Below are positions 1 to 45,625 of a stretch of DNA of 45,625 nt, in pieces. Where the stretch lies: positions 1 through 45,625 of IMG/VR virus record IMGVR_UViG_3300030376_008845. One strand, 5' to 3'. Origin of the DNA: a virus. Lineage: Duplodnaviria > Caudoviricetes. The stretch's first letter is position 1; each line of letters opens with the position of its first letter. A program made the position numbers and the translations under genes. The notes beneath the pieces were generated by a model. The model was not told the origin of the DNA. It saw nothing but the letters and a program-made list of their open reading frames with translations, and searched no databases.

Positions 1-1911
1 TACAACACAGGGCGTAATGATAAAGGATGGTCTTCATCTTACCTGTTAACTAAATGGTCTGGTAACGGATACATTTATAACACTTCAGGAGCAGGATGGA
101 CATATTTTGCTTCAGTAGGATACTCACCCGAAGGTTCAGCTCATAGCTTGAACCTTTCTGCTTTAGGTGCAGGGCAATGGCATCACCAAAGAGATGTATG
201 GGTTTCAATTCGTGATTATCAAAACTTCGGAGAAGAAGGTATTGATAGACGTTGGAACACAAATGGTGGTACTTTAGGAGGTGAAGAATATAACTTACGT
301 AGAAATTTCTATAATAAACCCCTAGCTACATTAAACTGGGATTGGGATATTTCAGATAACGTACAGTTAAACACTTCATTATATGGTTCAGCTGGTAGAG
401 GTGGAGGAACAGGTCCTAGAGGACGTAATTATTTTGCTTCAGATATTGATTTACTTCCTTTCCGTAAGGATTTAACTGAACATTACCTAGAAAATGGTAG
501 AGGAGCTCGTGATGCTAATGGTTTTATTAACTATGATGCAGTAGTAGCTCATAACTCACAATATCAAGTAGGTTCCCACAATGATAGAGATTATAACCGT
601 GATATTTTAGTACGTAGAGCTTCTATGAACTCACATAACTGGATTGGTGGTATTTCTAAGTTAAATATCCAATCAGGTAAAATGAGATACTCTTTAGGAG
701 TTGATTTACGTAACTATACAGGTTACCACTATAGAGCTATGAATGATTTACTAGGTCTTCAACAATATGCTTCAACTGGTAATCAGTATTTAGGAACTCA
801 ATTATATGATTCAAGTGATCTAGTAGTTGCTAAACCATTCCAAAACACAAATATTGATGATGATCAAGCAAAAATTGCTTATTATAATATTGGATATGTA
901 AAATGGGCTGGTGTTAACGGTTTAGTAGAATATGCTGGTGATAATGTAACAGCAGTACTACAAGCTGGTTTATCTAATCAACAGTTCCAAAGAGAAGATA
1001 GATTCGTAGTATTTGATAATCCTATTTCAGATAAAGCTAATTTAGGTGGTGGATACCTTAAAGGTGGTATTAACTACAACTTTACTGAAAGATCAAATGT
1101 ATTTGTTAATGCAGGATTTATTGATCGTCAACCATTATTTAACGCAGTATTCCCTAACTATGCAAACGATATCAATCCTGATTTACAAAATGAGCGTATT
1201 GAATCATTTGAAATTGGATATGGATACATTGGTAGTGGATTAAAATTAAATATTAATGCTTACTCTACTAATTGGGGTAACAGATTTGTTTCTCGTAGTT
1301 TATCTAACCAACAAGGTGTAGATGGATTTGCTCAATTTAGAAACATTGATGTAACTCATAAAGGTATTGAAGCAGAAGCTACTTATACTTTAGGATCTAC
1401 AAAACTTAGAGGTATGTTATCTTTAGGTGATTGGAGATATACTAAAGACTTTGAAGCAGAATTATTTGATGAAAATCAACAGTCAATTGGTACTGGTACT
1501 TTATACCTAGAAGGTGCTAAAGTGGGTGATGCTGCTCAAACAACATTCTTATTAGGTATTGACCAACGTTTAGGTAGTAAAGTACGATTTGATATTGACT
1601 ACAGATTTGTAGATGGATTATATGCTGATTATAGTATTACAGATTCAGCATTTACTCAACCTGACAACCCAGGAGCTTTAAAATTACCATCATTTGGTCT
1701 AGTAGACTTTGGTGCTAGTTTCTTTGCTGGAAATGGATGGTCATTAAGAGCAAATATTAATAACTTATTAGATACTACTTATATTGCAGAATCTAATAGT
1801 AATATCCACGCTGGTTCAAGTTCAGTAACTTGGAATGGTGTAGATGTACGAAACAGTGTATGGTTCGGATTTGGAAGAACTTGGAATGTTTCGCTCAAGT
1901 ATAAATTTTAA
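1..1911 (+). CDS. TonB-dependent outer-membrane receptor, beta-barrel part (5'-truncated)
   Basis: Frame is open from base 1 (YNTGRNDKGW...). Amphipathic beta-strand pattern, NINNLLD motif near the end, C-terminal GRTWNVSLKYKF with terminal Phe. Confidence 0.88.
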   Translation, partial: YNTGRNDKGWSSSYLLTKWSGNGYIYNTSGAGWTYFASVGYSPEGSAHSLNLSALGAGQWHHQRDVWVSIRDYQNFGEEGIDRRWNTNGGTLGGEEYNLRRNFYNKPLATLNWDWDISDNVQLNTSLYGSAGRGGGTGPRGRNYFASDIDLLPFRKDLTEHYLENGRGARDANGFINYDAVVAHNSQYQVGSHNDRDYNRDILVRRASMNSHNWIGGISKLNIQSGKMRYSLGVDLRNYTGYHYRAMNDLLGLQQYASTGNQYLGTQLYDSSDLVVAKPFQNTNIDDDQAKIAYYNIGYVKWAGVNGLVEYAGDNVTAVLQAGLSNQQFQREDRFVVFDNPISDKANLGGGYLKGGINYNFTERSNVFVNAGFIDRQPLFNAVFPNYANDINPDLQNERIESFEIGYGYIGSGLKLNINAYSTNWGNRFVSRSLSNQQGVDGFAQFRNIDVTHKGIEAEATYTLGSTKLRGMLSLGDWRYTKDFEAELFDENQQSIGTGTLYLEGAKVGDAAQTTFLLGIDQRLGSKVRFDIDYRFVDGLYADYSITDSAFTQPDNPGALKLPSFGLVDFGASFFAGNGWSLRANINNLLDTTYIAESNSNIHAGSSSVTWNGVDVRNSVWFGFGRTWNVSLKYKF

Positions 1912-1917
1912 TAAATA

Positions 1918-1937
1918 GGGGGCTTCGGCCCCCTTTT
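1918..1937 (+). terminator. Rho-independent terminator
   Basis: GGGGGC-TTCG-GCCCCC-TTTT (cUUCGg tetraloop) right after the TBDR stop. Confidence 0.9.
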
Positions 1938-1944
1938 ATTTTTT

Positions 1945-2079
1945 ATGGAAGTAATAGGAGAACTTTGGCAACAACATGGCTTTAAAGATCTAGGTAATTG
2001 GATAGATGGAGCAATAGCAGTTGGTTTATTTATGGGGCTCTATTATTATAAAAAATGGGTTGATCATAGATTTAAATAG
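1945..2079 (+). CDS. Small single-TM hypothetical protein (44 aa, not in ORF track)
   Basis: MEVIGELWQQHGFKDLGNWIDGAIAVGLFMGLYYYKKWVDHRFK; fills the gap between terminator and nuclease. Confidence 0.6.
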   Translation: MEVIGELWQQHGFKDLGNWIDGAIAVGLFMGLYYYKKWVDHRFK

Positions 2080-2082
2080 ATT

Positions 2083-2850
2083 ATGAAAAAGTTATTATTT
2101 TTATTATTACCTTTACTATCATTTAGTAATGATTGGGGTAAAACAGGTCATAGAATAGTAGGTGAAATTGCAGAAAGACAATTAACTGAAGAAGTTAAAG
2201 AAATTGTATACAATATTTTAGATGGAGAATCACTATCATCAGTAAGTACTTGGGCTGATGAAATGAGAAGTAATCCTGATTGGAGGCCTTATGATAAATG
2301 GCATTACGTAAATCTACCATTAGACGTAGAATACCCAGATGCTAATGTACCTGAAGAAAATGTAGTTACTATAATTGAAAGATGTGTTGCTATACTTAAA
2401 TCCCCTTCTTCAGATAAGGAAATGAAAAAATTTTATCTTAAATATTTAGTTCATTTAGTAGGAGACATCCACCAGCCAATGCATACAGGTAGATATGAAG
2501 ATTATGGTGGTTCAAAAATTTATATTACATTTAAAGGTAGAAAAGGATCTGATAATAAAACAAATTTACATGTATTATGGGATACTAATCTAATAGATGA
2601 TTTTAAAATGAGTTTTACTGAATGGAGTAACCATTTACAAAATAAGTATGGTAGAAAAGAAGTAAAGCAGAGTGATGCATTAGAATGGACTTTTGAATCA
2701 CATTGGTGGGCTAGAGATATCTACAATAATACACCCGATGGTTCATATCTTTCATATAATTATGTTTACAAGTACCAACCAGTATTAGAAAAAAGACTGT
2801 ATTACGCAGGGATAAGATTAGGTAATTTAATAAATGAAATATTCGAATGA
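2083..2850 (+). CDS. Secreted S1/P1 nuclease
   Basis: Signal peptide, then WGKTGH, WADEMR, WHYVN, HLVGDIHQPMH and NLHVLWD zinc-ligand motifs. Confidence 0.93.
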   Translation: MKKLLFLLLPLLSFSNDWGKTGHRIVGEIAERQLTEEVKEIVYNILDGESLSSVSTWADEMRSNPDWRPYDKWHYVNLPLDVEYPDANVPEENVVTIIERCVAILKSPSSDKEMKKFYLKYLVHLVGDIHQPMHTGRYEDYGGSKIYITFKGRKGSDNKTNLHVLWDTNLIDDFKMSFTEWSNHLQNKYGRKEVKQSDALEWTFESHWWARDIYNNTPDGSYLSYNYVYKYQPVLEKRLYYAGIRLGNLINEIFE

Positions 2851-3065
2851 ACAAAGAATTATTATATAAAATATTTGTAGTATTCATCGGTACAGGATGT
2901 ATGATGGTAGGACCCTTTTTTGTTAACTTTTTATTAGGTAAAATATTATCTGTAATAGGATTATCTTTGTTGACAATTCAAACTCAAAAAACAAAATCAT
3001 ATAACTTATCACTTTTAAACGCGGTAGGAATTATTGGATATCTTTATAGTATCTTTACACAATGA
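2847..3065 (+). CDS. Small 3-TM membrane protein (possibly half-size PnuC/SemiSWEET-like)
   Basis: Three hydrophobic helices; similar to the C-terminal part of 5867..6199. Family is an inference. Confidence 0.6.
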   Translation: MNKELLYKIFVVFIGTGCMMVGPFFVNFLLGKILSVIGLSLLTIQTQKTKSYNLSLLNAVGIIGYLYSIFTQ

Positions 3066-3595
3066 GCAAATTAGTTAATTTATTTGGAGGCCCCGGAATA
3101 GGTAAGAGTGGAATAGCAGCTGGTATTACTTATAAACTAAAAAAGAAACATATAAGTTGTAATAACCCATATGAATTTCCTAAAACCATTGCCTGGGATA
3201 ATAACCTACCAGCAATTAAAGATCAGTTATACATCTTTGCTAACCAACATAGAGGAATAGCACAAGCATATGGTAAAGTAGATTATATAATAATTGATTC
3301 ACCAATCTTATTTTCTACAATTTACCATACCTATTATACTAATGGATACCCAGCTGAATATTATAGACAACCATTCCATGATTTAGTAGTTGATTTACAT
3401 AAACAGTATGATAGTATAAACATATTGTTAGATCGTGGAGAATCAGTACATAATGATGATGAACGATTTCAAGACTTAGAGGAATCAATAGTAATAGATA
3501 AACTGTGTAAAACTATCTTAGATAAACATGATATACCATATCATACTATAAAGGTAGATAAAAATGCAGTTAAAAAAATAATGAAATTGTTATAA
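3062..3595 (+). CDS. P-loop NTPase/kinase, NadR/Ttd14 (AAA_28)-like
   Basis: NLFGGPGIGKS Walker A, IIIDSPIL, DDERFQ; size typical of the family. Confidence 0.75.
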   Translation: MSKLVNLFGGPGIGKSGIAAGITYKLKKKHISCNNPYEFPKTIAWDNNLPAIKDQLYIFANQHRGIAQAYGKVDYIIIDSPILFSTIYHTYYTNGYPAEYYRQPFHDLVVDLHKQYDSINILLDRGESVHNDDERFQDLEESIVIDKLCKTILDKHDIPYHTIKVDKNAVKKIMKLL

Positions 3596-3622
3596 AAGAA
3601 AGGGCGCAATAGCGCCCTTTTC
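3596..3622. terminator. Bidirectional Rho-independent terminator
   Basis: AAGGGCGC-AATA-GCGCCCTT with A-run upstream and T-run downstream, between convergent genes. Confidence 0.88.
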
Positions 3623-3802
3623 TTATTTACAACATCTAATATATGCTGCCCACATTTTTTGTGCGGTTTTAAGATCAATTTGACCTTTATCTAGTTGTGT
3701 TTGAATAACATCATACATTTGCTTCTTTTCCATTTCAGTTTTTTCGTGTGCAAATGTTAAAGTGCTAACTAGAAGTGTGGTTAGTAATAATAGTTTTCTC
3801 AT
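3623..3802 (-). CDS. Small secreted protein (only minus-strand gene)
   Basis: MRKLLLLTTLLVSTLTFA signal peptide; start placed at 3802; ATATTTAT motif upstream on the minus strand. Confidence 0.7.
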   Translation of the reverse strand: MRKLLLLTTLLVSTLTFAHEKTEMEKKQMYDVIQTQLDKGQIDLKTAQKMWAAYIRCCK

Positions 3803-3880
3803 AGTGTTAGCTTTAGTCATCGGTTATAAATATTAACGTCATACTAAAGTAATATACAATAAAAAAGCGTCATATCAAAA

Positions 3881-3912
3881 TTTGGCTACCCAGGAGGCCT
3901 TTCGTATATTTA
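3881..3912 (+). promoter_or_regulatory. Bacteroidota-type promoter (-33/-7), probably early
   Basis: TTTG(3881)-20 nt-TATATTTA(3905), followed by leader TAAAAATAAAGGTTATG. Confidence 0.8.
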
Positions 3913-3935
3913 CGGCGTAATTAAAAATAAAGGTT

Positions 3936-4103
3936 ATGCAAGTATTAAGATTTTTTACAGACGAGTTAAGTGGTGATGAATGTGCTATTGTATGGAATGG
4001 TACAGAAGAAATTTGTGTTACAGCTGATACAGCTTGGGATATAGAAGCTAAAGCGCAAGCTAAGCAAGACGAATATGAATTAATGTGTGAGAGAGGTTGG
4101 TAA
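3936..4103 (+). CDS. Acidic hypothetical protein (55 aa, not in ORF track)
   Basis: MQVLRFFTDELSGDECAIVWNGTEEICVTADTAWDIEAKAQAKQDEYELMCERGW; ATG sits at the end of the conserved leader. Confidence 0.75.
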   Translation: MQVLRFFTDELSGDECAIVWNGTEEICVTADTAWDIEAKAQAKQDEYELMCERGW

Positions 4104-4127
4104 TCCAACCCCTCTTTCGTATATTTA
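4096..4127 (+). promoter_or_regulatory. Bacteroidota-type promoter overlapping a stem-loop
   Basis: GTTG-20 nt-TATATTTA; GGTTGG-TAAT-CCAACC hairpin covers the -33 element. Confidence 0.78.
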
Positions 4128-4146
4128 CATCATAAAAATAAAGGTT

Positions 4147-4836
4147 ATGTCACAATTAGAATTATTTAAAACAAAAGAGCAAGAAGAAAATTTACAATAC
4201 GCTATTAATAGATTTAATAAGCGTCAAGTAAAAGCTGAAGAGCGTTATTTTAATATTCTTAATATCCTAAGTCAAAATGGTTTTATAAAAAACAAACATT
4301 ATGTACTTGAAGGTGAAGGAGAATATGTTACTAGTTATAAAGAATTTGATTATGGAAGTTGGAGAGAAAATTTAACTGAAGAAGTATTAGTTAAATCCTG
4401 GAATGGTTCAATTAGGTTTTTATATTCATCTTATAATGAATATGATAATAAATTAGAAAACCGTGATGCAATGGTTGATATGCAAGATGGAAAATTCAAT
4501 TTAGTTCAATTACAAGGTAATTATCGTTATATCAAACCATCTACTTTATTGAGTAAATTAGATGAATCACATATTATTGCTAAAAACCGTTTTGATAAAG
4601 CTAATAAGTATAATAATACTGTTATTAAAGCATTAAAAGATTTACAAACTAAATTCCCAGATGCTAAAATTACTCGTTCATCTTATGATGATAATATTAC
4701 TATTGAATTTAAAAATGGTAATTCAGTTACATATAAGGTATGGAGTGATGGTTCATTAAGTGAAAAAAGATGTTATATTAAAACAATCCAATCACTTAAT
4801 CAGGATGATAAATTAAAAATGTTACAAAATCTATAA
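4147..4836 (+). CDS. Hypothetical protein (probably early)
   Basis: Start moved to ATG 4147, after the conserved leader TAAAAATAAAGGTTATG. Confidence 0.75.
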   Translation: MSQLELFKTKEQEENLQYAINRFNKRQVKAEERYFNILNILSQNGFIKNKHYVLEGEGEYVTSYKEFDYGSWRENLTEEVLVKSWNGSIRFLYSSYNEYDNKLENRDAMVDMQDGKFNLVQLQGNYRYIKPSTLLSKLDESHIIAKNRFDKANKYNNTVIKALKDLQTKFPDAKITRSSYDDNITIEFKNGNSVTYKVWSDGSLSEKRCYIKTIQSLNQDDKLKMLQNL

Positions 4837-4838
4837 TT

Positions 4839-5126
4839 ATGACTTTTAAAGATTTAAAATTTAAAAAACATAGTGTAGTAGAAGGTATTCAAGCTACACT
4901 TGAGATTAAACCAAATGTATTCATATCAGTAGTAGCTGGTGATGGAATGTACTCAAATGGTAAAACAGGAAATAGAGCAGCTGTCTCTAAAGTTAAAGAT
5001 GTTTCTTCATTTGAAGTAGGAATTATAAATGAGAATTTACCAGAAGAAGACCAACAATGGGAAGTTGTAGGTTGGCAATCAAGAGAAGATATTAATAAAT
5101 TAATAGAAAGTTATGGAAAAAGTTAA
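4839..5126 (+). CDS. Hypothetical phage protein
   Basis: 95 aa ORF with tight operon spacing. Confidence 0.7.
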   Translation: MTFKDLKFKKHSVVEGIQATLEIKPNVFISVVAGDGMYSNGKTGNRAAVSKVKDVSSFEVGIINENLPEEDQQWEVVGWQSREDINKLIESYGKS

Positions 5127-5292
5127 AAATTTTATGTTAAAATATTATCCAATAGTATTTGCATTTATTTGTATGCTATATTCAATTGGGTTAGGGATTA
5201 CAGGTAATTTTGAAGAAGCACAATATTCAGCTCATTGGCCTGGGACTATTTTATTATTCGCAATTGCAATTAGACAAAGACGTAGATCATGA
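5113..5292 (+). CDS. Small 2-TM membrane protein (59 aa, not in ORF track)
   Basis: MEKVKNFMLKYYPIVFAFICMLYSIGLGITG...TILLFAIAIRQRRRS; ATGA overlap with next gene. Confidence 0.7.
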   Translation: MEKVKNFMLKYYPIVFAFICMLYSIGLGITGNFEEAQYSAHWPGTILLFAIAIRQRRRS

Positions 5293-5510
5293 GTACCGCA
5301 TTTTTTATAGTAGGGTTTTGTATTTTTAGTTTGTATGTGTATTTCTTAATTTGGAATATATTTTATCAAACTAAAAAACAAAGAGAAGAAGGTAATGGTA
5401 CTCAAGAGTACTACGAACGGAATTATATTGGTCCTAAATCTCCTAAAAGAAAAAAAGGAAGTCAGAGTAGAAAGAAAAATTACTCATGGCATAATGAAGC
5501 TAAATTATAA
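5289..5510 (+). CDS. Small membrane protein with basic tail
   Basis: N-terminal TM helix, Lys-rich C-terminus. Confidence 0.65.
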   Translation: MSTAFFIVGFCIFSLYVYFLIWNIFYQTKKQREEGNGTQEYYERNYIGPKSPKRKKGSQSRKKNYSWHNEAKL

Positions 5511-5512
5511 TT

Positions 5513-5659
5513 ATGTGTAGCTCAGGAGCCCATTATATAGACGAGGAATCTTATGAAAAAGAACAAGCTAAAAAGAAGTTCTATAATAAAGTAGACGACA
5601 AGTGGGATTACTATTCAGGATTACCTAACCCTAAGGCATATGAATCAACAACAGATTGA
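5513..5659 (+). CDS. Hypothetical protein (48 aa, not in ORF track)
   Basis: MCSSGAHYIDEESY...WDYYSGLPNPKAYESTTD fills the gap. Confidence 0.55.
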   Translation: MCSSGAHYIDEESYEKEQAKKKFYNKVDDKWDYYSGLPNPKAYESTTD

Positions 5660-5870
5660 TAGAATTATAGAAATGGCATGGGAAGATAGAACTCCATTTG
5701 ATGCTATTGAATATCAGTTTGGTCTTAAAGAAAATGATGTACGTAAAATAATGAGAGAAAATCTTAAGCGTTCATCATTTGAATTATGGAGGGAAAGAGT
5801 TAAAGGGAGGAAAACAAAACATAACCTTACCTCCCCCTCTTCTCGTTTTAAATCAAAAAATCAAAAGTGA
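5640..5870 (+). CDS. TIGR03643/DUF2805 family protein
   Basis: Signature RIIEMAWEDRTPFDAI...SSFELWRERVKGRKTKH. Confidence 0.88.
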   Translation: MNQQQIDRIIEMAWEDRTPFDAIEYQFGLKENDVRKIMRENLKRSSFELWRERVKGRKTKHNLTSPSSRFKSKNQK

Positions 5871-6199
5871 GGAAATGTAATAAATGTCATAAAGAAAAAC
5901 ATACTGATAAATTTAGGTATGGTAAACGCACTTGTAAAAAGTGCGAATATAGATGGTGGCAAAGGGTTTTACGTTATTTAGCTTATAGACGTAGATTATC
6001 TCCATATGAGAAATTTGCCTCTAGAATAGGTTATATGGGTTCAGGATTTTTAATTGCAGCTCAATGGACAATAGAGCCAACTTTATATATTATAGGTTTT
6101 ATATTTGTTATGGTTCAAACATCATCACGTAAGCAATGGAACTTAGTAGTTTTAAATTTAAATGGATTAATAGCTTGGGTAATACATTTGGTTTCCTGA
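5867..6199 (+). CDS. Zn-ribbon fused to 3-TM membrane domain
   Basis: CNKC...CKKC N-terminus; hydrophobic C-terminus similar to 2847..3065. Confidence 0.65.
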   Translation: MRKCNKCHKEKHTDKFRYGKRTCKKCEYRWWQRVLRYLAYRRRLSPYEKFASRIGYMGSGFLIAAQWTIEPTLYIIGFIFVMVQTSSRKQWNLVVLNLNGLIAWVIHLVS

Positions 6200-6218
6200 A
6201 GAATTTTTCGTATATTTA
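6187..6218 (+). promoter_or_regulatory. Bacteroidota-type promoter
   Basis: TTTG(6187)-20 nt-TATATTTA(6211), in the context TTCGTATATTTACGG. Confidence 0.8.
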
Positions 6219-6252
6219 CGGGTTCAATTAAATAAATATAAATTATATAAAA

Positions 6253-6657
6253 ATGGAAAAGGTTATAGTAGAGTATGATAATGATAAGGTTTTCACTTAT
6301 GATATTGTTTTGTGGAGAACTTATAAAAAAGGTAAACGTGAAGTATTATTTAACTTCGTTGATGATCTAATCAACAACCCTTCAGTTGTATCTTATAAAT
6401 TTGTAGAGCCAAAACGTAAAAGAGGTGATGGAGAAAGTTTATCTGCAAAGTACGAAAGTAAAAATGTAAAAGAAGATATTTCAATGCCAATGGAAATTGC
6501 AGACGAAATAGTTATGTTTGCACGAGGTGATGGTAAAGGTTTTACTAAAGAAGTAGTTGAAAAATGGAATAAACATTTTGATTTTGACTTACCTTCTAAA
6601 TTTGAAAGATATGGTTTTTCAGGTTCATCTCGTTTAAATACAATTTTTAAAATATGA
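6253..6657 (+). CDS. Hypothetical protein
   Basis: 134 aa ORF directly downstream of a promoter. Confidence 0.7.
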   Translation: MEKVIVEYDNDKVFTYDIVLWRTYKKGKREVLFNFVDDLINNPSVVSYKFVEPKRKRGDGESLSAKYESKNVKEDISMPMEIADEIVMFARGDGKGFTKEVVEKWNKHFDFDLPSKFERYGFSGSSRLNTIFKI

Positions 6658-6776
6658 GTTGGGTAACTTACAATGGAAAAAAGAAGAAACTATTTGGTAT
6701 TCATACTAATGGTAATTATCTTATAAAAATGAATGGTACATTAGTACAAATACCTAAAGAAAAAGTTATTAAATGA
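6654..6776 (+). CDS. Small basic hypothetical protein (40 aa, not in ORF track)
   Basis: ATGA overlaps at both ends; MSWVTYNGKKKKLFGIHTNG... Confidence 0.55.
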   Translation: MSWVTYNGKKKKLFGIHTNGNYLIKMNGTLVQIPKEKVIK

Positions 6777-7432
6777 TAATTCCTTTTATCCCTGAAGATT
6801 TATTTGAGTTAAATAATAATCTTTATCCTCAATTTGATGGAGAAGCTATTATTATAGATAATATTTTTAAAAATTATAATAATATCCTTGATATATGCAG
6901 AAATACATCTGCTGAATCATGGAAAATAACCCCAACATCTCGTAATTTTAAAGATTATTATGATTGTAGACCAACTTTTATAAATTATTTTAAAGACGAA
7001 AAAAAACTTAATAATAGAAAAGAAACTTTTTTCAATTTAATTAATCATTACTATAATACTAATAGTAAATTAGAATTTGAAGACCATTTTACTTTTAATT
7101 ATTTTAAACATCTAAATAAAAATCTTCCTAAACATTTTCAACATCACCCCCATTACGATAGTAATTTTAATATTATATTTTATATTGATTCCTTTGAAAA
7201 TGGAGGTACAGCTATATATGAAAACGTTTCTATAGATAATGATGAACATGAAAACTTATTAAAAGATATATCTTCATTTTCAATAAAAAAAATAATTAGA
7301 TCTAAACCTAATAGATGTGTTATTTTTCCTGGTAACAATCTTCATGGAGGGTATATTGAAAACCATAATATCTATTATGATAATTGGAGAATAAATTTAG
7401 TTAATTTTATAAAATCATCAACCAATGACTAA
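6773..7432 (+). CDS. 2OG-Fe(II) oxygenase-like protein
   Basis: PHYD...GGT...NRCVIFPGNNLHGG...WRINLV (HxD...H...R). Confidence 0.75.
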   Translation: MIIPFIPEDLFELNNNLYPQFDGEAIIIDNIFKNYNNILDICRNTSAESWKITPTSRNFKDYYDCRPTFINYFKDEKKLNNRKETFFNLINHYYNTNSKLEFEDHFTFNYFKHLNKNLPKHFQHHPHYDSNFNIIFYIDSFENGGTAIYENVSIDNDEHENLLKDISSFSIKKIIRSKPNRCVIFPGNNLHGGYIENHNIYYDNWRINLVNFIKSSTND

Positions 7433-8267
7433 TTTGCAAAAATATAGATTATATCTAAAAAATCTAAAACATCATGAAAGTTTACTTCATGAACTTAAAG
7501 GCCCAAAACTAAAAGAAAATTTTTTAGAATGGAATCTTAAATATAAGTTAAAGTTAAATAAATATTTTTCTAAACATCTAAGTAAAGAATTTGATATAAG
7601 TTTATCTTATAAATGTGATAAATTATTTTTAAGTTATAATTCTAATATAATTTTGGGAGTAAACTTTTTACATAAAGCTAAGCAATTAGATGAAAAAATT
7701 GTTTACAATAAAATTCAAATAGAAACCCCAAAATTACAAGTTACCGATCCAAACTCTTATAAACAGTTTTTAGTAATTGGTAAGTTTGTAGAAGTTATAA
7801 GTAAAAATGAAAGTAATCTTATTGAACTTTTTAATAACCTTTTACAAAAACATCAAAAAGATTTTATCAAAAAAATAGAAAAACCTATATATAAGCAAGA
7901 TAAACTTGTGTGGAAATATTATCATTTATTAGAAGGATTAGTTGTTAAAAAACTTTCTTTGCATTTAAAAAATGGAGAAATTAATTTTGAACAACTTTAT
8001 AATAAAATAGCAATAAATTTAAACTTTAATCCTTTTAATATAGAATTATATCAAGTTAAATCTATAAAATATTTAAAAAAGGATAGTAAATTTTTAATTT
8101 TAGGAAGAAATGCAGAAGATGATTATGATACAACTCTTCCTTATCATGTATATGAATACAAAATTCCAAAAGAACATTTAAAAAACAATTATAAAGAATT
8201 TTTATTTGCAATATTTGATCATACATTTAGATATTATGACCATGAAATCTTATTTTTAAATGAATAA
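7425..8267 (+). CDS. Hypothetical Lys/Leu-rich protein
   Basis: 280 aa ORF overlapping both neighbours; no motif recognised. Confidence 0.65.
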   Translation: MTNLQKYRLYLKNLKHHESLLHELKGPKLKENFLEWNLKYKLKLNKYFSKHLSKEFDISLSYKCDKLFLSYNSNIILGVNFLHKAKQLDEKIVYNKIQIETPKLQVTDPNSYKQFLVIGKFVEVISKNESNLIELFNNLLQKHQKDFIKKIEKPIYKQDKLVWKYYHLLEGLVVKKLSLHLKNGEINFEQLYNKIAINLNFNPFNIELYQVKSIKYLKKDSKFLILGRNAEDDYDTTLPYHVYEYKIPKEHLKNNYKEFLFAIFDHTFRYYDHEILFLNE

Positions 8268-9135
8268 ATTAGACAACGATTATCAAGATCTACTCTCTGA
8301 TGTTTTAGAGGATGGAATAGAAAAAACAGATAGAACCGGAACAGGTACTCTATCTTTATTTGGCAGAAGTATTAAACACAATATGTCAGATGGTTTCCCT
8401 GTTTTAACTACTAAAAAAGTAGCTTGGAAAACAATGGTAACCGAATTAAAATGGTTTTTAAGAGGAGATACAAATATTAAGTATTTGGTTGACAATGGGT
8501 GTAATATTTGGAATGGTGATGCTTATAAAAAATATTGTAAGTTACAAGTTCCTCACGATCATTTTGAAACTCAAAAAGAGTTTATTGAATTAATTAAAAC
8601 AAAAGATGAGTTTGCTAAGAAGTGGGGTGAGTTAGGACCTGTATATGGTAGGCAATGGAGAGATGTTAATGGAATAGATCAACTAGAGAATCTTATTACA
8701 GGCATTATAAGCAACCCAGATAGTAGAAGACATTTAGTTGATAGCTGGAATGTAGAAGATTTAGATAAAATGACTCTTCCTCCTTGCCATTATTCTTTTC
8801 AATGTTATGTTGCAGATGGTAAGCTCTCTCTTATGTGGAATCAACGTAGCGCAGATTTGTTCTTAGGCGTACCGTTTAACATCAGTAGTTATGGTCTTTT
8901 ACTGCATTTACTGTGCAAAGAAACCAGACTCGAACCAGGTGAATTAATAGGAAGATTTGGTGATATACATTTATATAATAACCATATTGAACAAGCTAAA
9001 GAACAAATTAATAGGAATAGTTTTGATCTACCTAAATTAAAAGTATCATGTTATGACATTTATAGAGGCGATTTTGATGCCGAATTAGTAAATTATCAAT
9101 CACACCCTGCTATTAAAGCACCCTTAAGTAACTAA
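8260..9135 (+). CDS. thyA: Thymidylate synthase
   Basis: DRTGTGT, LGPVYGRQWR, LPPCH, QRSADLFLGVPFN (dUMP-specifying Asn present), DIHLYNNH. Confidence 0.97.
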   Translation: MNKLDNDYQDLLSDVLEDGIEKTDRTGTGTLSLFGRSIKHNMSDGFPVLTTKKVAWKTMVTELKWFLRGDTNIKYLVDNGCNIWNGDAYKKYCKLQVPHDHFETQKEFIELIKTKDEFAKKWGELGPVYGRQWRDVNGIDQLENLITGIISNPDSRRHLVDSWNVEDLDKMTLPPCHYSFQCYVADGKLSLMWNQRSADLFLGVPFNISSYGLLLHLLCKETRLEPGELIGRFGDIHLYNNHIEQAKEQINRNSFDLPKLKVSCYDIYRGDFDAELVNYQSHPAIKAPLSN

Positions 9136-9335
9136 TGGAAAAACCTGAAGAAATAATTTGTCATAAATGTGGAAAACCTGCTACGGGAAGATACTCCCCA
9201 GATATGGATATAGCGGGTTTAGCATTTTGTGATGAACATAAAGAATTAATGGCTGCTGCTTTTTATTGTCTTTTACAAAACGATACAAAGACATTTGACC
9301 AGCTTATGGGAACAGACTTGGCTACCCAAGAATAG
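9135..9335 (+). CDS. Small Zn-finger protein
   Basis: CHKC...CDEH. Confidence 0.6.
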   Translation: MEKPEEIICHKCGKPATGRYSPDMDIAGLAFCDEHKELMAAAFYCLLQNDTKTFDQLMGTDLATQE

Positions 9336-9348
9336 GTTCGTATATTTA
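9317..9348 (+). promoter_or_regulatory. Bacteroidota-type promoter; near-copy of the 3881 cassette
   Basis: CTTG-20 nt-TATATTTA; shares TTGGCTACCCA and the leader TAAAAATAAAGGTTATG with 3882..3938. Confidence 0.82.
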
Positions 9349-9370
9349 CGGGTAATTAAAAATAAAGGTT

Positions 9371-9457
9371 ATGTCTAAATCAGAAAAAATCCAATTTACT
9401 ATTATAGGGGTATGTGCAACCTATTTTGCACTAAGAACTTTAATCACTTTTATATAA
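9371..9457 (+). CDS. 28-aa single-TM peptide (not in ORF track)
   Basis: ATG at end of conserved leader; MSKSEKIQFTIIGVCATYFALRTLITFI; TAATG coupling to next gene. Confidence 0.6.
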   Translation: MSKSEKIQFTIIGVCATYFALRTLITFI

Positions 9458-9681
9458 TGGCTAGAGACGGAAATTATTCAAAAGCACCAATCGTAATTGC
9501 ATTTGCTACTTCAAATAGATCAAATGCTAAATACAAAGTCAAAGTAGTTCGCAATAGAAATATTGACGAACTGATAGATTGTAATTATATTATACCTGGT
9601 ATATCAGCAAAATGTATTATTAAAGAAGTTGGTATAGGTGAAATATTCATTGATCGATACAAAAAGAAGTATGGTGTTTAA
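9457..9681 (+). CDS. Hypothetical protein
   Basis: Start moved to the TAATG overlap at 9457 (MARDGNY...). Confidence 0.65.
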   Translation: MARDGNYSKAPIVIAFATSNRSNAKYKVKVVRNRNIDELIDCNYIIPGISAKCIIKEVGIGEIFIDRYKKKYGV

Positions 9682-10186
9682 ACCTGCATTGTCACGTAGT
9701 TTCTTACAAAAGGAGTTTGCTAAATTGCAAAAACTCAACTACAACCAATTTCGTTGGTGGAGAATGTATGACACCAAGAACAAACCATTAGATAGTCGTA
9801 GTCCACTACGTGATCGTATCTTGAATGGTGATTTTGATTTCTCACATTTTTGGTATCAAGCAGCATGGGTTGAGCATGAGTTAAATGATTTACAAAAGGA
9901 ATGTGGTGATGATGATGGTTTATTTGTAGAGAAAGGTGCCGTATTAAGAGCACGTCGTAAACGTTTACTCGAGGACTTTGAAAAGGATGAACATGATAAA
10001 TTAACAACTCTATATAATGAGTTTCCTAAATATTTTCGTGTTAGTAGATCCCAAGTAAAAGAGGAGATGGCGGACTTTAGTGGTTCCCTGATTGATTTTT
10101 ATTATCATATGGATGACAAATATAAAATAGTACATTTAAGTTATGAGCAAATTAAAAAAAGAGGTAGACCTAGAAAAACTGCCTAA
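9671..10186 (+). CDS. Hypothetical protein with C-terminal AT-hook-like motif
   Basis: Likely start ATG 9671; ends KKRGRPRKTA. Confidence 0.7.
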   Translation: MVFKPALSRSFLQKEFAKLQKLNYNQFRWWRMYDTKNKPLDSRSPLRDRILNGDFDFSHFWYQAAWVEHELNDLQKECGDDDGLFVEKGAVLRARRKRLLEDFEKDEHDKLTTLYNEFPKYFRVSRSQVKEEMADFSGSLIDFYYHMDDKYKIVHLSYEQIKKRGRPRKTA

Positions 10187-10331
10187 CCCAAAATTACACC
10201 AAATAGTATCATTTATCAAATCAGGAATTCGAGTTGCGGCTTGTGTTATTGGTGTTTGGGGATGGTATGAAATGGGATTTATAGGATTACTTCTAGCTGA
10301 ATTAGTTGGAGTTTATGAAGAAATGGTATGA
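10143..10331 (+). CDS. Small membrane protein
   Basis: HQIVSFIKSGIR followed by two hydrophobic segments. Confidence 0.65.
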   Translation: MSKLKKEVDLEKLPNPKLHQIVSFIKSGIRVAACVIGVWGWYEMGFIGLLLAELVGVYEEMV

Positions 10332-10507
10332 ATCAGAGTTTTATAATTAGCGCAACTGTTTTTACTATTATAATGGTTATATTCCATATAATTAAAGATG
10401 TTATTATAGGAAAAGATATTAGTCCTGAATTAAGAGTAAAAGTAAATAAAAGATGGCTTATTAGTACAGGTATAGGTTTATTTTTATTATATTTAATTTA
10501 TGCCTAG
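10328..10507 (+). CDS. Small 2-TM protein (59 aa, not in ORF track)
   Basis: MNQSFIISATVFTIIMVIFH...WLISTGIGLFLLYLIYA; ATGA overlap. Confidence 0.6.
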   Translation: MNQSFIISATVFTIIMVIFHIIKDVIIGKDISPELRVKVNKRWLISTGIGLFLLYLIYA

Positions 10508-10634
10508 AGGAAAACAAATAGATTGTGCAATGCAATCTCCTATTTATAGACAAATTTTAAAAGAAGTAGCTAAAGGTTATAGCTTTAAACAATGTAATAA
10601 AACAAATAAAATAATAAGAGTAAAAAATGGATAA
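10500..10634 (+). CDS. Small basic protein (44 aa, not in ORF track)
   Basis: MPRGKQIDCAMQSPIYRQILKEV... fills the gap and overlaps both neighbours. Confidence 0.45.
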   Translation: MPRGKQIDCAMQSPIYRQILKEVAKGYSFKQCNKTNKIIRVKNG

Positions 10635-11217
10635 TCTTGTTCATCCTTTTCCCTGTCCTATTTATCAAAATTTTATAGAAGAAAAATATTTTTCTCTAAT
10701 CAAAAAAAATATAATTCAATATATAAAAGATAATAAGGATGAATTTAAACCATCTTGGTTATGTCCTACTTTATCTTCATTTTTTTCTCCTAATAGTGAA
10801 GACATTTTTGAAATTCCTTCTTTAATTCCACAGATTTATTTTCATGTAGAAAAATATATTAAATATTGGAAAAATTTTGAAAAAAATCCAACTTCTTTTA
10901 CTTGTGAAAATATATGGATAAACGTTGCAGAAACAGGTGCTTATCAAGAAGAACATCATCATGACAATTTATTTTTAAGTGGAACTATATACTTCCAGGT
11001 AAACCCAAAAAGTGGATCTTTTCAATTTATTAATCCTTTAAGTGCCCAAAGTACCTTATTTCTCTCCCCAGAAAAATTTGGTTATACTTATAATATAGAA
11101 CCTCAAAATAGTATGATACTTATATTTCCTAGTTGGATGCATCATAGAGTTCTATCAAACCAATCAACTGAAAACCGTATTTCAGTATCTTTTAATATAA
11201 AAGCAAATTTTAACTAA
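10627..11217 (+). CDS. 2OG-Fe(II) oxygenase, TIGR02466-like
   Basis: WIN...HHH...SGTIY...IFPSWMHHRV...RISVSFN. Confidence 0.85.
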   Translation: MDNLVHPFPCPIYQNFIEEKYFSLIKKNIIQYIKDNKDEFKPSWLCPTLSSFFSPNSEDIFEIPSLIPQIYFHVEKYIKYWKNFEKNPTSFTCENIWINVAETGAYQEEHHHDNLFLSGTIYFQVNPKSGSFQFINPLSAQSTLFLSPEKFGYTYNIEPQNSMILIFPSWMHHRVLSNQSTENRISVSFNIKANFN

Positions 11218-11224
11218 TAAAAAA

Positions 11225-11470
11225 ATGAAAAAAATATTATATTTTAGTGCTGCATGGTGTGGACCATGCAAAATGTTAGGTCCAATTATGGAATCCCTAG
11301 CTGGAGAAATTAATTATGAAAAAATTGATGTAGATAATAATCAAGATTTATCTATTCAATATGGAGTTAGAAATATTCCTACATTAATTCTCGTGGAGAA
11401 TGGAGAAGCTGTTGGTAGATTGACAGGATTACAACAAAAAAATCAAATCCTTGAGTTTTATAATAGGTAA
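11225..11470 (+). CDS. trxA: Thioredoxin
   Basis: WCGPC active site; IPT cis-Pro motif. Confidence 0.95.
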   Translation: MKKILYFSAAWCGPCKMLGPIMESLAGEINYEKIDVDNNQDLSIQYGVRNIPTLILVENGEAVGRLTGLQQKNQILEFYNR

Positions 11471-11711
11471 ATCGTGTGTAGGAATTAAAGATGGGGCTTG
11501 TATTGCTGCTTGTCCTGTTGATTGCATTCATATAGGTGAACAACAAATGTATATCGATCCTGAAGAATGTATAGATTGTGGTGCTTGTGTTCCAGAATGT
11601 CCTGTAGAGGCAATTTTTGAAGACGAGGAAGAAGCAATCGAAGCTGGAGAATTAGATTCAGTAAAAGCAAATTATAAATTTTTTAATCTAAGTTATGGAA
11701 CAAATAATTGA
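11451..11711 (+). CDS. Dicluster (7Fe/8Fe-type) ferredoxin
   Basis: C..C...CPVDC and CIDCGACVPECP; TTG start. Confidence 0.92.
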   Translation: MSFIIGKSCVGIKDGACIAACPVDCIHIGEQQMYIDPEECIDCGACVPECPVEAIFEDEEEAIEAGELDSVKANYKFFNLSYGTNN

Positions 11712-11910
11712 AATCAAGAAAAATAAGTCGAACTATGTACAAATTGAACTTCGTGAATATGAAGGACATAAGTATGTAGATGTAAGAGAATTTTACGATG
11801 CTGAAGATGGTAAACGTTTACCCACTAAAAAAGGTATTACATTCTCTCCTAAAGTATTAGAGGAAGTAATTGATGGTTTAACAATGCTAAATGAACAAAT
11901 AGATGGGTAA
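11695..11910 (+). CDS. PC4/p15-like ssDNA-binding protein
   Basis: YVDVREFY...LPTKKGITF signature. Confidence 0.85.
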   Translation: MEQIIEIKKNKSNYVQIELREYEGHKYVDVREFYDAEDGKRLPTKKGITFSPKVLEEVIDGLTMLNEQIDG

Positions 11911-12418
11911 ATATACATCAACAAAAGTATTTGACGGATTTAGTTGTGTTTTTCGTCAATGGAAAGCAGATACAACACATTGTAGATTCCTCCATGGATA
12001 TGGAGTATCATTTAAGGTATGGTTCGAAGGTGAATTAGACGATAGAAATTGGGTTTGGGACTTTGGTGGTATGAAAAGAGCTAAAGGACAAATCGATGGT
12101 AAATCTCCTAAGGAATGGATGGACTATATGTTTGATCATACTTTCTTAGTAGCCGATGATGATCCTTATGTAGAATCATTTATGAAAATGGACGAGATGG
12201 GTGTTGCACAAGTAAGAGTAATCCCAGCTACAGGAGCAGAACGTTTTGCTCAATTTATATTTGATAAATTAGATCCATTTATTAAAGAAGAAACAGAAGG
12301 CAGAGTAAAAATTACAAAAGTAGAATTTAGAGAACATGGTAAAAATTCTGCTATGTATGAAGCTGCTTCTTCAAATGAAAAATTAGAAACTATCTTAAGT
12401 AGTCTTAAGGATTTATAA
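11903..12418 (+). CDS. queD: 6-carboxy-5,6,7,8-tetrahydropterin synthase (QueD/PTPS family)
   Basis: HCRFLHGY, WVWDFG, FDHT, GAERFA, EFREH..NSA. Confidence 0.88.
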   Translation: MGKYTSTKVFDGFSCVFRQWKADTTHCRFLHGYGVSFKVWFEGELDDRNWVWDFGGMKRAKGQIDGKSPKEWMDYMFDHTFLVADDDPYVESFMKMDEMGVAQVRVIPATGAERFAQFIFDKLDPFIKEETEGRVKITKVEFREHGKNSAMYEAASSNEKLETILSSLKDL

Positions 12419-13203
12419 TGAAAGTATCACACGAAGTACCACGTTGTTTACTAAATAATAGTCACGAATTTAACGATTATGATTATTGTTTACCTCATCT
12501 TTTAGATCAAGATGAAAGATATAAAAATTTCTTTCTTAAATCTAAAGAAGAGGGACGTTATATTATCATGGATAATTCGCTTCATGAATTAGGACAAGCC
12601 TACGATCATAAACGTTTATTACACTGGATACAAGAACTAGAACCAGATGAATTTATTGTACCTGATGTTTGGATGAAACAAGCTCAAACTTGTGCCCAAG
12701 CAAAATATTGGCTACAATACAAATACCCTAAAAAAACCACTATTACAGCTGTAGTACAAGGTGAAGATGAAGAAAAGGCTTATTTGTGTGCTATGTTACT
12801 TAAAGATCTAGGATATGATAAACTTTGTATTTCGTATGGTGCTACTTGGTATGGTGATACTGCTTTAGATAAAGCACTTGGTAGAATAAAATTTGTAAAA
12901 AGTTTATTAAATAATTCCAATTTTAAAGATATTAAATTTCATTTATTAGGATGTGCTGTACCTCAAGAATTTGGTTGGTATAATAACCACCCTCAAATTG
13001 AATCAATTGATACATCAAATCCAATAATGTCTGCTTTAGAAAATGTAGATTATACTAGACAAGGTTTAGTAGAAAAACCTAAGGCAAATATGAATGAATA
13101 TTTCGATATTAACCCCTATAAAGTTAATTATGAGAATATTTTAAAAAATGTAAAACGTTTTCGTAAAATCAATGGATTAAAAAGTTATGGCAGAAATAAT
13201 TAG
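12418..13203 (+). CDS. TGT-fold transglycosylase, DpdA-like
   Basis: TGT-like motif order IMDNS, VPDV, VVQG, HLLG, SIDTS; translationally coupled to queD inside the que cluster. Confidence 0.72.
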   Translation: MKVSHEVPRCLLNNSHEFNDYDYCLPHLLDQDERYKNFFLKSKEEGRYIIMDNSLHELGQAYDHKRLLHWIQELEPDEFIVPDVWMKQAQTCAQAKYWLQYKYPKKTTITAVVQGEDEEKAYLCAMLLKDLGYDKLCISYGATWYGDTALDKALGRIKFVKSLLNNSNFKDIKFHLLGCAVPQEFGWYNNHPQIESIDTSNPIMSALENVDYTRQGLVEKPKANMNEYFDINPYKVNYENILKNVKRFRKINGLKSYGRNN

Positions 13204-13372
13204 ACACACATTTGGTTTTTGTGGTGAACATTTTCACCCAAATATTTGGCACCTTCTAATAGGAGGTTTTGGAATATCTACTATTTTTTCTTATATTGCG
13301 ATATATATAAAATGTAGATTTAAAGCGTTTGCCTATACGCTTAATAATACCTGGCAAAAATTAAATAAATAA
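13187..13372 (+). CDS. Small membrane protein whose 3' half overlaps the queC promoter and leader
   Basis: HTFGFCGEHFHPN followed by a TM segment. Confidence 0.5.
   Translation: MAEIIRHTFGFCGEHFHPNIWHLLIGGFGISTIFSYIAIYIKCRFKAFAYTLNNTWQKLNK
13268..13299 (+). promoter_or_regulatory. Promoter for queC
   Basis: TTTG(13268)-20 nt-TATATTGC(13292). Confidence 0.65.
13323..13357 (+). promoter_or_regulatory. Candidate cis-regulatory RNA (H-type pseudoknot) in queC leader
   Basis: P1 AAGCGT/ACGCTT; loop TTGCC can pair with GGCAA (13353-13357) after linker AATAATACCT; ends 17 nt before the ATG. Confidence 0.5.
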
Positions 13373-13374
13373 AA

Positions 13375-14190
13375 ATGGCAAAAAACGTCGTAGTATCCTT
13401 ATCTGGAGGGATGGATTCCTCAACACTATTACTTAGATGTTTATCTGAGTACGATCAAGTAACAGCAATTTCTTTTGATTACGGTCAAAAGCATAGAGTT
13501 GAACTTGAAAGAGCCCAACAATTAGTTGGTTATTTACTCCAAAATGGTTTAAATGTAAATTACCAAGTAATTAAACTAGATGGTTTAGTTAACTTGTTAA
13601 ATTCAGCATTAGTTCAAGGTGGTGAAGATGTTCCTGAAGGACATTATGAAGAAGATAACATGAAAGCTACTGTTGTTCCTAACCGTAATAAAATATTTGC
13701 TTCATTAGTACAAGCTGTAGCATTATCAGCTGCAAACGCTAATGGAAATGATACTGATATTGCATTAGGTATACATGCAGGTGATCATGCTATTTATCCT
13801 GACTGCAGACAAGAATTTAGAGATGCTGATGATGCAGCTTTTAGAATAGGTAACTGGGAAGCTGATAAAGTAGGTTATTTTACACCTTATTTAGAAACTG
13901 ATAAACTAGGAATTTTAAAAGATGGACAAGAATTGGTTAAAGAGCTCGGAATTGAATTTAATGAGGTGTACAAACGTACTAATACTTCATACAAGCCCTA
14001 TCCTAGCGGCAATAGCGATTACAAATCAGCTTCATCTGTTGAGCGCATTGAAGCATTTATCGATCTTGGTGTGGACGACCCTGTACAATATGAGGATGAA
14101 ACTGGACCGGTTGAATACAGTGTTGCGAGGTCTCACGTAGAAAAACTACTAGAAGAACATTCGTCAGTTGCTGTATTAGGTGATGCATAA
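13375..14190 (+). CDS. queC: 7-cyano-7-deazaguanine synthase (variant lacking the Zn-binding Cys)
   Basis: SLSGGMDS, FDYGQKH..E, TVVPNRN, YPDCR. Confidence 0.95.
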   Translation: MAKNVVVSLSGGMDSSTLLLRCLSEYDQVTAISFDYGQKHRVELERAQQLVGYLLQNGLNVNYQVIKLDGLVNLLNSALVQGGEDVPEGHYEEDNMKATVVPNRNKIFASLVQAVALSAANANGNDTDIALGIHAGDHAIYPDCRQEFRDADDAAFRIGNWEADKVGYFTPYLETDKLGILKDGQELVKELGIEFNEVYKRTNTSYKPYPSGNSDYKSASSVERIEAFIDLGVDDPVQYEDETGPVEYSVARSHVEKLLEEHSSVAVLGDA

Positions 14191-14729
14191 TGCAACAAGA
14201 ATTTTCCCCTATTTTAAATCTGGATATGTTTCCCCAAAAATTAATGGGGTTTACATATCCAGGGGATATTCAACCTTTTATAAATAAAGCTTATGAAATT
14301 GAATCTAATTACCCACATGAGGGATTAGAACATTTTAAAGGTATTATTTATACCTCTCCTTATTTTCTTGACCAAAAATTTTCAGAATTTATTCCTTTAA
14401 GAGAATATATAATAAAAATTGTAGAATTAAATTATCAATTTAAATGTCGTGTTCAAGATATGTGGATTAATATCTACAAAAAATATGGTTATAACGACTA
14501 TCACTCACATAAACCTTGCCCTCTAGTTGGGGTTTTATTTTTAAAAGTTCCTAGTAATCATTCTGGGTTAAGTTTTCATAATAAATTTAATCCTGAGCAA
14601 AAATACACTATTAATCCACCTCCTGGATCTCTTATATTATTTGAAGGAGACCAAGCCCACAGTTCACTTCCAAATCCTACAAATGAAGAAAAAATTATTA
14701 TAGCTTTTAATTTAGAAAAAATAGATTAG
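14190..14729 (+). CDS. 2OG-Fe(II) oxygenase-like protein
   Basis: MWIN...HSH...LILFEGDQAHSS...KIIIAFN. Confidence 0.78.
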   Translation: MQQEFSPILNLDMFPQKLMGFTYPGDIQPFINKAYEIESNYPHEGLEHFKGIIYTSPYFLDQKFSEFIPLREYIIKIVELNYQFKCRVQDMWINIYKKYGYNDYHSHKPCPLVGVLFLKVPSNHSGLSFHNKFNPEQKYTINPPPGSLILFEGDQAHSSLPNPTNEEKIIIAFNLEKID

Positions 14730-14780
14730 TTAAAAGAACACGTAATATTCATATATTTATTGCCACAAACCTAGCTATAA

Positions 14781-16424
14781 ATGTCTACACTTACAAATAG
14801 AACTATAAGGTCCACCTATGGACAACTTATACAATTAGAAGATACATTATTTCAAGATGGTTTTGGAACTGGTTCCCTAAGTGGTTCGTATGAACTTACT
14901 GGCTCTCAATTTATTAGTGGTACTCTTCATATTACTGGTAATCTGGAAGTTACAGGTACAGCATCTATTGGCTATCTAGAAACTATTTATGAAACCTCAT
15001 CTATAATATATAGTTCAGGTTCTACTAAATTTGGAGATGATACTTCAGACACTCATGAATTTACAGGAAGTGTTACAATTAGTGGTTCAGCTTATAGTGA
15101 AAATTGGAGTGGATCATTTAGTGGTTCATTTTTTGGTTTAATTGATTCCGCATCTAATGCTGAAAGAGCAGTTAGTGCTTCACAAGCAGATAGTGCTACT
15201 ACAGCATCTCATGCTTTAAATTCTTCAAATATTAATGTACAACAAGAAGAAAGTAGTGGAGCAGGTCATTATATTACTTTTGCACAATCAAATGTTGGAG
15301 AAACACAATTAAAAACAGATAGTGGTTTAACTTATATCCCACAAACTGATACTTTAAATGTTACTAAAGTAATAGGACAGTTAGAGGGTAGTGCTTCATA
15401 TGCTGAAACAGCATCTGTATTATTAGGCGCAGTAATTTCAGCTTCTCATGCTGAAACTGCTTCATTAGCAATTTCAACATCTGTAATTGTTCAAACTTCA
15501 TCTTCATTTGCTGCAAGTGGTGATGGTCCATTTACTGGTTCATTCTCAAGTAGTTTACATTCATTATTATCAGGTTCATTTACAGGTTCTTATACAGGTT
15601 CACTTACAGGATCTCTTATAGGTACTGCTTCTATAGCAGATTTTGCTACTACTGCTTCACACGCTTTATCAATTCAAAGTGGTTTAACATCTTCAAGAGC
15701 AACTAGTGCTTCAATAGCAGATGAATTATCACAATTAGCTACAGCTAGTTTTGCTGATACGGCTACTTTATCACGTGGTGGTTCAGGCTCATTTAGTGGT
15801 TCATTCCAAGGTGATGGAGAAAATTTAACAGGTATTAATAGCTATGTAGTTGCAAATAATGCTCAAGAAAGAGTAGTATTAGCAACATCCGAATCAGTAT
15901 CAGGTAGTGCAACATCAGGTTTAACTTATAATGGAACTACCTTTACTATAACAGGTAACGTTAACACGGGTCAAGGTGCTACTGAGATTTATTTAATGAA
16001 TCAAAATGTTCAAACAGGTAACAGTGTTCAGTTTAATGGGCTAGGAGTTGGTACTGCACCTTCAGGAGTTGTAGGAGCTATTCTAGCAACAAATGATGTA
16101 GTAGCATTTGCTTCTTCAGATGAAAGGTTAAAAGATAATTTAGAGCCAATTGGAAGTGCTATTGAAAAAGTAGGGCAATTAACAGGTTATACATTCGATT
16201 GGATTCCAATGGAAGGTATTCACGTTCATAGTGGACATGATGTAGGAGTTGTTGCTCAAGAAGTAGAAAAAGTACTTCCTGAAATTGTAGAAGATAGAGG
16301 GAATGGATATAAAGCTGTTAAATATGATAAATTAACAGCACTATTAATTCAGGCTGTTAATGAGCAACAACAACAAATTGCAGAATTAACAACTGAACTA
16401 AATTGGGTAAAAAATCGATTATAA
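14781..16424 (+). CDS. Tail fibre/spike-like protein with C-terminal peptidase S74 chaperone domain
   Basis: Ser/Gly/Thr-rich GS(F/Y/L)(S/T) repeats; SDERLK, GVVAQEVEKVLPE, VKYDKLTALLIQAV and terminal coiled coil. Confidence 0.85.
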   Translation: MSTLTNRTIRSTYGQLIQLEDTLFQDGFGTGSLSGSYELTGSQFISGTLHITGNLEVTGTASIGYLETIYETSSIIYSSGSTKFGDDTSDTHEFTGSVTISGSAYSENWSGSFSGSFFGLIDSASNAERAVSASQADSATTASHALNSSNINVQQEESSGAGHYITFAQSNVGETQLKTDSGLTYIPQTDTLNVTKVIGQLEGSASYAETASVLLGAVISASHAETASLAISTSVIVQTSSSFAASGDGPFTGSFSSSLHSLLSGSFTGSYTGSLTGSLIGTASIADFATTASHALSIQSGLTSSRATSASIADELSQLATASFADTATLSRGGSGSFSGSFQGDGENLTGINSYVVANNAQERVVLATSESVSGSATSGLTYNGTTFTITGNVNTGQGATEIYLMNQNVQTGNSVQFNGLGVGTAPSGVVGAILATNDVVAFASSDERLKDNLEPIGSAIEKVGQLTGYTFDWIPMEGIHVHSGHDVGVVAQEVEKVLPEIVEDRGNGYKAVKYDKLTALLIQAVNEQQQQIAELTTELNWVKNRL

Positions 16425-16425
16425 A

Positions 16426-16457
16426 TTTGGTTACCTAAAATAGTTATATTATATTGC
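16426..16457 (+). promoter_or_regulatory. Promoter for queE
   Basis: TTTG(16426)-20 nt-TATATTGC(16450), intergenic. Confidence 0.72.
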
Positions 16458-16475
16458 GACCAATTAAAAAAGGTC

Positions 16476-16507
16476 AAGTGACAGTAAAACCACTTAAAAA
16501 AATTAAC
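16476..16507 (+). promoter_or_regulatory. Candidate preQ1-I-like leader RNA upstream of queE
   Basis: AAGTG-ACAGTAAAAC-CACTT-AAAAAAATTAAC: 5-bp stem, 10-nt loop ending in C, A-rich tail reaching the start codon. Confidence 0.4.
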
Positions 16508-16509
16508 AT

Positions 16510-17283
16510 ATGCTTAAAAGGCTTGAGGACTATAATAAAGTCCTTCCCATCGTAGAAATTTATACCGCAGTTCAATCAGAAGGTTCTAGACAAGGCTATC
16601 CCACAATCGTAGTTCGTACTTCAGGATGCACCCACCGATGTTATTTTGGTGAAGGTGGCTGGTGTGATTCATGGTATACTTCAATCCACCCAGAAAAAGG
16701 AAAATATACATTTAATGATATAATTAAAATGTATGATGAAAATCCCCACATTGATGAAATGATGTTAACAGGTGGTTCTCCTACTATGCACCCTGCACTT
16801 GTAAACGAATTAACACACCTAGCCAATGAAAGAGATATTTTTATTACTATCGAGACTGAAGGAAGTCATTTTCTTCCTACTGATTATCCCATTAACCTTC
16901 TTAGTATTAGCCCTAAGTTTTCCAATAGTGTTCCTGTGGTTGGAGTGGAAACGCCTCAAGGAGCGATCACTGATGAAAAAATGGTTAAACGTCACAACAA
17001 ATTCAGAGTAAATAAAGATGCAATTAAAAAGAGTATTGATTATCATCATGATTACCATATTAAGCCTGTCCTTGACAAAGAGCTTTCAATGGTTCCAGAA
17101 GTTGAAGAATTCCTAGAAGCTCTAAAAATCCCAGATAATAAAGTATGGGCAATGCCTGCTGGTGATGTTAGAGAAAATCTATTTGAATCTTATCCTATAG
17201 TTATGGATTTTGTAAGAGATCGAGGATGGAGGTTTACAGGTAGAGCTCACATTATGGCTTTTAATGATCAAAGAGAAGTATAG
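16510..17283 (+). CDS. queE: 7-carboxy-7-deazaguanine synthase (radical SAM)
   Basis: EIYTAVQSEG, CTHRCYFGEGGWCD, LTGGSP, IETEG, SISPK, RAH. Confidence 0.92.
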   Translation: MLKRLEDYNKVLPIVEIYTAVQSEGSRQGYPTIVVRTSGCTHRCYFGEGGWCDSWYTSIHPEKGKYTFNDIIKMYDENPHIDEMMLTGGSPTMHPALVNELTHLANERDIFITIETEGSHFLPTDYPINLLSISPKFSNSVPVVGVETPQGAITDEKMVKRHNKFRVNKDAIKKSIDYHHDYHIKPVLDKELSMVPEVEEFLEALKIPDNKVWAMPAGDVRENLFESYPIVMDFVRDRGWRFTGRAHIMAFNDQREV

Positions 17284-17813
17284 TGAATTTTAAAAAATTA
17301 GATACTTTTATTCATGAATATGATTTTCCTATTCATGATTTAATTATACCTTATAAGGAAGACATTATAAAACAATTTGAAAGTAAACTTAATTTTAATA
17401 AAGGTAATAATATACCTTATACTAATTCTTACTTAGAGGATTTAGTTTTTCCTAAATTTTTAGATTTAATTAAAAATAACTATGAGGTAGACAATCTAAT
17501 TAATGATTTAAAGTTATGGGTATATGTTCAAAATAATTTTTTTAATAGACCTTCTCTCCATCACCATATTCCAACTTCTACTCTTAATGCTGTATTTTAT
17601 ATTAATATTCCTAAAATAGGTGGTGAACTTGAATTTAAATATGAAGATACATCTTATGTACTTTCTCCTAAAAAAGATAAAATATATATATTTCCTTATT
17701 GGTTACCTCATAAACCCTTACCTCAAAAAGATGAAGATAAAAGAATATGTTTTAATTTAGAATATTTTTGTAAACAAAGACCTATGCATAAAGAAACTCA
17801 AATAATTTGGTAA
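17283..17813 (+). CDS. 2OG-Fe(II) oxygenase-like protein
   Basis: HHH...NAVFY...GGEL...IFPYWLPHKP...RICFN; TAGTG coupling. Confidence 0.78.
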   Translation: MNFKKLDTFIHEYDFPIHDLIIPYKEDIIKQFESKLNFNKGNNIPYTNSYLEDLVFPKFLDLIKNNYEVDNLINDLKLWVYVQNNFFNRPSLHHHIPTSTLNAVFYINIPKIGGELEFKYEDTSYVLSPKKDKIYIFPYWLPHKPLPQKDEDKRICFNLEYFCKQRPMHKETQIIW

Positions 17814-17823
17814 AGTATTAATT

Positions 17824-18456
17824 ATGGAAGAAAACACACATGAGATTATAAAATTATTTTCTCAACCTTTACTAAAAACTTATTTACCTAATAAATTTAG
17901 TAATATTGTTAATTGGTTAGATAACCAAGAAATAGAATTTAGTGAAAATCCTGACTGGGGAAGTGTATCTTCTAATACTCAACTATTAAATTCTCCTGAA
18001 TGTTCTGAATTAAGTAATTATATATTATCCTTAGCTTTTCAATTTGCTGATGAAGTATTATCTTTAGATCACCCTAGTTATAAATTTTCAACATCATGGA
18101 TAAGTATTAAAACCTCTAATGATTCCCATTTCCCACATATTCATTCTAACAGTATAATCTCAGGTGTTTTTTATTATGGACATTATGGAAATGATACTCC
18201 TGGAATAAACTTTATTCATCCACCTCAACCTACAGGAAATTTTGAACTTGCACCTAGATTTAAAAATAATAAAAATCCAAGATATCAACCCTATACTTTT
18301 CCAGCATATCCGGGAGTTTTATATATGTTTCCTTCTTATATTCCCCATAGTGTTTCTAAAAATGAAACTTCATCTCCTAGAAAAAGTGTATCATTTAATA
18401 TAGTACCTACAGATGGTTTGGGAGATAATAGAATTTTAAATAATTTAAGTTTTTAA
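17824..18456 (+). CDS. 2OG-Fe(II) oxygenase, TIGR02466-like
   Basis: HIHSNSIISGVFY...FPSYIPHSV...RKSVSFN. Confidence 0.85.
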   Translation: MEENTHEIIKLFSQPLLKTYLPNKFSNIVNWLDNQEIEFSENPDWGSVSSNTQLLNSPECSELSNYILSLAFQFADEVLSLDHPSYKFSTSWISIKTSNDSHFPHIHSNSIISGVFYYGHYGNDTPGINFIHPPQPTGNFELAPRFKNNKNPRYQPYTFPAYPGVLYMFPSYIPHSVSKNETSSPRKSVSFNIVPTDGLGDNRILNNLSF

Positions 18457-18457
18457 T

Positions 18458-18652
18458 ATGATTTCAAATAAACTCCCTGTACTTCACGATATGTGGATAA
18501 AAAATATTATAAAACCCTTTGATATAGTTTCTTACTTAAAAAAGTTGGATTATACCTTAAGTTATATTACATTGAACGAAATAGGGGTTTACTCAAAAGA
18601 TAAAACAACTAAATACACATGGACAAAAGAAAAAAACAACACACAAATTTAG
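18458..18652 (+). CDS. Hypothetical protein overlapping the folE promoter
   Basis: 64 aa ORF; contains a promoter-like motif, so coding status is uncertain. Confidence 0.4.
   Translation: MISNKLPVLHDMWIKNIIKPFDIVSYLKKLDYTLSYITLNEIGVYSKDKTTKYTWTKEKNNTQI
18544..18575 (+). promoter_or_regulatory. Promoter for folE
   Basis: GTTG(18544)-20 nt-TACATTGA(18568); shares AGTTATATTAYATTG with the queE promoter. Confidence 0.6.
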
Positions 18653-19311
18653 AAGTAGTACAAGAAGGTTTTGCTAATGGTGTAGCACCTGGCTTTCCTT
18701 TTACAGATCAAGAAAAACAATCTATGATTGAAGATGCTACTGAAGCGTATGGTCAGTTTTTAACAGCATTAAAATGTGATTGGAAAAATGACCCTAATTC
18801 AGCTGATACACCTAGACGTGTAGCTAAAGCATATGTAAATGATTTATGGGCTGGGCGATATACTGCGATGAGTGAGATTACTTCATTCCCATCTGATGGA
18901 TATGATGGCGTCATTATAGAACGCAATATTCCACTGACTTCCATGTGTTCTCACCACCACCAAACAATTCAGGGTGTAGTACATATTGGATACGTTGCAG
19001 GTGAAGATGGTCAAGTAATTGGTTTATCTAAACTAAATAGAATTGTAGAATTATTTGGTAGACGAGGAGCAATTCAAGAACAATTAACATCAGCTATTCA
19101 TGGTGCAGTAGAAAAAATTACCGAAGGTAATAAAGGTGTTGTAGTAACAATTGTTGGTACTCACAACTGTGTATCTTGTAGAGGTGTTAAACATCAAGGT
19201 GCCTCAATGGTTACAACTAAAGCATCAGGTGTATTCCGTGATAATGATAGTTTAGCACGTCAGGAATTTTTTGATAGTATTAAAATTAATAACGGAACAC
19301 ACGCTATATAA
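18619..19311 (+). CDS. folE: GTP cyclohydrolase I
   Basis: DTPRRVAK, SMCSHH, IGLSKLNR, IQEQLT, HNCVSCRGV. Confidence 0.95.
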   Translation: MDKRKKQHTNLEVVQEGFANGVAPGFPFTDQEKQSMIEDATEAYGQFLTALKCDWKNDPNSADTPRRVAKAYVNDLWAGRYTAMSEITSFPSDGYDGVIIERNIPLTSMCSHHHQTIQGVVHIGYVAGEDGQVIGLSKLNRIVELFGRRGAIQEQLTSAIHGAVEKITEGNKGVVVTIVGTHNCVSCRGVKHQGASMVTTKASGVFRDNDSLARQEFFDSIKINNGTHAI

Positions 19312-19976
19312 TGTTTGATATAACTAAATTAGCTTTAAAAATTCCTAATTTTCTTACATCTAAAGAATGTGATGGGCTAATTAATGAATTTAATGAAAGG
19401 AGAGAAGAACAAAAATTAGAAAGTAGTAAAGATTATCACACTAATAGACTTAAAACTTCTAGTTTTACTGTAGTTCCTTTAATTTCTAAAACTCCTAATT
19501 TTAATTTAATAAAAGAAAAAACAAAAAAAGCTGTATTTCAATATTTAGAATATTTAAGTCAACCTAATTATTTTTTTATTGATTCTTTAAGAAATAATTT
19601 AAGATTTTCCCATAATTATAGAATAATGGAATATAATACAGGTGCTGAAATTCATCCTCATTCTGATCATGCTCCTGGTACTTATGGTAGTATAAGTTTT
19701 AATTTAAATGATGATTATAAAGGAGGAGAATTTAAATTTTTTAATGGAAATTATACTATTTCTTTAAAAAAAGGAGATGCATTAATATTTCCTGCTGATT
19801 ATTTTTGGGTTCATGAGGTATCTCCTGTAACAGAAGGAGTTAGATATAGCCTGAATAGTTTTTTAACTGCATTACCTTACGATGTACAGAATCAATGGAA
19901 CTATTTAGGAGAGGTCCTTAATGATCATTATGTACAAAATACTCCACCAGAAGAACTTTTAGGACCTTATAATTAA
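19311..19976 (+). CDS. 2OG-Fe(II) oxygenase (prolyl-hydroxylase-like)
   Basis: HSD...LNDDYKGGEF...WVHEVSPVTEGVRYS. Confidence 0.88.
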   Translation: MFDITKLALKIPNFLTSKECDGLINEFNERREEQKLESSKDYHTNRLKTSSFTVVPLISKTPNFNLIKEKTKKAVFQYLEYLSQPNYFFIDSLRNNLRFSHNYRIMEYNTGAEIHPHSDHAPGTYGSISFNLNDDYKGGEFKFFNGNYTISLKKGDALIFPADYFWVHEVSPVTEGVRYSLNSFLTALPYDVQNQWNYLGEVLNDHYVQNTPPEELLGPYN

Positions 19977-19980
19977 AGAT

Positions 19981-20418
19981 ATGATAAAAATAGATGGAAA
20001 AATAATTCTTGCTTGGGATGACATAAAAGATGTTATCAATAAAGTAACTGAAAAAATAGAAAATTTAGAAAAAAAACCTTTTTATATTTACGGAGTTCCT
20101 CGTGGTGGGTTAATTCCTGCCACTTGGATATCTCATAAAACAGGGATTAAATATCAACAAATAAATTCTGCTCAAATTTCTAAAATGGCAGATTTATCTC
20201 ATATTTTAATTATTGATGATATTTGTGATTCAGGTAAAACTGTAAAGGAAATAAGAGAAAATTATCCTAAAGTTAAAGTAGCTTGTTTGTATCATAAAGA
20301 AACAGCCAGTGAAACACCTGATATTTATGGTGAAATCGTTGGGGATGAATGGCTTGTTTTTCCCTGGGAAGAAAACGAAGAAATAGGAAAACGAGATAAT
20401 ACTTATGAAGGAATTTGA
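19981..20418 (+). CDS. Type I phosphoribosyltransferase (purine PRT-like)
   Basis: GVPRGGLIPA, ILIIDDICDSGKT PRPP loop, WLVFPWE. Confidence 0.9.
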   Translation: MIKIDGKIILAWDDIKDVINKVTEKIENLEKKPFYIYGVPRGGLIPATWISHKTGIKYQQINSAQISKMADLSHILIIDDICDSGKTVKEIRENYPKVKVACLYHKETASETPDIYGEIVGDEWLVFPWEENEEIGKRDNTYEGI

Positions 20419-20797
20419 CCCAAAACAAAAATCAGAAGGAGTAGGTGATACAATTGCTAAAATAACAAATGCAACGGGATTAGATAAAGTAGCCGATGCT
20501 GTTGCTAAAATGGCAGGAAAAGAAGATTGTGGTTGTAATAGAAGAAGAAAAACATTGAACGAAATATTCCCATATACAAAAAATACTCCACCTAAAGAAG
20601 CCCCCCATATTAATACTGCTCCTTTAGATGAAATACTTGGTAATTATGAACTTATTCAAGAAATTAATGCCTCGATCCCAGAAATGGGGTTAACTACTTT
20701 TACTAAAGGTACTGTTTTAACTATACATTCTAAGGATCATCCTTTATATAACGATATCCCTCATTATTATAAAAGTAATTCAATTAAAAAGTTATAA
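20405..20797 (+). CDS. Hypothetical phage protein
   Basis: GVGDTIAKIT...DCGCNRRRKTLN motif; 130 aa. Confidence 0.65.
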   Translation: MKEFDPKQKSEGVGDTIAKITNATGLDKVADAVAKMAGKEDCGCNRRRKTLNEIFPYTKNTPPKEAPHINTAPLDEILGNYELIQEINASIPEMGLTTFTKGTVLTIHSKDHPLYNDIPHYYKSNSIKKL

Positions 20798-22450
20798 ATG
20801 GCCTATAATATATTAGGTATCCATCCGGGACATAATAGTTCCGCTGCTCTTATTTCTGATGGTAAATTAGTTTATTATTTAGAGGAAGAAAGATTATCTA
20901 GAGAAAAAAGAGATGGTAATCCTTTTAGAGCTATAATAGATATTTGTTCTAAATATAAAGTTAATGAGTTAATAATAGGTGGAACTAATGATCCTAGTGA
21001 ATTTCATTCTTTACCTTGGACTGGGGAAACTTCTTATATTGCTTTAGTTAGAAAATATAACCCCCAAGTTAAAATTACATTATTAAACCATTATCACCAC
21101 CTTCTTCATGCTTCATGTGCTTTTTTTAATTCTGGGTTTGATAAATCTTCTATATTAATAATAGATGGGGCGGGTTCTAAAGAAGAATCTAATGGTGTAA
21201 CTAGTTTTGAATGTGAATCTTTATGGGAAGGTAATTCTAATGGGATTAATCTTATAAGTAAATCAACTTGGTCTGATCAAAATAATGCTGTTACTCTTAC
21301 TAAAACTTATGAAGCTGTAACAGATTATTTAGGATGGGAAGGGATAGAAGGAGGAAAAACTATGGGGCTTGCACCTTATGGTGAATACAACCCTAATATT
21401 CCTCAATTGTTTGAAAAAGGAAGAGGTAATGTAAATATTTTTGTTCCTTATTATCCTGCAGGTGCTTTTATAAATGTACAAAATAATCCTATTTTTAAAA
21501 GAAACCATAATCCTAAAGAATGGCATAAAGATCCTTCTAAACTGACAAAAATAGAAGTTGATTTAGCTTGGCAAATTCAAAAAGATACTCAAGAAGAAGT
21601 ATCTAAATTAATAGAAAAATCTGTAGAATTAACAGGTAATAAACAAGTTTGTATAGCAGGAGGATATGGGTTAAATTGTGTAACAAATTACTGGATTAAA
21701 AAACGTTTCCCTAATTTAAAAATATACCATGAACCTATTTCACATGATGGGGGAACTTCAATAGGTGCCTCTTATTTAGGATGGCAACGTCGCCAACCTA
21801 ATACTAAATTTTCTAAACAAAATTCTATATATTATGGCCCCCAATATACTCTAGATCAATATCTAACAACAATTAAAAATTATAGTAATAAATTTGACCA
21901 ACAGAAAATATCTCCAGAACAAATAGCAAAACTAATCTCAGAACGAAACATAATTTCAATATTCCAAGGTCGTTCTGAAGCTGGTCCACGTGCGTTAGGT
22001 AATAGGTCAATTTTATATGATCCAACAGACCCAAATGGTAAAGACTTTGTAAATAAGGTTAAAAAACGTGAATGGTTTAGGCCATTTGCAGGTACAGTTT
22101 TATTAGAAAGAGCAAACGAATATTTTGATATGGCTGGTTTAGAAGAATCCCCATTTATGATGTATGCTATGGATGTTTGGCCTGATAAACAAGAAAAAAT
22201 TAAAGCTATCACTCATGTAGATGGTACTTGTAGAATCCAGACTGTAACTGAAGAACAAAATCCACATTACTATAAATTAATCCAAGAATTTGAAAAAATA
22301 ACAGGTGTACCTATTTTATTTAATACTTCATTTAATCTAGCGGGTGATCCACTTGTAGAAACAATCGAAGATGCTTTAGAAACTCTTTTGAAAAGCGAAA
22401 TAAAGTACTTATATTTACCCGAACTAGAAATGTTATTAGAAAAAAAATAG
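20798..22450 (+). CDS. Carbamoyltransferase (NodU/CmcH/TobZ family)
   Basis: GHNSSA, EEERLSR, HHLLHA, GKTMGLAPYG, EAGPRALGNRS, KKREWFRPFA, HVDGTCRIQ, NTSFN. Confidence 0.93.
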   Translation: MAYNILGIHPGHNSSAALISDGKLVYYLEEERLSREKRDGNPFRAIIDICSKYKVNELIIGGTNDPSEFHSLPWTGETSYIALVRKYNPQVKITLLNHYHHLLHASCAFFNSGFDKSSILIIDGAGSKEESNGVTSFECESLWEGNSNGINLISKSTWSDQNNAVTLTKTYEAVTDYLGWEGIEGGKTMGLAPYGEYNPNIPQLFEKGRGNVNIFVPYYPAGAFINVQNNPIFKRNHNPKEWHKDPSKLTKIEVDLAWQIQKDTQEEVSKLIEKSVELTGNKQVCIAGGYGLNCVTNYWIKKRFPNLKIYHEPISHDGGTSIGASYLGWQRRQPNTKFSKQNSIYYGPQYTLDQYLTTIKNYSNKFDQQKISPEQIAKLISERNIISIFQGRSEAGPRALGNRSILYDPTDPNGKDFVNKVKKREWFRPFAGTVLLERANEYFDMAGLEESPFMMYAMDVWPDKQEKIKAITHVDGTCRIQTVTEEQNPHYYKLIQEFEKITGVPILFNTSFNLAGDPLVETIEDALETLLKSEIKYLYLPELEMLLEKK

Positions 22451-22451
22451 T

Positions 22452-22946
22452 ATGAAAAAAACAAATGTCCCCTTCGTTAATGAAGTAGAAATTTTTAACA
22501 AAACCTTTGGTAAACCCAATAATTATGAATCAACTATTCCAGAAAAAAAAGAATGGAAATTTGTCTACGATTTCATCCTTGAAGAACTCGAAGAATATAA
22601 AGAAGCTTGCGAACGAGGCGACATTGTGGAAATTTTGGATGCTTTGTGCGACATTACTTATGTTTCCCTTGGGAACGGTGTTATGTTACACGGCCTTAAG
22701 GATAAGATATGGCCAGCATATCAAGAGGTACAAGCTAGTAATATGTCGAAAGCTTGCGAATCTGAAGAAGAAGCCATACTCACCGTCCGCAAAAGAAGTG
22801 AGGAGCAAGGTGAGGCCTGTCATTTTGAGAAACTTGAGAAAGGACGGTATATTGTCTACCGTACCAGAGATAGAAAAGTAATGAAGTCTATTAATTATTT
22901 TAGACCCGATTTAACCCAGTTTTTTAGTAAGGACGAGTTAAAATAA
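22452..22946 (+). CDS. MazG-like/PRA-PH all-alpha NTP pyrophosphohydrolase
   Basis: EELEE...EILDALCD...EVQASNMSK...KVMKS. Confidence 0.85.
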   Translation: MKKTNVPFVNEVEIFNKTFGKPNNYESTIPEKKEWKFVYDFILEELEEYKEACERGDIVEILDALCDITYVSLGNGVMLHGLKDKIWPAYQEVQASNMSKACESEEEAILTVRKRSEEQGEACHFEKLEKGRYIVYRTRDRKVMKSINYFRPDLTQFFSKDELK

Positions 22947-22960
22947 CAATATTTATTATT

Positions 22961-24301
22961 GTGAAAAACTTCCTAAACTCTCTCCGTAAGGGATCATTTC
23001 CCTTTTTAATCGCATTCTCTGCCCTGTCAGTTAGTGCTTCGGCCGCTTTCTATAGTGTTAGCGGCTTGAGCAAACTCTTTGCTGGGGCTTCATTTGAAGT
23101 AATTATAATGGCTGGCTCACTTGAGGTAGCAAAACTAGTAATTGCTTCACTATTATATCAATATTGGGATACAATTAATAAAATACTTAGAGTTTATTTA
23201 TCTATAGCTACAGTAATATTAGTATTAATTACTAGTATGGGTATTTATGGATTTTTAAGTGCAGCTTACCAAGATACTTATAGGCAATTAACAATTAAAG
23301 AAAATCAGATATCATTTCTAGACCAAAAGAAAGAATTTTATGAGAAAGATGTGGCAAGATATGATGAGGAACTTGAAAGAATCTCTAATAACATTTCTAC
23401 TTTATCTGGTGCGAAAGCGTCCTCGATTCAAGTACGAGACACGACATCATCTACAGGCTTTAGACAAACAATTAGTACTACCGAACTTAGATTATCCCAA
23501 AAGCGTATTGATGTTGAAGAACAGAATAGAAAATCTGTTCAAGCAAAAAGAGAACAAGTAGCAGATAGTTTACAAAAATACCAACTTGCAATTTTAGATC
23601 TAGAAAATAATGCTGAAGTAGCAGGTGAATTAGGACCATTACAATACCTCTCAGGTTTAACAGGTATTGGTATGGATAAAATTATTAATTACTTACTTTT
23701 AGTAATTATTTTTGTATTTGATCCCTTAGCTATATCATTAGTAGTAGCAGCTAACTTTGCGTTTGCTAATGCTTTTCCTAAACGAGAAGAAGATGTTCTT
23801 GCTATTTTTGATAATGATGAAGAATATGAAGAATGGAAAGATGAAATCGAAAATGAAGTTGAAGAAGAAGTTATAGAAGATATAGAAGTAGAAGCTGAAG
23901 TAGTTAAAGCTGATATTAAAGAAGAAGAAATAAAAGTTAATGAACCTAAAACATATAAGCAAGAAAAACAAGATTTTTTATCTAAACTAAATGAAATTGA
24001 ATCCCGAATGGTAAGTGATAATACTATAGAAGACCAATCTAAAAAAATCTTAGAATTAGAAAACGAATTAACTCAAGCTCACGAAGAAATTAATGAATTA
24101 GATCTTGCAGCAACAAAAATTGTTGATTCAATTAAATATATGGATGACTATTTAAAAAATCATGGTCCTTATTATAATACACAAGATATAAATTGGGATG
24201 AACTAAAATTAGGTTTTGCAGAGGAAAGTAATTATATTGAGAAACGAAAATTAAGATCAAAACCTAAAGGTAAAGACGAAAATAATATAATAACTTATTA
24301 A
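22961..24301 (+). CDS. Membrane protein with coiled coil and acidic tail
   Basis: Three N-terminal TM helices (SLEVAKLV, TSMGIYGFLS), coiled coil, IIFVFDPLA TM, Glu-rich region. Confidence 0.75.
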   Translation: MKNFLNSLRKGSFPFLIAFSALSVSASAAFYSVSGLSKLFAGASFEVIIMAGSLEVAKLVIASLLYQYWDTINKILRVYLSIATVILVLITSMGIYGFLSAAYQDTYRQLTIKENQISFLDQKKEFYEKDVARYDEELERISNNISTLSGAKASSIQVRDTTSSTGFRQTISTTELRLSQKRIDVEEQNRKSVQAKREQVADSLQKYQLAILDLENNAEVAGELGPLQYLSGLTGIGMDKIINYLLLVIIFVFDPLAISLVVAANFAFANAFPKREEDVLAIFDNDEEYEEWKDEIENEVEEEVIEDIEVEAEVVKADIKEEEIKVNEPKTYKQEKQDFLSKLNEIESRMVSDNTIEDQSKKILELENELTQAHEEINELDLAATKIVDSIKYMDDYLKNHGPYYNTQDINWDELKLGFAEESNYIEKRKLRSKPKGKDENNIITY

Positions 24302-24303
24302 AA

Positions 24304-24909
24304 ATGTATCCATTTATTCCCCGTATTTGTAACGCTATTACCCCTGTAGTAGATGAACACTTTCTATCTTATAATGAAATTCAAAAAGTTAGTAATCTCC
24401 TCCAAAACATTCCTTATGAAAGAGGTAGTGTAATGTCAAAAAATGAATTAAATACTTTTGATGAAACTGAAATGAGGAGAAGTAATGTTAAATGGATTCC
24501 CCATACACCAGAGTGGTCATGGTTATACTATATAATTAGGGATAAAGTAGATTTTATTAATAAAAATACTTGGAATTTTGACCTTACTTCAATTATTGAA
24601 AGTATTCAATACACTGAATATAAAGGTGATGAAAAAGGGCATTATGATTGGCATATAGATATAGGAAATGATATTGTTACAAATTGTAGAAAAGTATCTA
24701 TAAGTATATTATTATCCTCCCCAGATGAATATGAAGGAGGAGAATTATTAGTAAATGATGGGGGCTCTATTGGTGATTCATATTCCCCTCCTAAAAAACT
24801 AGGATCAGCTGTAATATTCCCTTCTTATTTACTCCATAAAGTAAACCCTATTACTAAAGGAATTAGAAGATCTTTAGTTTTATGGATGGGGGGTTCTACT
24901 TTTAAATAA
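24304..24909 (+). CDS. 2OG-Fe(II) oxygenase (PKHD-type-like)
   Basis: YDWHID...RKVS...YEGGEL...FPSYLLHKVNPITKGIRRSLV. Confidence 0.9.
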   Translation: MYPFIPRICNAITPVVDEHFLSYNEIQKVSNLLQNIPYERGSVMSKNELNTFDETEMRRSNVKWIPHTPEWSWLYYIIRDKVDFINKNTWNFDLTSIIESIQYTEYKGDEKGHYDWHIDIGNDIVTNCRKVSISILLSSPDEYEGGELLVNDGGSIGDSYSPPKKLGSAVIFPSYLLHKVNPITKGIRRSLVLWMGGSTFK

Positions 24910-24925
24910 AGTAATAATATAGGTT

Positions 24926-26701
24926 ATGTATAAAAAGATTTATGAGCAGGGTAATAAGAGACAAACAGGCAAGGAAAATACCCATTTAATCCATCTATGG
25001 ACAGATGAAGGTTATGAAAAAATTGAATGGGATAATTATGCCTATAGAGAATGTCATGAAGATGAGGCAACAGCTAAAGGTCTAAATGGTGAACCTCTAG
25101 TACGTACCCACAATTGGGACAGAACTACTAATAAACTCCACTTTGGAGACATATCAGCTCACCAAAAATTCTTAATTGAAAAATATGGTACTGATGATAG
25201 ACCTTCTACTACTTGCAAAGAAGTATTCTTTGATATTGAGTGTGAAATGGGTGGAGCACTTACAGAAGAATATATTTCAAATGCACCTAAACCCATAACT
25301 TCAATTGCTTGGTACGATAAACAAGCCGATCAATGGGCGATTGTTATTTTAGATAAAAAAGGACAATTAAAACGTACTAAGGCTAAAAATAAAGAAATTA
25401 TACCTTTTAGACATGAAGCTGATCTATTAGACTGTTTCCTATCCAGAATGGAAGAAATAGAACCAGATATGCTTGTAGGATATAATAGTGACTACTTTGA
25501 TATTCCTTACTTATATTATAGAATGTGTATTGTATTAGGTGATAGACAAGCTAAACGTTTATCTCCTATTGGTATAACTAAACATGCCAAAAATAACCAA
25601 TATTGGTATAAAAAAGATATGTACGTTGACATCGCTGGTGTTGAATCCATGGATTATATGCGCTTACATAAAAAGTATGGGTGGGAAGATGAACCAAGTT
25701 GGAAACTCGATGCTATCGGCGAAAAATACGTAGGTATCAATAAAATTGAATATGAGGGCACATTAGATGATTTATTTGAAACTGATATTCAAAAGTTTAT
25801 ACAATATAACTTTGTTGATGTTGAAATATTAGTTGAATTAGATAAAAAATTACAATATCTAGCATTAACAAGAAACTTAGCACATAAAGGTAAAGTAAAA
25901 TATAGTGAAGTATATGCTTCATCTAAAATACATGATGGTGCTATTTCAGCTTATTTATTATCTCAAGGGATTGTTCCACCAGGTCGTCCTCATGGAGAAA
26001 AGAAATTAAATTACGCCGGAGGATACTTATTTTGTCCTAAAGCTGGTCTTTATAAATATATGTTTGATGAAGATTTAACTTCACTATACCCTTCAATTAT
26101 TATGTCTCTTAATATTGGAAGAGAAACGATTGTAGGTAAAATTGTACCTGATACTTTACCTAGTAAATTAATTGAATATGGTCCTTATGGAGAAAAACCA
26201 GATCGTAATAATTATTTAGGTTTAAATGATTTAAAAGAAATGGATCCTGAAGAAGAACTTATAGTTATGGATCCTAATAGAAATGGTAATCCAAGAGCTA
26301 AAGTATCTGTTGAAAAACTAATCAATATGATAGAAAAAAATAATTATGCTCTAGCTGCAAATGGCACATTTTTTAGAACAGATAAAGAATCTGTATTATC
26401 AACTATTTTAAGTAAATGGTTTGATGAAAGAAAAATGTATAAAGATGAAATGAAAAAATCATATAAAGCAGGAGACACTGAAAAAGGTGAATATTACCAT
26501 TTAATGCAATATACAATGAAAATTCTACTTAACTCATTATATGGAGCTACAGCATTAAATTCATTTAGATATGGAATGCCTTTATCAATACTATCAGAGG
26601 CAATTACATTATCAGGATGGCGTATTATACAAGAATCAGCATTAGTTGCTAATCGTCATATGAATAAAATTTTAAGGAACGAAATAAAATTAAAAATATA
26701 A
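24926..26701 (+). CDS. polB: DNA polymerase family B, N-terminal subunit (exonuclease, motifs A and B)
   Basis: FDIE (ExoI), GYNSDYFD (ExoII), YNFVDV (ExoIII), DLTSLYPSII, KILLNSLYG; motif C absent. Confidence 0.93.
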   Translation: MYKKIYEQGNKRQTGKENTHLIHLWTDEGYEKIEWDNYAYRECHEDEATAKGLNGEPLVRTHNWDRTTNKLHFGDISAHQKFLIEKYGTDDRPSTTCKEVFFDIECEMGGALTEEYISNAPKPITSIAWYDKQADQWAIVILDKKGQLKRTKAKNKEIIPFRHEADLLDCFLSRMEEIEPDMLVGYNSDYFDIPYLYYRMCIVLGDRQAKRLSPIGITKHAKNNQYWYKKDMYVDIAGVESMDYMRLHKKYGWEDEPSWKLDAIGEKYVGINKIEYEGTLDDLFETDIQKFIQYNFVDVEILVELDKKLQYLALTRNLAHKGKVKYSEVYASSKIHDGAISAYLLSQGIVPPGRPHGEKKLNYAGGYLFCPKAGLYKYMFDEDLTSLYPSIIMSLNIGRETIVGKIVPDTLPSKLIEYGPYGEKPDRNNYLGLNDLKEMDPEEELIVMDPNRNGNPRAKVSVEKLINMIEKNNYALAANGTFFRTDKESVLSTILSKWFDERKMYKDEMKKSYKAGDTEKGEYYHLMQYTMKILLNSLYGATALNSFRYGMPLSILSEAITLSGWRIIQESALVANRHMNKILRNEIKLKI

Positions 26702-27042
26702 TGGAAATAGAAAGTCGTCCTTGGGGAATGTACGAAGTTTTACTAGATTCAGATGAATGTAAAGTAAAACGTATTACAGTAGCACCTGGTCAAAAGTTAT
26801 CATACCAATATCATTATAAACGTCAAGAACAATGGACTGTAGTAAAAGGAAATTTAACTATAGTTTTAGATGATGAGAAAGTATTTAGAGAACCTGGTGG
26901 TTCAATTAAAATACCATTAGGAGCTAAACACAGAGCTTGGAATGAAACAGACGAAATAGTACAATTTATAGAAGTACAAACAGGAACTTACTTTGGAGAA
27001 GACGATATAGTCAGAATAGAGGATGAATATAATAGAGAATAA
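26701..27042 (+). CDS. Mannose-6-phosphate isomerase type II C-terminal cupin
   Basis: RPWG, KVKRITV.PGQKLSYQYH..R.E.W, IEVQTGTYFGEDDIVR. Confidence 0.92.
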   Translation: MEIESRPWGMYEVLLDSDECKVKRITVAPGQKLSYQYHYKRQEQWTVVKGNLTIVLDDEKVFREPGGSIKIPLGAKHRAWNETDEIVQFIEVQTGTYFGEDDIVRIEDEYNRE

Positions 27043-28207
27043 AAAAAGAATAGCCATTATTGGTAAAGGAACTGCTGGTAGTTTTACGGTCGCAGATTTT
27101 ACTAGAAATACACCTTATGAAGTGTCATGGCATTTTGACCCAGATATACCTACCCAATCAGTAGGTGAAGGTTCAACTTTATATCTTCCACATTCTTTAA
27201 CTTTTAATTTAGACTTTAAAATAGAAGATTTAAATAAAATTGAAGGGCATATTAAAAGAGGTGTTAAGAAATTAGATTGGAATGGTACAGGAGACTATAT
27301 GAGTTCTTTTCCTTTAGATGCTGCTGGATTACATTTTAATGCTGTAAAACTTCAAGATTATACCTTCAATTATTTAAAAGATAAAATCCAAATTATTTCC
27401 CAAAATACTAATCCTTCAAATATAGATGCTGATTATATTATAGATTGTTCGGGAAAACCTACTGTATACAATGAATTTTATGAAGCTGAATACATTCCTT
27501 TAAATGCCTGCCATGTTACTACATGTAACTGGGAGTATCCTAAATTCGACTATACCTTATGTGTAGCTAGACCTTATGGATGGGTATTTGGCATTCCTTT
27601 ACAAAGTAGATGTTCTATAGGTTATTTATATAATTCTAATATTAATACCTTAGAAGAAGTAAAAGAAGACGTTAAAAATATTTTTCAAAGATTTAACTTA
27701 ACCCCAAGTGATAAATCTAAAAATTTAAATTTTAAAAATTATTTTAGAAAACAAAATTTTACTGAAAGAATAGCATATAATGGAAATGCATCGTTTTTTT
27801 TAGAACCAATGGAAGCCAGTTCTACAGGTATGATGTATTGGATTAATGAAAAATCTAAACAAATTATTGGTGACCCAACCCAAATTAATTCTATTAATAA
27901 CCTATATTTAAAAGAAAATATAGATATTCAAAGAATGATTATTTTACATTATTTAGCAGGAAGTCAATTTAAAACAAAATTTTGGGATTTTGCTTATACT
28001 AAAGCTAAAAAATGTTTTACTGATTCTTATTTTATAGAAGATTTTAAACAACAGTATGACTATACTAATTTTTGTATTTCTAATAAAACTTATAATATTC
28101 CCCACCCCGAATTACCTGCTTTAGGTGGGTGGGTTATAAATAATTACATTCAAAACATATTAGGGTTAAACTTAAATAATAAATTAAATAAATTATTAAA
28201 TATATAA
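27023..28207 (+). CDS. Flavin-dependent tryptophan-halogenase-like protein
   Basis: IIGKGTAG, VGEGS, IDCSG, GWVFGIPL, FFLEPMEA. Confidence 0.8.
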   Translation: MNIIENKKRIAIIGKGTAGSFTVADFTRNTPYEVSWHFDPDIPTQSVGEGSTLYLPHSLTFNLDFKIEDLNKIEGHIKRGVKKLDWNGTGDYMSSFPLDAAGLHFNAVKLQDYTFNYLKDKIQIISQNTNPSNIDADYIIDCSGKPTVYNEFYEAEYIPLNACHVTTCNWEYPKFDYTLCVARPYGWVFGIPLQSRCSIGYLYNSNINTLEEVKEDVKNIFQRFNLTPSDKSKNLNFKNYFRKQNFTERIAYNGNASFFLEPMEASSTGMMYWINEKSKQIIGDPTQINSINNLYLKENIDIQRMIILHYLAGSQFKTKFWDFAYTKAKKCFTDSYFIEDFKQQYDYTNFCISNKTYNIPHPELPALGGWVINNYIQNILGLNLNNKLNKLLNI

Positions 28208-28208
28208 T

Positions 28209-28469
28209 ATGGCATTATCAAAACAATCATTAAGAAAAGGAGTTCATGTAATAATGAACGATAAATTAGCTACTAAAGAAGAACTTATAGAAATGAGTGA
28301 ATCTTGGAGTGAAAAACGCGAAGTATTTTTTCGTAAAATGCTCCAACAAGGAGGCAAATTTAAATTTGATGGAATTAATTTTGAAATTAAAATAAGAGAG
28401 CGTATATTGAATACACTCGGAGAAGTAGATGGAGGAATAGTTCAAATCCCTGGAGACAGCGCATTTTAA
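28209..28469 (+). CDS. Hypothetical protein
   Basis: 86 aa ORF inside the polB split. Confidence 0.7.
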   Translation: MALSKQSLRKGVHVIMNDKLATKEELIEMSESWSEKREVFFRKMLQQGGKFKFDGINFEIKIRERILNTLGEVDGGIVQIPGDSAF

Positions 28470-28472
28470 AGT

Positions 28473-29030
28473 ATGGAGAAATTTATTCAAGTACATGATA
28501 ATATTTTTGATTCAACCCTTCAAAATGAAATAGAAAACTTTTGTTTAGGTTTATCTTATAAATTTACTGATACTTCAACAACTATATCAAAAGATCAACC
28601 TTATTGTCCTATTTTTGGCCATGTATTTCTCCCAGATAAAAAATATTCAACTGATTTTTTAAGTAATATAGTATATGGGTTATCTTCATTTATAAAAAAG
28701 CCAATATTACAAGTTTTACAAGGAAGAGCCTATATCCAGGTCCCTAATAATTCAATATCTATTCATCCACCCCATGTTGATTTAAAATTTCCTCATTGGG
28801 TATGTTTATATTACGTAAATGATAGTGATGGAGATACAATATTTTATAAAGATGATAAAAAAACAGAAATAAAAAGAGTATCTCCCAAAAGGGGGAGAGT
28901 TGCTTTTTTTGATGGAAGTATATATCATAGTGCTTCTACTCCTACTAAACACCATAGAATGGCAATCAATATTAGTTTTTTATCTTTAATCCATATGAAT
29001 GAAGAAATAAATGCAATGCATAATCTATGA
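28473..29030 (+). CDS. 2OG-Fe(II) oxygenase (paralogue A)
   Basis: PHVD...LYYVNDSDGDT...PKRGR..FFDG..YH...RMAIN. Confidence 0.85.
   Translation: MEKFIQVHDNIFDSTLQNEIENFCLGLSYKFTDTSTTISKDQPYCPIFGHVFLPDKKYSTDFLSNIVYGLSSFIKKPILQVLQGRAYIQVPNNSISIHPPHVDLKFPHWVCLYYVNDSDGDTIFYKDDKKTEIKRVSPKRGRVAFFDGSIYHSASTPTKHHRMAINISFLSLIHMNEEINAMHNL
28794..28831 (+). repeat. 38-bp perfect direct repeat, copy 1
   Basis: CATTGGGTATGTTTATATTACGTAAATGATAGTGATGG, identical to 30298..30335. Confidence 0.85.
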
Positions 29031-29950
29031 AACATTTAGAGACAACACCTTGGTTTATATGCGATGAAGATGATACGAATTTATGTGCTTATGTAGATAC
29101 AGATTCGAATTATTTTAATGCTGAACCTCTACTATTACATTTATATCCTGATTTTGAACAAAAAACAAATGAAGAAAAGGATGAAATATTAGAGAAGGTC
29201 GCTTTATATTATCAAGATCTTATTTCTGATCATTATGATAATCTTGCTAGAGATTGTTTTAATGTTACTGACCATAGATTGGAGATGAAAACAGAGTGTG
29301 TTATTCGTTCTGCTTATTTTAGAGCCACTAGACGTTATGCTCAGTGGATTACTAAACAAGAAGGTATTGAAAAAGAATCATTAGATGTTAAAGGATTAGA
29401 ATATAAAAAATCTAATTTCCCTAAAGTATTTGGTAATTTTTTTAAACAAGTAGTTGAAGATGTTTTAAAAGGAACACAACAAAGCGAAATTGATACTCGT
29501 ATACTTGATTTTAAAAAGAAGATATTAAGCGACATGCCCATTGGAGAATTAGGTAATCCTACGGGAGTTAAAACGTTAAATAAATACATTGAACGCAAGC
29601 CCGTAGGTGGAGAAGCATTTACTATTATACGTAAAGGTGCACCTGCCGCTGTACGAGCTACTATTAAATACAATGATTTACTTAAATATTGGAAATTAGA
29701 TAACCAATATGAAACAATTGTCCAGGGTAGTAAAGTTAAATGGATTTATTTAAAAAAGAATCCATATAATATTGAAGCACTAGCCTATCTTGATTATAAT
29801 ATGCCTCCTAAAATTAAAGAATTTTTAGATAAATTTGCTGATAAAGAAAAGGTGTTTGATACTATATTATTAAATAAATTAGAAGGATTTTATGATGATT
29901 TAGGATGGAAGTTAGTTACAAATCCCTATGTCAACCAGTTTTTTATATAA
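29027..29950 (+). CDS. polB: DNA polymerase family B, C-terminal subunit (motif C, thumb)
   Basis: YVDTDS, RRYA, VKGLEYKKS; C-terminal VNQFFI resembles a clamp-binding tail. Confidence 0.92.
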   Translation: MKHLETTPWFICDEDDTNLCAYVDTDSNYFNAEPLLLHLYPDFEQKTNEEKDEILEKVALYYQDLISDHYDNLARDCFNVTDHRLEMKTECVIRSAYFRATRRYAQWITKQEGIEKESLDVKGLEYKKSNFPKVFGNFFKQVVEDVLKGTQQSEIDTRILDFKKKILSDMPIGELGNPTGVKTLNKYIERKPVGGEAFTIIRKGAPAAVRATIKYNDLLKYWKLDNQYETIVQGSKVKWIYLKKNPYNIEALAYLDYNMPPKIKEFLDKFADKEKVFDTILLNKLEGFYDDLGWKLVTNPYVNQFFI

Positions 29951-30495
29951 TGGAAAAATTTATAGAAGTATTTGATAATGTCCTTTCTCCCTTATTAGAA
30001 GATAATATAGAAAATTTTATATTAAAGTCAAATAATATAAAATGGGATTTTAATCCTAATATAAGTGGTGTATCTAATAATCAAATTTATGGATTTCAAA
30101 ATACTTTTTTTTCAAAATTTGATAATATTATTATAGAAGATATTTTTTCTCCTTTATTTCAAGTACTTTATAGTTTACCTTTATCAACTCCCATTAGTAT
30201 TGTTGAAATCCTTCAATCAAGACTTTTTCTTCAAACACCTTCTCCTACTCCTGGTATTCAAAAATCCGCAATTCATACTGATCTTATAGATTTTCCACAT
30301 TGGGTATGTTTATATTACGTAAATGATAGTGATGGGGATACTGTATTCTACAATGATAATCTAAAAGAAATAAAAAGAGTATCTCCTAAAAAAGGAAGAA
30401 TTGCTTTTTTTGATGGAAGTATTAAACATACAGGAAGTACTCCTAAAACTTTAAGAGCTAATATTAATTTTAATTTTATAGGTAATAAGTTATGA
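29950..30495 (+). CDS. 2OG-Fe(II) oxygenase (paralogue B)
   Basis: Start moved to TAATG at 29950; HTD...LYYVNDSDGDT...KH...RANIN. Confidence 0.85.
   Translation: MEKFIEVFDNVLSPLLEDNIENFILKSNNIKWDFNPNISGVSNNQIYGFQNTFFSKFDNIIIEDIFSPLFQVLYSLPLSTPISIVEILQSRLFLQTPSPTPGIQKSAIHTDLIDFPHWVCLYYVNDSDGDTVFYNDNLKEIKRVSPKKGRIAFFDGSIKHTGSTPKTLRANINFNFIGNKL
30298..30335 (+). repeat. 38-bp perfect direct repeat, copy 2
   Basis: Identical to 28794..28831. Confidence 0.85.
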
Positions 30496-31193
30496 TATAT
30501 ATTTTTGATGTAGATGGAACACTAACACCATCTCGAGGACTAATTGATCCTACTTTTAAAACATTTTTTCAAGCCTTTATTAAAAAAAATCGTGTTTGGT
30601 TAATTTCTGGTAGTGATAGAGATAAAACAATCGAACAAGTTGGATTTGATATATGGGGTTCAGCAGAACGTTGCTATCAAAATTCAGGTAATCAACTTTT
30701 TATTAATGATAAACTAGAATACCAGTATGAATTTGAATTACCAATTCAATGTGAAGGTTTACTAGAAATGTTTTTAGAAAGGTCTGAATATCCACATCGA
30801 TATGGGAATCATATTGAAAAACGAGATGGTGCTGTTAATTTTTCTGTTGTAGGTAGAAATTGTAACCAAGAACAAAGAGAACATTATGATGCATGGGATA
30901 AAGAACACCAAGAACGCAAAGAATTTGCTTGGGAAATTAGAGAAAGATTTATTGCTTTAGATGCCGTAGTAGGTGGTGAAATTAGTATTGACATCTATGA
31001 AAAAGGTAAAGATAAAGGACAAATTGTAAAAGATATTAAAGGTAAATTTGAATTCTTTGGAGACAGATTATATCCAGGAGGAAACGATTTCCCAATCGAA
31101 CAACAAATTATAACTCAAAAACGTAAAGGTTGTAAAACTCACCGTGTAGAGAGTTGGAGAGACACAGAAAAATTATTACATTCACTGACATGA
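30492..31193 (+). CDS. HAD-IIB phosphomannomutase (eukaryotic-type PMM family)
   Basis: FDVDGTLT, SGSD, VNFSVVGRN, GGEISID, FFGDRLYPGGND. Confidence 0.85.
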   Translation: MIYIFDVDGTLTPSRGLIDPTFKTFFQAFIKKNRVWLISGSDRDKTIEQVGFDIWGSAERCYQNSGNQLFINDKLEYQYEFELPIQCEGLLEMFLERSEYPHRYGNHIEKRDGAVNFSVVGRNCNQEQREHYDAWDKEHQERKEFAWEIRERFIALDAVVGGEISIDIYEKGKDKGQIVKDIKGKFEFFGDRLYPGGNDFPIEQQIITQKRKGCKTHRVESWRDTEKLLHSLT

Positions 31194-31573
31194 AAATAGA
31201 GGTATCAAACGGGGAGATAGTAGATAAAATGACTATCCTAGAATTAAAGCTAGACAAAATTGAGAATAAAACTCAATTAGATAACATCGCTAAAGAATGG
31301 GAAGTTCTTAATGATTGTGTTATGCATTTATTTCAAATTTTTGGTGATAAAGTATTATACAATAAAGTAGATGAACTATCAGAAATTAATAGTCAACTTT
31401 GGGATGTAGAAGATTGGATTCGTGAATGCGAATCGGAACAACGTTTTGACAAAGAATTCGTGGAGTTAGCTAGATCTGTTTATAGATTAAATGATCAAAG
31501 AGCACAACTTAAAAAAGACATTAATATATTAACTAAATCAAATTTCGTTGAAGAAAAGTCATATAGTAAGTAA
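31190..31573 (+). CDS. DUF6165-like protein
   Basis: Start at ATGA overlap; MKIEVSNGEIVDKMTILELK...LWDVED.IR...LARSVY..ND.R. Confidence 0.75.
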   Translation: MKIEVSNGEIVDKMTILELKLDKIENKTQLDNIAKEWEVLNDCVMHLFQIFGDKVLYNKVDELSEINSQLWDVEDWIRECESEQRFDKEFVELARSVYRLNDQRAQLKKDINILTKSNFVEEKSYSK

Positions 31574-32267
31574 CATAGAAAAATACTATTTAAATGGTTT
31601 AACTAAAGAAGTAGTATGGAATTTAGTTGGTGGTAAAGCAACAATTGACTTTGCTACCGAAACTAAAGATGCTGTTGGTCAAGTAATATTTGACATGCCT
31701 TTACCAGATGGTCCTTTAGCAATCTATAGCACAGATGCTTTACTACGTTTAATTAATATTACCAGTGAAGAAATACAAATTGAATTAAGTGAAGGTCCTA
31801 CTGGTTTAGTTGATAAACTAAAAATACAGGATAATAAATTTGATTTAAATTATCACCTGAGTGATATTAATTCAATGCCTGAGGTACCTAAAGTAGCAGA
31901 AACCGATTATGATTTTAACTTTAAAGTAGACGATGAATTTATTACTGGTTTTCTTAAAGCACACAACGCACTAGAAAAAGTAAAAGATGTTACTTTAAAT
32001 ACTACAACAACAAAACAAGGTGAAAATGTAGTTGAAATTATATTAGGCGAACGCTCACAACATTCACATAAAGTTAAATTTACTGAATTAGCTACATTTG
32101 AATCACCAAGTGATATTTTACCATTTTCAGCTAATGTATTACGTGAAGTATTAGCAGCTAATAAAGGTACAGAAGGTAATATCTATGTAAGTAATAAAGG
32201 GTTAATGAAATTAGAATTTAACTCTGAAGAAAGTACAGCAAAATATTTTATAGTAAGACAACAATGA
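31548..32267 (+). CDS. DNA sliding clamp (gp45/PCNA-like)
   Basis: About 240 aa two-domain alpha/beta pattern ending KGLMKLEF...KYFIV; in a replication module with polB and clamp loader. Confidence 0.68.
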   Translation: MKKSHIVSNIEKYYLNGLTKEVVWNLVGGKATIDFATETKDAVGQVIFDMPLPDGPLAIYSTDALLRLINITSEEIQIELSEGPTGLVDKLKIQDNKFDLNYHLSDINSMPEVPKVAETDYDFNFKVDDEFITGFLKAHNALEKVKDVTLNTTTTKQGENVVEIILGERSQHSHKVKFTELATFESPSDILPFSANVLREVLAANKGTEGNIYVSNKGLMKLEFNSEESTAKYFIVRQQ

Positions 32268-32827
32268 GAAAGAAATTTATAGAAGTTTATGATGATCTTG
32301 TACCTAAGTTTATACAAGATAGTATAGAAACAACATTATTAGTTAATTCTGAGGTTCCTTTATATTATGTTGATAATGTAGCAACTGCAGTTGAGGGAAG
32401 AAATTATTCTCCTGGTTTTTCAAATAATTTTTATAATGTTGCAGATGCTAAACTTACAGGATTTTCACCTTTATTTTTAGAAGTTCTTTATAGATTAGGG
32501 AATGCTGTTAATGTATCTATAGACTATATTTACCAAGGTAGAGTTTTTGTTCAAGTCCCACCCCAAATCCCTTCCCCAGATGATATTCATGTAGATTTAG
32601 ATGAACCACATTACGTATGTTTATATTATATAAATGATACTGATGGAGATACAATTATTTTTGATGATGATAGGAAAGAAATACAAAGAATTACTCCTAA
32701 AAAAGGTAGAATAGTATTTTTTGATGGTTCTTTAGAACATTGTAGTTCAAAACCTTCAAAAACAACAAGGGCAGTAATAAATGTTGATTTTTGGGGAACT
32801 AAATTTGGAGAAGAAGAAAAATTTTAA
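32264..32827 (+). CDS. 2OG-Fe(II) oxygenase (paralogue C)
   Basis: HVD...LYYINDTDGDT...PKKGR..FFDG..EH...RAVIN. Confidence 0.85.
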   Translation: MRKKFIEVYDDLVPKFIQDSIETTLLVNSEVPLYYVDNVATAVEGRNYSPGFSNNFYNVADAKLTGFSPLFLEVLYRLGNAVNVSIDYIYQGRVFVQVPPQIPSPDDIHVDLDEPHYVCLYYINDTDGDTIIFDDDRKEIQRITPKKGRIVFFDGSLEHCSSKPSKTTRAVINVDFWGTKFGEEEKF

Positions 32828-32835
32828 TATATTTA
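32804..32835 (+). promoter_or_regulatory. Promoter for hsp20
   Basis: TTTG(32804)-20 nt-TATATTTA(32828). Confidence 0.7.
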
Positions 32836-32841
32836 TAGTAA

Positions 32842-32902
32842 ATAACTGAGACTCTAGGGCGAGCAGTTATAGTTTTATGTTTAATCGGTGAGCTAAGCCA
32901 CC
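32842..32902 (+). promoter_or_regulatory. Structured 5' UTR of hsp20
   Basis: Hairpin 1 ATAACTG..CTC/GAG.CAGTTAT; hairpin 2 GGTG.GC-TAA-GCCACC. Confidence 0.45.
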
Positions 32903-32917
32903 ACAAATTTTAATGAT

Positions 32918-33328
32918 ATGAGTACATTATTTTATGAACGTACACCGTTCGACATTTTATTCAGAAATTTCTTCCAAGATGGAAGCCAATACAACCCAGT
33001 TGTAGACACTAAACTTTCCCACCCAGTAGATATTTACACATCTGACAGCGGGCTAACATTTGAGATAGCTTGTACGGGTATTTCTAAAAGTGATATTGAG
33101 TTACTTACTCAAGATAACACTTTAAGAGTTAATTACACAAAATCCAAAGAAGATAAAGACGTAGACTATATCCATAGAGGTGTAGCTAAACGTTCATTCA
33201 ACTTAGGATGGAAAATCGATAGTAAATTTGATTTATCTAAAGCAAACGCAAATTTTGCTGATGGGTTATTGACAGTTGACGTACCATTTTCCAAAGGTTC
33301 GGAGCTAAAAAAGTTGCAAATTAAGTAA
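32918..33328 (+). CDS. Small heat-shock protein (Hsp20/IbpA-like)
   Basis: HPVDIY, YIHRGVAKRSF, ANFADGLLTV alpha-crystallin motifs. Confidence 0.92.
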   Translation: MSTLFYERTPFDILFRNFFQDGSQYNPVVDTKLSHPVDIYTSDSGLTFEIACTGISKSDIELLTQDNTLRVNYTKSKEDKDVDYIHRGVAKRSFNLGWKIDSKFDLSKANANFADGLLTVDVPFSKGSELKKLQIK

Positions 33329-33345
33329 AAAGTTTCGCCCTGGAG

Positions 33346-33377
33346 CTAGGTTATTTAAAATATCTTTCGTATATTGA
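33346..33377 (+). promoter_or_regulatory. Promoter upstream of the groES/groEL unit
   Basis: CTAG-20 nt-TATATTGA in the context TTTCGTATATTGAC; -33 element degenerate. Confidence 0.6.
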
Positions 33378-33400
33378 CGTAAACAAACAGTTATAAAAAT

Positions 33401-33682
33401 ATGGCAAATCCAAACTTTAAAGGAAGACCTGTTGGTTCAGGCAAATCCACATTCATTGAAGATCCTATAATGGGAGACTTTAAAATTGCTATTGATGAAT
33501 ATAGCTTTAATGTAATTGATACTATAAAAACTAAAACAGTAGGTTTTTATACTACATTACCACAAGCAATATTAGCGATAGCAAAACATCAAATGCTCGA
33601 AGATCGAACTTATGCTTTGACCGAGTATGCTGAGCAATTTAAAGAAACACACTTAAAACTTAAAGAAGCAATTTTAAAATGA
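33401..33682 (+). CDS. Hypothetical protein
   Basis: 93 aa; N-terminal KGRPVGS. Confidence 0.7.
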   Translation: MANPNFKGRPVGSGKSTFIEDPIMGDFKIAIDEYSFNVIDTIKTKTVGFYTTLPQAILAIAKHQMLEDRTYALTEYAEQFKETHLKLKEAILK

Positions 33683-33792
33683 GTAAAGCACGTGGACAAT
33701 CGCCTATGCGTAGATATAAAAGGCAAGATCGATTTAAATTAACAACAAATCAAGGTAATCAAATAAACAAAGCTAAATTTAGTAAAAAATGA
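33679..33792 (+). CDS. Small basic peptide (37 aa, not in ORF track)
   Basis: ATGA overlaps at both ends; MSKARGQSPMRRYKRQDRF... Confidence 0.5.
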   Translation: MSKARGQSPMRRYKRQDRFKLTTNQGNQINKAKFSKK

Positions 33793-34079
33793 GTAAATTA
33801 AAACCAGTTAATGGAAATATTATTCTTCGACCTATCGAGGAAGAAGAACAAATGTCTGGAAACATTATTATCCCAGATATGGGTAAAGAAAGGCCCGAAA
33901 TGGGGGAAATTATTGCTATTTCAGAAGTTTATAATTTTAATAGAGGAGAATATTTAACCTCAATATTAAAAGTTGGTATGAAAGTGTTAATTCCTAAAAT
34001 GGGTGCACAGTCAATTACTATTGACGGAGAAGAATATTATATAACAGCACAAAATTCGGTGCTATCAATTGTTGAATAA
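33789..34079 (+). CDS. groES: Co-chaperonin GroES
   Basis: LKPVNG.IIL, SGNIIIPD..KERP..G, LKVG.KVL. Confidence 0.93.
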   Translation: MSKLKPVNGNIILRPIEEEEQMSGNIIIPDMGKERPEMGEIIAISEVYNFNRGEYLTSILKVGMKVLIPKMGAQSITIDGEEYYITAQNSVLSIVE

Positions 34080-35734
34080 TGAGAGCTACTACAGAAACAG
34101 TATTTGGGAAAAATTTAAAAAATAAACTTCTAGAAGGAGTACAAAAATTAAATAATAGTGTATCATCTACACTTGGCCCAGCAGGAAGAACCGTTTTGAT
34201 TAAAGAAAATAATGGAGAATTAAAAATAACTAAAGATGGAGTTACAGTAGCTAGATCTTTTCATGATTTAGAAGACCAAACTGAATCTTTAGGGTCTGAA
34301 TTAGCTAAAAAAGTATCAATCAAATCTGCCAATGAAGTAGGGGATGGTACTACTACTTCAACTGTACTAGCTACATCTATTCTAGAAGAAGGGATTAAAC
34401 AAATTAATGATGGTTCTAATCCTGTTAGTATCAAGAAAGGTATTGATGAAGCTGTATCAACAGTAGTATCTAAACTAAAAGAAATATCTACTGAAATTAC
34501 TGATGATTCACAAATCAAAGAAGTTGCAACTATTTCAGGTAATAATGATTCTGAAATTGGTAATTTAATTTCAACAGCCTTAGATAAAGTAGGTCGAGAG
34601 GGAATTGTAGCTATCGAAGAATCTAAAACAGGTGAAACTTCACTTGAAGTAGTAGAAGGAATGCAATTTGATCGTGGTTTTAAATCACCTTACTTTGTTA
34701 CTGATAATAATACTATGCAAGCTGTTTTGGATGACTCTTATGTTTTAATTTATGATGGTCGTATTACTCAAGCTAATGAATTAGTAAATGTTTTAAATAA
34801 AGTAAGTAGTGAATCTAAACCCTTACTTATTGTAGCTGAAGATATTGATAATGAAGCATTAGCAACCCTTATTGTCAATAAAATGAGAGGCACTATCCAA
34901 GCAGTAGCGGTTAAAGCACCTGAATTTGGTGATAGACGAACTATGGCATTAGAAGATCTGGCTATAATTACAGGTGGGCAAGTTATTTCAAAAAGTAAAG
35001 GTCATAAGCTTGATAAACTTCAACCTACTCAATTTAGTGAATTATTAGGTTCGGCCCGCAAAATAACAGTAGAAAAAGAAGTTACTACTATTATAGATGG
35101 TAAAGGTGATGAAACTAATATTTCTACTAGAGCAAATGAAATTAAACAACAATTAGACGACGCTACTTCAGCTTTTGAAAAAGAAAAATTACAAGAAAGA
35201 TTAGGTAAATTAGTTGGAGGTGTAGCAATTATTAATGTTGGTGGAAATAGTGAAATTGAAATTAGAGAGAAAAAAGATCGAGTTGAAGATGCTTTATTTG
35301 CTACTAAAGCCGCACTTGATGAAGGTATTGTAATTGGTGGTGGTACTGCTTTATTATATGCTGCTGGTGCTATTGACCCACTTGGAAATGATGATGTTGC
35401 TATTGGACGTAGAATCGTAAAACAAGCAATTACAGAACCATTTGTTAAAATTTTAACTAATGCCGGACATGATATAAATGATATTAGATATGCTTCATTT
35501 AAATTAATCGATTCAGGTAATGATACATGGACAGGATTAAATTATAAAGATTTATCAATAATAAATTTTAAAAAAGAAGGAATCATTGATCCTAAAAAAG
35601 TAACACGTATTGCTTTGGAAAATGCTGCTTCAATTGCAGGTACTATTTTAACAACTGAATCTGTTGTATATGAAAAACTTCATTACAAAGAAAATGAAGA
35701 ACCCAAATTAGACCCAATGCAGGGGATGATGTAA
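34079..35734 (+). CDS. groEL: Chaperonin GroEL
   Basis: TLGP.GR, ITKDGVTVA, GDGTTT, EGMQFDRG, KAPEFGDRR, GIIDP.KVTR, GMM tail. Confidence 0.97.
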   Translation: MRATTETVFGKNLKNKLLEGVQKLNNSVSSTLGPAGRTVLIKENNGELKITKDGVTVARSFHDLEDQTESLGSELAKKVSIKSANEVGDGTTTSTVLATSILEEGIKQINDGSNPVSIKKGIDEAVSTVVSKLKEISTEITDDSQIKEVATISGNNDSEIGNLISTALDKVGREGIVAIEESKTGETSLEVVEGMQFDRGFKSPYFVTDNNTMQAVLDDSYVLIYDGRITQANELVNVLNKVSSESKPLLIVAEDIDNEALATLIVNKMRGTIQAVAVKAPEFGDRRTMALEDLAIITGGQVISKSKGHKLDKLQPTQFSELLGSARKITVEKEVTTIIDGKGDETNISTRANEIKQQLDDATSAFEKEKLQERLGKLVGGVAIINVGGNSEIEIREKKDRVEDALFATKAALDEGIVIGGGTALLYAAGAIDPLGNDDVAIGRRIVKQAITEPFVKILTNAGHDINDIRYASFKLIDSGNDTWTGLNYKDLSIINFKKEGIIDPKKVTRIALENAASIAGTILTTESVVYEKLHYKENEEPKLDPMQGMM

Positions 35735-35750
35735 ATTTAAATTAATTAAA

Positions 35751-35918
35751 ATGACTAAACAAGAAATCTTCGAACAGATTGATACATTATATCAAACGTT
35801 CACAGCCGAGAATGCAGGAACAACAAAAGCATCTCAACAACGTGCTAGAAAAGCAATTGGTGAAATTAAAAAGCTAGTTACAGATTATCGTAAAGCTTCA
35901 GTTGCAGAAAGCAAATAA
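35751..35918 (+). CDS. Histone H1-like (Hc1 family) nucleoid protein (55 aa, not in ORF track)
   Basis: MTKQEIFEQIDTLYQTFTAENAGTTKASQQRARKAIGEIKKLVTDYRKASVAESK fits the KA...RARK...E..K....RK.S pattern. Confidence 0.75.
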   Translation: MTKQEIFEQIDTLYQTFTAENAGTTKASQQRARKAIGEIKKLVTDYRKASVAESK

Positions 35919-35922
35919 TTTA

Positions 35923-35953
35923 TTAGGGGAGCTTTGCTCCCCTAATTATTTTT
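35923..35953 (+). terminator. Rho-independent terminator
   Basis: TTAGGGGAGC-TTT-GCTCCCCTAA followed by TTATTTTT. Confidence 0.85.
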
Positions 35954-35963
35954 CGTATATTTA
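35933..35963 (+). promoter_or_regulatory. Promoter with -33 element inside the terminator loop
   Basis: TTTG(35933)-19 nt-TATATTTA(35956), context TTCGTATATTTAC. Confidence 0.72.
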
Positions 35964-35989
35964 CACAAATAAATTTAAACAGTTATATT

Positions 35990-36181
35990 ATGAACAATGC
36001 GGAAAAAATGTTAAAAATTAGAGATTTATTCAACCAAGCAGTAGATTTAGGTGATACTATAGATTTAGATCAATTTAAAAGTGAAGGTGGAGTTGGATAT
36101 AAAGATGCTACACTAATTACAGCTTTAAAACAAATTAAAATTCATGATGATACAAAGTGGCATGATAGATTTAAAAAATAA
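35990..36181 (+). CDS. Hypothetical protein
   Basis: 63 aa ORF after a promoter. Confidence 0.6.
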   Translation: MNNAEKMLKIRDLFNQAVDLGDTIDLDQFKSEGGVGYKDATLITALKQIKIHDDTKWHDRFKK

Positions 36182-36190
36182 ATTAAAAGT

Positions 36191-37111
36191 ATGATCAAAG
36201 AACACACTTTATTTACAGAACGTTTTCGACCAACTGATCCTAAAGATTATATTGGAAACGAAGTGTTTAAATCAAGCTTAGATCAATGGATTAAACAACA
36301 AGATATACCACATATTTTGTTACATGGTCCCGCAGGTACTGGAAAAACTACTGCTGCTAAATTAATTGTAGCTAATTTAGATTGTGATTCAATTTATATT
36401 AATTGTTCCGATGAAAATGGTATAGAGACAATTAGAGAAAAGGTAAAATCATTCGCATCTGCCGCGACATTCCGCGCTTTAAAGGTGGTTATAATGGATG
36501 AAGCTGATTTTTTAACGATCAACGCACAAGCAGCTTTACGCAACGTAATTGAAGCATTTTCTAAAACAACGCGTTTTGTATTTACTTGTAATTATGTTGA
36601 ACGTGTAATCGATCCTATACAATCTAGAACATCAGTATTTGAAGTATTACCTCCTTCTAAATCAGAAGTAGCAAAACGTTGTCAAGCAATATTACATGAA
36701 GAAGCATGCAATAATGCACCTGCAGATATTGTAGAGATTGTAAATAAAACATATCCTGATATTCGTAAAACATTAAATCTATTACAATCTTGTATTGTAT
36801 CAGAACCCGCGGGTACGTTTTTACAATTAAATAAAGAGATTGTTAATCAAAAACAATATACAGATCAAATTATTGATCTAATTAAATCTAATGATGATAA
36901 AACATTTAATCAAATACGACAATTAGTTGCTGATTCAAATATTAGAGATTATAATGAATTATATAGAGCCTTATTTGAAAACCTAGATTCATTCCATAAC
37001 CCAGTGTTAGGTACAATTATTATTGCCGAATCACAATATCAGTCTGTTATGGCTCCTGATAAAGAAATTACATTTATGGGATGTATCGCTAATCTATTAA
37101 AACCTTTTTAA
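36191..37111 (+). CDS. Clamp loader AAA+ subunit (RFC small subunit/gp44-like)
   Basis: ERFRP, GPAGTGKTT, NCSDENG, MDEAD, AQAALR, PIQSR, DIRK. Confidence 0.93.
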   Translation: MIKEHTLFTERFRPTDPKDYIGNEVFKSSLDQWIKQQDIPHILLHGPAGTGKTTAAKLIVANLDCDSIYINCSDENGIETIREKVKSFASAATFRALKVVIMDEADFLTINAQAALRNVIEAFSKTTRFVFTCNYVERVIDPIQSRTSVFEVLPPSKSEVAKRCQAILHEEACNNAPADIVEIVNKTYPDIRKTLNLLQSCIVSEPAGTFLQLNKEIVNQKQYTDQIIDLIKSNDDKTFNQIRQLVADSNIRDYNELYRALFENLDSFHNPVLGTIIIAESQYQSVMAPDKEITFMGCIANLLKPF

Positions 37112-37345
37112 ATGCAAAGACAAGAATTAAACATTGATATTAAAAAAACTACTCCTATTAAAACTCCAGATGATGGAGATATTTGGGGACAAGCAGTAGT
37201 ATTACGTAAAGTTTCAAAATTTGTTTCTGGTACTCCAGAAGATGCTTTAGTACCTATTCCTGTATTCTATGATTTAGATACTAAAAAAATATTAGCAGAA
37301 TCTTTACCTAAAGAACTTAGAGAAGAGTATAACCTTATAGATTAA
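37112..37345 (+). CDS. Hypothetical protein (paralogue 1)
   Basis: LRKVSK..GT.EDA..PIPVF.D..T.KIL...LPKELR. Confidence 0.7.
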   Translation: MQRQELNIDIKKTTPIKTPDDGDIWGQAVVLRKVSKFVSGTPEDALVPIPVFYDLDTKKILAESLPKELREEYNLID

Positions 37346-37366
37346 TTAACACTAAAAATAAACCTT

Positions 37367-37756
37367 ATGAATCAACAAAATCAACCACCCGTAGATGATA
37401 ATTTTGATTTTTCTCAAACTGAAGCTATTGAAACTTGGAGTGGAGATATAGTTTGGCAAAGTGGCTTCATTTTAAGAAAAGTTCCTAAAAATGTTACAGG
37501 TACTAATGAAGAAGCAGTTATTCCAATTCAAGTATTTTTTGATCCTAAAACTGGAAAGATATTAGATAATACTTTACCTAAAAGTTTAAGAGATACACTC
37601 AATGGAAATCCATCAACTCCATCAAATATTCATTTTAACCAATCTGAAAATGTAACTAATCCAAACGAACCACAACCTTTCCAATGGAACCCAACACCAG
37701 AAAATCAACCAGAACAAACTCCTAGTACAGAAACAGGAGGTATTGTTTGGAAATAA
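37367..37756 (+). CDS. Hypothetical protein (paralogue 2) with Pro/Gln/Asn-rich tail
   Basis: LRKVPK..GT.EEA..PIQVF.D..TGKIL...LPKSLR. Confidence 0.7.
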   Translation: MNQQNQPPVDDNFDFSQTEAIETWSGDIVWQSGFILRKVPKNVTGTNEEAVIPIQVFFDPKTGKILDNTLPKSLRDTLNGNPSTPSNIHFNQSENVTNPNEPQPFQWNPTPENQPEQTPSTETGGIVWK

Positions 37757-37761
37757 TTTTT

Positions 37762-38169
37762 ATGACTATATTTGATTGGCTTAATGAAATCAGTTATAAT
37801 AAAACACCCTGGTCTTCATTTACAGAAAAAGACCAGGAATCTTTTAATCGTTACATGATAAATCGTTTTATATCGATGAAAAGTGATTATATTGATATAG
37901 TTAATCTAGTTCAAAAGTATCCTTTATCGGATAAGAATTTATACAATTTTTATTGTAAAACAATACCAAAAAAGAAAACATTCTTTAGATATATTAAACC
38001 TAAAAAAGATAAAATGAATGATTTATTAGTTTCAATATTAGCACAAGACTTTAATATTAGTAAACGTGAAATAAAAGATAATCAACACTTACTAGGAAAA
38101 TCTATATTTAGAAATGTACTTCAACAAAGAGGTATAGACGAAAAACAAATTAAAAAACTTTTAAAATGA
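37762..38169 (+). CDS. Clamp loader small subunit (gp62-like)
   Basis: Start ATG 37762; IFDWLNEI...FNRYMINRFIS...FFRYIK; downstream of the gp44-like gene. Confidence 0.7.
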   Translation: MTIFDWLNEISYNKTPWSSFTEKDQESFNRYMINRFISMKSDYIDIVNLVQKYPLSDKNLYNFYCKTIPKKKTFFRYIKPKKDKMNDLLVSILAQDFNISKREIKDNQHLLGKSIFRNVLQQRGIDEKQIKKLLK

Positions 38170-38393
38170 AAGTAGAATTATATAAAATGTTAAAAACTGA
38201 AGCTGAAGCAGAAAAATCTAAAGCTTTATTAACTCTTAATCTATTAAGTGAACACCCAGCAGGAATTGGAGATCATAGTACTAAAGATTTTTATGAGAAT
38301 GCAACTGAAGCACTAACAACGTTAGTTGATGCAGATGATAAATTAACAGCCTTAGACAAATATTTCAAACCTCAGGATAATTTATTAGGATAG
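38166..38393 (+). CDS. Hypothetical phage protein
   Basis: HPAGIGDHS motif; helical. Confidence 0.65.
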   Translation: MKVELYKMLKTEAEAEKSKALLTLNLLSEHPAGIGDHSTKDFYENATEALTTLVDADDKLTALDKYFKPQDNLLG

Positions 38394-38965
38394 TGGAAAT
38401 TATAAAAGATAGACATATAAGTATTTATAAAAATGTTTTTTCTAAAGAATGGTGTGAACATATAATAAACCTTTACGAACATTCCCCAGAAAAATATTCT
38501 AGACAAGATGCAGAAGGAGTTGCTTCTCTTTGGAAAGATGATGTACATGTTCCTGAATCAAGATTCCCTAAAGAAATAGTAAATTCATTTGGAGAATATA
38601 TGTTTACTAATATTATTCCTCATTATAATAAGAGCTATACTGTAGTAGGACCAGGTGAAGAAAGAGAACTTTTAAAAATTATAGATTTTAAGGTCCAAAA
38701 AACATTACCTAGTCAAGGATATCATGTATGGCATTATGAAAATGGAAATGTAGAATATGCTCATAGAGTATTAACATGGACTGTTTATTTAAATGATATT
38801 AAAGAAGGAGGAGAAACAGAATTTTTACATCAAAGTAAAAGAGTAACACCTGAACAAGGATCAGTAGTCATATTCCCAGCTGCTTTTACCCATATTCATA
38901 GAGGGAACCCACCACTATCTGGGGAAAAATATATTATCACCGGATGGATAGGAATTACTAAATAA
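38393..38965 (+). CDS. 2OG-Fe(II) oxygenase (cyanophage-type P4H-like)
   Basis: GYHVWHYE, YLNDIKEGGETEFL, FPAAFTHIHRGNPP..GEKYIITGW. Confidence 0.9.
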   Translation: MEIIKDRHISIYKNVFSKEWCEHIINLYEHSPEKYSRQDAEGVASLWKDDVHVPESRFPKEIVNSFGEYMFTNIIPHYNKSYTVVGPGEERELLKIIDFKVQKTLPSQGYHVWHYENGNVEYAHRVLTWTVYLNDIKEGGETEFLHQSKRVTPEQGSVVIFPAAFTHIHRGNPPLSGEKYIITGWIGITK

Positions 38966-39259
38966 ATGAGCGATTCAATAAAAAAATATTTTGAACAAAC
39001 TTCAACAACTAATATTAAAGCAATGTACCCGGGAGATATAGAAGTTACAATAGACAATCCCAAAAAAGATAGTTACGTACAAATAGTTAAAGCTAAATTT
39101 GAAGCACGTTCTCAAACTGGTATTAAAAAATATAACACTACATTAGAACGTGAAGATTTAAATTTGCAAGAATGGCTTAACCATTTACAAGAAGAGTTAA
39201 TGGATGCTACATTGTATGTTGAAAGATTAAAAGCAGAAGTTGGAGATAAATTACGCTAA
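38966..39259 (+). CDS. Hypothetical protein, possibly all-alpha NTP-PPase-like
   Basis: RS..GIKKY.TTL.R.DL...WL.HLQEELMDA.LY; family assignment is inference. Confidence 0.6.
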   Translation: MSDSIKKYFEQTSTTNIKAMYPGDIEVTIDNPKKDSYVQIVKAKFEARSQTGIKKYNTTLEREDLNLQEWLNHLQEELMDATLYVERLKAEVGDKLR

Positions 39260-40178
39260 GGATAAGGTTGTATCATTCTCGCAATATTCCACTTTTAAGT
39301 CTTGTCCTCATAAGTGGTATTTGCAGTATGTAAAGGGTTACAGAGACGTTAAGCCAAATATGCATTTCGTTTTTGGAACTGCTATGCATGAGGCATTACA
39401 ACACTATTTGCAAACCATGTTTGACCAATCAGCTAAAATTGCTGATGAAATGGATTTAAATAGGTTCTTCAAAGATAAAATGATTGAAGAATATAATAAA
39501 TACAAGAAAAAACATGGTCATTTTACTACACCAGAAGAATTACAAGAATTTTATTTAGATGGTGAGGGTATCTTGGATTGGTTTAAAAAACATAAACGTG
39601 GCAGAAAAAATTATTTTTCAAAACGTAAACATGAACTAAAAGGTATAGAAGTACCTTTAATATTGCAACCAATTAAAGAACGTCCTAATATTAAATATAT
39701 GGGTTATGTAGATTTAATTATCTATAATAAAATGTCTGAAAGTTATACTATATTTGATATTAAGACATCTACTAAAGGATGGTCAAAATGGGAAAAAGGT
39801 GATGAAACAAAACATCAACAACTTTACTTATATAAACAATACTATTCAGAATTATTTAAAGTACCTTTAGATAAAATAAATGTAGAGTTTTATATTGTAA
39901 AACGTAAAGTATTATCATTTGATGATGAAAATATTAAATCACCTCATCAAGCCTATCGTGTCCAGAATTTCAAACCAACTGATAATAGGTTAAGGTTAAA
40001 AAGGGCTAAAGAAGATTTTACTGGTTTTATTCGTGAATGTTATACCGCAGAAGGCAACCCCGTAGATAAAGAATTTGAAAAGAAAGTTGATAAACCTTGT
40101 GATTGGTGTGAATTTGGGAAAGATAGAGAGTTATGTGGAGCTGCACTAGCTCCTGAAGAAAAATTCTTTAGTTTTTAG
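39240..40178 (+). CDS. PD-(D/E)XK nuclease, Cas4/AddB-like
   Basis: SFSQ...CP..WY, GTAMHE, GYVDL, DIKT, QLYLY, CDWC...C. Confidence 0.88.
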   Translation: MEINYAKDKVVSFSQYSTFKSCPHKWYLQYVKGYRDVKPNMHFVFGTAMHEALQHYLQTMFDQSAKIADEMDLNRFFKDKMIEEYNKYKKKHGHFTTPEELQEFYLDGEGILDWFKKHKRGRKNYFSKRKHELKGIEVPLILQPIKERPNIKYMGYVDLIIYNKMSESYTIFDIKTSTKGWSKWEKGDETKHQQLYLYKQYYSELFKVPLDKINVEFYIVKRKVLSFDDENIKSPHQAYRVQNFKPTDNRLRLKRAKEDFTGFIRECYTAEGNPVDKEFEKKVDKPCDWCEFGKDRELCGAALAPEEKFFSF

Positions 40179-40215
40179 ACTACATATATTTATATATAAC
40201 ATAAAGTTATAAAAC

Positions 40216-40407
40216 ATGCAAAAAGATAAGTTACAATTAACAAGTGTAAAAGTACATAGACACTTGTTTGATGAATTCAAAGTAGAATGTGTTCGCACAA
40301 AATTTTCATTACAAAAACTTGCAGACCGAGCTCTTTATTTGTATCTTACAGATGAAGAATTTAAGAAACAAGTACACAATCAAACAACATTAAATTTAGA
40401 CAAATAG
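40216..40407 (+). CDS. Ribbon-helix-helix-like DNA-binding protein
   Basis: LTSVKV strand followed by two helices; 63 aa. Confidence 0.6.
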   Translation: MQKDKLQLTSVKVHRHLFDEFKVECVRTKFSLQKLADRALYLYLTDEEFKKQVHNQTTLNLDK

Positions 40408-40411
40408 TTTT

Positions 40412-41848
40412 ATGAAAGAAGGTTATTTACCTAAGGAGCAACGTAAAAAAATATTGCTTCTATGCGATGATATTAGAATGCACTCAGGAGTAGCAACAAT
40501 GGCACGTGAATTTGTATTAGGAACTTGCCATAGATATAATTGGATTAATGCTGGGGCTGCTATTAACCATCCTGAAGTAGGAAAGCGTATTGATTTAAGT
40601 CAAGATACTGGTAATAGAGCTGGTGTTGAAGATGCTTCTGTGTTTTTATATCCACAAAATGGGTATGGTGATGCAATGATAATTCGTAAGTTTTTAAAAG
40701 AAGAAAAGCCTGATGCCATTTTTATATTTACAGACCCTAGATATTGGGAATGGTTATTTCAAATTGAAAATGAAATTAGAGCTAAATGCCCATTAATTTA
40801 CCTTAACATTTGGGATGATTTACCAGCTCCAATGTATAACGAATCGTACTATGAATCATGCGATGCACTATTAGGTATTTCAAAACAAACTACTAATATT
40901 AATAAAATTGTATTAGGAGATAAAGGTAAAGATAAAGTTATAGAATATGTTCCTCATGGTATTAATGAAAATCATTTTTTTCCAATTACTGAAGGACATG
41001 ATCAATGGGATAATTTACAAAAAGCTAAAAAACAATTATTTGGCGATAAAGAATACAAACATGTATTTTTCTTTAACTCAAGAAATATTAGAAGAAAAAT
41101 GCCTTCTGATTTAATAGCAGCTTATAAAATATTTAAAGAAGGTTTACCTGAAGAAGAAAGAGAGGATGTTTGTTTAGTATTACATACTGCACCCGTAGAT
41201 AATAATGGTACAGATTTATTAGCTGTAAAACATTTAATGTTAGGTGAAGATGATAGTGTAAGATTTTCTACTGCTAAGTTAGCTACTGAAGGTATGAATT
41301 ATCTTTATAATTTAGCTGATGTAACTGTGTTACCATCTTCAAATGAAGGATGGGGGTTATCATTAACTGAATCTATGATGTCAGGTACAATGATAATTGC
41401 TAATGTTACAGGTGGAATGCAAGATCAAATGCGTTTTGAAGATGAAAATGGTAACTGGATTGATTTTGATGAGAATTTCTGCTCTAATCACTTTGGTACT
41501 TATAAAAAACATGGCAAATGGGCTATACCAGTATTTCCTTCTAATTCAGCTTTAGTTGGTTCCCCTAAAACTCCTTATATATTCGATGATAGATTAGATT
41601 TTAGAGATTTAGCTAAAGCATTACAACAGTCTTATGAAATGTCTAAAGAAGAAATTAAAGAAAGAGGATTAGCAGGGCGTGAATGGGTTACATCAGATGA
41701 ATCAATGCAATCTGCAAGATGTATGAATGAAAATGTTATTAAATACGTTGATCAAACACTTAATACATTTAAACCACGCAAGAAATTTAGCTTTCAAAAA
41801 GTAGATAAATTACCAATTAAACAGTTACGACATAAATTAGTATATTAG
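40412..41848 (+). CDS. Glycosyltransferase, GT-B (GT4-like)
   Basis: HSGVA, VPHGI, RNIRRK, EGWGLSLTE (E-x7-E). Confidence 0.88.
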   Translation: MKEGYLPKEQRKKILLLCDDIRMHSGVATMAREFVLGTCHRYNWINAGAAINHPEVGKRIDLSQDTGNRAGVEDASVFLYPQNGYGDAMIIRKFLKEEKPDAIFIFTDPRYWEWLFQIENEIRAKCPLIYLNIWDDLPAPMYNESYYESCDALLGISKQTTNINKIVLGDKGKDKVIEYVPHGINENHFFPITEGHDQWDNLQKAKKQLFGDKEYKHVFFFNSRNIRRKMPSDLIAAYKIFKEGLPEEEREDVCLVLHTAPVDNNGTDLLAVKHLMLGEDDSVRFSTAKLATEGMNYLYNLADVTVLPSSNEGWGLSLTESMMSGTMIIANVTGGMQDQMRFEDENGNWIDFDENFCSNHFGTYKKHGKWAIPVFPSNSALVGSPKTPYIFDDRLDFRDLAKALQQSYEMSKEEIKERGLAGREWVTSDESMQSARCMNENVIKYVDQTLNTFKPRKKFSFQKVDKLPIKQLRHKLVY

Positions 41849-41850
41849 TT

Positions 41851-43146
41851 ATGAGCAAACCCTTTGTAGTAGTAAGTTGCCCTATAGATACATTTTCAGG
41901 ATATGGAGCACGTTCAAGAGACGTAGTTAAAGCGTTAATTAATTCAGAAAAATATGATGTTAAAATCCTATCACAAAGATGGGGTAATACACCATATGGC
42001 TTTTTAAAAGAAGATAATGCAGATGAAAAAAAGATGCTTGATGCTATCATCCCTGCACCTTTACAACGCCAACCTGATGTTTGGATTCAAATCTCAGTAC
42101 CAGATGAATTCCAAAAAATTGGTAAATTTAATATTGGTATAACAGCTGGAATTGAAACTGATTTATGTGATGTAAGATTTATTCAAGGTTGTAATAATAT
42201 GGATTTAATTTTAGGTTCATCAAATCATAGTTTACTTGCACTTAAAAATAGTAAATACGAACAAAAGAATAAAGCAGGTCAAAAAGTAGGTCTTATTGAA
42301 TTAACTACCCCAACTGATGTTTTATTTGAGGGAGTTGATTTAGAAAAATATTTTCATATTGAACCTAAAGATTTACCTAAAACTGAATTAGTAGAATCAT
42401 TAGATACAATTGATGAACAATTTTGTTTCTTATATGTTGGGCATTGGTTAAGAGGAGCAATTGGTGAGGATAGAAAAAATACTGGCTTAATGCTTAAAAC
42501 GTTTCTTGAAACGTTTAAAAATAAAAAGAATCCACCTGCATTAATTATGAAAACAATGACAGGTCCTGCTTCAATTATGGATCGTGAAGAAGTATTTAGA
42601 AAAATAGCTGAAGTAAGAAAAGGTGTTGGAGGTAAACTACCTAACACTTATCTAATCCATGGTGATATAGACGATTCAGATATGAATAATTTATATAACC
42701 ACCCTAAAGTTAAAGCTATGATTAATTTAACTAAAGGAGAAGGGTTTGGACGTCCTTTACTTGAATTTACCCAAAGTAAAAAACCAATAATTGCTTCAAA
42801 CTGGAGTGGACATTTAGATTTTTTAAATAAGGATTTTGCTAGTTTAGTTCCTGGTGAAGTAAAAAAAGTCCATGAATCAGTAGTTCAAGATAGATTAATA
42901 CTTAAAGAATCTAAATGGTTCCAATTTGAAATTGGGTTTGCCCAATTGTTAATGAAAGATTATATTAACAGTTATAAGGGATATAAAGAAAAAGGAAAAC
43001 GTTTAGCGTATTATTGTAAAACAAATTTTTCATTTGAAAAAATGCAAGAAAAATTAGAAGCAATAATGGATAAAAATGCTCCTAAAAAGGTAGAAATTAA
43101 ACTACCAAATATTAAGAAAATTTCATTACCTAAGAAAAATGACTAA
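41851..43146 (+). CDS. Glycosyltransferase, GT-B (GT4-like)
   Basis: SGYG, DRKN, EGFGRPLLE (E-x7-E), WSGHLDF. Confidence 0.88.
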   Translation: MSKPFVVVSCPIDTFSGYGARSRDVVKALINSEKYDVKILSQRWGNTPYGFLKEDNADEKKMLDAIIPAPLQRQPDVWIQISVPDEFQKIGKFNIGITAGIETDLCDVRFIQGCNNMDLILGSSNHSLLALKNSKYEQKNKAGQKVGLIELTTPTDVLFEGVDLEKYFHIEPKDLPKTELVESLDTIDEQFCFLYVGHWLRGAIGEDRKNTGLMLKTFLETFKNKKNPPALIMKTMTGPASIMDREEVFRKIAEVRKGVGGKLPNTYLIHGDIDDSDMNNLYNHPKVKAMINLTKGEGFGRPLLEFTQSKKPIIASNWSGHLDFLNKDFASLVPGEVKKVHESVVQDRLILKESKWFQFEIGFAQLLMKDYINSYKGYKEKGKRLAYYCKTNFSFEKMQEKLEAIMDKNAPKKVEIKLPNIKKISLPKKND

Positions 43147-43597
43147 AGATAATCTAGAAAACTGTCCTAAATGTGGTGGAGACGCATGCTACACTACTAA
43201 ACTAAACGCTTCAGCTAAAAACTATTTTTGTTTTGGGTGTGGTTTTACTTCTAATGACTTAATGGTTATTGGTGAATTTGATTTTGATTCATATGAAGAA
43301 ACATTACCTGAACTTTATAAAGACATTAAGGTAGATGATGGTACACAACGTATGTGGTATCCTATTACAATTAATATAGAAGATAAAGGTACTGTATTTG
43401 CTAAAGGTACTAGTTATACAGACTGGAGTTGGGCTGGAATTAAAGTAAAAGAAGTGTCAAAAGAAGAACAAGAAAAATTTAAAGTTCCAGGTACGGATAA
43501 AATATACAAATATAAAACCGATATGACTACTTTAAAAGAGTTTAAACAATGGGATTTTATGGATGCACTTGAATATATTGGATTTTTTCACAATTAA
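43139..43597 (+). CDS. Zn-ribbon protein
   Basis: CPKC...CFGC. Confidence 0.65.
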   Translation: MTKDNLENCPKCGGDACYTTKLNASAKNYFCFGCGFTSNDLMVIGEFDFDSYEETLPELYKDIKVDDGTQRMWYPITINIEDKGTVFAKGTSYTDWSWAGIKVKEVSKEEQEKFKVPGTDKIYKYKTDMTTLKEFKQWDFMDALEYIGFFHN

Positions 43598-43600
43598 GAT

Positions 43601-44236
43601 ATGGGAATAAGTTTTGCAATTACAGCTTATAATGAGCATGAAGAATTAAAACAATTACTAAATCAATTAGTACAAATTGTTAAACCTAGTGATGAAATTG
43701 TTATACAATTAGATAATAAAGCGACCGAAGAAGTAATTAAAGTTACTGATGAATTTTTCGAAAAACATTCGGATAAAATTACTATTAAAAAGACATTCTT
43801 TGGTTTAGATAATCACTTTGCTAACTTTAAAAATAATTTAAAGTCACATTGTGCTAAAGACTGGATATTTCAAATTGATGCTGATGAAACATTAAGTGAA
43901 ACATTTTGTACAATTATACATCAGGTATTAGAAGCTAATGAAGAAATTGATTTAATAGCTGTACCTCGTGTTAATATTGTTAAAGGTTTAGAACAAAATG
44001 ATATTATTCAATGGCATTGGAGAGTAAATAACCAAGGTTGGGTAAATTGGCCCGATAATCAACATAGAATATTTAGAAATAAGCCTGAAATAGGGTGGGT
44101 GAACAAAGTACATGAAAAAATAGTTGGATGGAAAACATACGCTGAATTACCATCTGAAGATGATTCATATGCTTTATACCATATAAAAGATATAGATAGA
44201 CAAAGAGCACAAAACGAATTTTATTCACAGTTATGA
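43601..44236 (+). CDS. Glycosyltransferase family 2
   Basis: AITAYNE, WIFQIDADE, RIFR, VHE. Confidence 0.88.
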   Translation: MGISFAITAYNEHEELKQLLNQLVQIVKPSDEIVIQLDNKATEEVIKVTDEFFEKHSDKITIKKTFFGLDNHFANFKNNLKSHCAKDWIFQIDADETLSETFCTIIHQVLEANEEIDLIAVPRVNIVKGLEQNDIIQWHWRVNNQGWVNWPDNQHRIFRNKPEIGWVNKVHEKIVGWKTYAELPSEDDSYALYHIKDIDRQRAQNEFYSQL

Positions 44237-45135
44237 AAACATTAATTACGGGAGGTTATGGAATGGTAGGTTCTGCTATGGAATCTCAAATTAAATTATC
44301 ACGAGAAACTTGTGATTTAACAAAACCTAAACAAACAGAATCGTTATTTAGAACAATTAAACCAGATGGTGTAATACATTGTGCTGGTAAAGTTGGAGGT
44401 ATTGGAGGTAATTCAAATTATAAAGGCGAATACTTTTATGATAATTTAATGATTAATACTAACGTAATTGAGGCATCACGTAAAGCGGGTGTAAAAAACT
44501 TAGTAGCATTTTTATCTACTTGTGTATTCCCAGATAATGTAAAATATCCACTTACAGTAGATCAGGTACATTTAGGTGAACCACATGAATCAAATTATCC
44601 ATATGCCTATGCTAAACGAATGGCTGATGTACAAATCAGAGCATATCGTGAGCAATATAGTATAAATTATACATCAATTATTCCATCTAACATTTATGGA
44701 CCTAATGATAATTTTAATTTAGATCATGGTCATGTAATGCCTATGTTAATTCATAAATTATATTTAGCCAAGAAAAATAAAACTGATTTTACTGTATGGG
44801 GTAGTGGGAAACCATTAAGAGAATTTATATATTCAAAGGATATAGCTAAAATAGCGGAATGGGCTTTATACAATTATGAAGGTACAGATCCATTAATTGT
44901 AAGTGGTGATGAAGAAGTATCAATTAAGGATTTAGTTGGTATGTTAGTTGATGAATTTAAATTTAAAGGTAAAGTTATATTTGATAAAACTAAACCAGAT
45001 GGACAACATAGAAAACCATCTGATAATTCATTAATAAAAGAATTACTACCTGATTTTGAATATACCCCATTCGAACAAGGAATAAAAGAAACAGTTAATT
45101 GGTTTAAAGAAAATTATGACGAAGCAAGGAAATAA
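44233..45135 (+). CDS. fcl: GDP-L-fucose synthase
   Basis: [50 protein letters not shown]. Confidence 0.93.
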
Positions 45136-45625
45136 AGTTGCATTAATTACAGGTATAAATGGTCAAGACGGGTCTTATTTAGCTGAATTTTTACTTGAAA
45201 AAGGATATGAAGTATGGGGTACGGTAAAACGTAATTCTGTAGCTGAAAACCAAACATCTAGACTAGATGAAATTTACCCTCAACTATTAGGTAAATTACA
45301 ATATGCTGATTTAACTGATTTAGCATCACTAATTTCAGTAATACAACAATGTCAACCCGACGAAATTTATAATTTAGCAGCGCAAAGTCACGTTCGAATT
45401 TCATTTGATCAACCTATATACACAGCACAAGCTACTGGCGTAGGTACACTTAATTTATTAGAAGCGATTCGTTTAACTAAACCGGATGCTAAAATGTACC
45501 AAGCATCAAGTAGTGAAATGTTTGGCAATAATATAGATGAAGATGGATATCAACGTGAAACAACTCCATTATCACCAGTATCACCTTATGGATGTGCTAA
45601 AGTATATTCATATAATATTTGTAAC
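45116..45625 (+). CDS. gmd: GDP-mannose 4,6-dehydratase (3'-truncated, not in ORF track)
   Basis: [24 protein letters not shown]...[13 protein letters not shown]...[10 protein letters not shown]...SPYGCAK. Confidence 0.95.

Follow-up and report, generated by a model that had tools for sequence, protein, structure and literature searches.

A preQ1-I-like queE leader and a separate queC pseudoknot in a phage deazaguanine gene cluster

Small H-type pseudoknots are known both as riboswitches, such as SAM-II and guanidine-III, and as autogenous operators, such as that of T4 gene 32 (gp32). According to the available portion of a review, all three types of class I preQ1 riboswitches bind the same ligand, preQ1, in a pocket that requires a C, U6, A30 and a G-C floor pair; the U6 contact is required throughout class I and reads N9 of the ligand, which is common to preQ0 and preQ1, and canonical type II aptamers bind preQ0 only 17-fold worse (PMC11625349). 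That portion describes no preQ1-I variant with another ligand, and it gives precedent for pocket changes that mark new ligands (PMC11625349). Variant ('snuggler') riboswitches include guanine-I variants for xanthine, 2'-dG and 8-oxoguanine, as given in the available parts of PMC9295807 and PMC10556655. The marine phage Melnitz carries a glutamine riboswitch, reported in a paper that calls phage riboswitches rare and does not mention preQ1 (PMC9004378). A-rich start regions are typical of Flavobacterium, according to the available part of PMC6847099.

The locus presented here lies in a viral window (the whole stretch of DNA analysed, 45,625 nt) and has one leader element before queE, termed motif E, and another before queC, termed motif C. 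Motif E resembles preQ1-I type II (RF00522; T. tengcongensis, B. subtilis) in its position upstream of a que gene, its short, G-C-closed P1, its 'AC', its A-rich L3 and a predicted H-type P2 that adjoins the start codon. It differs in the A of its pocket, one extra base in each of L2 and L3, an A-U ceiling, a 4-bp P1, the lack of a Shine-Dalgarno sequence, and its phage-borne occurrence, only where QueF is lacking. Like the 'snuggler' variants, it combines a fixed change of a ligand contact with an altered gene context, but on a different scaffold. Motif C shares its topology, size and 5'-leader position with SAM-II, guanidine-III and the gene 32 operator, but differs from them in a U-A closing pair, a U in L2, AYACY in L3, a first P2 pair that is either U.U or C-G, and its restriction to queC. 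As in Melnitz, riboswitch-like control would lie in a phage genome, here with leaders on a DNA-hypermodification pathway. The reading we lean towards is an altered preQ1-I-like leader, most likely for preQ0, that would block queE translation, together with an independent candidate switch on queC.

The gene cluster and its leader elements

The features of the cluster are as follows.

11903..12418, + strand: queD, 6-carboxytetrahydropterin synthase (PF01242, E 1e-15; TIGR03367 under its cut-off)
12418..13203, + strand: DpdA-like DNA transglycosylase, related to immuto DpdA3 (sequence match and a weak NF041059 match)
13187..13372, + strand: orf61, a small conserved 61-codon ORF whose stop lies 2 nt before the queC ATG
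13268..13298, + strand: putative promoter-like site inside orf61, 25 nt 5' of the queC pseudoknot
13324..13355, + strand: motif C, the H-type pseudoknot of the queC leader (conservation, covariation)
13375..14190, + strand: queC, preQ0 synthase (PF06508, E 2e-39; PDB 2pg3, 3bl5)
16426..16456, + strand: putative promoter-like site, 20 nt 5' of the queE element
16458..16475, + strand: additional short hairpin, GACC/GGTC, preceding motif E (fold)
16477..16508, + strand: motif E, a preQ1-I-like variant, with the AUG at 16510
16510..17283, + strand: queE, radical SAM CDG synthase (PF04055; phrog_2076, E 2.5e-49)
18619..19311, + strand: folE, GTP cyclohydrolase I (PF01227)

Across 259 aa, the DpdA-like protein has 34% identity to the DpdA annotated in immuto (E 2e-48). 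The first-pass annotation did not note orf61, whose C-terminal codons run in frame across the queC pseudoknot. The GACC/GGTC hairpin is found only in the window's close relatives, where by eye its arms are altered yet complementary in L002, L003, L004 and L014. A descriptor scan found no preQ1-I-like leader before the window's folE, and domain and sequence searches gave no useful match for the 446-aa ORF at 22961.

The first-pass annotation had drawn a hairpin before queC (AAGCG-TTTGCCTATA-CGCTT-AATAATAC, from 13323) and another before queE (AAGTG-ACAGTAAAAC-CACTT-AAAAAAATTAAC, from 16476), and both are present there letter for letter. By themselves, hairpins of a 5-bp stem and a 10-nt loop are not rare: the + strand has 103 of them, where 60 Markov simulations gave 89 +/- 9. 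The pattern AAGnG-N10-CnCTT, set post hoc, occurs three times against 0.07 expected, the third occurrence being a hairpin at 3600. As for the promoter proposed before each gene, what stood is a promoter-like site 5' of each stem, TTTGG-N17..20-TATATTG, as a sequence match only. Sites resembling the one at 13268 lie at 3881, 6187, 16426, 32804 and 35933, and a generic sigma-70 scan yielded fewer sites than shuffles (53 vs 66.8).

Motif E and the canonical leaders of related phages

P1 of motif E pairs 16477-16480 with 16491-16494, and its floor pair is G16480-C16491. The specificity C, C16490, and the A-rich L3 (16496-16502) are present, and A16481 replaces the pocket U; the queE leader thus keeps the last-loop C and lacks the first-loop U, as had been noted before. 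The predicted P2 consists of A16486-U16503, U16485-A16506 and G16484-C16507. The motif is single-copy in the window. Among 120 pattern matches, queE follows in 118, and the other two are too short to tell.

Conservation of the motif is high. Its stem AGTG/CACT is invariant in 37/37 aligned cores, and the G-C floor pair closes P1 in 37/37, its letters being required by the search regex; A16489-C16490, the 'AC' before the 3' strand of P1, is present in 48/48 cores, partly fixed by the search pattern. Among cores found without a DNA pattern, the pocket U is A in 43/43 (and in 39/39 of another set) and the loop has 10 nt in 42/43. Tail positions 3-8 are all A, which covers the A-rich L3 and the adenine before the ceiling pair, and the ceiling pair is A-U (A6-U9) in 53/53 cores, against G-C in the canonical form. 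The G4-C13 pair holds in 36/37, with joint loss in the remaining one, and pair 3:14 is kept in 31/37 with three compensatory cells, being A.A in the window itself. The motif's own covariation is weak: only three cells change in both partners, a score that 8 of 500 shuffles reach and some slid controls equal. G4 is missing in 16/53 cores, most of which have A there and an earlier queE start, several overlapping the queD stop. The motif is present in only 19 of the 121 queE leaders that are more distant, and a pattern match in G020 was rejected as a chance match. As a separate observation, the A-rich tail also resembles a Flavobacterium start region, as far as the available part of PMC6847099 describes these.

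Related phages have canonical leaders that resemble preQ1-I type II, including its first-loop U, and have their AGTG/CACT stem and TTAAAAA tail in common with motif E. These leaders sit before queD-queE and folE: among 137 canonical U-type matches, 47 precede queD, 46 folE and three queE itself. In QueF-carrying relatives they present the G-C floor, the first-loop U, the AC, the A-rich L3 and a que gene downstream, and their stem covaries among five types; the search pattern included the pocket letters but neither the gene context nor the covariation of the stem. An 87-genome order-level set, a weak test as it is probably not the host group, gave no canonical match and one weak match without stems. 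These canonical homologs support the earlier proposal that the queE leader is a preQ1-I-like variant, and motif E is very probably homologous to preQ1-I. The Rfam search proposed for this purpose returned no match: RF00522 does not score the motif E site even at E<=10, but the canonical immuto leader is likewise unscored, so this test has little power. Scanning 9-21 kb and each leader against Rfam 15 (cmscan) turned up only unrelated weak matches, far under gathering scores.

The two leader forms are split by QueF, which is encoded in 28/28 records with the canonical form (10/10, then 18/18) and in 0/30 records with motif E (0/10, then 0/20), most of the latter being partial. The second set, of 18 canonical and 20 motif E carriers, was tested as a prior prediction, with one of its 20 motif E records complete. 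The split is one lineage contrast: a single FolE branch (98/96) divides the groups, and around the cluster their polymerase, DpdN and QueF genes are altogether different. Motif E is missing from 6 of 16 long QueF-less records. Five near-complete QueF-less records, three of them with motif E, have one QueC match each and no ArcS domain. Given that motif E is confined to phages without QueF, the preQ1-making enzyme, it is likely retuned to another metabolite. We consider it probable that motif E senses a ligand, in which case preQ0 is a somewhat favoured candidate and CDG a rather unlikely one.

Motif E could instead be a ligand-blind descendant whose pocket is filled by A16481, stacked on or paired with C16490. 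Once QueF had been lost, a constitutive pseudoknot, or else an S1/ribosome-binding element, would hold queE translation at a fixed rate. This would fit the requirement for U6 in all class I aptamers (PMC11625349, available portion), a tail that doubles as an A-rich start region (PMC6847099, available part) and a P2 that is degraded in the A4 forms. However, the pocket A, the specificity C and the loop length of 10 nt hardly vary, unlike what a decaying pocket would show, and L2 and L3 each gained one base relative to the canonical form together with the U-to-A change. We therefore regard the ligand-blind descendant as fairly improbable, and retain a ligand-responsive leader for queE.

Motif C, the queC pseudoknot

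P1 of motif C pairs 13324-13328 with 13337-13341 (AGCGT/ACGCT), and P2 pairs 13331-13333 with 13353-13355 (GCC/GGC), next to a U.U at 13334/13352. L1 spans 13329-13330, L2 spans 13335-13336, and L3 ends in ATACC at 13347-13351. The queC hairpin as first drawn therefore had the wrong stem register, the loop of the real P1 having 8 nt, and its second stem had been overlooked. The 'first-loop U' ascribed to it turned out to be part of the closing U-A pair of the first stem, which is U-A in 161/161, those two letters being fixed by the search patterns.

The motif is single-copy in the window. It precedes the genes of 161 of 208 distinct phage QueC proteins, being absent from 47, and queC follows directly in 101 of 119 viral pattern matches, with many different genes on the upstream side. 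The distance from its end to the AUG is mostly 11 to 25 nt. Both stems covary. In P1, 40 cells have both partners altered; shuffles give 9.9 +/- 2.4, and none of 500 scores as high. On the QueC tree, the changes in P1 are joint in 12/17 cases at pair 2, 15/16 at pair 3 and 14/14 at pair 4, and those in P2 in 2/2, 5/5 and 6/9. The P2 covariation was counted by structure, and is invisible in the MAFFT alignment because four GGAT-type rows are misplaced in it. Among cellular QueC homologs, the regex (main/GGAT) matched none of the 75 with 46-58% identity; motif C accompanies 3 of 80, on MAG contigs at 68-80% identity that are probably phage. These results indicate that motif C is almost certainly a structured cis-regulatory RNA; whether it also senses a ligand we hold to be evenly balanced.

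With preQ1-I, motif C shares one trait, an H-type pseudoknot 5' of a que gene. In place of the G-C floor its closing pair is U-A, the last L2 base is U and not the specificity C, L1 varies freely, and no meaningful Rfam match was obtained at E<=10.

One or both leaders might also be protein-bound translational operators, for example QueC acting on its own pseudoknot. Motif C is linked to queC alone in both lineages (with and without QueF) and under two translation styles, being present also in phages that use Shine-Dalgarno sites; its stems vary and its single-stranded U and AYACY are kept; and all of the preQ1-I pocket bases are missing from it. We judge such an operator unlikely, however, as the same phages have riboswitch-like leaders on other genes of the pathway, and domain and structure-database searches found no RNA-binding domain in the window's QueC.

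The elements could also be DNA operators (inverted repeats) or reflect coding constraint, from orf61 or from a GTG-started uORF before queE. The invariant AGTG-N10-CACT of motif E is an inverted repeat, and orf61 homologs with motif C downstream read through it in the same frame in 35/35, with a frame-keeping spacer in 34/35. Nevertheless, the stem sequence of motif C changes with pairing kept and G-U accepted, the motif is intergenic in the cultured immuto phages, and outside orf61 the frame of its spacer is broken in 64/116, which makes this disfavoured reading very unlikely. For motif E, a DNA operator was rejected as its asymmetry agrees with the canonical RNA, and a conserved uORF was rejected as by eye the GTG frame meets stops or differing frames among homologs.

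The claim of one shared, covarying riboswitch architecture for queC and queE, to which the superficial 5-bp/10-nt match and a queC pseudoknot with AGTG...AACCACT in one distant clade, as in motif E, would lend themselves, gave way to two non-homologous elements and is now extremely improbable, as consensus, stem register and second stem differ and each motif is single-copy and specific to its own gene. Judged from the homologs, the likeness of the two hairpins is a coincidence, and the 'compensatory' C-G vs T-A pair is void because the conserved stems compared are not homologous.

Proposed control of queE and queC

The preferred reading, of an altered preQ1-I-like queE leader with an independent candidate queC switch, starts from direct observations: the sequence, its conservation and gene association, the covariation of motif C, the stem and tail shared by motif E and the canonical form, and the QueF split. 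From these we infer a ligand, its binding, a translational block and feedback. On motif E, a guanine-faced metabolite other than preQ1 would pair with C16490 on the G-C floor and stabilise P2, in which the 3' strand takes up the final 2 to 6 bases ahead of the AUG; queE initiation would then fall, because Flavobacterial ribosomes would need the region covered by P2 to be unstructured. The canonical form may do the same with preQ1 for queD-queE and folE in QueF-carrying phages. On motif C, the folded knot would hinder 30S loading when preQ0 builds up, preQ0 being proposed as the signal as the QueC product common to both lineages. Either element may thus exert feedback control on deazaguanine synthesis, as had been suggested earlier. 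The U-to-A change is no obvious adaptation to preQ0, since U6 reads N9, which preQ0 and preQ1 have in common; that canonical type II aptamers bind preQ0 only 17-fold worse also counts against it as such. Marine RNA runs gave only assembled contigs of relatives, with a word share <0.2, and these are not counted as evidence because no strand, start or level can be derived from them.

It is possible, if doubtful, that these phages hold a set of RNA sensors: canonical preQ1-I where preQ1 is made, a variant of altered specificity (preQ0 or CDG) in the lineage lacking QueF and, in front of queC in the two lineages alike, a riboswitch of a new class. If true, motif E would be a ligand-switched class I member on which to study how an aptamer of ~32 nt changes specificity, and phages would feedback-control anti-restriction DNA hypermodification by RNA. 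The leader type predicts the presence of QueF, and hence the likely modified base, in uncultured phages, among which RF00522 overlooks even the canonical copies.

Two leader elements in the que cluster

The first-pass annotation had read the leaders of queC and queE as one shared, covarying riboswitch-like element. The two hairpins lie exactly where it placed them. Judged from homologous sequences, its hairpin observation is partly confirmed and its shared-element reading is wrong: homologs present two differing elements, a pseudoknot before queC (motif C) and a preQ1-I-like leader before queE (motif E). Hairpins with a 5-bp stem and a 10-nt loop are common (103 found vs 89 ± 9 simulated), and the AAGnG stem pattern common to both leaders is a post hoc one (3 found vs 0.07 expected).

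The virus record is linear, with 45,625 bases and a completeness estimate of 31%, and its nearest cultured relatives, judged by QueC and QueE, are the Flavobacterium phages vB_FspM_immuto (69% and 73% identity). QueF is absent from the 70 ORFs scanned. The features considered are the following.

3600-3619: perfect GC-rich, terminator-like hairpin 3' of a gene; third match to the first-pass stem pattern
3881, 6187, 13268, 16426, 32804, 35933: recurrent promoter-like motif TTTG(G)-N17..20-TATATT(G/T), by sequence match
from 11903: queD (QueD)
from 12418: DpdA-like gene, 34% identity to DpdA of phage immuto
13187-13372: orf61, a 61-codon ORF overlapping motif C
13324-13355 (+): motif C
13375-14190: queC (QueC)
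14781-16424: tail-fibre-like gene with S74 chaperone domain, within the que cluster
16458-16475: extra hairpin 3' of a promoter-like site and 5' of motif E; in four close relatives its arms have complementary changes
16477-16508 (+): motif E
from 16510: queE (QueE)
from 18619: folE (FolE)
24926-26701 and 29027-29950: split family B DNA polymerase, its halves separated by several genes

In contrast to most relatives, queD is displaced from queE in the window, and the region 10627-38965 is dotted with about ten individual 2OG-Fe(II) oxygenase genes. The window's QueC has one cysteine only, in YPDCR; its C-terminal part, where the zinc cysteines of bacterial QueC sit, has none. PDB alignments of the protein end at residue 171, and it possibly represents a zinc-free subfamily. 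QueC homologs at 46-58% identity are present in marine bacteria and archaea.

Homologous loci were sampled as the best 80 from each of seven protein searches, of about 300-600 candidates apiece, and counts from three pattern scans are among the matches listed, being lower bounds. All counts refer to these samples, in which loci overlap except where termed distinct.

The queC-leader pseudoknot

Motif C was found in 130 of the 136 queC loci having enough upstream DNA (best-80 homolog samples). The predicted fold is an H-type pseudoknot with stem P1 AGCGT/ACGCT, two free bases in loop L1, and stem P2 GCC/GGC; a U.U adjoins P2, L2 is AU, and ATACC ends L3. Among the viral pattern matches listed, 101 of 119 lie directly before queC and 2 are too short, while one (locus L230) precedes a gene inserted upstream of queC and 15 were without P1 by eye. 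The patterns required at least three pairs per stem and fixed certain core letters (the closing U-A, the L2 U, AYACY and, in the main form, two of the P2 pairs), which partly explains why the core columns are invariant.

P1 presents 40 double changes vs 9.9 ± 2.4 in shuffles (0/500; 71 distinct cores). On the QueC tree, changes were joint in 12/17, 15/16 and 14/14 cases for P1 pairs 2, 3 and 4, and in 2/2, 5/5 and 6/9 for P2. Variants of P2 are ACC/GGT, GRCCC/GGGTC, ACTCC/GGAGT and GTTCC/GGAAC in more distant phages, and GAAAGC/GCTTTC, AATAGC/GCTATT, GAATGC/GCATTC and AAAGAC/GTCTTT in a clade using Shine-Dalgarno sites. For 208 distinct QueC proteins (at least 58% identity), motif C is present in one of four forms for 161 and absent for 47; it gives a single strong match in 22 of 28 long virus records, with QueF present or absent.

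Motif C is intergenic in immuto and lies inside orf61 in the window. Where orf61 lies upstream, the frame is maintained in 35/35 cases and the spacer is 6 or 9 in 34. Given that orf61 is missing in 116 of 142 contexts, in which the commonest spacer is 8 (62/116), the RNA is independent of coding. The motif mostly ends 11 to 25 nt 5' of the AUG, a few bases 5' of the Shine-Dalgarno site where one exists. The first-pass view of this leader as near-preQ1-I did not survive the pocket tests, in which the floor pair is U-A, the specificity C is replaced by U, and L1 is unconstrained. Overall, motif C is judged a real, uncatalogued pseudoknot of queC leaders. Two of its forms occur together in one locus, an arrangement that looks like a recombination relic.

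L230, 1195-1640: two motif C forms separated by about 380 nt; the main one is followed by a 7-codon ORF and the inserted gene, the AGGTT one by queC

The queE leader and preQ1-I-like leaders in related phages

PMC11625349 describes class I preQ1 riboswitches by a G-C floor, a U opening the first loop, AC just 5' of the 3' strand and an A-rich tail, and leaders of related phages present all the features given there. One such canonical site, AGTG-TCGTAGCAC-CACT-TTAAAAAC, heads an operon of a small ORF, queD and queE; its stem and tail are identical to those of motif E, and it stands directly before queE in 3 loci. A second site precedes folE, immuto included.

L400, about 24364-24390 (NC_055915.1 32367-32385); also L655, L656, L658, L659, L661, L675: canonical preQ1-I type II-like leaders upstream of folE and of the queD-queE operon; the phages carry QueF, and RF00522 does not detect these leaders

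Among the 137 canonical pattern matches listed, the first gene recognised downstream is queD for 47, folE for 46, queE for 3 and orf61-like for 1; a further 29 were too short to assign, and the stem is broken in 9 of the 11 other cases. The canonical stem covaries (GGAG/CTCC, TGAG/CTCA, TGTG/CACA, GGTG/CACC, AGTG/CACT). The Rfam preQ1-I search proposed in the first pass scored neither motif E nor motif C; since RF00522 gives no score even to the canonical immuto leader, these negatives mean little.

Motif E differs from the canonical leader by U1 to A, by a ceiling changed from G-C to A-U, and by one additional base in each of L2 and L3; an A-U ceiling is also seen in one folE leader with the first-loop U (record G012). 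The form AGTG-N10-CACT-NN-AAAAAA-T lies upstream of queE in 65 of 133 loci (best-80 homolog samples), and in 60 of the 68 others the end of queD falls in the upstream stretch; only 19/121 more distant queE leaders have it. Of 120 pattern matches listed, 118 precede queE. TAYATT is absent within 60 nt for 71/94 contexts, and 103 of the 120 matches lie between queD and queE, which points to translational control.

The first pass was right that this leader lacks the first-loop U (A16481 in the window) and keeps the specificity C (C16490). Of 53 distinct cores, 43 were recovered also without a DNA pattern; A is first in the loop in 43/43, and the loop has 10 nt in 42/43. In the candidate P2, loop A6 and tail U9 occur in 53/53 cores, G4 with C13 in 36/37, and pair 3:14 is held in 31/37 (C-G in three cores); C13 is absent too in 15 of 16 cores without G4. 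Since the AUG begins at tail position 15 to 18 in G4 forms, the predicted P2 3' strand would cover the last bases before it. Covariation is weak, with P1 invariant, 3 two-sided cells, 8/500 shuffles equal, and some slid controls similar. In five loci (L013, L078, L005, L125, L053) the 5' half of motif E doubles as the 3' end of queD, its final codons and stop included, and the G4-C13 pair is absent.

Taken as sequence comparison, these results make it highly probable that motif E descends from a preQ1-I riboswitch, and most likely it works like one; it is not classed as a preQ1-I member because the pocket U is missing. Phage riboswitches are known and called rare (PMC9004378). Among the papers listed for preQ1/preQ0 riboswitches, phage and viral structured RNAs, and riboswitches with DpdA, in a mostly open-access literature, no description of these phage que leaders was found, and motif E would be a preQ1-I variant new to that literature. 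Large RNA motif catalogues could contain these leaders.

QueF, ligands and lineages

QueF is present in 12 of the 28 long records. The strict canonical pattern occurs in 10, all QueF-positive, and G003 and G012 carry further U-type forms; motif E occurs in 10 of the 16 QueF-less records and in no QueF-positive one. A motif E hit in G020 was a chance match and was dropped from the count. Of the ten E carriers, three seem to be near-copies (G006, G015, G016). In 38 fresh records picked by leader type, QueF was seen in 18/18 canonical carriers vs 0/20 E carriers, only one of the latter being complete. In mapped records showing both QueF and queE, the two are 5-7 kb apart, and QueF was seen in 7/7 canonical carriers under 40% complete. 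No locus had both leader forms (248 and 229 redundant loci). A single branch of the FolE tree (98/96) separates E carriers from canonical carriers; for QueE the count is 4 changes and for QueC 6. Around the que cluster, the split family B polymerase is found in 8/8 of the E group, and DpdN with QueF in 9/9 of the QueF group. The QueF/leader split is a single contrast of two lineages between which que coding sequences are exchanged.

In five near-complete records lacking QueF, 3 of them with motif E, an ArcS domain is absent and QueC is matched once per record. Within about 20 kb of the cluster, no modifying enzyme particular to the E group was conspicuous. Pathway logic suggests preQ0 as the end base of these QueF-less records. 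The most likely reading of motif E is that a guanine-faced ligand would bind at C16490 and close P2 across the start region, lowering queE translation; the first choice of ligand would be preQ0, the end product, and the second CDG, the QueE product. In Flavobacterium, mRNA structure and A at -3 tune initiation (PMC6847099). A difficulty for these ligands, given PMC11625349, is that U6 contacts the N9 of the ligand, which preQ1, preQ0 and CDG all have, and that preQ0 binding by type II aptamers is just 17-fold poorer than preQ1 binding. The U to A change may therefore instead reflect a pocket that no longer works, or a ligand of other ring shape such as CPH4.

For motif C, ribosomes completing orf61 would unfold it on long transcripts, and it would stay intact on one begun at the promoter-like site of 13268-13298; once folded, it would impede ribosome loading before queC. 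A separated preQ1-I switch is reported, by the title of PMC10018353, to hinder ribosome loading. Given that motif C is not confined to one lineage, the signal it answers to should be one that the two share: preQ0, CDG or QueC itself. The Shine-Dalgarno-using clade (L404, L562-L577) has a longer motif C, with P1 AGTGGTT/AACCACT followed by TTAAA, whose likeness to motif E may be chance or shared ancestry.
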